A stretch of DNA of 51,201 nt. Origin: a virus (taxonomy: Duplodnaviria; Caudoviricetes). The DNA is taken from IMG/VR virus record IMGVR_UViG_3300030098_003235, positions 1-51,201 of that record; one strand, 5' to 3'. Numbering within the stretch: the stretch's first letter is position 1; each line of letters opens with the position of its first letter. The notes beneath the pieces were generated by a model. It made no database searches and was not told the origin of the DNA. It saw nothing but the letters and a program-made list of their open reading frames with translations. Positions 1-51,201 of this stretch are shown piece after piece. The translations under genes were made by a program, and so were the position numbers.

Positions 1-99
1 ACGTTAAGTTTGCTATATTTTTTTCAGGAGATATAACAGTAGTCATGCTTGTAGGTCTTGTAGAAGCATACACATTTGCTGCTAATTTCACAGCTTTAT
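1..99. repeat. Terminal direct repeat, identical to 51103-51201 (circular assembly overlap)
   Basis: Exact 99-nt match acgttaagtttgc...cacagctttat at both ends; a reading frame runs through the junction. Confidence 0.97.
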
Positions 100-739
100 G
101 TTTATTAGGCGGTGCGGTGTTAACTACGTGGTCTCCATTTTTAACTGCTGTAGTTAATGTATTCTTATCTGCTTTTACAAATTCATTTAGAACTCCCATT
201 TCTACTTTTTTAAATAAATTATACAGTGGGCTGTCTAATTTTAATAGGTTAGCAAATTTTGCATATACAACAGGAATTTTAGGTTTCTGTGTAGACATAG
301 GCCCTTGGGGAGAACGAAAAGTTTTATCATTTTTAATATTGGCTATTAGTTTAGATACATCGCCTATCAACAAACTTCTTTTGTCTGCATCTTTTAAGTA
401 TTCTTGTACTAATTCTCGGTTTTGAGCAAATGCAGATAGGGCATTTATTGATCTTTCTGACCTAGTTTCTCCTTTTGAATATAAAATCGCACCGCCTAAT
501 AGAGATGCTTTGTTTCGAGTCTTGAGATTTGTAGCTTTTATCTTTTCAAGCTCTAGCGCAGAAATATTACGCTGCTGTTGAAGTTCTCTTTGCAAATCCG
601 CTTTAAACCGAGCTTGTTCTCTTTGAAAATCTCTTTCTTCTTCAAGACGTTCCTGTTCCTGTTGGTACTGCCTATTTCTACTAATTCCCTCATCAACTGC
701 ACGTAAGGCACCTCCTAAAAATGCTGTAAAATTAGACAT
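1..739 (-). CDS. 5' part of a ~781-aa putative internal virion (ejection) protein spanning the circular junction
   Basis: Manual translation from ATG 739 (MSNFTAFLGGALRAVDEGISRNRQYQQEQERLEEER...) is stop-free and in frame with 49496..51193; the ATG overlaps the end of the upstream gene; missed by the ORF track. Confidence 0.85.
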   Translation of the reverse strand, partial: MSNFTAFLGGALRAVDEGISRNRQYQQEQERLEEERDFQREQARFKADLQRELQQQRNISALELEKIKATNLKTRNKASLLGGAILYSKGETRSERSINALSAFAQNRELVQEYLKDADKRSLLIGDVSKLIANIKNDKTFRSPQGPMSTQKPKIPVVYAKFANLLKLDSPLYNLFKKVEMGVLNEFVKADKNTLTTAVKNGDHVVNTAPPNKHKAVKLAANVYASTRPTSMTTVISPEKNIANLT

Positions 740-1352
740 CTTCAATACTCTCCTCTTCCATTTCCATAAAACTTTCTGGCTCTTCAGTTACAGACACTTC
801 ATCATCGCTTTCTGTTTGTACAGAGTCTTCAAGTAAAACGTCTGTAGCATACATAACTTTGTCGTACATATCTGGCCTATTTTCTTTCATCATTTTAAGA
901 ACGTCTTCATCAGAAATACGCTCTTGTTCTTCTTTTGTTTTTGGATCAACATTAAATATTGTAGCAGGTATATTTGCTTCTTGTGCTAGACCTATAAAAT
1001 GTGCAGTAATAGGAATTTTAAGAATTTCTGATAAATCAGGTGTCCAATACCCTTCTGTAAAACCTGCAAAAGTTATTGTATTTGTAATTGACTCTATGGG
1101 TACACCAGAAGCCATAAGTCTTACAAAATTTTCTTCTACTTGAGGATTTTCTATTTTGCTAAGAACCCATGACATAGCTTCTTCAGGATCTGTATATTGA
1201 GGAGGGTTTTCCCATGCCCATTTTTGGGGTTCATCTGTAAGAGAATGACCCGGAGGAGGTGCGTTAAACATATCTAACGCTTCTACACTACCTTCTTCGG
1301 GAAGAATTTCTGCTTGTATATCAGAATCAAGTAATTCGTCTTCTATTACCAT
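732..1352 (-). CDS. Conserved phage protein of the virion/ejection module (acidic)
   Basis: 206 aa; motif FNAPPPGHSLT..P..WAWENPPQY recalled from this module in marine podoviruses. Confidence 0.7.
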   Translation of the reverse strand: MVIEDELLDSDIQAEILPEEGSVEALDMFNAPPPGHSLTDEPQKWAWENPPQYTDPEEAMSWVLSKIENPQVEENFVRLMASGVPIESITNTITFAGFTEGYWTPDLSEILKIPITAHFIGLAQEANIPATIFNVDPKTKEEQERISDEDVLKMMKENRPDMYDKVMYATDVLLEDSVQTESDDEVSVTEEPESFMEMEEESIEDV

Positions 1353-1361
1353 AATATAATC

Positions 1362-2006
1362 CTATGTAACTCTGCTTGTAATTGATATTGCTGGTGCTTT
1401 ACCTGTTATATTTGGGCCTTCAGGCTTACCTTCGCCTGTTATTGCTTCAATTATAGCTTGATTTCTTTCTCTTGCTGCTTCTCTGTAAAGTCTATCTTGC
1501 ATTAATCTCGCAGCATCTGACCCTCTTTGTGACTGATTAATTAATGATGCAATAACATTATCAGAACGAACTTTTTGCGCTGAAAATTGACCGCTGGCTG
1601 CTCTTCCTGCAGGAGAAAAAGATCCTGATCTTGATCTTGGGGATGTAGGCATCCTCCTTTGTTGTCTTTGTCTTCCCTTTGTAACAGATCTTGCGCCTTT
1701 AGCAAAACCTGATATTGCTTCAATTGTATCACTACTCAATTTAAGACCATCTTCACCTAATATATAATTTTTAATTTTATCGCCTATACTCGTGTCATTA
1801 AAATCACTATCTTCAGTATAAAGAAAACCTTGATTATCATACTCAAAATCAAATATTTCATTACCATCTTCATTTTGAGTTCTAAGGTCTTCTTCTGTAG
1901 TGCCGGGAGCATAAAAACCTCCGCTTATTCCCCCCAGTTCTAAATCAATATTATTCTTATTATCATCTCCCCCAAACAAATTTGAAAAAAAACCAAAATA
2001 ATCCAT
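1362..2006 (-). CDS. Hypothetical protein, putative internal virion protein
   Basis: 214 aa; acidic N-half, basic C-half; AGGAG RBS; in the late operon. Confidence 0.65.
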   Translation of the reverse strand: MDYFGFFSNLFGGDDNKNNIDLELGGISGGFYAPGTTEEDLRTQNEDGNEIFDFEYDNQGFLYTEDSDFNDTSIGDKIKNYILGEDGLKLSSDTIEAISGFAKGARSVTKGRQRQQRRMPTSPRSRSGSFSPAGRAASGQFSAQKVRSDNVIASLINQSQRGSDAARLMQDRLYREAARERNQAIIEAITGEGKPEGPNITGKAPAISITSRVT

Positions 2007-2016
2007 ATCTATGCTC

Positions 2017-4164
2017 CTAATCTAATATTCCAAATATACCATTTACAACTGTTGAACCTAAACTATCATAAAATGCTGTATCTCTATCTTTTTCATATTG
2101 ATTAGCATCAAATGTTTGTTGTTGTGCAAGAATAGCAATATTATGCGCTCTTTGTTTATCATTTTCAGATATCTGCATAGCCCACCCTGCTTCATCTCTA
2201 TATCTTTGCCACAACTTATCCATAGCTGTTTGTGTAAACCCTAACAGGTTAAGAGCATTTACTCTATTCGCTTCATTTTGTTGTGTAGTATTTGCTGTAT
2301 TTATACTTCTTCTCCAAGAGGCATTGGATTGTTGAATAATAGATTCATTTTGAATGTTAAATCTTTCTCTAGCATCATTCATTTTTGCAAAATAACGTTT
2401 ACCTGCATTGATTTGATCTGCGTTAAATTGATTCATAGCTGCCATACGGCTAGAGTTTGCGTTTGCCACTTGTACCTCTAATTCAGAAAAAAACTGATCT
2501 ACTTGCATTTGAGATTTAGCATTAAATTGTCTAGAAGCGTTTTCCTGTGCTTGATCGTTAAACATCTTTTGAAACTGGCTTTGTAAATCAATAGTCTTCA
2601 ACTGCTGTTGATTATTTAAATTTGCAGTATCCATTTGTAAAAATGCACGAGCGTTATTGACCGCTGCAGTCATTCGCGCATCTAGATTTGCTTTATCCAT
2701 AGCTGCAAATGTCAAGGCATTTTGTAAAGCGGTCTGCTGCTTATTTCTTAAATTTGCTATTTGAATTGTCGCATATTTGTTTGCATCTTCTTTTGCTATG
2801 CTTATTCCAGATTCCATCATGGCTTGAGTAATAGCTGCTGCAGCCATAGAAGATCTGCCCATTCCTCTTTGTGCCATCATTGCGCCAGCATTACGTACAG
2901 CAGGTGCTGCCCATGCTGGAGGAGGTTTACCTTCTTCAAATGAATCAAATAGCTGATCCATTTGATACTTAATAGTAGCTCTTTCATCGAGTTCTTCAGT
3001 AGCAGCAGTAGCTATTGCTTGTTGAGATACTGCTCCTTGTATGTCACCAATAAGAGATTCAGAAGAAGGCTGACCCTGCGCTGCAATATATTCGGGTGTG
3101 CCTTCCTGTACATAAGAAGAATATGTTTGTGCATTTGTTCTTGGAGGAGTAGCTATTTCTAAACCTGTTGTAGCAGCAGTAAGCAGAGTAGCAGCTTCAC
3201 CCTCGATAGGATCAGCAGAACGTATTTCTGCAAAAAGTTCATCTTCTTTTATTACTAAATCATCAGGATCAATCGCTGTACCTGCAGGAAGGTCTGTTGG
3301 GACAGAGCCTACTCCAGCTTGTGCCGCAGTTTGACCTATAGTTCTTGTTTCTAAACCTATTGGGGGTGCAGGAACGGCAGGGCCTGTTGGGTTAGGGTTA
3401 ACAGCGGTCTGCGCTCCAAATGTAACTCGTTGCCCTTGAGGATTAAAAATTATATCGGGGCCATCAGCCAATCCTTCTAGTTGACTAACTGTATACCCCC
3501 TCTGAGTCAAAAACTCTTTAAACTCAGGTGTAAGTTCCTGTCTAAAATATTTTCGATCTTCTGTAGGAGGGGCCTTTTCAAAGTTAGTTCTAGGCCCTGT
3601 AAACTGGTCAAAAACAGGGTCTACTAATGGGCGCTGGAAGGGAGTAAGCTTATCCATATTGCGATCATCTGTAGGCGAGGGAAAAAAATCTCGTATATCA
3701 CGATCAGAAGGGAAACTATACAGACCTGTTACTGGATCATAGTCTGCTCTATCTGTAATAAGACCCGGAGGTTCAGCAGGGCGTATCATTGGTTCCGTAA
3801 AAGGGCCAGTGCTAGGAAGAGTAGGTTGTGTAACAGGTTGCGGAGCAGGTTGAGGTGCAGGTTGTGTAACAGGTTGCGGAACAGGTTGAGGTGCAGGTTG
3901 AGGTGCGTTATATCCAAGAACATAATTTGTAAGAGGGTTACCGTCAACTTCTGTTTCCTGTTTGGTTATTGTAGCTCCACCACCAAGATCCCCTAAAGGG
4001 CGATTAGCTTGTAAATTTTGTTCGTAAGCTCTTGCTAAAACATCTTGTTGAGTTTCATATACAGGTTTATCCTGTTCATCTACTCCTATTTGTGTAGGTG
4101 GCCCCATAGACAACCTACCAGAAGCATCTCTTACAAGACCGGGGTAATTTGGTAATTGCGCCAT
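2017..4164 (-). CDS. Putative internal virion/ejection protein
   Basis: 715 aa; Pro-rich N-half, PAWAAPAVR...RGMGRSSMA motif, long A/Q/N-rich helical C-half. Confidence 0.75.
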   Translation of the reverse strand: MAQLPNYPGLVRDASGRLSMGPPTQIGVDEQDKPVYETQQDVLARAYEQNLQANRPLGDLGGGATITKQETEVDGNPLTNYVLGYNAPQPAPQPVPQPVTQPAPQPAPQPVTQPTLPSTGPFTEPMIRPAEPPGLITDRADYDPVTGLYSFPSDRDIRDFFPSPTDDRNMDKLTPFQRPLVDPVFDQFTGPRTNFEKAPPTEDRKYFRQELTPEFKEFLTQRGYTVSQLEGLADGPDIIFNPQGQRVTFGAQTAVNPNPTGPAVPAPPIGLETRTIGQTAAQAGVGSVPTDLPAGTAIDPDDLVIKEDELFAEIRSADPIEGEAATLLTAATTGLEIATPPRTNAQTYSSYVQEGTPEYIAAQGQPSSESLIGDIQGAVSQQAIATAATEELDERATIKYQMDQLFDSFEEGKPPPAWAAPAVRNAGAMMAQRGMGRSSMAAAAITQAMMESGISIAKEDANKYATIQIANLRNKQQTALQNALTFAAMDKANLDARMTAAVNNARAFLQMDTANLNNQQQLKTIDLQSQFQKMFNDQAQENASRQFNAKSQMQVDQFFSELEVQVANANSSRMAAMNQFNADQINAGKRYFAKMNDARERFNIQNESIIQQSNASWRRSINTANTTQQNEANRVNALNLLGFTQTAMDKLWQRYRDEAGWAMQISENDKQRAHNIAILAQQQTFDANQYEKDRDTAFYDSLGSTVVNGIFGILD
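2074..2118. repeat. 45-bp dispersed direct repeat, copy 1 (copy 2 at 49514-49558)
   Basis: tgctgtatctctatctttttcatattga(t/c)tagcatcaaatg(t/a)ttg; 43/45 identical. Confidence 0.95.
3823..3906. repeat. Seven tandem 12-bp units encoding a (A/V)(P/T)QP linker
   Basis: Units aggttgtgtaac / aggttgcggagc / aggttgaggtgc etc. Confidence 0.9.
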
Positions 4165-4188
4165 TATATCTCTTTCACTCTATAAAGT

Positions 4189-4395
4189 TTAACAACCAGA
4201 ATCATTATCCTCATTGTTTTTTCTATTTGCTACAGAAAATAAATCTTCTGCTTTTTCTTTGTTTTTTAACGTTTCTACTTCTTTTAAGACAAGAGCTAAC
4301 TTAGCTTTTAAATTTGCATTGGCTGCTAATACACTATTTCTTTGATTGACTAAAATATCTACAAGTTCTTGTGTCGAGTTTAATTCTTTATCCAT
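4189..4395 (-). CDS. Small coiled-coil protein
   Basis: Likely start MDKELN at 4395; LVNQRNSVLAANANLKAKL heptads. Confidence 0.6.
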   Translation of the reverse strand: MDKELNSTQELVDILVNQRNSVLAANANLKAKLALVLKEVETLKNKEKAEDLFSVANRKNNEDNDSGC

Positions 4396-4576
4396 CTTTT
4401 TTTGTTCCTTTCTTTTTAATAAAAACACTCCACAATCTTGCTATCAATAATATAGAACCACCTATTAACATAAATAGTTGTAAACTTTGCTCTACCCATT
4501 GCAACCATATTGGTGTTGTTACCATACCTGTTGCAATAGCTGTATCTATTATTAGTTTTGGATCTGGAGAAGACAT
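4388..4576 (-). CDS. Small membrane protein, holin-like
   Basis: 62 aa; hydrophobic segments and Lys-rich C-terminus. Confidence 0.55.
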   Translation of the reverse strand: MSSPDPKLIIDTAIATGMVTTPIWLQWVEQSLQLFMLIGGSILLIARLWSVFIKKKGTKKDG

Positions 4577-4580
4577 ATAT

Positions 4581-4609
4581 ATTATACCTGTTTTTTAATT
4601 AAAAGTCAA
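4581..4609 (-). promoter_or_regulatory. Sigma70-type promoter inside the late arm
   Basis: TTGACT-17 nt-TATAAT, ending 4 nt before ATG 4576. Confidence 0.7.
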
Positions 4610-4616
4610 GTTATTT

Positions 4617-5150
4617 TTACCGTTTAAGTAAAGGATTATTTAGTGCATCTCTTAGTTTCTTATCTTGTCTTTTTTCAAATGTATCTAACTTTGAATCTAT
4701 ACCATTTATCTTAGCATCAAATCTACTAGAAGCTGATTCAGTAATATCACGAATATTTTTTTCTGCTTGTCGTAGTGCAGATCGTGTTTCTGCATCTAAA
4801 GCTCTTGACCTACGATCTACAGAGGATATACCTTCATATAGTTTAGTAGCATCAGCACGTACATCTTGACGTGTATCTCGTACAATATCCTGTACTTCTC
4901 CAACACGCACACGTACAGCATCCATTTGTTTTGTTACTGTATTCATTGTTTTGTTCATTACAGCTAGTTTCTTGTCAAAACCACTTAGGTCGGGGGCCGT
5001 ATAGCTTTCTATCTTTTCACGCATGTCCATATAATCTTTGTAAAATTCAAAAGCCCCATACAAACCGCCTACAAACGTAGACAGGCCCATGACCACAGCT
5101 AACATTTTGCCGCCTTTAAATTTTACGCCGCCAACCTCTACTTCAGCCAT
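4617..5150 (-). CDS. Membrane-anchored coiled-coil protein (cassette gene C)
   Basis: 177 aa; N-terminal hydrophobic helix MLAVVMGLSTFVGGLYGAF, long heptad region, NNPL end; TAATG-coupled to the upstream gene. Confidence 0.75.
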   Translation of the reverse strand: MAEVEVGGVKFKGGKMLAVVMGLSTFVGGLYGAFEFYKDYMDMREKIESYTAPDLSGFDKKLAVMNKTMNTVTKQMDAVRVRVGEVQDIVRDTRQDVRADATKLYEGISSVDRRSRALDAETRSALRQAEKNIRDITESASSRFDAKINGIDSKLDTFEKRQDKKLRDALNNPLLKR

Positions 5151-6562
5151 TATTTACTCCACTGACTTTCTATAAGATCGTTGTGCAGACCATTAGACTG
5201 ACCAAAGACTTGGTAATTTTGCATACGATCAATCATGCTAGGGCCATCAGGAATAGTAGAACTTGTAAAAAAATTAGGAACATCAGGAATAGTTGTTCCT
5301 TTAAATATACTTTTATTGTTAGCGATCATTCCCATTGCAACAAGTGTAACAGTCTGGGCCGTATTTCCATATTTTTGACTAGGCGCAATGTTGTCAACTA
5401 CTGTTTGAGCAGCAGTTGCTGGAGTTACAACAACAGGAACAGAAACTGCTGTTGTAGATGTTGTAGCAACAGTCTTTCGTGCTGTTTTTCCTTTTGTTTT
5501 CTGAGGCCGTCCTTTTGAAACTGTTTTAGGTGCAGACTGTGGTTCAGAAGGGCTGGGTTCAGAAACAGATTGAGAAGTAGGTTCAGGAGTAGGTTCTATA
5601 GTATTTTCTATTTGAGATTCTGCTTGTTGAGTTTCTGCCTGTTGAGTTTCAGATTGTTGGACAACAGGAGTAATTGTTGGTGCTGCAGGTGCTACAGGCT
5701 CGATAACAGGTGTCTGTATTGTTGTTTCAACAGTGGTTTCTGCTGTGCTTGTTGGTGCAGAAATAGTAACAGGAGCAGGAGTAGGAGAAGGTTCTACAGG
5801 TTGTACTGAAGCTACGCTAGTATATGTTTCAAGTACAGGAACAGTTGTTATTGATACTGTAGAAATAGGAACAACATCTGTCGTTACCGTTGATGCATCC
5901 ATAATATCATTATGGGTTTGGGTTTCTATAACATCATTTATTACTGTTGCTGTATCCTCAATCACCAACGCTGTCTGGTAGTCTATTGTAAGGCTAGGGT
6001 TAGAAAACTGTGGGCCGTAAAATCCAGATGGATACCCTGCATCTATGCCGTATAATTCTAATATTCCTGTTAAAACACCATAGCTGTTTGTTGCAACTGT
6101 ATCTGCATAATTGAAGTTTTTTAACCCTGTCCAGTTTAATTCTTCTTGATGTACAAAAGTTTCTACTGCAGTATTTCCATCTTTTAATGTGATAGTAAGT
6201 TTAAATATATCTCGGCAGTCTCCTGATTGCATTACACCATTTGCACACGTAGATAACCTGCTGTTTGAAGAGTGGCTGTCAATTGTTATTCCACTATTTA
6301 AAGTAAACCCTTGTCTAACTTCATCTTTAGTTAATGGAACATTAAAATTTGAAGTATATGTTCCTCCACCGCCATTTGTTCCACTTGTACAATATTCTCC
6401 AGAACTACACCCATGCCCCTGTCCTACAGACGTACTTCCTGAACGTGTAAAATCACTCATGCCCGGAACAAGGTTTGAAGTTGTGAGATCTTCTGCTTTA
6501 TTAGGTGTACACAACATAAGCGAACCTAACGCTATAGTAAATATACAAAGAAAACACTTCAT
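5150..6562 (-). CDS. Exported protein with Cys-paired beta-rich domain and P/T/E/Q-rich stalk (cassette gene B)
   Basis: 470 aa; signal-peptide-like N-terminus ending NKA; TAATG-coupled at both ends. Confidence 0.75.
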   Translation of the reverse strand: MKCFLCIFTIALGSLMLCTPNKAEDLTTSNLVPGMSDFTRSGSTSVGQGHGCSSGEYCTSGTNGGGGTYTSNFNVPLTKDEVRQGFTLNSGITIDSHSSNSRLSTCANGVMQSGDCRDIFKLTITLKDGNTAVETFVHQEELNWTGLKNFNYADTVATNSYGVLTGILELYGIDAGYPSGFYGPQFSNPSLTIDYQTALVIEDTATVINDVIETQTHNDIMDASTVTTDVVPISTVSITTVPVLETYTSVASVQPVEPSPTPAPVTISAPTSTAETTVETTIQTPVIEPVAPAAPTITPVVQQSETQQAETQQAESQIENTIEPTPEPTSQSVSEPSPSEPQSAPKTVSKGRPQKTKGKTARKTVATTSTTAVSVPVVVTPATAAQTVVDNIAPSQKYGNTAQTVTLVAMGMIANNKSIFKGTTIPDVPNFFTSSTIPDGPSMIDRMQNYQVFGQSNGLHNDLIESQWSK

Positions 6563-7230
6563 TAGTCGTTAACCTCTTCAAAAGGATTATAAATTGTATC
6601 CTGTTGATTTAATTTTTCTTGCTTTTTTTCTTCTGCTTCTTCTTTTGCAATTCGTTCAGCTTGTGCTTTTTTAAGTGCTACTTTACGAATTTTTGTACCT
6701 TTAGGAGAGGCTGTTGGATTTTTTAACCATGCTTGTTTAGCTTGTGTTCCAATCTTACCTTGGTAGGGACAGGGTGTACCTGCCTCAAACATAGCATCAA
6801 ACACTCTTGCATCTTGGCACAGAAGGCTTACACCAGCCACTTTTAATCCCATTCCATACAGACTACGTGCTAACTTTAAACGTTCACAATTTTTATCGCG
6901 TACTGTAGTTCCAACTGCTGCACCAAATACTGAAGTCTGTACAGCAGAACTTATTCCCGATACACATACGTCAGAGTTATTTACAACAACAGAAGGCGCA
7001 GATGCCGTAGATGGAGCTTTATCTATTACTGTACTTCCTGTCGTATTACTGGATACTGTATTTGATGCAGTTGTGTTACTTACTGTATTAGAAGAAGAAC
7101 TAACAGTATTAGAACTACTGCTTATAGTGTTGCTAGTAGTTGTATTAGTTACAGTATCTGTTGCATATATAGGAATTGGAAACAATGTAAAAGAAATAGC
7201 CAATAGTCCTAGTACAAATTTCTTTATCAA
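6562..7230 (-). CDS. Exported Cys-containing phage protein (cassette gene A)
   Basis: 222 aa; signal peptide ending IYA, S/T/N linker, domain SAPS..SDVC..DKNCERLKL..LLCQD..GTPCP; TTG start with AAGGAAG RBS. Confidence 0.75.
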   Translation of the reverse strand: MIKKFVLGLLAISFTLFPIPIYATDTVTNTTTSNTISSSSNTVSSSSNTVSNTTASNTVSSNTTGSTVIDKAPSTASAPSVVVNNSDVCVSGISSAVQTSVFGAAVGTTVRDKNCERLKLARSLYGMGLKVAGVSLLCQDARVFDAMFEAGTPCPYQGKIGTQAKQAWLKNPTASPKGTKIRKVALKKAQAERIAKEEAEEKKQEKLNQQDTIYNPFEEVND

Positions 7231-7246
7231 AATTATACTTCCTTTT

Positions 7247-7543
7247 TTAAACTAGACTTTCTTTTTCTACAGTATCTTTAAAGTTTGTTTTAACAGTATT
7301 TGTCCACAACGCATTAGCTATTGACTGTACTGATGCGTCTTCTCCACTTATATCTGTATCTGTATGTACCCAACTACCATCAGAATTTTTAACAGATGAA
7401 TATGGAACAATAGAATGTCTATGTGGAACTCTTGATATTTCAACACCATCTTCTTTAATAATAGTATCTACTCTTACAGATATTGCACCACTAGTTGGAT
7501 TAGAATCAATTTTCAAAATTTCAATTTCTTTTGTAATAGCCAT
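7247..7543 (-). CDS. Tail-fibre-associated small protein (possible chaperone)
   Basis: 98 aa directly after the tail fibre; IKEDGVEISR..HRH..DISGED..VQSIA motif. Confidence 0.6.
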   Translation of the reverse strand: MAITKEIEILKIDSNPTSGAISVRVDTIIKEDGVEISRVPHRHSIVPYSSVKNSDGSWVHTDTDISGEDASVQSIANALWTNTVKTNFKDTVEKESLV

Positions 7544-7554
7544 TTTATTATTTC

Positions 7555-9768
7555 CTAAGTTTTATATATTCCACTAAAATATAAATATCTTCCTGAACCA
7601 GCATTATGTTGAGTTTCTGACCATGCTGCTGCTGTTTTTGATTGGTAGAAAGCTACATCACTTGCTTGAAAAAATGGACATAAATTAACTGTCCCAGAAG
7701 CAATAGTCGCCATAGTATGAAAAGTTACATTACCTGTCATCTGGTTAGCAGGGCTGGGTGTGAAAGGTAAACCTGAAACTCTAATACCTCCAGCAGCCCC
7801 TGTAGTATTTGCGTCATTAAAAGCAGCAGTAACATAAACAAGATTACCTATTTTAGTATAATTAGCTGATACAGTTACAGCACTACTTGGATCTGATGTA
7901 CTTCCTTCTAATGCTGCAGTCCAAGTGCCTTCTTCATAATCATCTAAAAGATTAGCTGCTGTAGCACTTGTAACTCCTAAATATACACCTTTACTTGCAG
8001 TTCCAAAAAATATGTTGCCACCTGTAACTTCAATATCACTTTGACCTGTTGCAACTTCTAACACTGCGGTGTCGTCATCTCGTTTCAGAGTTATATCGTT
8101 TGTCGAGCCTTGCCCAGTAAGAATTAATCCTTCTGCACTTGTGTAACCTATTGCTGCATTATCTCCAGCAGCCGTATCTGAAGTAGCGTTAACTGTACCT
8201 CCAGAAATATCCCCGGTTGTTGTAATATTTGATGCGCCATTGTCAATTGCGCCAAAACCACTTGTTATTGAGCCAGTATCTAATGCGCCTGTCGTAACAA
8301 TATTGCTGCCACCAACATTATGAGATGAAAAATAAGTTGATACAGTATCAACATTTGTCATTCGCATTGTGCCAGCATCATTAATTAAAATACCATCTCC
8401 ACTAGCCACAGCCGTTGTGCCTCGTGAAGTACCACCATCAATAAGATTTATTTCTGCTGCTGTTGTAGTAACCGCAGTTGACCCCAATGAAAATTGACCA
8501 TCGGGAACAACAAGCCCTGCATCACCGCCTAAAATTAAATCATCAGCAGAAGCATCCCACAGCATATAAGCACTTGCTGTTGCACCAAATAATTTTACGT
8601 CATATCCAGTGTCATCTACACCTACTGTTAAAGTGCCATCTAGCTGTACGTTGCCATCTATATCAACTGCATCTAAATTTGTTGTACCATCTATATCTGC
8701 ATCTCCAGAAACATCTAAACTTCCAGCATCTAGCTCTCCTGACAACGTAACATTTCTAAATGTACCAATGTCTTTATTTGAATCAACAACTACTCCTAGA
8801 CTTGCTGTTACTGTCCCTGCAGTTACTGCATCTAAAACATTAAGTTCTGCTGCCGTAGTAGTGACTGCTGTACCCCCTATAAGTAATTTATCTTTTACAA
8901 TGTCAACCGTAGTTCCTCCAGCGGTAAGAAGCTTGTCTTCACTTTCATCCCACAATAAATAAGCACCGCTTGTTGCCCCAAAAAACTTTACGTCTACTCC
9001 TGTATCATCTACACCAAAAGTCGTCGCACCATCAATCTGTACTGTCCCATCTATATCTACAGCATCAAGATTGGTAGTTCCGTCTATATCCGCATCCCCA
9101 CTTATATCAAGGGAGCCACCGTCTAACTCTCCTGTAAGTGTAATATTACGAAATGATGCTACGTCTTTATTTGCATCTGCAGTAACAGTTTTAGAAGCAA
9201 CAACTGTCCCTACTGCTGCGCCTGTATCATTATAATTAAGTTCCGCTGTTGTAGCGGTTGCTCCGTCTAATATTTCAAGTTCTGCTTCAGATATTTCTGC
9301 TGAACCTATAGTTACAGTTCCTGATATATCTACGTTACCGTTAATATCAATAGTAGTGGCTGCTATCTGTATTTCTGTATCAGCTACTATATCAAGCTGC
9401 CCATCTGCACTTGAATTAAGATATATTGCTGTATCTCTGAAGTATAGTTTCTCATCAGAATTTACTAGCGCATCATCTGAAAATTTAAAGTAATCTTCAT
9501 CTTCCATCCAAGTTAGTACGCCGTCATTTGTTTCACCATCAAACGTAACCGCTATATCTGTTCCTGATGCTCCATTTCCAATGGTAATTGCAGTTCCGAG
9601 AAGCTTGGTTACAGGCCCTCCTTCTGCTGTTGTTCCATCATGTGTGTGACCTGTACTTAAATGAAATGATGCGTCAATTGCATTAAACTCAGTGGTAAAA
9701 TCTGACGCTTCAATTGTTTCGCCATCTACAAAATTAGTAGGGTCTGTTTTGGCATATCCTGTACCCAT
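7555..9768 (-). CDS. Tail fibre protein
   Basis: 737 aa, G/T/D/A-rich; N-terminal DGETIEASDF..EFNAI..GHTHDGT anchor; internal repeats; C-terminal LDDYEEGTWT...YTKIGNLV module. Confidence 0.85.
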   Translation of the reverse strand: MGTGYAKTDPTNFVDGETIEASDFTTEFNAIDASFHLSTGHTHDGTTAEGGPVTKLLGTAITIGNGASGTDIAVTFDGETNDGVLTWMEDEDYFKFSDDALVNSDEKLYFRDTAIYLNSSADGQLDIVADTEIQIAATTIDINGNVDISGTVTIGSAEISEAELEILDGATATTAELNYNDTGAAVGTVVASKTVTADANKDVASFRNITLTGELDGGSLDISGDADIDGTTNLDAVDIDGTVQIDGATTFGVDDTGVDVKFFGATSGAYLLWDESEDKLLTAGGTTVDIVKDKLLIGGTAVTTTAAELNVLDAVTAGTVTASLGVVVDSNKDIGTFRNVTLSGELDAGSLDVSGDADIDGTTNLDAVDIDGNVQLDGTLTVGVDDTGYDVKLFGATASAYMLWDASADDLILGGDAGLVVPDGQFSLGSTAVTTTAAEINLIDGGTSRGTTAVASGDGILINDAGTMRMTNVDTVSTYFSSHNVGGSNIVTTGALDTGSITSGFGAIDNGASNITTTGDISGGTVNATSDTAAGDNAAIGYTSAEGLILTGQGSTNDITLKRDDDTAVLEVATGQSDIEVTGGNIFFGTASKGVYLGVTSATAANLLDDYEEGTWTAALEGSTSDPSSAVTVSANYTKIGNLVYVTAAFNDANTTGAAGGIRVSGLPFTPSPANQMTGNVTFHTMATIASGTVNLCPFFQASDVAFYQSKTAAAWSETQHNAGSGRYLYFSGIYKT

Positions 9769-11291
9769 TACATTCTAGCTCCCAGTGTAAATTCTAGTGA
9801 AAATCCTTTTATTGTATATGTTGGATTTGTGCTTGAGTCAGTAAATTTTAAGGCTACTGCAAAGCCTGACCCCTCTACTGATTGCCTATATAGAGGTGGA
9901 TAAACACTTTCTCCATATGCGGCTGTACCGTATAACGAGGAGCCATACAAAGCTGCTCCTGCTGGGTTTTTTAAATCATAAGATGCAGGTTGTGCAACTG
10001 TTACATCATTATAATCATATATAAGAGACATATCTACATCTTCTATAGTTCCTGAAGGATTATAGTTAAGAATTACTCTTTGCATATTTTTTCTAATGCC
10101 TACATCTTGCATGTTATAGTCTGTTGTTCTGTATGTACAAGACATAGATGTTCCATCAAAATCGTTGCCACTTTCTTGAAGATAAACATAGCCCCCATCA
10201 TAATCTCCATGCACTACTTTTTCTGCATCAGAAATATATCCAGATGTTGCAATCATAGGCTTAACACCTTTAATATCTGAATATTCCCAGCCAACATTTC
10301 CTGTCGTCAAGTTTCTTTTAATTACTGCAATCAATCCTGTAGAAGCTGCTTCTGTTCCAGAAGTAGTAGGATAATATAATCTATATTGACTTTTGCTTCT
10401 TATTATGTGAGAAGATAAATTGTTTAATTGATCTTGAGTTAAACCGTTTAATCTGGGCTGAACCTGCTTAGATATAGTTCCTAATTCAGTATCTCCAATT
10501 TTTTCTGTCCCTGCTATAGTTCGCAACCCATCAGGTGCGAGAAAAATAAGGTCACCTGCAATCTCTTGTATAGAAAAGTGAGATAAACAGCCTATGTTTC
10601 TTGTTACAGGTTTTATTTGAAAATCTGCAGAACTCGACCCACTTAACGAATGAATACTGTTCTTACAGAATATAATTAATTGATTCCTAAAGGGTTTAAG
10701 GCTTATTACGTCATCTCCAAATGCAATCTCCCCTGCTCCTGAAGCAGCACTAAAATCGTTTTCAGTAAAAGGTGCAGAAAACTTTACTGCATGTGGAGCA
10801 TTTGACATACCAGAAAAAAATAAATGACCCTTAAATTCCTGTATTACTTCTGGGGCGGTAGGTTTTGCACCTGCTACAGATGCTGTTATTGTTGTATATG
10901 TACTGCCGTCCCAAAAAGCTGCATCATTTACACCGTCTGCCATGCCTATATTTTCTGTGCCATCCCAATTGTAGTTTGTAAATGAGTATCTTTCAGCACT
11001 TGTTCTATTTGTTGCAATATTTGTCCAGCCTGATCCTGCAGAATGTTGTACATTTGCTGCTCTTGCTGCAATAACTTTACTGTTTCCATAAAATGCTAGG
11101 CCCAGTATTCCTCCTGATCCCGACACTTGATTACTATCAAATTTAGAAAATCCTTTTATTTTAGCGTATCCACCGTTAATATCAGGTTCAAAGTTTTCAA
11201 GTGTAATTGCTTCTCCGGGTTGTAGTGCAAAAATACTTTTGTCAAGCACTAAACCTCCATCACAGTTTACAGGAAAAGCGTTGATTGGCAT
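9768..11291 (-). CDS. Tail nozzle / tail tubular protein B-like
   Basis: 507 aa, beta-propeller-like; GDLIFLAPDGLRT motif; lies between adaptor and fibre. Confidence 0.75.
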   Translation of the reverse strand: MPINAFPVNCDGGLVLDKSIFALQPGEAITLENFEPDINGGYAKIKGFSKFDSNQVSGSGGILGLAFYGNSKVIAARAANVQHSAGSGWTNIATNRTSAERYSFTNYNWDGTENIGMADGVNDAAFWDGSTYTTITASVAGAKPTAPEVIQEFKGHLFFSGMSNAPHAVKFSAPFTENDFSAASGAGEIAFGDDVISLKPFRNQLIIFCKNSIHSLSGSSSADFQIKPVTRNIGCLSHFSIQEIAGDLIFLAPDGLRTIAGTEKIGDTELGTISKQVQPRLNGLTQDQLNNLSSHIIRSKSQYRLYYPTTSGTEAASTGLIAVIKRNLTTGNVGWEYSDIKGVKPMIATSGYISDAEKVVHGDYDGGYVYLQESGNDFDGTSMSCTYRTTDYNMQDVGIRKNMQRVILNYNPSGTIEDVDMSLIYDYNDVTVAQPASYDLKNPAGAALYGSSLYGTAAYGESVYPPLYRQSVEGSGFAVALKFTDSSTNPTYTIKGFSLEFTLGARM

Positions 11292-12664
11292 TACACAGCC
11301 CTCATATAATCTTTTTGATTTATAAGTTCTGTTTTCATTCTACGAACCCCTGTTTCATAGTCTCTAAGAGAAAACTGTGTGCCTTCATTATTACCTCGTA
11401 GCTGATGAACATAGTATTTTACTTTTGCAACAATTACATCGTGATACCTAGATGGTATTTTAGGTTTGTCATCGTATGCGCTTAATTCTGCAGATGAGGT
11501 AAAGAAATTAAATAAAACTTCATATTGTGTTTTGTTTGCAATAGGAGTAACACCAAAGGCTATATCATTTCTAACTCGATATACGCACTCAGGCGTACCA
11601 AATCCATCATCAGGAGAACTAAGTGCTAAAAATTCATTCTGTCTATATGAAGAATGATACTTTCCATGTCCTGATTGATACTCTTCAAAAGTTTTGTACT
11701 GGAGGGGTTTTCCAGTTGAATCTACATCAAAAACTTCTATAAAATCTATATCAAGATTTTGACTTGCTGTATTACTAAAAGAAATAAATGTGTTTTGTGT
11801 AGATGCTGTAAATTTTGTAGTTCTTATTTCTCCACCACCTGTATTTGCTATTTGAAACGTAGTAGATAAGTCGGAATCTTTATCACTACTAGATCCTGCA
11901 AATACATTAAGTGTTTCAGATGTTGCGCTACTACTTCCTGATGATAGGCGTACCGTTATTCTGTACTCTTTATTTTCTATAGTCGGTATTGCTTGATCTA
12001 CACAACCGTCATTTAATCGTAGTACACCTGCAGCAAAGTTTTTATTTCCACTAGAGTCTGTGCTAATTGCTGGAGTACCAGATGTGCTAGTTCCTGCAGG
12101 ATCACTAGTGCGAGTATTCCAATACGACCCTAAAGTTATTGTTTTATCAAACTCTCCTTCAACAATAAGATTTCTAGGTCTTAAAAAGAAACTATCATAG
12201 TCTACGTCCATAGTATGAGTTATATTACCAGAAGTTGCTGTAACTGAGGAGTTTGCACCAGTTAAAGTTTCCGATGATTGAAACTCTCCCTCAATAGGTT
12301 CTACAAGAACATACTGTTCATCAGAGTGCCCACCATGAGGAGGTACTCTACGAACAATACCTTTAGCAGAAGACGTTCCTCCACTTATATATTCGTTATT
12401 TGTAAAAGCCCCACTTACACTAGATACTACTATTTTTACAGGATATTTATATTCTCCTTTTCCACCAAATAGAGTATAACTCGCTGTATTAAATTGCCAA
12501 GGCCATTGAATATATTCAGATTCAATATCTCTTATTGCTCTGTTAACATCTTTTTTTATTGTGGTTTGAACACCTCTAGTTCCAGATAGTCCAGCAGCAG
12601 ATTCTGCAATAGTAGTTTCATTTAAGTCGTATAAAACTGCATTAATTATTTCTGAATAATTCAT
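11291..12664 (-). CDS. Head-tail adaptor / tail tubular protein A-like, with large insertion
   Basis: 457 aa; N-terminal INAVL..LNE..VNRAIRDI..WPW and C-terminal IPSRYHDVIV motifs flank a beta-rich insert. Confidence 0.7.
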   Translation of the reverse strand: MNYSEIINAVLYDLNETTIAESAAGLSGTRGVQTTIKKDVNRAIRDIESEYIQWPWQFNTASYTLFGGKGEYKYPVKIVVSSVSGAFTNNEYISGGTSSAKGIVRRVPPHGGHSDEQYVLVEPIEGEFQSSETLTGANSSVTATSGNITHTMDVDYDSFFLRPRNLIVEGEFDKTITLGSYWNTRTSDPAGTSTSGTPAISTDSSGNKNFAAGVLRLNDGCVDQAIPTIENKEYRITVRLSSGSSSATSETLNVFAGSSSDKDSDLSTTFQIANTGGGEIRTTKFTASTQNTFISFSNTASQNLDIDFIEVFDVDSTGKPLQYKTFEEYQSGHGKYHSSYRQNEFLALSSPDDGFGTPECVYRVRNDIAFGVTPIANKTQYEVLFNFFTSSAELSAYDDKPKIPSRYHDVIVAKVKYYVHQLRGNNEGTQFSLRDYETGVRRMKTELINQKDYMRAV

Positions 12665-12987
12665 TTTTCAGTATCTCTATCTTTTTTGTTACTTTTGCTA
12701 TATGCTGGCATAAAATTTTCTCCTGTTTGAAATAAACAACCTATATCGGGGGCATAAAGAGGAGTAAACACTATAGAAAAAGATCTAGATTTTGGATCTA
12801 CGTATAGCATAAGTTTTTCACCAGACTCAAAATTTCCTGTTGCAAATAAAACTTCATTAAATTGTACGGTTAATTTATCTTTAACAAATGAAAGAGGGGC
12901 GCAAGCAGGTCTTGCATATGCAGATACGCCGCTTAAAAAAACTAACAGTAGTACTAGAAAAAATTTTTTCACGAGACTTTTCCCCAA
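12661..12987 (-). CDS. Small secreted protein, alphaproteobacterial-type two-Cys family
   Basis: 108 aa; signal peptide then CAP..L...FNE...G...LYVDP..SFSIV...CL..G pattern. Confidence 0.6.
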   Translation of the reverse strand: MGKSLVKKFFLVLLLVFLSGVSAYARPACAPLSFVKDKLTVQFNEVLFATGNFESGEKLMLYVDPKSRSFSIVFTPLYAPDIGCLFQTGENFMPAYSKSNKKDRDTEK

Positions 12988-13619
12988 GTTTTTTTTAAAT
13001 AATTCTGTATTAAATTTGCTTGTACAGAAAGTTGTTTATCTGTAGAACAGTAATTGGAAACAGCGTATAAGTTTTTTAATATGTATGTTTGTTCGTATGT
13101 TATATTCGATGAAAACCAACCTACTATATTTTTTCTTATTCCGCTTTTTATAGGTAAGACTTCATGCGGATATATAATAGGGAAAATTACCATCTCTCCT
13201 GCACAAAGTTTTTTGCCATATTTTTCAGAATTATCAAGAGTAAGTACAAATTCTCCACCCTCATATTTGTCTGATAAATTTAAGCTCCAGCCGTAGTCAA
13301 AATATATATTTTTTGATTTAGGACGAGCTTTAAATTCGTCTATGTGCAGGTTATAAAAATCTCCTTTTTTATATTCATTATAGAAATTTACAGATACTCT
13401 AGTAGGGCAATACACAGAATCACAATAATGATTATCGTATAATTTATCCGTAATTAATTTTCTAACTTTGTCTGAAACAGTAAAAGATTCTTTATTCTGT
13501 TTTAGTTTACCATCTGGTTGAGTTACATCACCAGATGCAAATGTTTTTTGTTCGATACCCTTTAAACAAACTTTTATCTCTTCATCATTTAATACTTTTA
13601 TAAACACATTTTCCTCCAT
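12969..13619 (-). CDS. 2OG-Fe(II) oxygenase, PKHD-type hydroxylase (YbiX/PiuC-like)
   Basis: HxD (HID), YEGGEF, HEVLPIKSGIR..VGW motifs; C-terminal helical extension ending in W. Confidence 0.85.
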   Translation of the reverse strand: MEENVFIKVLNDEEIKVCLKGIEQKTFASGDVTQPDGKLKQNKESFTVSDKVRKLITDKLYDNHYCDSVYCPTRVSVNFYNEYKKGDFYNLHIDEFKARPKSKNIYFDYGWSLNLSDKYEGGEFVLTLDNSEKYGKKLCAGEMVIFPIIYPHEVLPIKSGIRKNIVGWFSSNITYEQTYILKNLYAVSNYCSTDKQLSVQANLIQNYLKKTWGKVS

Positions 13620-13640
13620 TCAAATCAGTTCATAGCAAAG

Positions 13641-13679
13641 AGGTGTAGGGTTTTTAAAAAGGAACCCTACAAAACCTTT
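13641..13679 (-). terminator. Stem-loop after the capsid genes (terminator or mRNA stabiliser)
   Basis: Inverted repeat tgtagggtt/aaccctaca; weak U-tract. Confidence 0.5.
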
Positions 13680-13686
13680 AGTAACA

Positions 13687-14166
13687 CTACGTACCAGTAG
13701 ATACAGTAGCTGCTTCTGTAAGTGGGTTGCGTGAGATATCAACCATACAAACATGAATACGGAAACGTAAGGCACTTTCACCAGAGGAACCCCCATCAAG
13801 AATAAGAGCATCAATAGTGTCAGCACTGGTTAGAATACGTGCGTTAGAACCAGAGGCTCCAACAGCCGCTTCTAAGAATGGCGAAAAACCAGCCGCACAT
13901 GCAGAACCGTCAAGAAAACAGTCTACATCGCCACCAGTAAAACCAATGTCCATCGTAATCTGACCATTGCCTCGTGCTTCAAGAACTTCCAAAGCACCTG
14001 CAACAATCATCGTATCCGCAGGAACATCAACTAATTCTATGACATCCCCACCTGCACCGCCGTCAGCAGTATCCCATACTTGAGAAGTAATGACGTAAGG
14101 TGTAGGCATCCGTGAAGGATGATTAATTGTGCCACCGCCAGAAATAGTGCGATTATAAGTAGCCAT
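13687..14166 (-). CDS. Putative capsid decoration / minor capsid protein
   Basis: 159 aa right after the MCP; GGAGG RBS; GDVIELVDVPADTMIV motif. Confidence 0.65.
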   Translation of the reverse strand: MATYNRTISGGGTINHPSRMPTPYVITSQVWDTADGGAGGDVIELVDVPADTMIVAGALEVLEARGNGQITMDIGFTGGDVDCFLDGSACAAGFSPFLEAAVGASGSNARILTSADTIDALILDGGSSGESALRFRIHVCMVDISRNPLTEAATVSTGT

Positions 14167-14181
14167 AATTCATTCCTCCCT

Positions 14182-15156
14182 TTAGCTGTAGTCTACAATG
14201 CCAAGAACAAGTCCTTCTGGACGAATGACCTTGCGACCATATACGTGCAGACCGCGAACCACATCAGCGAATGAATCAGGGTCACGAATAACTTCTGTCT
14301 TAGCAATTGAGTTGGCTGTGGCAACTGCCGAAATATGCCCAGCAAGAATAATATTCTCACCAGAGGCAACGCCACTAAGCGATACCATGTCTGTCGTAGT
14401 CGTAGCATCTGCTGACTGACGAAGAGCATTGGATTTATATAGCGTAAAGCCCATAACTTTTTGGGCAGTCAACATGCCGTTACGCATGGGTGACTGTGCA
14501 TCCCCAGTTACTTGGACTTCAGCAATCTTGGCACCTGCTTTATAAAGAGTTTCATAGAAGCGAGGTGGAGCAACGAACCAGCGATTTTCTTCTGGAACGT
14601 CAACTTGGTCAAGATGCCTTGCCATTTTAGCAATGATTTGTACAGCCTCATCACCAGCGTCTGAGCCGTCCATCGTGTGAGGAGTACCTGCAGTACCAAG
14701 GGAACTGTCTGTTTCTACAGTGCCAGATGCACCTTTAATACCTGCACTATCAATCATTTCTTGTAGTACATTTTTGTCGTAGTTACGCTTCAAGGAGTAT
14801 GCACCAGAAGAGGTAGCAAGAGCCTCAAAGTTAACGTGGGATTGCCTCTCTTCAATGTCATCAACCTTGAAGGCAAAGGCTTGGGCCTGATCTACGGTCA
14901 GTTGAATTTCATCATCTGCCAAATCCTGTGGAGTAACCACAGCACCACGCGAGTATGCTGAAATGGTAACAGTAGGTTCTTTAATGATGCGAACCGTGTC
15001 ACCAAAATTCTCAATCTCTCCTGCGTAATCAGTATTAGTAATGTCTTCTACTACTGATGCGCGACGGAAAAATTTAAGAACCTTTTGACTATAGATTTCG
15101 GCCTGAAAATTACCGGATGGTAGATTACCATAACCGGCTGATACAGCAACAGCCAT
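14182..15156 (-). CDS. Major capsid protein
   Basis: 324 aa; IYSQKVLKFFR, TNTDYAGEIENFGDTVRIIKEP, RDPDSFADVVRGLHVYGRKVIRPE motifs. Confidence 0.92.
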   Translation of the reverse strand: MAVAVSAGYGNLPSGNFQAEIYSQKVLKFFRRASVVEDITNTDYAGEIENFGDTVRIIKEPTVTISAYSRGAVVTPQDLADDEIQLTVDQAQAFAFKVDDIEERQSHVNFEALATSSGAYSLKRNYDKNVLQEMIDSAGIKGASGTVETDSSLGTAGTPHTMDGSDAGDEAVQIIAKMARHLDQVDVPEENRWFVAPPRFYETLYKAGAKIAEVQVTGDAQSPMRNGMLTAQKVMGFTLYKSNALRQSADATTTTDMVSLSGVASGENIILAGHISAVATANSIAKTEVIRDPDSFADVVRGLHVYGRKVIRPEGLVLGIVDYS

Positions 15157-15176
15157 AATTCAGTCCTTTCTATATA

Positions 15177-16016
15177 TTAGCCGTTAACGATACGACCCTC
15201 CGCATTTGCTTGATCGATCTCGGATTCAAGTTTATCAAACTCATGCGGTTTAAGTTTACGTATCTCTGAAGTAGTCCAAACCCTTTTGTTTTTATTAGAA
15301 TTTGAAGCAATGTTTACAGGGCTAGTTGTTGTTATTGCCTCTGCAGCTTTACTTAAATCCTGTTTTTTAGGTCTACCTACTTTCTTTTTTGTGCCTGTGT
15401 CGGCTTTGTACAAATCCAGAACTCTAGAAGCCCATTGTACATCCTCATTATTGTTGGTGATACCGTCTGCAATACTAGGTGGCTGCTTATCAATCCATTC
15501 TTTGAATTGGTCAGACTTCTTAATTTCTGCAAAGTCTGGGTGCAGGGCTAGTAATTCCTGATAAGCACTTTTTACTTTAAGATGTTCTTCTCGTTTAGTA
15601 AGCCGTTCAATTTCTCCACGAAGTTCTTGAACTTCCTCGGAACTTTTTTTAGCACTTAAAGTTGCAACTGCATTATATACATCAGGATAACTTTCTTTAA
15701 ACGATTCTAAGTCAGCATCTTCTTCACTAATTTGTGGTGCAGATTGTCCCTCTACTATAAGGGCTTCTCTTTCTTCTCTCCACTCATGAAGCTTGCTATC
15801 ATAGTGTTTTTTTAAATCATCATAACGTTTTTTGTAGTCATGCTCTTCAGTTTTAATCTCTGTTTTAAGAGATATGGTTTCCTCATCATCTTGAGATGTT
15901 TCTTGAGTTTCTTCTTGGGTAGCCTTCATTTCGGTTTCTTCAGCGTAAACGCCTTCTTTATATCCTCCACGATAGGGGCCAGTTTTTTGTTCTTTACTTA
16001 GTACGTCTTCAGTCAT
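15177..16016 (-). CDS. Capsid scaffolding protein
   Basis: 279 aa, acidic and helical; YKKRYDDLKKHY, HPDF.EI, C-terminal IDQANAEGRI; directly before the MCP; GAGGAGG RBS. Confidence 0.8.
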   Translation of the reverse strand: MTEDVLSKEQKTGPYRGGYKEGVYAEETEMKATQEETQETSQDDEETISLKTEIKTEEHDYKKRYDDLKKHYDSKLHEWREEREALIVEGQSAPQISEEDADLESFKESYPDVYNAVATLSAKKSSEEVQELRGEIERLTKREEHLKVKSAYQELLALHPDFAEIKKSDQFKEWIDKQPPSIADGITNNNEDVQWASRVLDLYKADTGTKKKVGRPKKQDLSKAAEAITTTSPVNIASNSNKNKRVWTTSEIRKLKPHEFDKLESEIDQANAEGRIVNG

Positions 16017-16027
16017 TTTTCCTCCTC

Positions 16028-16094
16028 GCAGGGCCTCGTAAGGGTAGCTGCTTGTTGGTTAGTATCACAGGGCCATATTATATGGGTGGCTGTG
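16028..16094 (-). promoter_or_regulatory. Tandem internal-loop hairpins in the scaffold gene leader
   Basis: mRNA sense: CACAGCCACCCAUAUAAUAUGGCCCUGUG and GCAGCUACCCUUACGAGGCCCUGC, abutting the RBS. Confidence 0.65.
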
Positions 16095-16109
16095 TTTTTT
16101 CAGAAGGAG

Positions 16110-17606
16110 CTATTGCATAACTCGTTCTGGAAACTGTTGAATTTCTCGTGTGTCCATTGTATTTTGAACTTTATCTAAACCGGGGCGCATCCTTGCTTGT
16201 TGACCACGAGTTGGTGGTTTTTCTTTTGGTAGTGGTGCGACTACCGCAGGTTTAGGTTTTTCTTTTGGTAGTGGTGCGACTACCGCAGCGTTATAAATTT
16301 TATTTGCAAAATCAATTCTTTTTTGTCTGCTGGCATTAGGGTTTTTAGGTCTTTCAAAAATTTCTAAAAATTTATTGGTTATTTGTTTTACATTACCAGT
16401 TTTAAAAATATTACGTAAAGATTCTCTGTTACCAAATCCTAAATCAGATGTTTCCCATTTTGGAAAATTAGCTGCTGTTTTATCACTAGTTATATTAATT
16501 GTATCTGTCATATATTCTAATTGAGAATCTATAGAGTCTGATTTTTTCATTTCTCGTAAATAATTTTCATAGGCTTTTTTTCTGCCGCCAGTAAATTGAA
16601 AAAGACCATATCCTTTGTTTTTTCCTTTTTTATCCTCTATACGTTTATAATCAAAAGTATCATTTTCTCCGTGAATATTTCCCATTATACCTGCAATAGC
16701 CTCTTCTCTATATCCTAAATTTTTTAATTTACGGCGTACATTGTTTTGATTTTTAATTATCTGGTCTTGAGAGGGTCTAATCTTTTTTTTTACCTGATTA
16801 CCTTTATTTAAAGCCTGTACCTGTTGTTGCATAGGCTCTACAGGAGCTTCTTCTTCAGCTATTCTCTCTTCTGTTTCTTTTTCACCACGTTTATTAATCT
16901 TTTCTAATAAGTCTAAACCTATCTCTTTAACAAGAATAGGTGGCAGATAATACTCACCATTGCTTACAGCTATATCTGTATCGCCTTCTACCTGTGCAGC
17001 AGGACTTTTTAATTGTTCTAAATTAATTTCTACGCCTTTTTTACGTAGAGACTCTATATTAGGTTTAAGAATACGTTCTTCAAAATCACGTACTCCAACA
17101 CGTTCTATAGCTGCAGCATTTACTACGTATGCCCCTTCTTCTGCATCCATTGGAACATCATCTGCAACACCTGTTTCAGAGGCTCCTTCTTGCATTATAG
17201 GGCCAGCAACTGCATCTACTGGTAAAACTTCAGCTAGAACATCTTCAATTGGAACATCTTCAGTTGGGGCAGGTGCAACAACTTGATCGCCTACTGCTAA
17301 CTGTTGCATCTGTTGTTCTATTGGTGACTGTATAGGTGTTTCTTCTTCTACAGGAGTTTCTTCTACAGGAGTTTCTTCTACAGGAGTTTCTTCTACAGGA
17401 GTTTCTTCTACAGGAGTTTCGTCAAGAGAGGCTTCTATAGATTCATCTACTAACTCTTCACTTATTATAATGTCAACACCAAGAACTTTTGCAAAACTAC
17501 GCAATTCCTCTGCGCCTATTTCTTGTATAACACTAATTACATTTTGTTGATCTATCTCAGAAAGATTTTGTAAGTTAGCATTAAATTGTTGTTCTGTTAT
17601 TTCCAT
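16110..17606 (-). CDS. Internal virion protein with phage tail lysozyme (Phage_lysozyme2-like) domain
   Basis: AIAGIMGNIHGE, GYGLFQFT, SIDSQLEY, FERP motifs at ~16290-16760; N-terminal TGVADDVP..EGAYVVNAAA motif. Confidence 0.8.
   Translation of the reverse strand: MEITEQQFNANLQNLSEIDQQNVISVIQEIGAEELRSFAKVLGVDIIISEELVDESIEASLDETPVEETPVEETPVEETPVEETPVEEETPIQSPIEQQMQQLAVGDQVVAPAPTEDVPIEDVLAEVLPVDAVAGPIMQEGASETGVADDVPMDAEEGAYVVNAAAIERVGVRDFEERILKPNIESLRKKGVEINLEQLKSPAAQVEGDTDIAVSNGEYYLPPILVKEIGLDLLEKINKRGEKETEERIAEEEAPVEPMQQQVQALNKGNQVKKKIRPSQDQIIKNQNNVRRKLKNLGYREEAIAGIMGNIHGENDTFDYKRIEDKKGKNKGYGLFQFTGGRKKAYENYLREMKKSDSIDSQLEYMTDTINITSDKTAANFPKWETSDLGFGNRESLRNIFKTGNVKQITNKFLEIFERPKNPNASRQKRIDFANKIYNAAVVAPLPKEKPKPAVVAPLPKEKPPTRGQQARMRPGLDKVQNTMDTREIQQFPERVMQ
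16216..16288. repeat. Two 34-bp identical copies, period 39 bp (AVVAPLPKEKP)
   Basis: ggtttttcttttggtagtggtgcgactaccgcag at 16216 and 16255. Confidence 0.95.
17343..17417. repeat. Five perfect 15-bp tandem units (ETPVE)
   Basis: ttcttctacaggagt x5. Confidence 0.95.
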
Positions 17607-17608
17607 TT

Positions 17609-19594
17609 TTATTCATCTCCTACATCGTCACCAATATCGTCGCCAATATCAACATCTTCTCCAGTTGGTTCATCCATACTAGTTTCATCTGAACTCATAT
17701 CTGTTCCAGCCACACCTGTTTGAGCCGATGTGTCTACAGAACCATCGGGATCACCGCGATCACCAACGTTATCTCCCTCTCCAGTATCTGGATCAAAACC
17801 TGTCGTATAACCGGGGCCAGTTTGATTAGGATCGTATGCTTCTGCTGGCCCTGTAGGTTCATCTACTTCAAAACTCGGATCTAAAAATCCACTACCTGTA
17901 GCAAAAAGATCAAAATCACCTGCAGTATCTACACTTCCTTGCATTGATACAGCCGTTTGTTTTTCAGGGGTATTAGCTAAAAAACCAAAAGATTGTGCAA
18001 CAGCCAAAGGGCTTAAACTAGCAATTTTTGCATCGCTGAGATAACCAGCAGCAATACCTGTTTCAATACTTAAATCTGTAGTATCAACCCCATATAAATT
18101 TTCAAACACAGCATTAATTTCAGCCATAGTACTTTGATTAATGTCTTTAACATTTTCACTAATTCTTTCTGCCATTAGTTTACTAGGAACTACTTTCATA
18201 GCATCTCTAATATCTCTTGCTATCCCAAGAGAAACTGCTGTTTCTGCAAGAGACTTTTTACTAGCGTCTAATAAATCTTCTTCGTATTCTAAATCAGGAT
18301 AATTTTGTACAACTGATGCTTTTGCAAAATCGTTTAATGTTAAATCTTCTATAGACCCTGTTAATTGAGACAAATCATATTGATTATTAAAATTTGCTAT
18401 TTCAGAGCCATATTGCTCAGTATAATCATTTGTAAAATTTACATCTATAAAAGATTTTCCTTCGGGAGTAGCATAACCAGTTACTCCTCCTGAGTATGAT
18501 ATACCATTAAGACTAAAAGCATCACTCATTTGCTGCGCCCTTACAGATATTTCATCTGTAAATCCAGTAGCTTGCATTAACCCTTGTGCCGCTGAAAATA
18601 CACCGCCAATAGGCGTTCCTCTTACCAACGACCCCACCAATGAACCTGTAGATAATCTCCCTGTTTCATCAAAAACATAGCTAACAGAGCCAGAAGGAAG
18701 ATCAAAAGATCTTGTATGAGGATTTTGAGTTCCATATTCTAACTGCCTTCCGTAAGCTTCAATAGCCCCTTTTGGATTTGTAACTACACTAACAACACCC
18801 TGTAGCCCTTCTTCTAAATTTTTTCCTGCATTTGATATAAAATTTTCTAATCCTGATGTTGCTGTTGCAAAACTTGAATATCTAGAGGCTAACTGGGCTA
18901 CATTTGTAACAGCATTTATAGCATTAACTGCATCAATCGGATTATTTATATTAAAAGTATCCATGTATGAATTATAAGAAGGTATTCCTAAAGAACTTAA
19001 AGCCATACTTGAAAGGTCTGCACCTCTTGAATACGCATTAATCATTCCGGGTAGTGATGATGTAAGACTTAAAGCAGCATTTTGAGAGTAAGAAGGCATA
19101 GAAGTAAATTCTTCATAGGCTGCGCTAGAAGCTACAGGAGTATCTTCTACTCCTGATTCTGCAGCACCAGTACCCCCAAAGTAATTTTCAAACTGGTTAA
19201 ACGGACTGTCTCCTCCATCATCAACCGTTGTAACCGAGGTGTTTTGTGAAACAGGTTGTGTATTAAAAAATGCTAGAGCCTGTGAATCTGTTTCATTAAT
19301 TCTTTCAGATATAGAGTTTTTAAAATTATTTATACTATTAGCATTACCATAATTTAATCCGTCTAAAAGATCTGAAAAATATTCTTCAGTAGAAAGAGTA
19401 GCAGTTGAACTTTGCACAGATGGGCTAGTAGTCTTTTTTTTCTTTTGTCCTAATGGTTCTATCTCTAGTGCGCTAGATACTCCCCCTCTTACATCTATGG
19501 TTGCATCAGGTATTTGCTCCATAGTTACAGGTTTAGCCCCTGTTGTTCTTGAAGAAGCTAGTGTATCTTGTATTTGTTGTAAGCTAGTTGCCAC
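17609..19594 (-). CDS. Putative internal virion protein
   Basis: 661 aa, S/A/G/T-rich with very acidic C-terminus; between portal and scaffold. Confidence 0.65.
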   Translation of the reverse strand: MATSLQQIQDTLASSRTTGAKPVTMEQIPDATIDVRGGVSSALEIEPLGQKKKKTTSPSVQSSTATLSTEEYFSDLLDGLNYGNANSINNFKNSISERINETDSQALAFFNTQPVSQNTSVTTVDDGGDSPFNQFENYFGGTGAAESGVEDTPVASSAAYEEFTSMPSYSQNAALSLTSSLPGMINAYSRGADLSSMALSSLGIPSYNSYMDTFNINNPIDAVNAINAVTNVAQLASRYSSFATATSGLENFISNAGKNLEEGLQGVVSVVTNPKGAIEAYGRQLEYGTQNPHTRSFDLPSGSVSYVFDETGRLSTGSLVGSLVRGTPIGGVFSAAQGLMQATGFTDEISVRAQQMSDAFSLNGISYSGGVTGYATPEGKSFIDVNFTNDYTEQYGSEIANFNNQYDLSQLTGSIEDLTLNDFAKASVVQNYPDLEYEEDLLDASKKSLAETAVSLGIARDIRDAMKVVPSKLMAERISENVKDINQSTMAEINAVFENLYGVDTTDLSIETGIAAGYLSDAKIASLSPLAVAQSFGFLANTPEKQTAVSMQGSVDTAGDFDLFATGSGFLDPSFEVDEPTGPAEAYDPNQTGPGYTTGFDPDTGEGDNVGDRGDPDGSVDTSAQTGVAGTDMSSDETSMDEPTGEDVDIGDDIGDDVGDE

Positions 19595-19823
19595 TCTTTA
19601 CATATACCTTTTGTTGTTCGTTAACTTCATTCTTGAGGGATAGGAGGTGGTTGATTACCTGCACCCTGCCCTGTAGCTTCCGCATCTCTAAGTCCGATTG
19701 TTCCTGCACCAGCTTGTCCTTGTCCCTGTCCCTCAGTTCCTTGAGGTAATCCTCCAGACTGTCCCACGCTGGGGGCTGGTTGACCAGTGGGAGAAGCTTC
19801 TGGCATGTTTCCTTGTCCAGCAT
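19584..19823 (-). CDS. Small helical protein overlapping the portal 3' end
   Basis: 79 aa; L.PLVN....W...YL...E.RKLQG....LLSLK pattern recalled for post-portal genes; fills the gap to the next start. Confidence 0.65.
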   Translation of the reverse strand: MLDKETCQKLLPLVNQPPAWDSLEDYLKELRDRDKDKLVQEQSDLEMRKLQGRVQVINHLLSLKNEVNEQQKVYVKSGN

Positions 19824-21711
19824 TTAATCCTCTCAATATCTCTGCAAATATTTGTGCATCGTTAATGTCGTTAACGAGTAAGTCAGGATCGATGTCCTGT
19901 GCAATTGCTAACTCTCTTACAAGATTTGGAATCTTGATAAATGGAGCAAGCATTGGGTTTGCCACTGTTTGTAGTAATGCAGTTAATCTTTGACTGCGAA
20001 CTTCTTTTTGCATTACTGCAGAAGTTCCTTGTGGCTTAATCTCCAGATCCCCCTTTATTTCAGGACGTTTATCATTAAATTGCATATTCCATAGAAACAT
20101 GGATTCGCCCATTGGTTTTAGTAAAAAATCGTCTATATTTTTTATAACTGTTTTAATACTTAAATTAGCACCACCCATTAACATGCTAAGTCCAGCAGCA
20201 GTACGTCCTGTACCAGATACGCCTGTTTGACCATGCATAATACTAGGTAGTCCTGTCTCCTCATCTGCAAGTTGCCGCGCAGCCTGATACATCTGAATAT
20301 TTTCAGGGGCTGTATTTGGAAACTTAACAGCGTTAATAGAAGTACCGGGATTACCCGATTGCCTTCTAAACACCTTACCGGGGTATATGTCGTAGTTCTG
20401 ACCGGGTACAAGAGAAGCCTCATCTACATCAAATACTACGTTTCCTGCAAGTGCTAAGTTATCAATAGCCATACGTATGTGACCATTCATAAGTAACTGA
20501 GCATCTTCCATATTTTCTGGAATACCTACACCAAATAACTGATATGGATTAATTTCATATGGAACAGAAAAATAAGGTATTCTATAAGGTACAAAAGGGT
20601 TCATTACAACACGTAATACTTGATTACCACATACCCATACGTTAACAGGTATTTCTGTTAAATCATCCATGTCCATAGGTATGCCCATGTCTTGAACAAG
20701 ATGAGAATCTAAATTACCCCAAAACTCCAGTATCTCGTACCTATCATTGTTTTGATGTGCCTCTAAATTTTCACTACGAATAGTATCTTCAAAGTATTTA
20801 TCATCATAGTTAGGCCCCATATCAAGACATGCAGCAACAGCTTCTGGATTAAAGAAAGGTTTGTCCATAAGATCACGAACTTGAGATCTGTTTAATCTGT
20901 GCCGTTGAATAATATAAGAACAGTCATCAATACTAGTTGCAGCAGGATCAGGATAAAAACTCCAACATGAAACAGACTCTATTTTAGGAACAACTTTCTG
21001 TTCTGGAGAATAATTATCTTCTTCATCCCAACGATGTAATGTTTTACTTTCGTTAAGTGGCCCTTTAACAATACCTGTTCCTAATAAAGCACATTCAAAT
21101 ATTGAATGTCGCAATACATTGGAAGCATTGTTTTCGTGCAACTGATCGTGTATAGTTTTTTCCATAAGCCTAGCAGTTTCCCTAGAAGGACTTATCTGTG
21201 GCTCACCAAGTCTAGAAGGGCCTTCTTCTAAGTTTGCACCCTCATACTTCTGTTGTAATCCCCCAAGAGGAGAAGCTTCTGTAGCTCCGGGTTCAAATTC
21301 ACGCCCATCCCCCGGAAAACCGTATGGATCTTGCATAGGTTCTTCTTGAGGAATATCTGGTGTTGTTTTAAGATGTGCAAACTCTGCAACACCTTCTGGT
21401 ACAGGAGTACCCTCAACAACTATGGGAAATCTTTTATTTGCAAACAAAACATCGATTATTTGACCATAAGCTGCTAAAACTTTAGTTTTTGTTATTTTTA
21501 AAAATACTCTGCTTTTTTCAGACTCTCTAAATTGAGTAGTTGAATCGTAGATGCCTCTAAAGTTTTTATATGCTTTTAGCCACCGTTGTTCATGTTGATA
21601 ACGACCAGTTTCTGCATCTTCAAATTTAGATCTTACAGTTCCTGCTATATTTGTGGATGCTTCATCAACAATAGCTACTGCTGGAGTGTCACCTAATGGT
21701 GTATCGGTCAT
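19627..21711 (-). CDS. Portal protein
   Basis: 694 aa after TerL; SRVFLKITKTKVLAAYGQIIDVLF, PYEINPYQLFGVGIPENMEDAQ, RTAAGLSMLMG motifs. Confidence 0.9.
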   Translation of the reverse strand: MTDTPLGDTPAVAIVDEASTNIAGTVRSKFEDAETGRYQHEQRWLKAYKNFRGIYDSTTQFRESEKSRVFLKITKTKVLAAYGQIIDVLFANKRFPIVVEGTPVPEGVAEFAHLKTTPDIPQEEPMQDPYGFPGDGREFEPGATEASPLGGLQQKYEGANLEEGPSRLGEPQISPSRETARLMEKTIHDQLHENNASNVLRHSIFECALLGTGIVKGPLNESKTLHRWDEEDNYSPEQKVVPKIESVSCWSFYPDPAATSIDDCSYIIQRHRLNRSQVRDLMDKPFFNPEAVAACLDMGPNYDDKYFEDTIRSENLEAHQNNDRYEILEFWGNLDSHLVQDMGIPMDMDDLTEIPVNVWVCGNQVLRVVMNPFVPYRIPYFSVPYEINPYQLFGVGIPENMEDAQLLMNGHIRMAIDNLALAGNVVFDVDEASLVPGQNYDIYPGKVFRRQSGNPGTSINAVKFPNTAPENIQMYQAARQLADEETGLPSIMHGQTGVSGTGRTAAGLSMLMGGANLSIKTVIKNIDDFLLKPMGESMFLWNMQFNDKRPEIKGDLEIKPQGTSAVMQKEVRSQRLTALLQTVANPMLAPFIKIPNLVRELAIAQDIDPDLLVNDINDAQIFAEILRGLNAGQGNMPEASPTGQPAPSVGQSGGLPQGTEGQGQGQAGAGTIGLRDAEATGQGAGNQPPPIPQE

Positions 21712-21730
21712 AAAATCTTCCTAAAAAAAT

Positions 21731-21949
21731 TTAGTAGTCTTTTTGGTCTGCCATTGCAAATACGGCTGGATCAACTTTATTATCAGGATTTGCTTTGCGG
21801 CCCATGTCTACTTGAAGTTCATCTCTGTCCATAGGGCCAGCAATAACTGCATCGTGTTTTTCACGATGTAAAACACCATCAGGAACAGGGCTAAGTTCGC
21901 CTTGTTTATTCATAAGTTTGTCAAAATATTCTTTTCCGTATGTGTACAT
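21731..21949 (-). CDS. Hypothetical protein
   Basis: 72 aa with AGGAGG RBS. Confidence 0.7.
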   Translation of the reverse strand: MYTYGKEYFDKLMNKQGELSPVPDGVLHREKHDAVIAGPMDRDELQVDMGRKANPDNKVDPAVFAMADQKDY

Positions 21950-21969
21950 ATGTACCTCCTTTTTTAATT

Positions 21970-22119
21970 TTATTCTATGTTCATAAATGTAGGGTTACTA
22001 TTCTTAGGTAGTTTTTCTTTAGGCTTTTGTCTTCTTTTTACATATCGATCTTTTTCTTTAACAGGCCCTACATACTTAAAGAAAAACGCCTTTTGATCGA
22101 TATTAATAGCCGAACACAC
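21970..22119 (-). CDS. Possible small basic protein (~49 aa, start uncertain)
   Basis: Open frame ...AINIDQKAFFFKYVGPVKEKDRYVKRRQKPKEKLPKNSNPTFMNIE fills the gap after terL; only a GTG inside the terL end is available as start. Confidence 0.35.
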   Translation of the reverse strand: MCSAINIDQKAFFFKYVGPVKEKDRYVKRRQKPKEKLPKNSNPTFMNIE

Positions 22120-23815
22120 TATCAAAAGCTTTAGGTTTATTTTCTTTCATCTTATTCATCATACTATTTATAGTTAGATGCCCTCTCGCTCTTGTCATGC
22201 ACATATACCTCAGTGCATCATAGGCATGGTCATCTGATTTTGTATCTACATCTTCAGGATTAGTTTTAGATAATGGTATACTAGATAGTGTTCTTATAAG
22301 GTTAGTGCAAGTAGAAAGTATTTTTACTCTTGGTTCCTCTGTTAATTCATCTACTTGTAACCGTCTGTGAAGCTCCATCTTTCCTGCTATTCTATTACGA
22401 TCTGAAGGTGTCCATCTTACACCACCTCTAATCATTGTTTCAGCTATAGAAGGCCCTGTGCCTGTGCGGTTCCAGCAAGAAGCGTCAAGAACAGTATAGT
22501 ACATAGTAGGATCATCTCCTTCTAGTGCAACAATGGTATTTGCAAGATTTTGTGCAGTTTGTCCTTTTGCGTAGTATTCTCTGTATATCCAAAGAACGTC
22601 ATCCCAATCTACTGCACCCCATAAAACACAAGAAGGAGCAGAATATCCATAATCTGCGGCTCGTACACGTAACCAGTTAGTTGGTATCTGTATTTGCGAG
22701 GCATCTACAACATGTATGTTACGCGAAAATTCGGGAAATGCCGCCCCCTCTGCAACATCCCAATCCCCATCAAGAAGTCTTCTTCTTTCCACCTCTGGGA
22801 GCGACCTCAACATGGCCTCATATTCACCACTTTGAGCGAGGTAGGGGTTGTCTGTAAGCCGTGCTGGAATAAACTTGCGAAGAAACAGCGGCTCACCTGC
22901 TTTTCCGTTAGTTGCTGTACTAGGCCAGAGCAAAGGTTTACCTGACTCTATATCTGTCGCTGCAAACGGAGTGCTTTCGGGAGCAGGGTCTATATACATT
23001 TTCTTAACCCACCAACCCCCAACTCCTCCGGGGTTTCCTGTGCAGCGCATATATGCTTGTATATCTGGATCAGTTGTTCTTAACCTTGATCTTAAATACT
23101 CCCATACATAAGGTGTAGGGTAATGCGTTATCTCGTCTATTCCAATCCACGTAAAAGATTGACCTTGATATCTTGTTACGTCTTTATCTTTATCTAGATA
23201 CGAAAACCATGCAGTTGCTCCTGATGGAAACTGCCACATGGATTTTGCTTCTTTAAATACAGCACCGGGAAAAGCTTTTGGGTACAAATCCCGACTTTTG
23301 TTAATAAGTTCTGTAAGTTCGTCAAGAGTTCTGCGAATAAGCAGCGCACGGTGACTAGAATTACCGCAGTAACGAAGAAGATCAGCAAGAAGGGCAAAAG
23401 ACTTACCACCACCAGCGGCTCCACCGTAAAATACATCTCTTTCAGGCGAAGCAAGAAAGTCTGTCTGGGGGCCGTTATTGGGCTTAAAAATAACTTCTGC
23501 TTCATCTTCTACCAGTTCTTTTACAGAGGTTGGTACTTGTTCGAGTACATTTTCTTCTATAACTTTTGAACCATTCTTATTATATATAGCATTTTCAACA
23601 GTTTTTAAACTTTGTTGTGCTTTTTTTACAGAAGTTCTTGCAGCATTTAATTTTTTAGAATGGTTATTCGCACGTTTTTTAGCGGCCCTGACTTTTCTTT
23701 GAGAGTCCCTCCGGGCCTTAACTCTTCTTGAAACATTGTAATTACCCTTTTCACCTTCCTCAAGTTTAGGACGGCCTCTTTTTCTTTTTACTGGTTCTTC
23801 TATAGGGTCTGTCAT
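22103..23815 (-). CDS. terL: Terminase large subunit
   Basis: Walker A YGGAAGGGKS, Walker B IGIDE, motif III TGNPGG, nuclease DYGY...DHAYDALRY. Confidence 0.95.
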   Translation of the reverse strand: MTDPIEEPVKRKRGRPKLEEGEKGNYNVSRRVKARRDSQRKVRAAKKRANNHSKKLNAARTSVKKAQQSLKTVENAIYNKNGSKVIEENVLEQVPTSVKELVEDEAEVIFKPNNGPQTDFLASPERDVFYGGAAGGGKSFALLADLLRYCGNSSHRALLIRRTLDELTELINKSRDLYPKAFPGAVFKEAKSMWQFPSGATAWFSYLDKDKDVTRYQGQSFTWIGIDEITHYPTPYVWEYLRSRLRTTDPDIQAYMRCTGNPGGVGGWWVKKMYIDPAPESTPFAATDIESGKPLLWPSTATNGKAGEPLFLRKFIPARLTDNPYLAQSGEYEAMLRSLPEVERRRLLDGDWDVAEGAAFPEFSRNIHVVDASQIQIPTNWLRVRAADYGYSAPSCVLWGAVDWDDVLWIYREYYAKGQTAQNLANTIVALEGDDPTMYYTVLDASCWNRTGTGPSIAETMIRGGVRWTPSDRNRIAGKMELHRRLQVDELTEEPRVKILSTCTNLIRTLSSIPLSKTNPEDVDTKSDDHAYDALRYMCMTRARGHLTINSMMNKMKENKPKAFDSVFGY

Positions 23816-23922
23816 TTCTTTTGAAGGTTCTCGTAAGCTTTCTTAATTTCTTCTATTGTTCTCTTACACCCTGTACAGGTATTAGTTTTTAAATCTAAGT
23901 GGCACTTATTTTTACAGGGCAT
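23812..23922 (-). CDS. 36-aa four-Cys protein, DUF1289-like
   Basis: MPCKNKCHLDLKTNTCTGCKRTIEEIKKAYENLQKK; PCxxxC...CxGCxRTxxEI signature; ATGA overlap with the terL start; not in the ORF track. Confidence 0.75.
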   Translation of the reverse strand: MPCKNKCHLDLKTNTCTGCKRTIEEIKKAYENLQKK

Positions 23923-23931
23923 ATATAATTA

Positions 23932-24636
23932 CTATTTAAGTTTAGGTTTTCTAGAAGAGTTAGAATATTTTTTAATTTGACCACCTTTTGCAAATTTAAG
24001 TGTAAGCCCAATATTTCCTTTTTTTTCAAATTTATTTGCTGATACTCCTGCAGTAAACTCTCCTGCCCCATCAAATATATCTTTTTTATAACCTATACCG
24101 CCTGTTAGTGTTTCTCTAGGAGCATCGGGATTAACTGCCGCTGAATATGAAAAACCATCTTTAGAGCCTCTAAATCCAAATTCTTTATATTTATCTTGGG
24201 GTCTAAATCTACCATACAAACTGCCTACATCTCCTGCTGGTACATTTACAGAAAACTCAGAAGGCATAAAATTTCTGTTTCCCTCTACGATAGAACGCAC
24301 ATTCGGAGAATATACGTCTAGGTTAACTCCAGTTAAACTCTTTAGTGAATTTGATCCTTTTGAAAACAGTTTGTCAAATTCTTTTTGAGTAAGATTTACT
24401 CCATCTTTTTTAAGTTGTTTTTTTGCTGCTCTTGAACCTTCTGCTGCAGTAATTGCGGCAATACCAGCAGCGTATGTCCCTGCTAAAATTGCTTCTTTTT
24501 TTGTAACATCCATTTTTGCTGGATCTACTCCAATAGATGTAAGAATCTCGTCCCCTTTTTTATAATAATTTAAAAGATTACTTCCTAAATTTTTAAGATG
24601 TTGTTTAGCTTCTTTTTTTGCTTGCCTACTTGCCAT
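23932..24636 (-). CDS. Hypothetical protein with beta-strand-rich C-half and basic AKGG tail
   Basis: 234 aa in the late operon. Confidence 0.7.
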   Translation of the reverse strand: MASRQAKKEAKQHLKNLGSNLLNYYKKGDEILTSIGVDPAKMDVTKKEAILAGTYAAGIAAITAAEGSRAAKKQLKKDGVNLTQKEFDKLFSKGSNSLKSLTGVNLDVYSPNVRSIVEGNRNFMPSEFSVNVPAGDVGSLYGRFRPQDKYKEFGFRGSKDGFSYSAAVNPDAPRETLTGGIGYKKDIFDGAGEFTAGVSANKFEKKGNIGLTLKFAKGGQIKKYSNSSRKPKLK

Positions 24637-24639
24637 TAT

Positions 24640-25071
24640 TTAAACTACCTCTCCGTTATCAATAATAACAGGTTTTTTTTGTGATGCTTTTGAAGGAAGA
24701 AGAACAACTCCATGCAATGCAGTTACGTTATGTTCTACAGTATCTCTACGCCCTACACCTACACGATTAAGTACAGATTCTGCAGCTTTAAGTCGAACAT
24801 CAGAACGTGGAAGAGAACCATCATCATCCATTGCATTTACAAGATTGGTAGCTGCACGTACAGAATTAACAGCAAGGACTGATTGCGCCCTTTCAATTAT
24901 TTCTTCTGAAAGAGTTCTCATTAGGTGGGTACGAGAACTCTCTGAATAACCTGCTTCCTGTAAAGCTGAAGATATATTGCCACCATTTGTAACAAGAGCA
25001 TCTACAAATACTTTTTGCTTCTCATTAAGTTCCTTCTTCTTTTTAGGATTTGCAAGCAGGTTGTTTACCAT
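24640..25071 (-). CDS. terS: Terminase small subunit (putative)
   Basis: LNEKQKVFVDAL..NGGN...A..EAGYS HTH, LKAAESVLNRVG; likely start ATG 25071. Confidence 0.7.
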   Translation of the reverse strand: MVNNLLANPKKKKELNEKQKVFVDALVTNGGNISSALQEAGYSESSRTHLMRTLSEEIIERAQSVLAVNSVRAATNLVNAMDDDGSLPRSDVRLKAAESVLNRVGVGRRDTVEHNVTALHGVVLLPSKASQKKPVIIDNGEVV

Positions 25072-25072
25072 A

Positions 25073-25243
25073 CTATATGATGCCTTTTTCCTTGAGAAAG
25101 AAACCCAAGGCACCTCCAACTACACCAACCAAGACTATGGTTGAAGAGTTGAGAAGAACACCTACACCCACTACTGCTGCACCTGCAGCGGCATAAGATG
25201 AAGGCTCAGTCATTCGATCTTTAATCCAAGTAAATACTTGCAT
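25073..25243 (-). CDS. 56-aa two-TM membrane protein (holin-like)
   Basis: MQVFTWIKDRMTEPSSYAAAGAAVVGVGVLLNSSTIVLVGVVGGALGFFLKEKGII; AAGGAG RBS; not in the ORF track. Confidence 0.75.
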   Translation of the reverse strand: MQVFTWIKDRMTEPSSYAAAGAAVVGVGVLLNSSTIVLVGVVGGALGFFLKEKGII

Positions 25244-25269
25244 GAAATATACTCCTTTCTAAGTTTATT

Positions 25270-25608
25270 CTATACCTGTTGAGGTACAAACTCTTCCCTA
25301 ACGTGGAGAGTTACAGTTACAGAGGTTCCTGCACTTGCTAAACCTCGTATCTTATCCCCACTTACTAAAAACAAGGGGCTGTCTACAATATGAATATAGT
25401 TATTTGCAGCTACAGAAAATTCTTCAAACATCGTAAAATAAGTGGTACTTGCTAGGTCATACCAATCCATAGAAACTGTTCTTGCACTTCCATTTTCATT
25501 TGCTATAAAGATACTAAGTATCTCGCTATGGTAGTTGGTAGGGACTGTGTACAGATCAGCGTTACTTGTTGTAAGCACTTTTCCCAATGTGCGTTGTTTG
25601 AAGGCCAT
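25270..25608 (-). CDS. Small beta-rich putative virion protein
   Basis: Likely start MAFKQRT at 25608; LYTVP...IFIAN...LFLVSGDKI pattern. Confidence 0.7.
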   Translation of the reverse strand: MAFKQRTLGKVLTTSNADLYTVPTNYHSEILSIFIANENGSARTVSMDWYDLASTTYFTMFEEFSVAANNYIHIVDSPLFLVSGDKIRGLASAGTSVTVTLHVREEFVPQQV

Positions 25609-25609
25609 T

Positions 25610-25696
25610 TTATTTATTTTTACCGAGCAATACTCTGCATAGTATGTATAAAAAAATACATATACCAAAAAGTATAAAACCAGTGTAATCTTCCAT
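25610..25696 (-). CDS. 28-aa single-TM peptide
   Basis: MEDYTGFILFGICIFLYILCRVLLGKNK fills the gap between two genes. Confidence 0.5.
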   Translation of the reverse strand: MEDYTGFILFGICIFLYILCRVLLGKNK

Positions 25697-25699
25697 AGC

Positions 25700-26065
25700 T
25701 TAGTATTTAACTTTACGAATACCGCCACCACGAGCATAACCTTTATTCATCATGCCCATAGGTGAACCCATAGTATTATTCATAGGGAAGTTCATTTTAT
25801 CACTCATTGTCATACCTCCCATGTTATACTTCTTAGCCTTTTCAGGGTCTATCTTTTCCTGTACGCTTTCTGGTAACTTGGAAAAACCTTTTAATTTAGG
25901 AGGTACTTTTCCTCCTCTTCTCATTTTTTTAGCAGTCTTGTCTGCGTCTTTAAAATTCTGTGCGCTTGGTGCGCCTTTTGCTCCCGGCTTACGCATTTTT
26001 TCTCCTGATCCTGCAGCTATACGTTTGCGTTTTTGTTGAATGTTATGATAAAGCCCTTTTTTCAT
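25700..26065 (-). CDS. Small basic phage protein with xxGG motifs
   Basis: GLYHNI..KRKRI..GSGEKMRKPG.KGAP motif. Confidence 0.75.
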   Translation of the reverse strand: MKKGLYHNIQQKRKRIAAGSGEKMRKPGAKGAPSAQNFKDADKTAKKMRRGGKVPPKLKGFSKLPESVQEKIDPEKAKKYNMGGMTMSDKMNFPMNNTMGSPMGMMNKGYARGGGIRKVKY

Positions 26066-26080
26066 CTCTAGTATCTTTCT

Positions 26081-26461
26081 TTACTTTGTGTATTTTGCTG
26101 TTTTCTTAGCTATTCTTTTTGGCTGCTTCACGAACTGCTTTCCTGCAGCAGTCCCTTTTCTCTTTGCTCTGGTGGTCGCTGCATATTCCTTTGAAGATAA
26201 TGCCTTGATTGCTTTCTCTGGAAGATACCGTTCTCCTGTCTTGCTGCTTGGTTTGCCTGACTTGGTTCTCCATTTTTGTTTACTCCATTTAGAAAGTTTA
26301 TTACTTGCTTTTTTCTTTCCTGAGTAAGTACCACCAGCATCTTTATAGTATTTAACTGCTAGTTGCATAGCTCTTGCTGAGTGTTTACCACCCATCTTAC
26401 GTTTTGCTCTGGCTTTAGCAGCAGCCCATTTCTTTGGGTCACGCTTTGTAGCTATTGCCAT
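26081..26461 (-). CDS. Highly basic phage protein (DUF5872-like)
   Basis: SARAMQLA..YK..GG.Y, KW.KQKWRTKSGKPS...ERYLP motifs. Confidence 0.75.
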   Translation of the reverse strand: MAIATKRDPKKWAAAKARAKRKMGGKHSARAMQLAVKYYKDAGGTYSGKKKASNKLSKWSKQKWRTKSGKPSSKTGERYLPEKAIKALSSKEYAATTRAKRKGTAAGKQFVKQPKRIAKKTAKYTK

Positions 26462-26496
26462 TATTTTTCTACTTTCTTCATTGCCTTCTTAGGCAT
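26461..26496 (-). CDS. 11-aa micro-ORF MPKKAMKKVEK
   Basis: TAATG overlaps with both neighbours. Confidence 0.4.
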   Translation of the reverse strand: MPKKAMKKVEK

Positions 26497-26900
26497 TAGC
26501 ACTTCCACCTTTTTCTTGCTTGTCTTAATCTGCTATTTGGGTCTTTTGCAGCCTTGGGAAACTTTTTCATTTGCCCTGCTGATCTAGCGCAATAAGACTT
26601 ACGCCTTTTTGCAGCTTTACTTCCCTTCTTTACATCTCCAGTTACGGCTGTTTTTAACTTGGAACCGGGGTTTGCCCTTCTATAAGCTTTAACTCCTGCT
26701 TCTGTCATACCTGCGCCCTTTTCAGTAGGGCGATAATTCTTTTTATTACGTGGGGGCATGTTGTCTGGTTTACGTACACCGCCCCCTTTTGCGTAGCTTT
26801 TCTTACTTATTGCTGCTACACGCTTAGACTGCTGCTTATGCATATTTGAAGCTTTGATAAGCTGTTTAGATATCTCTTGTAATTCTTCTTTTGCTGGCAT
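26496..26900 (-). CDS. Basic phage protein (DUF6321-like)
   Basis: GMT..GV.AYRR.NPGSKLKTAVT...RRKSYCARS.G...DPNSR...AR.RWKC. Confidence 0.75.
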   Translation of the reverse strand: MPAKEELQEISKQLIKASNMHKQQSKRVAAISKKSYAKGGGVRKPDNMPPRNKKNYRPTEKGAGMTEAGVKAYRRANPGSKLKTAVTGDVKKGSKAAKRRKSYCARSAGQMKKFPKAAKDPNSRLRQARKRWKC

Positions 26901-27106
26901 TACGTAGCCCCATATCCTGTGTATCTGTCACATTTACAGGATGTACACTTACAATCCCTTATCTCTGACTCATATTCAAAAATTTCCTTATACTCACAAG
27001 AGCCACTTTCACAATGACAGTCGTGACCACAATCGGCACATTTACCTTTATCTACACTATTGTAATTATTTACGTAGAAAGCAGAAAATGGCCCTTGGGG
27101 AATCAT
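26900..27106 (-). CDS. Small Cys-rich, putative metal-binding protein
   Basis: CADCGHDCHC...C...CKCTSCKC; first gene after the late promoter. Confidence 0.65.
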   Translation of the reverse strand: MIPQGPFSAFYVNNYNSVDKGKCADCGHDCHCESGSCEYKEIFEYESEIRDCKCTSCKCDRYTGYGAT

Positions 27107-27231
27107 ATTTATCTCTTATATGTGGGAAATGTTATGTAAAATATAGTTTATAAGTTAGTAATCTCTTTTTCCTGTGGATTTTTATGTATTATTTGGTCAG
27201 GTGTAGATACAACTATAAACTATATGTACCT

Positions 27232-27260
27232 ATTATACATATATAAATAGGATTTGTCAA
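27232..27260 (-). promoter_or_regulatory. Consensus sigma70 promoter for the late arm
   Basis: TTGACA-17 nt-TATAAT. Confidence 0.85.
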
Positions 27261-27300
27261 GTAAAAAATAAAAAAAAATTAAAAATAGTGCATTTTTTAC

Positions 27301-27329
27301 TTGACAAATGCGATATTTTTGTGTATAAT
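27301..27329 (+). promoter_or_regulatory. Consensus sigma70 promoter, divergent from the late promoter
   Basis: TTGACA-17 nt-TATAAT with A-rich upstream tract. Confidence 0.85.
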
Positions 27330-27380
27330 AAGAGTAACTCTGCCACAGGAATAAATATATACTCCACCAACCCCATAACA

Positions 27381-27424
27381 ATACGCAAGAGATAATATAT
27401 ATAACCATACGCAAGAGATAATAT
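27381..27424 (+). repeat. Two 18-bp direct repeats (period 26)
   Basis: atacgcaagagataatat at 27381 and 27407. Confidence 0.9.
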
Positions 27425-27611
27425 GGCAAAAAAAATAAAAAAAATAAAAATTCGTAACCCCTTTTACAAAGAATTAGCTCAATTAGGGCATAAGGTATTG
27501 AAAAATAAGAAGAAATACAGTAGAAAGGGTAAAAATACAAAAAATATGTCGGGATTGCATACAAGTGTATACCCTCCCCCCCAGTGGCCCTCTACCCCCT
27601 ACTTGGGGTAG
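27423..27611 (+). CDS. Small basic protein, ArfA-like pattern
   Basis: RNPFYKEL....HKVLKNKKKYSRKGK; has its own promoter and terminator. Confidence 0.55.
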   Translation: MAKKIKKIKIRNPFYKELAQLGHKVLKNKKKYSRKGKNTKNMSGLHTSVYPPPQWPSTPYLG

Positions 27612-27625
27612 AAATCTTTTTTTTT
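27591..27625 (+). terminator. Intrinsic terminator
   Basis: tctacccc-ctactt-ggggtaga followed by aatc and a T9 run. Confidence 0.6.
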
Positions 27626-27824
27626 ATTTATGGGCGACAACCCCATTAATGGCCCTTAAAGGCACCGCCAGCAATCAACTTATTTATTTTGGTACTAAAC
27701 CCCATAAAATAATAAGTCGGCTATCCTAGAGGCTTCTAAGCCCCCTTAAATTATATAAGGGTGGTGGCCGGTTTACTTTTTTTTAAGGGCAGTGGGAGGG
27801 CGGCGGCGTAACTTATCAGCCCAC

Positions 27825-27849
27825 AAAAAAAACTGGGGAAGATCCAGTT
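27825..27849 (-). terminator. Intrinsic terminator (secondary)
   Basis: A-tract followed by aactgg/ccagtt hairpin. Confidence 0.45.
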
Positions 27850-27891
27850 AATCAATCTTTTCAGCAACTTATTTATTAATTAATCAGGCAC

Positions 27892-27933
27892 AAAAAAAAC
27901 CCCTGCCAATTAAGCAGGGGCTAATTTTTTTTT
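27892..27933. terminator. Terminator ending the early block, possibly bidirectional
   Basis: A8-cccctgc-caattaa-gcagggg then a T-run. Confidence 0.8.
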
Positions 27934-27947
27934 GTTTATCTGGGGTT

Positions 27948-28274
27948 TTATTTTTTTAGGTAATAGTCAACGCTGGGTGCTTCGGTGTAGCCCGGTTCAT
28001 CTCCCCACTGCCGTAGACCCTCCACCTCATCTAAAACCGCCTGAAAAAACTCAGGAATACCAGTACTACTCATAGCAATCTCACCATAACCAAGAACCCA
28101 GCCCGATGTTACAAGCTTATTAAACCTTTTAAGTATTTCATTTACTTCTAAGCGAGTATAAGTGTCATTCACACTACCTTCCTCTAATACTTGACCATCC
28201 CAGATCAAGAGAGCCACTTGTTTAGGAGTTTTTTTGATTGTTACTTGTTTTTGAATGTGTTTTTGAATGTTCAT
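27948..28274 (-). CDS. Early hypothetical protein
   Basis: Likely start MNIQK at 28274 with AAAGGA RBS. Confidence 0.6.
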   Translation of the reverse strand: MNIQKHIQKQVTIKKTPKQVALLIWDGQVLEEGSVNDTYTRLEVNEILKRFNKLVTSGWVLGYGEIAMSSTGIPEFFQAVLDEVEGLRQWGDEPGYTEAPSVDYYLKK

Positions 28275-28310
28275 GTTCTGTTCCTTTCGGTTAAGTTTGG
28301 TTACGAGTGT

Positions 28311-28339
28311 TTTATACCCCATAAATTTTTTTTGTACAA
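28311..28339 (-). promoter_or_regulatory. Putative sigma70 promoter
   Basis: TTGTAC-17 nt-TATAAA just downstream of a terminator-like hairpin. Confidence 0.45.
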
Positions 28340-28340
28340 T

Positions 28341-28373
28341 AAAAAAAACCCCACCCATTTTCAGGGCAGGGTT
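28341..28373 (-). terminator. Putative intrinsic terminator
   Basis: A8 followed by an imperfect GC hairpin. Confidence 0.5.
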
Positions 28374-28397
28374 AGTTGGGGAATAACCAAACTCCAG

Positions 28398-28628
28398 TTA
28401 GGCGTATGTCAGAACCGCCCCTTCCACGCTATCCGTTTTAATATCTGTATTATTAAATTTATATTGTCTAGACAATATGTAGACATTTACCCCATCGTAA
28501 CAACTGGTTCTTTTAGCAAAAGACAAAAGAGTATTAACTTGATCTTCACATTTACAACCAATTTCTTTATCGACTTTTTCACCTATTAAATGAACCAGAT
28601 AATTATTTTCATTTTTCATTTTTAACAC
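28398..28628 (-). CDS. Early hypothetical protein
   Basis: 76-aa ORF co-oriented with its neighbours. Confidence 0.5.
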   Translation of the reverse strand: MLKMKNENNYLVHLIGEKVDKEIGCKCEDQVNTLLSFAKRTSCYDGVNVYILSRQYKFNNTDIKTDSVEGAVLTYA

Positions 28629-28716
28629 CTATTTTTTTAAGTTAAAAAAATTACGATTAAAACTAGCCCGACTATCGTTATTACAGCTAGTTTATAAATT
28701 GTACTAATTAATTCTT

Positions 28717-29817
28717 CTATTGTACTACCCTTTCAGTTGATTGATTAAAAAATGGTTGCTGCATAATAATAAGCGCCACATCATTACTACGCTCGACTTG
28801 TGCGCCTAACTCATAAGTACGGTTTAAAACAGGACTGGTGGTAGCATTATCAAGGTTACGTCCTGTAGTATGTTCTACAGTTTTAATTTCACCCTTTTTG
28901 TTTTCTACGTCCACAGTGTAGGTTTCATGGGTATGTGTGGCATAGTGAGTAAGCACGTTATACAACGCCCATAAATTCATACCCTGCTTATTTTTGTACT
29001 GGTTCCATAATGTAACAAGAACTGCAAACAATTTTAGGTTTAATTTCAGTTCCGGTTTAATGTTGGCAATTTTTGCCGCACGTTGTTCGGCAGCAGATAA
29101 TGGATAAGAAGCTATCTTTTCCTTAAGAAATAAATGAGCCGTCTCGTCATCTATTGCGTAACTTTTCCATGCGTTAAATTTGTCTATATGGTTTGTATAC
29201 GTTTCTAAAACAGTGTTAGCAGTGCGCAACAGAGCGGCGCTATTAAAATGACGAGTATGTTTGTTTTTTGTATAAAAAGCCCTATCACCGCCGAAAACCA
29301 TTGAATTTTCACAAAAAGAATTATAAGCACCAGCAAAAGCTTGAAAGGCCCAACTCATATTAATTGAGTTGATGACATCTGAGCGGCAATAGACTGTGTT
29401 GTCTCCTATTTCGCGCCCAGTGTCTAAATATTTGATTGAACGCCTAGCCTTTAAACCGCCATTTACAATCTCGTCTGTTACTTCCACATTGTCGTGTGGA
29501 AGGTCACTGTCTAATATAATCTGTGCGTGTTTGGTATAAAGGTCTTCATGATTTTCTAATGTATAAGTATCAGTTACACACTTATCGCTCATTAATTCGC
29601 CGGTTTTTTCATTGACTAATGCACGAGCCTTTGGGACGGTATGAGGAAAATTATTGTATACCCTAACCCCAACTTTTTTTGCCCTAAATTGTTCAAAAAA
29701 AGATACGTCATTTATATTATTATGCACATATCTGGTTTCTAATTTTAAGGGTTTCGGAGCAGTAATTGGTTTAGAAGCTTTAATTAATGCTTGGTCTAGT
29801 GTAAGTATTTCATTCAT
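28717..29817 (-). CDS. DUF932-like early protein
   Basis: NS.NMSWAFQAFAGAYNSFCENSMV, KHT, NLWALYNVLTHYATH motifs. Confidence 0.7.
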   Translation of the reverse strand: MNEILTLDQALIKASKPITAPKPLKLETRYVHNNINDVSFFEQFRAKKVGVRVYNNFPHTVPKARALVNEKTGELMSDKCVTDTYTLENHEDLYTKHAQIILDSDLPHDNVEVTDEIVNGGLKARRSIKYLDTGREIGDNTVYCRSDVINSINMSWAFQAFAGAYNSFCENSMVFGGDRAFYTKNKHTRHFNSAALLRTANTVLETYTNHIDKFNAWKSYAIDDETAHLFLKEKIASYPLSAAEQRAAKIANIKPELKLNLKLFAVLVTLWNQYKNKQGMNLWALYNVLTHYATHTHETYTVDVENKKGEIKTVEHTTGRNLDNATTSPVLNRTYELGAQVERSNDVALIIMQQPFFNQSTERVVQ

Positions 29818-29887
29818 AATTTTATGCCTATTTTGTAGTTAAAAATAACACCGGATAAAATCCGATAATATTTTTATACATTACTTT

Positions 29888-30586
29888 TTATTTTATATCT
29901 ACAAAAAAGTTTTGAGCCTCTAAACTTTTTTTACCCTTGATTTTTAGGCCAATGATTATATTTTTTTTATCTAGAAATCTTAAATCGTGATTGTCACCAC
30001 CCACAACTTTGTATCCCTTATAAGTTTTAGGTAATTTATTTTTAAATACCATAGCGACTCTTGAACAAGGGCTGACATTTTTTAAATCAGAAACACCTGA
30101 CAATTTTTCTTTACATTTATTCCAATTAAAACCATCATACGAATATGTGATATCCCAATTTGCAAGCGGTTTACGTTTAAAGTTTTTTGTATAGTCATAA
30201 AATTGCAGATTGGGAAACTTAGGGGCTATACGTTGGGCTAGTCCTAAATCGCTAGTGCCATCTAATCTATAAACAGGTATATATCCTTTTTTTTGTGCTT
30301 TTTTTGAGGTGCTTTCTATTTCCTGCATTAAATCACTAATAAACTTTTTCTTATTTAAAAAATATCTTCTAGTTTTTTGTATACGAGCATTTTGCACCGA
30401 GTGCATTTTACCACGCCCTGCATTATATAAGCAAACTTTAAAACACTCATCATTTCGCCAGTGACAAACTTCATGACCTGATGTATTACCAGCGGCAAGA
30501 TATAGAACATGAGTAATGTACCCAAACTTTTCGCCTTTTACAGTTTTCGCGTCATTAGATACAGATAACAATTGTTGATTGTGCAT
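29888..30586 (-). CDS. Gp88-like protein (Cys cluster, possible Fe-S)
   Basis: LYLA...VC....C..CLY.AGRG, RLDGTSD, FYDYTK, GD.HDLRFLD. Confidence 0.7.
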   Translation of the reverse strand: MHNQQLLSVSNDAKTVKGEKFGYITHVLYLAAGNTSGHEVCHWRNDECFKVCLYNAGRGKMHSVQNARIQKTRRYFLNKKKFISDLMQEIESTSKKAQKKGYIPVYRLDGTSDLGLAQRIAPKFPNLQFYDYTKNFKRKPLANWDITYSYDGFNWNKCKEKLSGVSDLKNVSPCSRVAMVFKNKLPKTYKGYKVVGGDNHDLRFLDKKNIIIGLKIKGKKSLEAQNFFVDIK

Positions 30587-30599
30587 TTTATTTTGCCTG

Positions 30600-30944
30600 T
30601 TAAATATTCATGTGATATACATTATCAACATTGATACATTGTATAGTTTCAATATTAACATTTCTATATCCTTTTGCCTTAACATCATAAACCACAAGAT
30701 ATTTATGAGGCATTTCTACAGTATCGTCATGATATTTGGAAACGGTTTTGTCCCAACGTTTTATATATTTGGTAACACCCAAGCGACCATTAAGTTTACG
30801 TAACTCCCCTTTATTGGTATAGAAATGAACCGTAAAAAATCGATTGCCCACAATACTTGCAATGACTCTTTTTTCTACAGAATAATCCGGTTGCCGCTTT
30901 CTGAATATTTTTAGCTCTGAGTCCATTTTGTCACCCTTTTTCAA
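30600..30944 (-). CDS. SH3/Sm-like beta-barrel early protein
   Basis: FFTVHF..K.GELRKLNGRLGV...VVYDV...YRNVN pattern; start may be ATG 30926. Confidence 0.6.
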   Translation of the reverse strand: MKKGDKMDSELKIFRKRQPDYSVEKRVIASIVGNRFFTVHFYTNKGELRKLNGRLGVTKYIKRWDKTVSKYHDDTVEMPHKYLVVYDVKAKGYRNVNIETIQCINVDNVYHMNI

Positions 30945-30969
30945 CTATATTTTTTCACGATAAAAAAAC

Positions 30970-30997
30970 ATTATCACGAAATAAATATATTAGTCAA
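30970..30997 (-). promoter_or_regulatory. Putative sigma70 promoter
   Basis: TTGACT-16 nt-GATAAT with A-rich upstream tract. Confidence 0.45.
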
Positions 30998-31111
30998 GTA
31001 ATTTTTTTTTGTTTTTAGATGAATAAACTATTGAGTTTGAAATGCCAGCCGCAAAACTGGTACGGCGGCTGTAACCCATAGCCCTAAGAAACCAGTACCA
31101 CACTAAAAAGT

Positions 31112-31172
31112 CCGACATTCTTAGGCCGACATTTTTAGGCCGACATTATTTACAGGGTAAAGGGCCGACATT
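31112..31172. repeat. Four CCGACATT direct repeats (iteron-like)
   Basis: Copies at 31112, 31126, 31140 (period 14) and 31165. Confidence 0.9.
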
Positions 31173-31174
31173 TT

Positions 31175-31327
31175 TTACTCACCTAATTCTCCGCTTTTCC
31201 ATTTTTCCATAGTAAGTGTAGTAGCTTCAACAAGTGCTTTTTCTAGTGGCATACCACTATCGACTAGTTCATCGACAATTTGATTATATGTATTTTCTAA
31301 TATGATTTCGTTATGTGAGACAGACAT
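31175..31327 (-). CDS. 50-aa hypothetical protein
   Basis: MSVSHNEIILENTYNQIVDELVDSGMPLEKALVEATTLTMEKWKSGELGE; manual translation. Confidence 0.6.
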   Translation of the reverse strand: MSVSHNEIILENTYNQIVDELVDSGMPLEKALVEATTLTMEKWKSGELGE

Positions 31328-31328
31328 A

Positions 31329-31490
31329 TTAACTCTCTAATATAACCTTTAATGTAACGATAGATAACCCAAACAATGCTAGTAAAACAATTTTAACTGT
31401 TTTAGAAATAGTTTTTGGAAACGACGTATAAACAAGCATACATATTACAAACATTAACAAATTGTTAACTATATAACCGACATTACTCAT
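31329..31490 (-). CDS. 53-aa two-TM membrane protein
   Basis: MSNVGYIVNNLLMFVICMLVYTSFPKTISKTVKIVLLALFGLSIVTLKVILES; manual translation. Confidence 0.5.
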   Translation of the reverse strand: MSNVGYIVNNLLMFVICMLVYTSFPKTISKTVKIVLLALFGLSIVTLKVILES

Positions 31491-31584
31491 GATTTATTAC
31501 CACGTTGCTAAATAACATAAACTTAAAAAAAATGAACATAATAAAAAAAGCGTTAAAATTATATATGCTTCCACAAGACATTGC

Positions 31585-31836
31585 TCACTTAATAAGCCAC
31601 TCATGCTTATAAGAGGTTGTATCGCATGACGGACAAGTAGCCAAGGCCCATGAAAAGTTATATACTATCTCAGGCGCATTACAATTAGGACAGTATATAA
31701 CTTTACCAGATTTACCTGCCCTTGTATAACGATTGACATTTTTTAGTCCTTTGACAAAATCATCATCAATCTTGACATTGTAAAACCCCATAATGTCAAG
31801 TACCCACTCAAAAAAGTCTTTAGGTAGTTCTTTCAT
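31585..31836 (-). CDS. Zn-ribbon protein
   Basis: CPNC...CPSC; AGGAG RBS. Confidence 0.7.
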   Translation of the reverse strand: MKELPKDFFEWVLDIMGFYNVKIDDDFVKGLKNVNRYTRAGKSGKVIYCPNCNAPEIVYNFSWALATCPSCDTTSYKHEWLIK

Positions 31837-31849
31837 AATCTTCTCCTAT

Positions 31850-32053
31850 TTATCCATATAGAATATCATCACCTTCGTATATTCTAGTTATTACCCATCT
31901 ACCATTATCGGCAAGATGGGGAAACCTTTTAGAGTCACGATATTTAATTATACCTAACTCTACATCAGTCATCCAAGTCCACTGAAGAGTTTTACCATCA
32001 TAAGCTCTTTTGCTGTACTCGACAATTCTTTTTTTTCTAGGTTTATTTTTCAT
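31850..32053 (-). CDS. Hypothetical protein
   Basis: 67-aa ORF in the early block. Confidence 0.55.
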   Translation of the reverse strand: MKNKPRKKRIVEYSKRAYDGKTLQWTWMTDVELGIIKYRDSKRFPHLADNGRWVITRIYEGDDILYG

Positions 32054-32099
32054 GTTTTTTCTCTGCTTTACAAAAATAAACGACAGCTACCCGATTTCT

Positions 32100-32173
32100 T
32101 CACGCCACCCTATTTAAAGGAGTAGTCGGGAGCCACTCACGCCACCCTATTTAAAGGAATGGTCGGGAGCCGC
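32100..32173. repeat. Tandem 37-bp duplication in a GC-rich intergenic element
   Basis: tcacgccaccctatttaaagga(g/a)t(a/g)gtcgggagcc(a/g)c x2, 3 mismatches. Confidence 0.92.
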
Positions 32174-32183
32174 TGCCAAGGCT

Positions 32184-32459
32184 TTAATCAAGTTTACACC
32201 CTTCCATTAACCTGTCTCTAACCCATAGAAAATCATATCCTAAATCATCAGAATAGGGTTTGTCCTCAAACATACTAGGATACAAATAAAACTTGTTATC
32301 TTTTTGAATAATATGTTCCCATTCACCAGACTTTGTGTCAAGATAAGTAAAACCACTTTCTTGGAGTTCAATACAGTCTGCTTTAATCCAATATTGACGA
32401 ACAGTAAGTTCTTCTTCAGAAGATAATAATTCATCTCGTAATTGAATATATAAACTCAT
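32184..32459 (-). CDS. Hypothetical protein
   Basis: 91 aa; GAGGA RBS. Confidence 0.6.
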   Translation of the reverse strand: MSLYIQLRDELLSSEEELTVRQYWIKADCIELQESGFTYLDTKSGEWEHIIQKDNKFYLYPSMFEDKPYSDDLGYDFLWVRDRLMEGCKLD

Positions 32460-32462
32460 TGG

Positions 32463-32867
32463 TCAGTCCTCTTTTCTCCAGTAACTTGTCCCATCTCCAG
32501 TATAAACTTCGGCATGAGATAATATTGGGTGAGGCTCTACGTCTGCTCCTGCTAATCGAACAGCAGCCAGATAAGCTGCTAAACCATTACAGGGTTTTCC
32601 TGTCCCATCATCCTCATCCATGTTTGGTAAAGAACCGCAGTGTCCGTAATCCAACATAAAATCCAATAGTATTTTGAAATTTACATCAAAATCTTTCTTT
32701 GAAAGTAAAGTTACCTTCTCTTTATTATAAAATTTAATTGTGTCTGTCACAACATCTTCTGCTGTACTGATTATACTAGCGCAATCTGGGTTTAATTTTT
32801 CGGCTTTGTAATACAAAGTAGTTAACTCTTCTAAAATTTCTTTCAATTCTTCTATTTTTCTTTTCAT
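32463..32867 (-). CDS. Hypothetical protein
   Basis: Likely start MKRKIEEL at 32867 with TAAGGAG RBS. Confidence 0.6.
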   Translation of the reverse strand: MKRKIEELKEILEELTTLYYKAEKLNPDCASIISTAEDVVTDTIKFYNKEKVTLLSKKDFDVNFKILLDFMLDYGHCGSLPNMDEDDGTGKPCNGLAAYLAAVRLAGADVEPHPILSHAEVYTGDGTSYWRKED

Positions 32868-32877
32868 TGTCAACTCC

Positions 32878-33171
32878 TTAATCTTTAACATCACCTGTTT
32901 CAGTATTATAATATACAAGTTGTACACCTAGTTTCTTTTGTAAATCAGATGTAGACCTATTAATCATTGTATTAGGTTGCTTTGCAGTTTGCGATCTAAA
33001 TGACATGGTTTTAACATCTATAAATCTTACCTCACCAGTGTTAGGATTTACAATAACAATATCAATAGGGCCTGTTCCCATTGTCTCATTATACACATAC
33101 CAACCTTGTTGAGTATAATGTTTCATTACAGAAATTTTAGATAGTAAACCTTTTTGATGTGTGTTTTCCAT
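32878..33171 (-). CDS. PD-(D/E)XK nuclease-fold protein (Hjc/resolvase-like)
   Basis: KG..S...GW.V...GPIDIV...FIDVKT. Confidence 0.65.
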   Translation of the reverse strand: MENTHQKGLLSKISVMKHYTQQGWYVYNETMGTGPIDIVIVNPNTGEVRFIDVKTMSFRSQTAKQPNTMINRSTSDLQKKLGVQLVYYNTETGDVKD

Positions 33172-33178
33172 AATAAAC

Positions 33179-33520
33179 CTATACGTGTGAATATTTTTTT
33201 AATGCTTCTGTTAATCTATGTTTACGAGATTCTTCATGATTTATAAAATCTGGTTTCTCTTCATACGCAAGAGATTTATCATATTTATTAGAGTGTTTTC
33301 TAGGCGCATATTCCCTATTGCTTTTTTTACATAGCCCCATTCTTTCTTTTAATCCTAACACAGAATTTCTAGTAAGAAAAGCCTGTAATTCGTTTTTACA
33401 AATTTTATTAGCTTGTTTAGCAACTTCCCTAGAACTAAGCCCTTGTAAAATTAATTCTTTTACAACTTTTTTAGTATTTGGTGTATGTCTAAATTTGTGC
33501 ATTAGTTGTTTTCCATCCAT
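33179..33520 (-). CDS. GcrA-like HTH regulator
   Basis: EL..QGLSSREVAK...TRNSVLG...RMGL matches the GcrA N-terminal pattern G.SASQIA..LG.TRNAVIGK.HRLGL. Confidence 0.6.
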   Translation of the reverse strand: MDGKQLMHKFRHTPNTKKVVKELILQGLSSREVAKQANKICKNELQAFLTRNSVLGLKERMGLCKKSNREYAPRKHSNKYDKSLAYEEKPDFINHEESRKHRLTEALKKYSHV

Positions 33521-34008
33521 TCTGGTTTTTTAGAGTAGTTCCATCTGGCAAAACCAGATTTTTCTCCGATGTAAAAGGCCCGATAAGCACCTACAGTATC
33601 ATCTTGTTTATATTGATCGGGCATACATTGAGGTGGCGGCGTGAACCCTCCGACACCATCTATTTTTTTTGGAATATTTGCAAGAAAGCCAAGGAGTTTT
33701 TCAGAGGCGTGTACCTTTTCGTATCTTACACGATACTCGACACATAAACTACAAAACAAACTGTAGAGCCACTTATAATTAGGGCCGCTTTCTCTAGCCC
33801 ATATGCACGAGGGATGGTTTTTGTGTGCAATTTTATACACACCTAATTCATCAAGTTTTTGAGAGAAGAAATCTTGTTCTGCTTCTTTTTGACACCGCCA
33901 TGCGGTAGACAACATTTGTGCTGATTCGAGAATCATCTTTACAACGTGTTTGTCACAGTGATAGTTTGCCGCTATAACTGGGTTAGAAGATAAGTAAAAT
34001 ATATTCAT
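33502..34008 (-). CDS. Pyrimidine-dimer DNA glycosylase (DenV-like) family protein
   Basis: MNIFYL..P..AA..HCDKHVVKMILESAQML, HKNHP..W.R.S..NY.WL, PQCMP motifs; start reassigned to ATG 34008. Confidence 0.7.
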   Translation of the reverse strand: MNIFYLSSNPVIAANYHCDKHVVKMILESAQMLSTAWRCQKEAEQDFFSQKLDELGVYKIAHKNHPSCIWARESGPNYKWLYSLFCSLCVEYRVRYEKVHASEKLLGFLANIPKKIDGVGGFTPPPQCMPDQYKQDDTVGAYRAFYIGEKSGFARWNYSKKPEWMENN

Positions 34009-34047
34009 GGGCCAGAGGACTTCTTGGATTGTTAAAAACAGAAATCG

Positions 34048-34076
34048 ACTATAGGGCATAAAAAAATAGTTGTCAA
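34048..34076 (-). promoter_or_regulatory. Sigma70 promoter for the early block
   Basis: TTGACA-17 nt-TATAGT. Confidence 0.75.
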
Positions 34077-34089
34077 CAAAAAAAATATC

Positions 34090-34118
34090 TTGACGTAATT
34101 TTTCTTGTGTGATACAAG
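34090..34118 (+). promoter_or_regulatory. Putative promoter for the replication arm
   Basis: TTGACG-17 nt-TACAAG with extended -10 TG. Confidence 0.55.
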
Positions 34119-34156
34119 GTTGGTTTATCAGCCCGAAACAAAGGTTTTTATAAACT

Positions 34157-34975
34157 ATGAATAATAATATAATATCTTATATTAATACTATTAATATTAA
34201 TAAAGAAGAATCTATTAGAATAGATTGTCCTATATGTAATGGTATAAATAGTTTATCTATTACTAATTTTGGTGATGTTACTAAGTTTAATTGTTTTAAA
34301 GCATCTTGTAACGTAAAGGGTACATATAAGAATGATATATCTTCTGAATCATTTTCTAAGACTTATGATAATGAAACTACTGATTATAAAAATTCTAGGG
34401 GGAATAGTTATTCGCCACAGGCTAAGAAAGTTTTACAGAGATATTGGAGAGGTAATGACTTCCCCATTGAACTTGTCAATTATCTTAATAATAATAACTG
34501 TTTGTTCGCTTATCAAAACAATTCAGCAGACATAAGATATGATTATCAAAAAAATAGGGCAGTATTTGTTATCAAAAATAGTAGAAATGAGGTTATAGAT
34601 GCCGCAGGTAGAGCATTAGATAACGCTTCTACACCTAAATGGTACAGATATGGTAGTAGTCGTATGCCTTACATATGCGGAAATACCAAATGTAAACACG
34701 CTGTAGTAGTAGAAGATTGTGCTTCTGCAACAGCTATATCACATTACGTAACAGGTGTAGCGTTGTTAGGTACTCATTTAACAGAAGAAGCGGAACAGAT
34801 ATTATGTGATAAGTTTGACAAAGTTTCTGTAGCTTTAGACAAAGATGCTACAATGAAAAGCATATCACTTATAAATAAATTGAAATGGAATATAAATAAC
34901 GTTAATGTCATAGTCTTAGAAAGAGACTTAAAAATTGAAAACAACATAAAAGGAGTTTTAAAACTCGATGATTGA
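34157..34975 (+). CDS. DNA primase (Zn finger + TOPRIM)
   Basis: CPIC...CFKASC, GRAL..PKW.RY, VVVED, ALLGT, ALDKDA. Confidence 0.9.
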   Translation: MNNNIISYINTININKEESIRIDCPICNGINSLSITNFGDVTKFNCFKASCNVKGTYKNDISSESFSKTYDNETTDYKNSRGNSYSPQAKKVLQRYWRGNDFPIELVNYLNNNNCLFAYQNNSADIRYDYQKNRAVFVIKNSRNEVIDAAGRALDNASTPKWYRYGSSRMPYICGNTKCKHAVVVEDCASATAISHYVTGVALLGTHLTEEAEQILCDKFDKVSVALDKDATMKSISLINKLKWNINNVNVIVLERDLKIENNIKGVLKLDD

Positions 34976-36158
34976 AAAACAAATACTTAAATTATCTTTA
35001 AACAATGAAACATACAACAAGATAGCGCACCTCTTAAAAAAAAGTAACTTTCCTAAAGAGGTAGTAACTATACTTGAAGTAATAGGTCAATGCCATAAGG
35101 ATTACGCACGAGATATAACAACAGAAGAAGTTCTAGCTGTTCATAGGGAAAAGTATCCTACGTTAACTGATACAGCCAGAAAAAAAGTAGAAAGAGATAT
35201 AGTTTCTCTTGATAAAATAAACATAGGTGATGATGTAGCTCTAGATGTTATACATTCTTTTTGGAAAAGAACAAAAGCTAAATCTATTGGAGAAGATGCA
35301 TTAGAAATTTATTTAGGTAATAAAAAAGATATAGGCGGCTTGTTACGTAACATAAACGAACTTAATGAAAATGATACAAGAATATCTGAAACGTATAAGG
35401 TTGTCGATGATGACATTGAGGATCTATTAAAATATGTTAACGAAAAGCCTGAGTTTGATTTTCCTCCTAGGATACAGCCTAGTGTGCATGGTATAAACAG
35501 AGGAAACCTTGGTATAATATTTGCAAGACCAGAAGCTGGTAAGACAACGTTTTGTGCTTGGCTTGCCGCAAACTACATAAGCAAAGGTTACAAAGTTGCT
35601 TATTGGGCTAATGAAGAAATAGCTAAAGTTGTAAAAACTAGAATAGTTCTTTCTTATATGAGAAAAAGCCCTGCTGAAGCAAAAGAAAGTATGAATGAAG
35701 TTAAGAACAAGTTTGTAAACGAAATTAGACCTAACCTATATATGCTTGATTCTGTAGGGACTTCCATACAGGAGATAGAGGAGTTTACAACTCGTAACGA
35801 AGTTGATATAGTATTCATTGACCAGCTTGACAAAGTGCGTATAGATGCAGAGTTCTCACGTGGTGATGAGAGGTTGAAAGAGTTGTACTGTCGTGCCAGA
35901 GAGATTGCCAAGAGAAATAACGTAGCTGTATGGGCTGTATCACAAGCGAACTACGAAGCACATGGAAGATCAGAGATAGACTATTCTATGTTAGATAGTT
36001 CACGTACAGGAAAAGCAGGAGAAGCTGATATTATAGTAGGTATAGGTATTGCTGAAGAAGAGAGCTATAGAACAATTAAAATATCTAAGAACAAGATAAA
36101 TGGCTGGCATGGTTCTATAGTTATGTACATGGATAGAGAAAGGGTGTTATACGAATGA
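34968..36158 (+). CDS. Replicative helicase (DnaB/SF4-like)
   Basis: ARPEAGKT Walker A, IVFIDQLD, VSQA, SRTGKAGEAD, KNK. Confidence 0.92.
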   Translation: MIEKQILKLSLNNETYNKIAHLLKKSNFPKEVVTILEVIGQCHKDYARDITTEEVLAVHREKYPTLTDTARKKVERDIVSLDKINIGDDVALDVIHSFWKRTKAKSIGEDALEIYLGNKKDIGGLLRNINELNENDTRISETYKVVDDDIEDLLKYVNEKPEFDFPPRIQPSVHGINRGNLGIIFARPEAGKTTFCAWLAANYISKGYKVAYWANEEIAKVVKTRIVLSYMRKSPAEAKESMNEVKNKFVNEIRPNLYMLDSVGTSIQEIEEFTTRNEVDIVFIDQLDKVRIDAEFSRGDERLKELYCRAREIAKRNNVAVWAVSQANYEAHGRSEIDYSMLDSSRTGKAGEADIIVGIGIAEEESYRTIKISKNKINGWHGSIVMYMDRERVLYE

Positions 36159-38272
36159 CTACAGTTTGTTTTCTTGATGTAGAAACCTCTTTTTCAAAAA
36201 CGGATATAGGCACAGTTTCCTCACCTTTCTTTGGGCAACAGCTTGTATCTGTAGGTTTCCAACTGTGGAATATGGAGCCGCCTTTTGGCCCCCATAAGAT
36301 AGAAAACCATTATCTATTTTTTAATCACAACTCTGCACCTTATTTTTCTGATGGGCATGAGGTTTTACAAAACGCTCTTGATAAGACTGACATTCTTGTG
36401 GGCCACAACATTAAGTTCGACTTAACGTGGCTAAGAGAGTGCGGTTTTAAGTACAGCAAAAAGCTATACTGCACTATGGTTTCTGAGTACGTTCTTCTTA
36501 GAAGTAAAAAACTTCCCCTATCTCTTGCTGAGTGTTGTAAGCGCAGAGGCATACAGGAAAAGAACGCACATATATTAGATGAATATATATCTAAAGATGT
36601 TTCGTTTGAGGACATACCCCCAGAGATTGTAGAAGAGTATGGCTCAAATGATGTTGAGATAGCCAAGCTACTTGCAGAACACCAACTAAAAAGTTTTAAT
36701 TTTTCTTGGAAAGACTATCATCTTAATAATATTAAACCTGATAGCGAGTTGGGCTTGATGTCTACACTTACTCTAAGTAATGAGCTTACAAATGTTCTTA
36801 CGGATGTAGAGAGAAGGGGCATTAAAATATCTAATGAAAATCTACAAAAGATTAAGATTGCATACCAAAAAGAATGGGCAACTCTTGAACATGATCTACA
36901 AAAAATCATTGAGGAAGTTATGGGAGACACACCTATAAACTTAGAAAGCCCTGATGATAGAAGTCTACTTGTATATTCCAGAAAAGTTACAGATAAAAAG
37001 GCATGGAAAGAAGCATTTAATTTAGGTTGGGAAGTTAATGGTAATACAAAACGCCAGAAGTTTCGTAGAAGAATGTCACGTAGAATATTTGTTGACATTG
37101 TAAAGAACCTTGCGCCTGTACAGCGTAAAACAAGAGGAAAACCTTGCGACCACTGTGGGGGAAAAGGAAAGATACGGTCTTACACAAAATCAGGTGTCCT
37201 TAGTAAAGTACAGAAAACTTGCAAGAAGTGTGGCGGTAAAGGTGTTCTATATGATACGTTACAGCAACCAGCAGGTTTGAAAGTTGTTCCAAGGGATCAA
37301 CATGATGTTGCCTCTGCAGGTTTTAAAACAGATAAGCAGACTTTGATGAGTTTACTTCCTTATCAAGAAGGAATTGCAAAAGAGTTTATAGATAAGTATG
37401 TAAGGTACTCACAAGTTCGCACATACTTAAATACTTTTGTTGAGTCTCTTGAAACTTATCAAGATGAAGAATGTTTTATTCATCCTCAATTTATGCAGTG
37501 TGTTACTTCTACAGGTAGGCTTAGTTCTCGCGCACCTAACTTTCAAAATATGCCTAGAGGCTCTACATTTCCTGCGAGAGAAGCTATTGTGTCTCGTTTT
37601 GATGGTGGTTATATTTTAGAAGGAGACTACAGACAACTAGAGTTTAGAGTTGCAGGATTTTTATCAGGTGACGAACAAATATATGAGGATGTAAAAAATG
37701 GAATTGATGTTCATTCTTATACTGCCAATATCATGGGGGTTGACAGACAGTCAGCCAAATCACATACGTTTAAACCTTTGTACGGTGGAACGAAGGGAAC
37801 AAGGCAGGAGATGCGTTACTACGATGCCTTTAAAACTAAATACAGCGGTGTTACCTCATGGCATGAAAGATTACAAAGAGAAGCAGTAAATAAGAAAAAA
37901 GTAACTCTTCCATCTGGGAGAGAATACAGCTTTCCTAACGCAAAGTTTAACAGGTTTGGTGTTGCAACAGGTGCAACAGCTATCAAAAACTATCCTGTAC
38001 AGGGGTTTGCTACTGCGGATATTCTTCCTCTTTCATTAATTAATCTACATAAAAAACTTGACAATTATAAAAGTGTTGTTATAAATACGGTTCACGACTC
38101 TATTGTTGTTGATGTTCATCCAAAAGAAAAAGATGAAATAATACAGCTACTAAGAGATTCTATGTTATCAATTAAAGATGAATGTTCTAAACGTTATTTA
38201 ATTGATTTTGATATGCCTATTGACATAGAATTAAAAATAGGCTATGATTGGTTAAATCTGAAGGAGATTTAA
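36155..38272 (+). CDS. polA: Family A DNA polymerase with 3'-5' exonuclease and inserted DnaJ-type zinc finger
   Basis: LDVET, GHNIKFD, TGRLSS..PNFQN, DYRQLEFR, RQSAKSHTFKPLYG, NYPVQG, VHDS; CDHCGGKG and CKKCGGKG. Confidence 0.96.
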   Translation: MTTVCFLDVETSFSKTDIGTVSSPFFGQQLVSVGFQLWNMEPPFGPHKIENHYLFFNHNSAPYFSDGHEVLQNALDKTDILVGHNIKFDLTWLRECGFKYSKKLYCTMVSEYVLLRSKKLPLSLAECCKRRGIQEKNAHILDEYISKDVSFEDIPPEIVEEYGSNDVEIAKLLAEHQLKSFNFSWKDYHLNNIKPDSELGLMSTLTLSNELTNVLTDVERRGIKISNENLQKIKIAYQKEWATLEHDLQKIIEEVMGDTPINLESPDDRSLLVYSRKVTDKKAWKEAFNLGWEVNGNTKRQKFRRRMSRRIFVDIVKNLAPVQRKTRGKPCDHCGGKGKIRSYTKSGVLSKVQKTCKKCGGKGVLYDTLQQPAGLKVVPRDQHDVASAGFKTDKQTLMSLLPYQEGIAKEFIDKYVRYSQVRTYLNTFVESLETYQDEECFIHPQFMQCVTSTGRLSSRAPNFQNMPRGSTFPAREAIVSRFDGGYILEGDYRQLEFRVAGFLSGDEQIYEDVKNGIDVHSYTANIMGVDRQSAKSHTFKPLYGGTKGTRQEMRYYDAFKTKYSGVTSWHERLQREAVNKKKVTLPSGREYSFPNAKFNRFGVATGATAIKNYPVQGFATADILPLSLINLHKKLDNYKSVVINTVHDSIVVDVHPKEKDEIIQLLRDSMLSIKDECSKRYLIDFDMPIDIELKIGYDWLNLKEI

Positions 38273-38278
38273 AAACCT

Positions 38279-39112
38279 ATGACTGATACAAACTTAACAA
38301 CTGTTGAAGATTTAAATAGTATAAGCACAGAAAATCTTGCTGCCATGATGGGCCAAGTAGGTTTGGGTAAACCAGTAAACGCAGGTATACCTAGGCTTGC
38401 CATTGAACAGATGGCAGAAAATGATGAAGGTGAGCGTTTACCAAAAGGTAACATCAGGTTACGTGTTGATGGCGTTGACTATTACTTTGATAAAGATCCT
38501 CTTGTGCGTTTATATGCAAGGTATTTTGCTTACGATGCGTTTAATGCAGAGAACCCCAAAGAAAGTCCAAGAACAGTGATGAAGCCATCGCTGAAGGATG
38601 ACTTTCCTGACTCAAAGGGGGGAAACAAGTGTGGCAAACTTTCTGCACAGGAAGTCGATGCTTTACCTAAAGACTCTAGTTTACTAGCGGCACAAAAAGC
38701 GATTAAATGTACACAAATAGTTTATGGCTATGTGCATAGCGGAACTGCAAAAACTATTGAAGGTCAAGAACAGGACATGAGTGGTACACCTTTTGTATGG
38801 TCTGTGCGTGGCTCTGCTTTTCAACCTATATGGAATTACATAGGTAAACTTGGACAAAAGACTATAATGTTTTCAAGAGTTATTGAAATTAAGACCAAGC
38901 GTAATAAGATGGGTTCAGTAACTTATTTTACACCAGAACTTGAAGACATAGAAACTTTGCCTCTTAATGATGATGATGTTGGGCGTATCAATACGATTAT
39001 GGAAGATATTAAGAAGTATAATGATCGTATTGTTTCACAACATAAGGAGCATTTAAAAGATAAATTAACTTCTTCTGAATTTGATGTTAGTGACAGTTTG
39101 GAAGTTGCCTAG
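38279..39112 (+). CDS. Putative single-stranded DNA-binding protein
   Basis: 277 aa between polymerase and exonuclease; acidic end; call is mainly positional. Confidence 0.5.
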   Translation: MTDTNLTTVEDLNSISTENLAAMMGQVGLGKPVNAGIPRLAIEQMAENDEGERLPKGNIRLRVDGVDYYFDKDPLVRLYARYFAYDAFNAENPKESPRTVMKPSLKDDFPDSKGGNKCGKLSAQEVDALPKDSSLLAAQKAIKCTQIVYGYVHSGTAKTIEGQEQDMSGTPFVWSVRGSAFQPIWNYIGKLGQKTIMFSRVIEIKTKRNKMGSVTYFTPELEDIETLPLNDDDVGRINTIMEDIKKYNDRIVSQHKEHLKDKLTSSEFDVSDSLEVA

Positions 39113-40008
39113 TGTCTTTACTTTTAAATCAAGTAAAGATATTTCTTGAGTCTGCGGCAAGGGGGAAGTCTAAAGGGATTTCCCCCGAACTCATACATGA
39201 ATTTAAAGAGTCGTGCGGTCAAGCACTTGAAAAACAATTTAATCAAGAGAATGTAAAAAGAATACGTATGTCTGCGTTGGGCAAGCCTTTGTGCCAACAA
39301 CAGATGGACATAAACTCTGATGCAGAGGAAGAAGTAGATTATACTCTGCTTATGAAGTTTCTCATGGGAGACTTGCTTGAAGCGTTAGCTATAGCGATTA
39401 TGAAGTCTGCTGGTGTTAACATAGAAAGTGAACAAGAGTCTGTAAATATTAAATTTAGTAAGGATGGAAAAAAGTTTGATAAAGTAACTGGCACTTATGA
39501 TGTGAAGATTGATGGTAAAGTTTATGATATTAAAACTGCATCACCTGCCGCATTTAACACAAAGTTTAGTAGCTTTGGTGGGTATACAAAAATAAAAGAG
39601 GATGATCCTTTTGGGTATATAATGCAAGGGTATCTTTACTCGGAAGCGTCTGGCAGTCCTTTTGGGGGATGGATAGCGATAAATAAAGCTACAGGTGAAT
39701 GGTCTGTATGCGAAACACCTGACATTACAGACAAAGATAAACAGGAAGCTCTTGATCTAGCAAAAAGTAATTTGTATAAGTTGTTAGATAAAAAACCATT
39801 TAAAAAATGTTTTAAGGATACAGTTGAAGTTGTTAAAAAACAAGGGCAACAAATAACTACAGGAAACAAACTTCTGCCTAAAAACTGTTCCTATTGTGGT
39901 TACAGAAAACATTGCTGGCCTAAATCGTCTTATGAAAGAAAGCCTTCCATACGAGAAGACTCCAAGGCCCACGCTTGGTACTCAGACTACATAACATCGG
40001 ATCTATAA
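39112..40008 (+). CDS. PD-(D/E)XK exonuclease (Cas4-like)
   Basis: RMSALGKPLCQ, GTYD..IDG..YDIKTAS, DDPFGY..Q..Y, CSYC..C. Confidence 0.85.
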   Translation: MSLLLNQVKIFLESAARGKSKGISPELIHEFKESCGQALEKQFNQENVKRIRMSALGKPLCQQQMDINSDAEEEVDYTLLMKFLMGDLLEALAIAIMKSAGVNIESEQESVNIKFSKDGKKFDKVTGTYDVKIDGKVYDIKTASPAAFNTKFSSFGGYTKIKEDDPFGYIMQGYLYSEASGSPFGGWIAINKATGEWSVCETPDITDKDKQEALDLAKSNLYKLLDKKPFKKCFKDTVEVVKKQGQQITTGNKLLPKNCSYCGYRKHCWPKSSYERKPSIREDSKAHAWYSDYITSDL

Positions 40009-40009
40009 T

Positions 40010-40444
40010 ATGCCATTGTATTTAACAGATAGAATATCTGAATTTGATATTGAACAAAATGATAGTGCTTATTTTGTATACTTTGATTCAATACGTCGAG
40101 ATAACAACAATGTTGCTACTCTTAGACTAAGAGATAAACATAACGGTGTGCCTATAGTCTATAGACATAATATGTCTGAAAATGGAAACTGGTCTTTGGA
40201 TAAATTTAAACTTGGTCAAGGCGACGTTGAACCTTCTATAGAGTTCAATAATTGTTTGGCTAAATTTAGTTCGCTTATATTGGAGAATAAACTTGTTGTG
40301 TTTCCTATGCACTCTTTTAATGTTATATTACATGGAATGTATTCGGATGTCAGTAATATATATAGAAAAGAAATAGAAAAAATTATTTCAAAATCATTAG
40401 CAAAGAAAGACTTTGTAAGTCATGCGTTATCGTTCAAGATTTGA
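40010..40444 (+). CDS. Hypothetical protein
   Basis: 144-aa ORF in the operon. Confidence 0.6.
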   Translation: MPLYLTDRISEFDIEQNDSAYFVYFDSIRRDNNNVATLRLRDKHNGVPIVYRHNMSENGNWSLDKFKLGQGDVEPSIEFNNCLAKFSSLILENKLVVFPMHSFNVILHGMYSDVSNIYRKEIEKIISKSLAKKDFVSHALSFKI

Positions 40445-40784
40445 AGCAGAAATAGCGAGAGCTTTATACGATAGAAATATAGACTTTACATATGAACCAG
40501 ATAAGATACCCTATCAACCAAAACCTAAAGTGTATATTCCAGATTTTTATGTTCCTGATAATAATTTTTACATTGAAGTTAAGGGAAGACTTTTTAGATC
40601 AGACAGAGTAAAACATACTTTAATAAAAGAGCAACACCCAGATTTAGAGGTAAAATTTCTTTTTCAAAATGCCAACCAAAAAATTTATAAAGGTTCTAAA
40701 ACTACTTACGCTGATTGGGCCGTTAAAAACGGTTTTGAATGGTCAGAGAGAGCAATACGAAAGGAATGGTTTAATGGAAGATGA
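40422..40784 (+). CDS. Endonuclease I-like Holliday junction resolvase (T7 gp3-like)
   Basis: YRSRFE, Y.PDF, IEVKG, K.SKTTYADWA.K.GF.W. Confidence 0.9.
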   Translation: MRYRSRFEAEIARALYDRNIDFTYEPDKIPYQPKPKVYIPDFYVPDNNFYIEVKGRLFRSDRVKHTLIKEQHPDLEVKFLFQNANQKIYKGSKTTYADWAVKNGFEWSERAIRKEWFNGR

Positions 40785-41127
40785 TGAAAACAAAATAGTA
40801 CCCCTGTTTGAAGACGAACAAAGAAATATCGCTATGGAATCAATGCAACTTGCAGAAGATAGGCTGTATATAGTTCTTCATGCCAAAGATGATGACAACG
40901 TGTCTTTACGAATGTACGACACAACAGATAGCGAAGACGTAACAGGGGCGCACGTTCTTCTTCATGGCTTGATGTACTTACTTGACAATAAATATGATGA
41001 AGTTGTAAACTATGGGCATGAAGCAATAGTAGAAAGTCTTGCGTATTTTGAAGAAGAAGAAGAAGATTTTAATGTTAAAAATATATCGGACAATGTAGTG
41101 AGTGTAAAATTTAGTAAGGATAATTAA
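40774..41127 (+). CDS. Acidic hypothetical protein
   Basis: Likely start MEDDENK at 40774; ends NVVSVKF. Confidence 0.6.
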   Translation: MEDDENKIVPLFEDEQRNIAMESMQLAEDRLYIVLHAKDDDNVSLRMYDTTDSEDVTGAHVLLHGLMYLLDNKYDEVVNYGHEAIVESLAYFEEEEEDFNVKNISDNVVSVKFSKDN

Positions 41128-41433
41128 ATGCCAAACGATTACCATTATCTTGAGCGAGAAGATAGAGATACGTACATAGTGAGAAGAATGAGAGAAGAGA
41201 AAAACAAAACTTTAGAAAGTCAAGTTGGGGGAGATCACTATAAGAAATGTTCCATACAACCTGTAGAATACATTCACGCAAATGATTTAGATTATTTTGA
41301 GGGTAATGTTATTAAGTACATTACTAGACACAGAGCAAAGGGAGAAGGTCGTAAAGACGTAGAAAAAGCTATTCACTATGCTCAATTAATATTAGCACTA
41401 CATTATAATGAGGGGGAAGTAAAAAATGGCTAA
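41128..41433 (+). CDS. DUF3310 protein (T7 gp1.7-like nucleotide kinase family)
   Basis: QVGGDHY...IQP.EY......FEGNVIKY..R...K...DVEKA..Y. Confidence 0.85.
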   Translation: MPNDYHYLEREDRDTYIVRRMREEKNKTLESQVGGDHYKKCSIQPVEYIHANDLDYFEGNVIKYITRHRAKGEGRKDVEKAIHYAQLILALHYNEGEVKNG

Positions 41434-43366
41434 TAATTATTTACCTACTTTGTATCAAGAGTTTATACATCTGTCACGTTACTCACGTTGGTTAAATGAG
41501 GAAGAGCGTAGAGAAACATGGCCCGAAACAGTAGGAAGATATTTTACTTTTTTTGAAGAACATTTAAAAGAATTACATGACTATAATATTCCGAGTAAAA
41601 CACTAAAAGAACTTGAAGAGGCCGTATTATCATTAAAAGTAATGCCCTCTATGCGGTGTTTAATGTCTGCTGGAGAAGCTCTCAAGCGAGAGAACATAGC
41701 AGGTTACAACTGTTCTTATGTGGCTATTGATCGTGTTCAAGCTTTTGATGAGGTCTTATATATACTTATGAATGGAACTGGTGTTGGTTTTAGTGTAGAA
41801 CGGCAGTTTGTTTCCAAGCTACCAGAAGTAGCAGAAGAGTTTCATCATTCTGATTCTGTTATACCTGTACCTGATAGCAAAATGGGCTGGGCAAAAGCAC
41901 TAAAGGAACTTATAGGTATGCTATATGTGGGGCAAATACCTAAGTGGGATATGTCAAAGGTACGTCCAGCAGGTGCGCCTCTTAAAGTTTTTGGCGGTAG
42001 AGCTTCTGGGCCAGAGCCATTGGAGTCTTTGTTTGAATTTTGTGTACAGATATTTCAAGGTGCCGCAGGGCGTAAACTTAATTCTATAGAGTGTCACGAT
42101 ATTGTGTGTAAGATAGGGGAGATCGTTGTAGTCGGTGGTGTACGTAGGTCTGCATTGATTAGCTTATCCAATCTATCTGATGACCGTATGCGCCATGCAA
42201 AAGCTGGGCAATGGTGGGAAGCTAATCCACAAAGAGCCTTGGCAAATAACTCTGCTTGTTATACAGAGAAGCCAGATATAGGTATTTTTATGGACGAGTG
42301 GAAAGCTCTCTATGATTCCAAGTCTGGTGAGCGTGGTATATTTAATCGTGAGTCTGCAATAAGAATGGCAAATAACAATGGTCGCAGAGAAACAAAGGGA
42401 TGGGAGTTTGGTACTAATCCATGCTCAGAGATTATATTAAGAGATCGTGAGTTTTGTAATCTATCTGAAGTTGTTGTGAGATCTGATGATAGCCCTGCGT
42501 CTTTAAAAGATAAAGTGCGAATGGCCTCTATTCTTGGAACTTTGCAGTCAACGTTAACTAATTTTAAATACGTATCTAAAACATGGAAGAAGAACTGTGA
42601 AGAAGAAAGACTCCTTGGTGTTTCTCTTACAGGAATAATGGATTGTTCGCATACAAATGGCAAGTATTTAAATCGCGCTGAACTTGGCGAACTTTTAGAA
42701 ACGTTAAAAGAGGTAGCAGTAGATACAAATAAAGAGTGGGCAAAGAAGATTGGCATACCCCAATCAGCGGCTGTAACTTGTGTCAAACCATCAGGCACTG
42801 TTAGTCAGCTTACGGATGCCGCCTCTGGTATTCACGCAAGACATAATCCTTTTTATATACGCACAGTAAGAGGAGATAAGAAAGATCCTCTAACAAAGAT
42901 GATGACAGAGTGCGGTTTTCCTGTAGAGAATGACGTTATGAAACCAGACCATACCTCTGTATTTTCATTTCCTATGAAGGTAGGTAGGGGCGCAGTATTT
43001 CGCACAGATATGTCTGCTATTGAGCAACTAGAGCTATGGCTTATATATCAGAAACATTGGTGCGAACATAAACCATCTGTAACAATCTCTGTCAAAGAAC
43101 ATGAATGGATTGATGTAGGAGCGTGGGTATACAAACACTTTGAGTACATGAGTGGTGTATCTTTTTTACCTTTTAGCGAACATACTTATCAACAGGCACC
43201 CTATCAAGATTGCTCTGAGACTGAATACAGAGAACTTCTTAGAAAAATGCCAAAGAATGTTGATTGGAGTAAATTATCTGAATGGGAAAGCGTAGATATG
43301 ACAACTTCTGCACAAGAGTTGGCGTGTACAGCAGGTGCTTGTGAAATAGTGGATATAGTATCATGA
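41426..43366 (+). CDS. nrdJ: Class II (B12-dependent) ribonucleotide reductase, monomeric RTPR type
   Basis: GTNPCSEI, TCVKPSGT, C-terminal CTAGAC; no beta-subunit gene nearby. Confidence 0.9.
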   Translation: MANNYLPTLYQEFIHLSRYSRWLNEEERRETWPETVGRYFTFFEEHLKELHDYNIPSKTLKELEEAVLSLKVMPSMRCLMSAGEALKRENIAGYNCSYVAIDRVQAFDEVLYILMNGTGVGFSVERQFVSKLPEVAEEFHHSDSVIPVPDSKMGWAKALKELIGMLYVGQIPKWDMSKVRPAGAPLKVFGGRASGPEPLESLFEFCVQIFQGAAGRKLNSIECHDIVCKIGEIVVVGGVRRSALISLSNLSDDRMRHAKAGQWWEANPQRALANNSACYTEKPDIGIFMDEWKALYDSKSGERGIFNRESAIRMANNNGRRETKGWEFGTNPCSEIILRDREFCNLSEVVVRSDDSPASLKDKVRMASILGTLQSTLTNFKYVSKTWKKNCEEERLLGVSLTGIMDCSHTNGKYLNRAELGELLETLKEVAVDTNKEWAKKIGIPQSAAVTCVKPSGTVSQLTDAASGIHARHNPFYIRTVRGDKKDPLTKMMTECGFPVENDVMKPDHTSVFSFPMKVGRGAVFRTDMSAIEQLELWLIYQKHWCEHKPSVTISVKEHEWIDVGAWVYKHFEYMSGVSFLPFSEHTYQQAPYQDCSETEYRELLRKMPKNVDWSKLSEWESVDMTTSAQELACTAGACEIVDIVS

Positions 43367-43830
43367 TAGAAGTTTCTGTAGATCCTAAAGTAATAGAGCT
43401 ATCAAAATCAAGAGCAATAAAGATGGGTGTAATAAATAACTCTATCATGCAAGGTGATGGATCTATAGCAGGTTTTGTAGGAGAGTATGTAACCGCAGAT
43501 ATACTTAACGGTGAGGTTATGGATACATACGATTATGATATACTGTTACGTAATTATGACACAGTAGATGTAAAGACTAAACGTGTCTCTTCAGCACCTA
43601 AAGATTATTATTCTTGTTCTGTTGCAAACTATAACACCAAGCAAAAATGTAACTACTATGCTTTTACAAGAGTTCTTAATAATATGAGCAAAGCGTGGTA
43701 CTTAGGAAAAATACATAGAGAGAGGTTTTACGACATAGCAACCTTTCATAAAAAAGGAGATGTTGATCCAGATAACAGTTTTATTTTTAGAGCAGACTGT
43801 TATAATATACCTATCAGGGAACTAGAGTAA
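43363..43830 (+). CDS. Conserved phage protein, possible nuclease fold
   Basis: G..GE...YDYD....VDVKTK motif. Confidence 0.6.
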   Translation: MIEVSVDPKVIELSKSRAIKMGVINNSIMQGDGSIAGFVGEYVTADILNGEVMDTYDYDILLRNYDTVDVKTKRVSSAPKDYYSCSVANYNTKQKCNYYAFTRVLNNMSKAWYLGKIHRERFYDIATFHKKGDVDPDNSFIFRADCYNIPIRELE

Positions 43831-44063
43831 TGAGTAGTAAAAACAACATAGCACTTTTATATCAATTCAAAGTCAGTTTAAATACAAATGGAGAACTTGT
43901 TGTAGATTGGCAAGGCCCACCATCATCACATGATGTAATAAACGCATTTGATGAGTGGAATGAAGATTACGAACAGACAAAAAAAATAGCCTCGCTGTGC
44001 GATCACTTGCGAGACTATAGTAATTTTCAGTATGATGAGATTAGAAAGCTACTTTCTACCTAA
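43830..44063 (+). CDS. Hypothetical protein
   Basis: 77 aa, TAATG-coupled, last gene of the replication arm. Confidence 0.6.
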   Translation: MSSKNNIALLYQFKVSLNTNGELVVDWQGPPSSHDVINAFDEWNEDYEQTKKIASLCDHLRDYSNFQYDEIRKLLST

Positions 44064-44163
44064 AAAATAGCGATATCGACGCTAGGTGGGGTAGAAGGCC
44101 CATACAGAAGAAAGTGGTTCTTTTGTAGGGTAAGGGTGCCAAGACATAAGAGATAGATACTCT

Positions 44164-44191
44164 ACAGGGCTGTATGGCCCTGTTTTTTTTT
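44164..44191 (+). terminator. Intrinsic terminator between the converging arms
   Basis: acagggc-tgtatg-gccctgt + T-run. Confidence 0.8.
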
Positions 44192-44194
44192 AAA

Positions 44195-44569
44195 TTACTT
44201 GGCGTTTTCGTTATTTATAGCTTTTTCGTAGTATATTATGATTTGTTTTTGTTGTTCTATGTATCTTTTGATCTCAGACATATTAAGCGCAAGATTTTCA
44301 TAATCTCTTACACTTATTGCGTAGAATAAAAAGCTTCCTACATCTTTTTGATATTTTGTTTTAAATTTTTCAAAGTTTTCTTCTGTAACTACATAGAACT
44401 GTATGTCTGTCATATCGACAGGACGAGGGCGTGATTGTACAGGAATCTTTCTCTGTACTTCTATCGTGCTTACTTTTAGTTCTTTAGTTTTTTTCCAAAA
44501 GGTACAGCCACTATTTAGAATCAGGAGTGGTAATACGCTCAAGGCTATTAAGTAATTTCTTAGTGCCAT
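44195..44569 (-). CDS. o-spanin-like lipoprotein
   Basis: Lipobox-like LNSGC; YENLALNM.EI.RYI.QQK.II.YYE; overlaps the upstream TM coiled-coil gene. Confidence 0.7.
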   Translation of the reverse strand: MALRNYLIALSVLPLLILNSGCTFWKKTKELKVSTIEVQRKIPVQSRPRPVDMTDIQFYVVTEENFEKFKTKYQKDVGSFLFYAISVRDYENLALNMSEIKRYIEQQKQIIIYYEKAINNENAK

Positions 44570-44897
44570 TGTTTATCTTCTTTTCTACTAAATCGGGTTT
44601 CTGTTGACTTAACCTTGTCAGGTCATGTTTTCTAAGTGCGCCTATCAATTTGTTTCTATACTTATTAGCTATCTCTAGCTTATTGTGAAGCCCTCTATTT
44701 AGTTTTTCAAATTTTTTTCTATCTTTTACCATAGTTTTAATAGTATGGTCTTGTTGTTGTTTTGCTGTTTCTAACTTAGCATTGTTCTTTGTAAGTATGT
44801 CAATACGTTCTTGAGTATCCTTATAGTAATAATATCCACCATAAGCGACAGATCCTACAAATCCTAAAACCATAATTAACATGTATACTTTTAACAT
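44511..44897 (-). CDS. i-spanin-like protein
   Basis: N-terminal TM helix plus coiled coil. Confidence 0.7.
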   Translation of the reverse strand: MLKVYMLIMVLGFVGSVAYGGYYYYKDTQERIDILTKNNAKLETAKQQQDHTIKTMVKDRKKFEKLNRGLHNKLEIANKYRNKLIGALRKHDLTRLSQQKPDLVEKKINNGTKKLLNSLERITTPDSK

Positions 44898-44898
44898 G

Positions 44899-45213
44899 CT
44901 ACTTACCTTTTGACATATAGGCAGTCATACCCATGTAAGCTCCCACAACTCCTGCCATTCCTATATAAAAAGTTGCAAAGAGTGATCCAAGTGCAGTTAT
45001 TCTTGAGTCAGGAAAGATAGGAAGAAATACAACAGCAGTAAAGACTATCATAACGATAAGGGATAACCATGCCATGCGACGTTGGGCATCCATTTTCTCT
45101 GCATTTTCTATTGCTTCCATAGCGGCTAATTCTGTATCACTAACCACTCCATCCCCATCAAGGTCTAGTTCAGAGTATTTACTATCTTTTTGTAATTTTT
45201 TTTGTCGGGCCAT
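44899..45213 (-). CDS. Holin-like two-TM protein with EF-hand-like loop
   Basis: DLDGDGVVSDTE, QRRMAW, two hydrophobic helices. Confidence 0.6.
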   Translation of the reverse strand: MARQKKLQKDSKYSELDLDGDGVVSDTELAAMEAIENAEKMDAQRRMAWLSLIVMIVFTAVVFLPIFPDSRITALGSLFATFYIGMAGVVGAYMGMTAYMSKGK

Positions 45214-45226
45214 GTTTCACCTATTT

Positions 45227-48200
45227 TTATTTAAGTCTTGCTTTTTCTAAATCTTTCATTTGTCGGTCTGTTTTTTCCTTTTGTTCTATTCTTTCATGGT
45301 ATGCTAAACCATTTATGAGAGTAGTAAAAATATTCGATCTGTATTTTCTTAATTCGGCTCCATCACTTTCAAGTATGGCAATTACTGCGTCTGTTACTTT
45401 TGGATTTTGCAATATTTCAGAAAGTGCTTGTGCTTTTTTCTTTCTAAGACCAAGTAAGGCAACTTCTGTTGCCACGTATTTCGGACTAATTATTCCACGA
45501 GATATGCTGTAAGCACGAGATAACAGTGACTCTACTGATAGCCCTCTTGGAACTGTATATTTTCCTGCCGCTGGTAATAGGGCGTTTTTTGGATCTCTGT
45601 TTATTACTCTGAGATACTCAGCCATTCTTTTTATAGTGTTATATTTTTCCCCTGTAATTTTTTCTAAGACTTCCTTATTTTCAACAACTAATTTAAACAA
45701 CTTCTCGTAGTCGAAATTTCTTATTACTTCTCCTGCTGTAGAAGTATCTACAAACTCTCCGTATGAAGCTTTAGAAAGTGCTTCTATAGTAATATCAGAG
45801 AATAGATCTCCAGCTTCTTTTTCTGATATATTTAAAGCTTTTGCTATATTGGGTATGACTCCCTCTACTCTAGTAGAAGCTAAATCGTCCTCTACAAAAA
45901 ATTTTAAAAACCCTTCAAAACTTTCTGCTTTTCTACTGGCCCCTCCTAGACCAGTATAATCTATTGCAGCTTCTAAAGCCTTTTGTCTATTATTAAATAG
46001 AGTATTGTTTTTTGATTTAGAAATTTTAATTTCCTTATTAAGATTTTCAATTCTCCTCTTTCTAAGGCTACCTCTTCCTATGTATCTTTCAATATTTCGG
46101 TTATAGTTAGTAAGATGTTCTAAATCAATAAAGCCTTCACTTTCTAAAATTTTTATAGATGGGCTATTTATTATTTTAGGAACTATATTTCCTCGTAATC
46201 TTTTTCTTCCCTCTTCAACCGTTCTTTCTACAGCCCCTTCTTTTTTTGCAAGTCGAGCAGCTTGTTGTATGGCTGGTTGATCTCCAATGTGCCTATATAA
46301 AAGACTTTGTATCAAAACTCTTACTTGCTCAAGTGATTCTTCATCTCTTATCTCGTATATAGCTTCTCCTAATGTATCTCTACCTGTGTATTCTCCGAAA
46401 GTTCTTTTGATAGATTTAATTATATCCGCTGCATCTTGAGAGGTTCCTTCAAAAAGTTTATTTGAATTTAACCATTTTACAGGTTCCTTTACAAAATCTT
46501 TGGCAAAAATTTTTGAAAGATCATATCCAATAGGATTTACTTCTTTATTTTTATACCGAGCAACAACATTGTTTAACCAATAATCTTTTGCCTCTTTTAT
46601 TTGTTCTCTTACTGACTCTTCTAAATTTTTATCTGCATCTATTTTAAATTTTTTTATTAATGATTCTGCCAAAGTTCCTAATTTAAATGATTGTGTTCCA
46701 TCAGTTGTTGATGCTGAAGATCTTAAAAAAGAAGAAGACATACGTTGTATATCTATTGGTTTTACTGTTACTTTTAGTGCGTTTGATGCATTTTCATTTA
46801 TATCTTTTGAAAATTCTTTTAATAAAATTAATACATCAAAATCAGTTATTATTTCGTCATCTCCCCTAGCCCTTTGAAAAAATCGTTTAAAAACATTAAA
46901 CGTGTTGAGGGGTGGCCCTTCTGCGTCAATCTCTTCAAAAAGTTTAGAGTCTAGTTCTTTCATTTCAGCAAGCAAATCTTTTCTAAAACTTGGATTGGCC
47001 CTTAATACTTGTCCTATATTAGTTGTAGCTTCTACATTTGCAAACGCTTGTAAAATAAACGCATTAGGAGTAATGGTAGAACCAAGTCTTGCCCTTAATT
47101 TTCCTGTGCGACCTTTAACTATAGTTTTACTGTAAACTTCTCCAGCTTCACCTGCTGTTGCGTACAAACCTTGAAGCCAATCTGTAATATCCAATCTTAC
47201 GTCTTTATCTTGTAGGGCTGTAAATTTTTCGCTTCCATCGCGGTGAAAAGTTGCCTGTTTCTTTTGCGCTGCCCTAGCAAAGTTTCTTCCTGCATTTTCA
47301 GCGTCTATTTGGTATTGTTCAGGTTTAAAATATTGTGCTAATAAAGTTTTTACATCGCTTTCAGCTTCAACATCACCTTTTCTTACTTGTTGAACTAATT
47401 CTTTTGCTTGTTCACCAAATCCTCTTACACCTGTTTCTAATTCTTCTCTTCCTGCTTCTGCCCCTTTTCTTTTCATAAAATTACTACTCATAATTCTTTC
47501 TATAAGTTCAATAATTTTTTCCGACGCATTTTCATCGGGATTTATACTAGGATCAGCAATTATACGCATAATATCATTAATAGTTTCGTCGATGTTTGCT
47601 CGACCTTGTGAAATTGCAGTTGTCTCAGTTTCGGTAAAACTTCTCATGGCTGTTACAAACGTGTTAAGCTTTTCACTTTTAACACCTGCCTTTTCTGCAG
47701 AGCTTGATAGAGTATCTATAAGAGTTCTAAATCCTTTTATCTGTTCTATCATAAGATCTTCATTGTTTAACGTATCTATTAACGTTTTACTTAATTTAGA
47801 AAAATCTTTAGATAAAGATTGATTTGTTGTTCCTGCATTTGCTAAAGTTTCTCTCATTATCATAAGAGGTACAAGTCCAGTAGCCTTGTCTATGGTAGTT
47901 TTAAGTAGTTCCTCATTTACTCCAGCCGCAGATAAATCAGATCTTATTTCACCAACATATTTTATTTGACCATATACAGCCGCCCTTTGGTCTTCAGGTA
48001 AACTCCTTATGAAAAAGGCAAAGTCTTCTGCAGCTTTTCTTGCTTCTTTACTAAGTCCTGTCAGCGCACCTGCTGGTATTTTACCACTTGCAACCATTCT
48101 CTCAACTTGGTCATCAGAAAGTTTTCCTATTGTTTGCCCTAAATCTGCAAAGAGAGTAGACGCTTGTTGTATTCCTCGTTTTCCAAGTTTTAATGCTCCT

Positions 48201-49480
48201 TCAAATAAAACTAAAGAACTAAAACCTCCTCCGAGTGCGCCAAATAACGCCCCTACTTCATTGCCATATATTCTTTCCCCTATATTTGCCCCTATCGCTG
48301 CACCAACCTCTGTAAGAGGAATAGCTATTAATTCTTTTGGCATTGCGTTTATTCTTCTTTGTCTCGCAATAGTTAAAGCACGTTGTTCTCTTTGGAACAT
48401 TTGATTATCTTTAAATCTATCTCTAGCAACCTTTTTTCTTTTTCTTAAATAGTCAACTTTTTTATCTAATGGAGATGTGCTTCTTAATAAATCATATGAC
48501 TTATTGTCCAACCACCTTTTTTGTTGTGCATTTCTATATAGCCTCTGCGCTCTAAGTGGCCCCCTAAAACTACCAAGAAAAGAATATACCTTTTTTTCTG
48601 CCAGATATCTTGATGCCTGATTTATCTGGTCTTCCGTAGCATTTAATGTGTTGATACCTTTCTTTTTTTGTTTATCAAATAAAAATTCTAAAGCATCATC
48701 AACTTGTTTTACCATATTTTTAGAATTTCTAAATGCAAATTTTAAACCAGCAGCAGTAAATCCAGCTACTTCTGGAATAGTTCGCATAACTTGTTCAACT
48801 ATAGTTGCATTGGGCCTTATATACTTTGTTAAAGCTTCTGCCTCTCTTCTTGAGATAACTTCTGTTTTATCAGAATAATTGTCTAGGACATCCTTAACAA
48901 AGCTAGATTTAGATCTAATTTCAGGTGTATCTGAATATATTTTAAATGTTGTTTTAAGAAACGCCTCAAGTTGTGGGTTTATATATTCATTGTCTTCTGC
49001 CTTTTTTACCATTTCAGCATAATATTTTGAATATTTTTCGGGGTCTTTTCCAGAAATAGAATTAATATCCATACCAAAAGGTTGCAGAGCAGTATTAACA
49101 ACTGCAGCAACGTTGTTAACAAAAAATGATCCTAGATCGTATAGTCCTGCAGATATATTCATTTTCTCTGTAGGACTAAGGAGCAAATCAGTTACAGAAG
49201 GAATACCTGTAGTTGTTTTTATTAAACTTTCACCATAAGCTCCTTTAATGGCTTCTTCTACTTCTCTTGTTCTTCTTGTTAAAATTCCCTTTGTAGGAAA
49301 AGAAGTAACTCCTCCTGTTTGTTCTAATCGCTCTCTATCTGCTCTTAATAAACTTTCTGACACATCACTTTTTAAAAGTTCTTCAGTAGATTTAAACCCA
49401 GTACCCAAAGATAAATCAAGATTTTTATTTTGATTTGTTCTTGCATCTTCTACCTCTTGTGGAGAGTATGTTATTGGCAT
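45227..49480 (-). CDS. Large internal virion / DNA ejection protein
   Basis: 1417 aa, helical, one Gly-rich hydrophobic stretch; last structural gene before the lysis genes. Confidence 0.7.
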   Translation of the reverse strand: MPITYSPQEVEDARTNQNKNLDLSLGTGFKSTEELLKSDVSESLLRADRERLEQTGGVTSFPTKGILTRRTREVEEAIKGAYGESLIKTTTGIPSVTDLLLSPTEKMNISAGLYDLGSFFVNNVAAVVNTALQPFGMDINSISGKDPEKYSKYYAEMVKKAEDNEYINPQLEAFLKTTFKIYSDTPEIRSKSSFVKDVLDNYSDKTEVISRREAEALTKYIRPNATIVEQVMRTIPEVAGFTAAGLKFAFRNSKNMVKQVDDALEFLFDKQKKKGINTLNATEDQINQASRYLAEKKVYSFLGSFRGPLRAQRLYRNAQQKRWLDNKSYDLLRSTSPLDKKVDYLRKRKKVARDRFKDNQMFQREQRALTIARQRRINAMPKELIAIPLTEVGAAIGANIGERIYGNEVGALFGALGGGFSSLVLFEGALKLGKRGIQQASTLFADLGQTIGKLSDDQVERMVASGKIPAGALTGLSKEARKAAEDFAFFIRSLPEDQRAAVYGQIKYVGEIRSDLSAAGVNEELLKTTIDKATGLVPLMIMRETLANAGTTNQSLSKDFSKLSKTLIDTLNNEDLMIEQIKGFRTLIDTLSSSAEKAGVKSEKLNTFVTAMRSFTETETTAISQGRANIDETINDIMRIIADPSINPDENASEKIIELIERIMSSNFMKRKGAEAGREELETGVRGFGEQAKELVQQVRKGDVEAESDVKTLLAQYFKPEQYQIDAENAGRNFARAAQKKQATFHRDGSEKFTALQDKDVRLDITDWLQGLYATAGEAGEVYSKTIVKGRTGKLRARLGSTITPNAFILQAFANVEATTNIGQVLRANPSFRKDLLAEMKELDSKLFEEIDAEGPPLNTFNVFKRFFQRARGDDEIITDFDVLILLKEFSKDINENASNALKVTVKPIDIQRMSSSFLRSSASTTDGTQSFKLGTLAESLIKKFKIDADKNLEESVREQIKEAKDYWLNNVVARYKNKEVNPIGYDLSKIFAKDFVKEPVKWLNSNKLFEGTSQDAADIIKSIKRTFGEYTGRDTLGEAIYEIRDEESLEQVRVLIQSLLYRHIGDQPAIQQAARLAKKEGAVERTVEEGRKRLRGNIVPKIINSPSIKILESEGFIDLEHLTNYNRNIERYIGRGSLRKRRIENLNKEIKISKSKNNTLFNNRQKALEAAIDYTGLGGASRKAESFEGFLKFFVEDDLASTRVEGVIPNIAKALNISEKEAGDLFSDITIEALSKASYGEFVDTSTAGEVIRNFDYEKLFKLVVENKEVLEKITGEKYNTIKRMAEYLRVINRDPKNALLPAAGKYTVPRGLSVESLLSRAYSISRGIISPKYVATEVALLGLRKKKAQALSEILQNPKVTDAVIAILESDGAELRKYRSNIFTTLINGLAYHERIEQKEKTDRQMKDLEKARLK

Positions 49481-49495
49481 TATTTTTTCCTTGGT

Positions 49496-51201
49496 TCAGT
49501 TGGTGGTATTTATTGCTGTATCTCTATCTTTTTCATATTGACTAGCATCAAATGATTGCGTAAACAATTTTCTAATTCCATCTGTTATGGAATTAGATTT
49601 TTTTGCGTCTGTGTTAACTTTAGCAGGTTCATTGCTAACACCTGCCTTTTTTCCAAATGATATTTTAGGCAGCTTATTTCCTTGAACTAGTTCACTAGAG
49701 AAACCATAAGTTATAGGAACAGTCTCTCCACTCATAAGATCAAAAGCAAACTTTCCACGTATATTTTTTCTAATTCTCTCTCTTTCTTCGTCAGTCCTAG
49801 CCGCTACGTATTCTTGAATCAGTGGAGCATTTACAACATATAGTCTATCATTGTCTCTGATAATTCCTAAAGTTCTAGAATCTCCTGCTTCTAATTTTAT
49901 ATCCCTTTCAATAAATGCGTTTAGAGCTACATTATTATATTTAATTACACCCGACGCATATTTATATTTATCACCAGATTTATTTATTGTATTAAATCCT
50001 CGCGCAGTTGCTGCTGTTAGCCTGTCTAAAAGAAAAGGTCTGCTGTAAGTATTAAAAGTAGAACCGTAAACCGTATTTAAAGGTTGATTTTTAAATTTAT
50101 CTTGAAATTTTCTATTGACAGTTTTAACAAAATGATCGACTACTCCATCACTACCACCTTTGTAATTTTGAAGTAGGTCTGATACTTTTAAATAGCTGGT
50201 AAATAAACCAGCATTAGCATTTGGCCCTAGTGCATTAGGAGTAAAAAATTGACCTCTTGTTAATGCCCTTTCAATAAAATCTTTTACTAATTCTAATTTA
50301 GCTAATTTTTGTTCTTTGTTTATAGTATCGCCACCAAATATTGATAAAGTTCTTGATACGTCTTGATCTGATATAGTTCTACCGCCTGTTCCACCCTGTA
50401 AAATAGCTGTTAATTGATAAGCTAGTGTCATTTCTAACGCTTCTCTTCTTGCAGCCGCTATTTCCTGTTGTTCAGATCGGGTTCTAACTCTTTTTTTTGC
50501 AAGCTCTTCTGCCTTCATATAGCGTTCTTTAATATTTTTAACTTTCGATACAAGCTTTGAGCCGTGGTCAAAAAACCCTCCGCCAGTAGCTGTAACTATA
50601 TTAAACATTTGTGTTGCTGCACCTTTTATAAAACTAGGAAGCGCACCTCTCATAACTATTAAATTATTAATAATTCCAGATCCTTCTCCTGTTTCATTAA
50701 CTGCACCAATAAGTCTTGTTAATGTAAAATTTGCACTTTCAGCAGCTTGGTATTGGTTATTTAACTCTTCTATTTTTTTTCTTTGGGTTGAATTATTTTT
50801 TAAATATGCCTCATAAGTAAGGGGGTCAGGAGGGTAACCGGGAGTACTATTGGGTAAAGTAGTATTTTGTTTAGCGTATATTCTAACCAGCTTAATGATA
50901 TCATTTTTTTTAATACGCCCTTGCTCATCTACAAAACCATGTTCACGATTAAATAACCATTTTCTTGCTTCTTCTTTCATTGTATCATCAGGTATAGCTT
51001 TTCCAGATATAAGTTTTACAAAAGGGCTATTAGCAGCAGACCAGTATTTGTTATTTCCTTCATTATTTTCTTGCTCCGGGTTCCAATCGCTTCCTATAAG
51101 GGACGTTAAGTTTGCTATATTTTTTTCAGGAGATATAACAGTAGTCATGCTTGTAGGTCTTGTAGAAGCATACACATTTGCTGCTAATTTCACAGCTTTA
51201 T
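49496..51201 (-). CDS. 3' part of the junction-spanning ~781-aa internal virion protein
   Basis: In frame with 1..739; LAYQL..ILQGGTGGRTISDQDV motif. Confidence 0.85.
   Translation of the reverse strand, partial: KAVKLAANVYASTRPTSMTTVISPEKNIANLTSLIGSDWNPEQENNEGNNKYWSAANSPFVKLISGKAIPDDTMKEEARKWLFNREHGFVDEQGRIKKNDIIKLVRIYAKQNTTLPNSTPGYPPDPLTYEAYLKNNSTQRKKIEELNNQYQAAESANFTLTRLIGAVNETGEGSGIINNLIVMRGALPSFIKGAATQMFNIVTATGGGFFDHGSKLVSKVKNIKERYMKAEELAKKRVRTRSEQQEIAAARREALEMTLAYQLTAILQGGTGGRTISDQDVSRTLSIFGGDTINKEQKLAKLELVKDFIERALTRGQFFTPNALGPNANAGLFTSYLKVSDLLQNYKGGSDGVVDHFVKTVNRKFQDKFKNQPLNTVYGSTFNTYSRPFLLDRLTAATARGFNTINKSGDKYKYASGVIKYNNVALNAFIERDIKLEAGDSRTLGIIRDNDRLYVVNAPLIQEYVAARTDEERERIRKNIRGKFAFDLMSGETVPITYGFSSELVQGNKLPKISFGKKAGVSNEPAKVNTDAKKSNSITDGIRKLFTQSFDASQYEKDRDTAINTTN
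49514..49558. repeat. 45-bp dispersed direct repeat, copy 2
   Basis: Matches 2074-2118. Confidence 0.95.
51103..51201. repeat. Second copy of the 99-nt terminal overlap
   Basis: Identical to 1-99. Confidence 0.97.

Follow-up and report, generated by a model that had tools for sequence, protein, structure and literature searches.

A conserved three-gene cassette of predicted envelope proteins in aquatic phages and its possible part in lysis or release

Three adjoining genes in the window, by which we mean the whole 51,201-nucleotide stretch analysed here (the full genome of an HMO-2011-type phage), encode proteins that all appear to be directed to the cell envelope, which raises the question of what a phage would use them for. 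They lie on the minus strand as A (7230-6562, 222 aa from a TTG start), B (6562-5150, 470 aa) and C (5150-4617, 177 aa). All three are genuine open reading frames, and the stop of one overlaps the start of the next as TAATG at 6562 (A/B) and at 5150 (B/C), exactly as first described, which supports translational coupling of the trio. A Shine-Dalgarno-like AGGAAG (7238..7243, minus strand) is found 7 nt before the TTG of A, and a scan for sigma-70-like sites found no promoter of the trio's own. The original prediction had placed the genes between tail-fibre genes and an internal promoter, and the second part of this placement fared better than the first. Just past the stop of C there is a promoter-like site (TTGACT-17-TATAAT, 4581..4609, minus strand) that has 11 of 12 matches and ranks first among 34 sigma-70-like sites over 12 kb; in number these sites do not exceed the shuffled expectation, so that only the quality and position of this one count, and on these it appears to mark the downstream boundary of the cassette. 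Upstream are a 98-aa gene and a 737-aa gene (7555-9768), the label of which as a tail fibre comes from the original prediction and was confirmed by neither PHROG nor Pfam. On the side opposite this gene the region is bounded by genes for large proteins of 715 and 1417 aa, and the first gene past the promoter-like site encodes a small membrane protein of 62 aa (4388..4576, minus strand) with a K-rich tail and holin-like features, for which family and PHROG scans gave no match.

The product of A begins with what our own heuristics take for a signal peptide, with 2 K in the n-region, a 20-residue h-region and a cleavage-like I-Y-A at 23. This is followed by a linker (residues 24-75; 31% T, 29% S and 13% N), by a conserved domain (~79-178) in which C89 and C115 bracket a Gly/Ser-rich beta hairpin and a helical part holds C138 and C154, and by a K/E-rich helix (180-213). 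The family is large (5277 relatives at E<=0.001 among 8000 scored candidates, falling into 1157 clusters at 50% identity). Among its members C89 and C115 are invariant, C138 and C154 were lost jointly in 10 of 10 losses and never singly, and the same heuristics find signal-peptide-like N-termini in 59 of the 69 aligned relatives, features which together suggest that A is Sec-exported and disulfide-bonded. There is no lipobox and no Cys before residue 89, and the relatives that were inspected likewise have no canonical lipobox. An AlphaFold2 model (mean pLDDT 77.7, above 90 for ~110-210) shows a compact helical domain with a single hairpin between the invariant cysteines. Searched at full length, this model had no Foldseek match in the PDB at E<=0.001, while in a wide VIA structural search the best Z was 4.1, on helices only and mainly the C-terminal one. 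In BFVD only uncharacterised phage proteins were matched, a profile of A found nothing among PDB sequences and no Pfam family is shared among the 69 relatives, so we describe A, provisionally and on the strength of a model, as having no known fold.

B is predicted to be Sec-exported as well, with a hydrophobic h-region from residue 3 by our heuristics and signal-peptide-like N-termini in 29 of 30 relatives. The mature protein would consist of a beta-rich, lectin-like N-domain (~25-200) with two Cys pairs (52, 58, 106 and 116) and conserved D115, D118 and D174, an acidic-then-basic stalk (T/P/E/Q-rich at ~215-340, with T, P, V, S, Q and E abundant over residues 215-365 as a whole) with a K-rich patch at ~345-365, and a conserved helical C-terminal domain (~380-470) ending in SQW, an arrangement in agreement with the one originally read from the sequence. 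The family comprises 416 relatives at E<=0.001 among 7998 scored candidates, and its diverse alignment contains several N-domain subtypes. An AlphaFold model of B was unusable (mean pLDDT 42.7). Among named atlas clusters, those closest to B are families of sugar-binding beta-sandwich proteins, with a weak score (0.76). Against PDB sequences the B profile gave only matches of the low-complexity type (best Nop56, E 0.0017, on a charged linker), and Pfam at E<=0.05 found nothing in the 30 relatives beyond coiled-coil or low-complexity matches. The domains of B are not similar to the phage's own fibre or adaptor proteins, and a role as decoy of its receptor-binding proteins was rejected on this ground. 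No recognisable stand-alone endolysin was found in the window, and we considered whether B might be the missing one; this too was rejected, as other phages with the trio (HTVC023P, HTVC033P, HTVC202P and Baldr) carry separate endolysins. Searches of Pfam, PHROG and NCBIfam gave no recognisable muralytic domain in A, B or C, though B might conceivably have an enzyme fold that is new.

C begins with a conserved peptide, MAEVEVGGVKFKGGK, and its best 19-residue hydrophobic window (16-34) is preceded by three K and followed by a flank of net acidic charge. A conserved juxtamembrane stretch that includes APDLSGFDKK leads into a coiled coil of variable length, which accounts for a range in total size from ~150 to 282 aa across the family, and a conserved tip, ALxNPL, closes the protein; there are no cysteines. 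Judged from hydropathy and flanking charges, which are heuristics rather than a topology predictor, C is probably an inner-membrane anchor with its N-terminus inside and its C-terminus outside, the coiled coil standing in the periplasm, much as the anchor and long coiled coil of the original prediction would have it. Of 2628 scored candidates, 2439 are relatives at E<=0.001; family matches are of the coiled-coil type only, and PF28217 is annotated in the database on some of the relatives. Taken together, the signal-peptide-like N-termini of A and B and the hydrophobic anchor of C support the view that the trio is envelope-targeted.

Similar trios had been suggested for other marine phages, and they are now found in both metagenomic and cultured ones. 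We surveyed the best 80 IMG/VR loci, from 566 relatives, in 74 of which the A frame itself is present. Of the 59 loci with 1800 nt or more downstream, 58 have B after A; of the 54 with 3200 nt or more, 52 have C following, and in 37 of these 54 the order is strictly A-B-C. The trio also occurs, at differing genome positions, in six cultured pelagiphages of different types, namely HTVC115P, HTVC023P, HTVC202P, Baldr, HTVC033P and the myovirus Mosig; HTVC027P and HTVC022P, the phages of a published data set (PMC12753301), are not among the 13 phage records with a match to A. In a freshwater myovirus (L097) there are A-like and C-like genes. Podo-, sipho- and myovirus-type genomes with unrelated structural modules have the trio in common, and at its core the trio is better conserved than these phages' own capsid proteins, with mean identities of 64.5% for the Cys domain of A and 60% for residues 1-62 of C; in the same loci the two domains of B and the coil of C average ~32%. 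By these comparisons A, B and C are far more than chance reading frames, and the trio is, as far as gene content and order tell, a conserved and horizontally mobile module common to unrelated phages. Homologues of the cassette number in the thousands in marine metagenomes, and the hosts are the ocean's most abundant bacteria.

The company that the trio keeps gives a first indication of its role. The window has a canonical lysis cassette elsewhere (44195..45213, minus strand), made up of a 104-aa protein with two transmembrane segments (phrog_27150) and, within 44195..44897, a 128-aa i-spanin-like protein with a transmembrane segment and coil (phrog_739, Rz-like) and a 124-aa o-spanin-like lipoprotein with the lipobox LNSGC (phrog_812), which bears out the earlier reading of these genes as spanin-like. 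Taking the neighbourhood as 3 frames upstream of A or 4 downstream of B, PHROG matches to holin, endolysin or Rz-like genes lie near the trio in 10 of 29 dereplicated loci (L005, L011, L015, L018, L019, L023, L031, L045, L051 and L080), a raw count from a scan of 162 of 186 neighbouring frames, for which any enrichment over chance is an estimate; in the other 19 lysis neighbours are absent or unlabelled. The close relatives L005 and L011 have C followed by a phrog_27150 gene and then a phrog_739 Rz-like gene, and L031 and L045 have an Rz/Rz1-like pair beside the trio. Among the arrangements seen in this set, such a pair precedes A and B, a holin lies between B and C, or a holin and an endolysin come a few genes past C. 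Among cultured phages, HTVC023P has an M15 endolysin directly after the C-like gene, and in HTVC033P genes for an amidase and a membrane protein immediately precede A; HTVC202P and Baldr have their annotated endolysins distant from the trio. In the freshwater podovirus L096 an A-like stretch is followed by a B-position gene (annotated 'tonB', with no match to the B HMM), then by genes for a membrane protein and for a lysozyme whose N-terminus is hydrophobic.

Spanins disrupt the outer membrane, and a phage genome normally has one such system; the lambda pair Rz/Rz1 offers the closest layout. By our heuristics C has the plan of an i-spanin (N-terminal anchor, periplasmic coil, conserved C-terminal tip), A would be the small exported Cys-containing partner, and the genes are coupled and near holins and endolysins; a 71-aa lipoprotein of a freshwater myovirus is weakly similar to half of A's domain (E 4.6e-4). 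However, A lacks a lipobox, C lacks cysteines and varies in coil length, a large third protein stands between the two, and the trio coexists with Rz/Rz1-like pairs (in the window, L031 and L045) or with an Rz-like gene (L005 and L011). Comparison with the spanin PHROGs gave no sequence relation, and the trio stands apart from canonical spanins, as originally claimed. A second comparison is with the lysis-inhibition set of T4, in which the holin T has a periplasmic domain and the antiholin RI is secreted. Here too a type II membrane protein with a large periplasmic domain is joined by a small exported partner near lysis genes, a layout that would suit control of lysis timing, although no relation in sequence or fold is known and T4 is not known to have a protein like B.

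With holins, endolysins and spanins beside or even inside the trio, a step in lysis or release fits better than a secretion or display machine, and we tentatively favour a periplasmic complex, made late, as an aid to lysis or release. The cassette would be transcribed with the late genes; C would sit in the inner membrane, N-terminus in, with its coiled coil in the periplasm, and A and B would reach the periplasm via Sec. There the three would form an assembly that resembles spanins in layout without being one, acting on or sensing the cell wall and the outer membrane as the infection ends; it might aid envelope break-up or set the timing of lysis. A complex prediction with A(70-222), B(25-215) and B(365-470) and with C as partner scored 0.00 in a run that had no controls, and counts neither for nor against such an assembly. 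Phages also keep unrelated accessory genes (morons) at the boundaries beside lysis and tail-fibre genes, so proximity is no proof, and with its holin-like gene and Rz/Rz1-like pair the window leaves no gap in lysis that the trio would have to fill. Both domains of B, moreover, evolve fast, as would be expected sooner of a protein that binds something variable, such as surface glycans, than of one that binds peptidoglycan, which is invariant. The textbook model of lysis has three steps, holin, endolysin and spanin. It is possible, if somewhat doubtful, that A, B and C make up a lysis apparatus of the periplasm that forms a class of its own and passes between phages of SAR11 and of other aquatic bacteria. 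In it A would engage a conserved component of the host envelope and B would be the fast-evolving lectin-and-stalk protein, the whole providing a fourth step of envelope break-up beside holin, endolysin and spanins or else a sensor for lysis timing. If the trio does act in lysis or release, the three-step model would have to be extended by another component, and this in a virus-host system that is dominant worldwide.

The same variability of B can be read in another way. A lectin-like B, anchored at the envelope by A and C, may bind a variable host surface or periplasmic glycan, so that competing phages are blocked or progeny are kept off the debris of the lysed cell. B is indeed the fast-evolving member, with its low identity in both domains and several N-domain subtypes; its nearest atlas clusters, at the weak score given above, bind sugars, and the B-like protein of HTVC033P is annotated as carbohydrate-binding. 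Moreover, the trio follows labelled tail-fibre or tail-spike genes in 5 of the 29 dereplicated loci, as well as in the window and in CRP-810, and the cassette moves between unrelated phages with common hosts. Superinfection exclusion and receptor masking, both listed in the original prediction, are thus a live rival, though we consider it unlikely; a role in masking receptors would have consequences for how the most abundant phages compete. Known exclusion genes are mostly early or lysogenic, whereas the trio has no promoter of its own and belongs to the late operon in phages that are lytic; the domains of B do not resemble the phage's fibre or adaptor proteins, A and B have no match in PADLOC, and the very high conservation of A across unrelated phages is unusual for exclusion proteins.

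The original prediction went further and proposed that an oligomer of A forms an outer-membrane beta-hairpin pore, that C spans the periplasm and that B is exported through A and displayed, which we now regard as improbable. A does have one amphipathic Gly/Ser-rich hairpin (90-111) between invariant cysteines, the long stalk and lectin-like domain of B would suit display, C is predicted to be an inner-membrane coiled-coil protein and all three co-occur. However, the model of A is compact and helical, and the hydrophobic face of its lone hairpin could equally pack on the helices; Foldseek and the wide structural search gave no likeness to CsgG, secretins or autotransporter anchors, although the matches lay mainly on the C-terminal helix, which limits what this negative can say about a pore. 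Nor do Pfam searches match secretion families, the cassette has no ATPase or other energy source, no outer-membrane export route is evident for B, and the neighbours are lysis genes rather than secretion genes. The least probable reading is that these are virion or ejection proteins whose hydrophobic N-termini would enter the host envelope as the DNA is delivered, as internal proteins do in T7-like podoviruses. In its favour, the trio of the window is placed among the late structural genes, with the fibre gene on one side and the genes of the 715- and 1417-aa proteins on the other, proteins whose likeness to internal virion proteins is one of size and position only. This reading sits poorly with positions that vary relative to the structural genes (HTVC202P and Baldr have the trio immediately before the large terminase; in Mosig, L018, L026 and L036 it adjoins DNA-metabolism genes), with the unrelated structural modules of the podo-, sipho- and myovirus-type genomes involved, and with cleavable-type signal peptides and co-varying Cys pairs that point to an oxidising compartment.

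The newness of the cassette is provisional and by exclusion, B and C having been compared as sequences only. For the trio, Pfam and NCBIfam gave nothing beyond coiled-coil or low-complexity matches, and in PADLOC only C had hits, to the coiled-coil tail of ZorA2 (E 6.5e-7), a match of the coiled-coil kind, and to LeoBC. B recalls TonB and TolA in its acidic-then-basic Pro-rich stalk and C-terminal domain, as does C in its anchor and long helix, and one B-position gene is auto-annotated 'transport protein tonB'; unlike TonB, B starts with a signal peptide of the cleavable type, and an N-terminal beta domain takes the place of the N-terminal anchor, and Pfam found no TonB_C or TolA in the trio or in 30 relatives of B. 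According to Wittmers et al. 2022 (PMC9599517), some pelagiphages carry a curli/type VIII secretion module (CsgG, CsgF, CsgA/B, a histidine kinase, FecR and an adenylate cyclase) which is absent from cultivated HTVC023P-type phages. As described there, this module is likewise multi-gene, envelope-targeted, mobile between unrelated pelagiphage families and abundant in ocean viromes, but its genes are different ones, and the trio is present in HTVC023P. No curli-module Pfam family matched A, B or C at E<=0.01, and an identity with curli was rejected for want of any CsgG, CsgF or curlin-repeat match. A limited literature search, confined to parts of the main texts, found no description of the cassette in PMC9599517, PMC6811365, PMC12753301, PMC9038755, PMC13712998 or bioRxiv 10.1101/2019.12.14.876532.

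A variant of the cassette is found in the roseophages CRP-810 and CRP-207, which have A and C with an unrelated gene in the middle. These relatives infect culturable hosts of the Rhodobacteraceae, and the cassette is a concrete target for experiments, whether the trio acts in lysis or release or in receptor masking. In CRP-207 the gene after C resembles, on reading the sequences, that of the 104-aa membrane protein in the window's lysis cassette.

The three coupled minus-strand genes A, B and C are a conserved, mobile module. The A family contains 5277 proteins (E<=0.001, among 8000 scored candidates), an exhaustive HMMER search with the A domain gives 1157 clusters at 50% identity, and the B and C families hold 416 and 2439 proteins; no member of the three carries an informative name. 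The A domain is found in 13 records of annotated phages, six of them differing pelagiphages (HTVC115P, HTVC023P, HTVC202P, HTVC033P, Baldr and the myovirus Mosig), and in all six B-like and C-like genes adjoin A by local BLASTP and HMM comparison. The best 80 loci of 566 IMG/VR relatives, which are closest relatives and not independent, fall into 29 groups at <60% B identity. Within these best 80 of 566, an A ORF is present in 74. Where at least 1800 nt follow downstream (59 loci), B lies at most two ORFs after A in 58; where at least 3200 nt do (54 loci), C lies at most seven ORFs after A in 52, and 37 of these 54 keep the strict A-B-C order. Together with the six pelagiphages, these loci bear out the original suggestion that similar trios occur in marine phages. 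A pattern-based scan of about 185,000 species genomes gave at least three short contigs with A, a lower bound. A literature search of limited scope found no description of the cassette in the sources covered.

The roseophages CRP-810 and CRP-207 have A, then an unrelated middle gene, then C. Their C genes, labelled "lysozyme" (CRP-810 gp51, L087:6141-6563) and "putative lysozyme" (CRP-207 gp73, L095:3292-3873), are clear C homologues with membrane anchor, coiled coil and NPL end; gp51, the one of the two tested, has no muralytic family match, and the labels are likely misannotations. In a freshwater myovirus (MW202675.1) a TM-plus-coil gene and an A-like gene flank L097:886-1101, whose 71-aa product carries a lipobox-like VAAC and weakly matches the A profile (E 4.6e-4); this product may represent part of the A domain in lipoprotein form.

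In the window, A lies at 7230..6562 (222 aa, TTG start, AGGAAG motif 7 nt upstream), B at 6562..5150 (470 aa) and C at 5150..4617 (177 aa), all on the minus strand, and the ORFs and both junctions, A/B and B/C, as read in the sequence confirm the proposed coupling by TAATG overlaps. Upstream of A on the same strand are a 737-aa and a 98-aa gene. The best sigma-70-like site within the first 12 kb (4609..4581, minus strand, 11 of 12 matches) is directly 3′ of C, and no comparable site was found ahead of A in that scan, so the trio reads as the tail end of the fibre transcription unit. Directly past this site are genes for a membrane protein of 62 aa whose tail is rich in K (4388-4576) and a coiled-coil protein of about 68-79 aa (4189-4428); small proteins of these two kinds, membrane and coil, are interspersed with the trio in HTVC115P, Baldr and two other viral loci (L015 and L018).

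Export and topology were judged by simple sequence rules (heuristics) rather than by a signal-peptide predictor. By these rules the N-terminus of A has two K, a hydrophobic core of 20 residues and an I-Y-A site; signal-peptide-like N-termini occur in 59 of 69 relatives for A and in 29 of 30 for B. T, S and N make up 73% of A residues 24-75. An AlphaFold2 model of A from a 69-row alignment (mean pLDDT 77.7, >90 at about 110-210) has a hairpin (90-98, 103-111) together with a long K/E helix and four short ones. The hairpin is flanked by C89 and C115, both invariant in the 69 sequences, while C138 and C154 are kept in 59 and missing together in the other 10, as expected of a disulfide pair, which points to an oxidising compartment. 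B has a hydrophobic N-terminus and a putatively beta-rich domain (Cys 52/58 and 106/116, with D115, D118 and D174 conserved in the alignment); beyond it come a stalk of T, P, E and Q, a patch rich in K and a C-terminal domain that is conserved. C starts with a conserved N-terminal peptide, followed by a single hydrophobic helix with basic residues ahead of it and acidic ones after, heuristically an N-in orientation; it carries a conserved APDLSGFDKK stretch (alignment A4 of C relatives), a coiled coil whose length differs widely among relatives, and a nearly invariant ALxNPL C-terminus.

Mean pairwise identities, taken for A and B from the 29 dereplicated loci (window added for B) and for C from 28 sequences of alignment A4, are 64.5% for the A Cys domain (minimum 50%) and 60% for the first 62 residues of C, compared with 32.7% and 31.1% for the B N- and C-domains and 31.6% for the C coiled coil. 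The constrained core is thus the A domain and the membrane-proximal part of C, with B diverging fast; the high identity of these two parts suggests contact between them, or with a conserved component of the host.

Tentatively, at a probability a little below even, we read the trio as a late-made periplasmic assembly functionally part of the lysis/release step, in our view the most economical account: A, B and C would be made late and act in the periplasm at that step. The layout, an inner-membrane coiled coil (C) with exported Cys-bearing partners, resembles that of spanins, but the trio fails the defining tests because A lacks a lipobox, there is a third large protein, and Rz/Rz1-like pairs co-occur. 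As the phage's own spanin pair it was rejected, the window having separate Rz-like genes: a lysis cassette at 44195-45213 encodes a 2-TM protein, a TM-plus-coil protein and an LNSGC lipoprotein, the last two matching Rz-like PHROGs, in agreement with the spanin-like genes originally placed at 44195-44897.

Neighbours were scanned in the 29 dereplicated loci (162 of 186 ORFs, up to three upstream of A or four downstream of B; those omitted were mostly small or opposite-strand). PHROG-labelled lysis genes lie near the trio in 10/29, in varied arrangements: C followed by a phrog_27150 membrane protein and an Rz-like gene (L005, L011), an Rz/Rz1-like pair immediately upstream of A (L031, L045), a holin separating B and C (L015), a holin and/or endolysin a few genes past C (L019, L023, L051), or an endolysin past C (L018, L080). 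By our rough estimate, with some three lysis genes clustered in a genome of 60-80 genes, chance would account for about 1 in 7 or 8 loci. Because the phrog_27150 and Rz-like families in L005 and L011 are those of the window's cassette at 44195-45213, trio and cassette are contiguous in close relatives and have been separated in the window. Tail-fibre or tail-spike labels stand immediately upstream in 5/29 loci. Of the cultured and annotated phages, HTVC023P carries an M15 endolysin immediately 3′ of its C-like gene, and HTVC033P an amidase and a membrane protein immediately ahead of A. Against the lysis reading, 19/29 loci lack a labelled lysis neighbour, and in HTVC202P and Baldr the endolysin is distant and the trio is immediately ahead of terminase.

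Two membrane proteins recur in these neighbourhoods. The phrog_27150-type protein (~104 aa, acidic EF-hand-like N-terminus, two hydrophobic helices) is found immediately ahead of Rz-like genes or immediately past C (window 44899-45213; L005:6591-6902; L011:3678-3992; L023:2754-3065; L095:3870-4226) and is a candidate holin or lysis regulator. The multi-TM phrog_6637 protein, which may be a holin family, lies ahead of A in Mosig (Mosig 00203, L085:568-1026) and downstream of the trio in L015 (L015:5396-5869); in a freshwater podovirus a look-alike, judged by eye (L096:6919-7416), is immediately ahead of a lysozyme with a hydrophobic N-terminus, and both follow an A-like stretch and a gene that takes the place of B but has no B-HMM match.

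That the trio acts through B to mask receptors or to exclude superinfection is an unlikely alternative to a lysis role. The nearest named protein-atlas clusters to B are sugar-binding beta sandwiches (weak, 0.76), and no Pfam, NCBIfam, PADLOC or PDB-sequence relatives of A or B were found. The originally proposed arrangement, with A an outer-membrane pore, C spanning the periplasm and B a displayed passenger, is very doubtful. With the model of whole A, Foldseek against the PDB gave no match and a wide structural search helix-level matches only (Z up to 4.1). C matches coiled-coil regions only, the ZorA tail among them. That A, B and C are virion or ejection proteins is hardly probable. The pelagiphage curli/type VIII module was rejected; as described by Wittmers et al. 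(PMC9599517), it comprises CsgG, CsgF, CsgA/B, a histidine kinase, FecR and adenylate cyclase, a gene content that differs from the trio, and A, B and C match none of its Pfam families at E<=0.01.

At 51,201 bp and with direct terminal repeats, the window is the complete genome of a virus. It encodes a holin-like protein and an Rz/Rz1-like pair, but Pfam and PHROGs revealed no stand-alone endolysin in it. B might therefore conceal an enzyme, but other trio-bearing phages carry endolysins. The sole muralytic domain is a Phage_lysozyme2 in a 498-aa virion-type protein (16110-17606). A 507-aa gene at 9768-11291 matches a PHROG "amidase" over its full length and also virion-protein PHROGs.

Portal and adaptor are of the SU10 type by Pfam match, and the major capsid protein is nearest to that of HTVC033P (57% identity), followed by HMO-2011-type phages that infect SAR116, roseobacters and rhizobia; from these matches the phage is an HMO-2011-type podovirus, its host most likely SAR11. 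A minus-strand gene leaves the window at both ends (2..745 without stop, 49496..51199 without start), and so is probably a single gene of ~800 aa continuing across the repeat/junction. The SU10-type adaptor (11291-12664) has a weak match to DUF642, a sugar-binding beta sandwich (E 3.6e-5, below the Pfam cut-off), and a 2OG-Fe(II) oxygenase gene (12969-13619) lies within the structural module, with capsid and adaptor genes on either side. In the early region, 33179-33520 has a weak, sub-threshold match (E 1.5e-4) to GcrA, a family of cell-cycle regulators.
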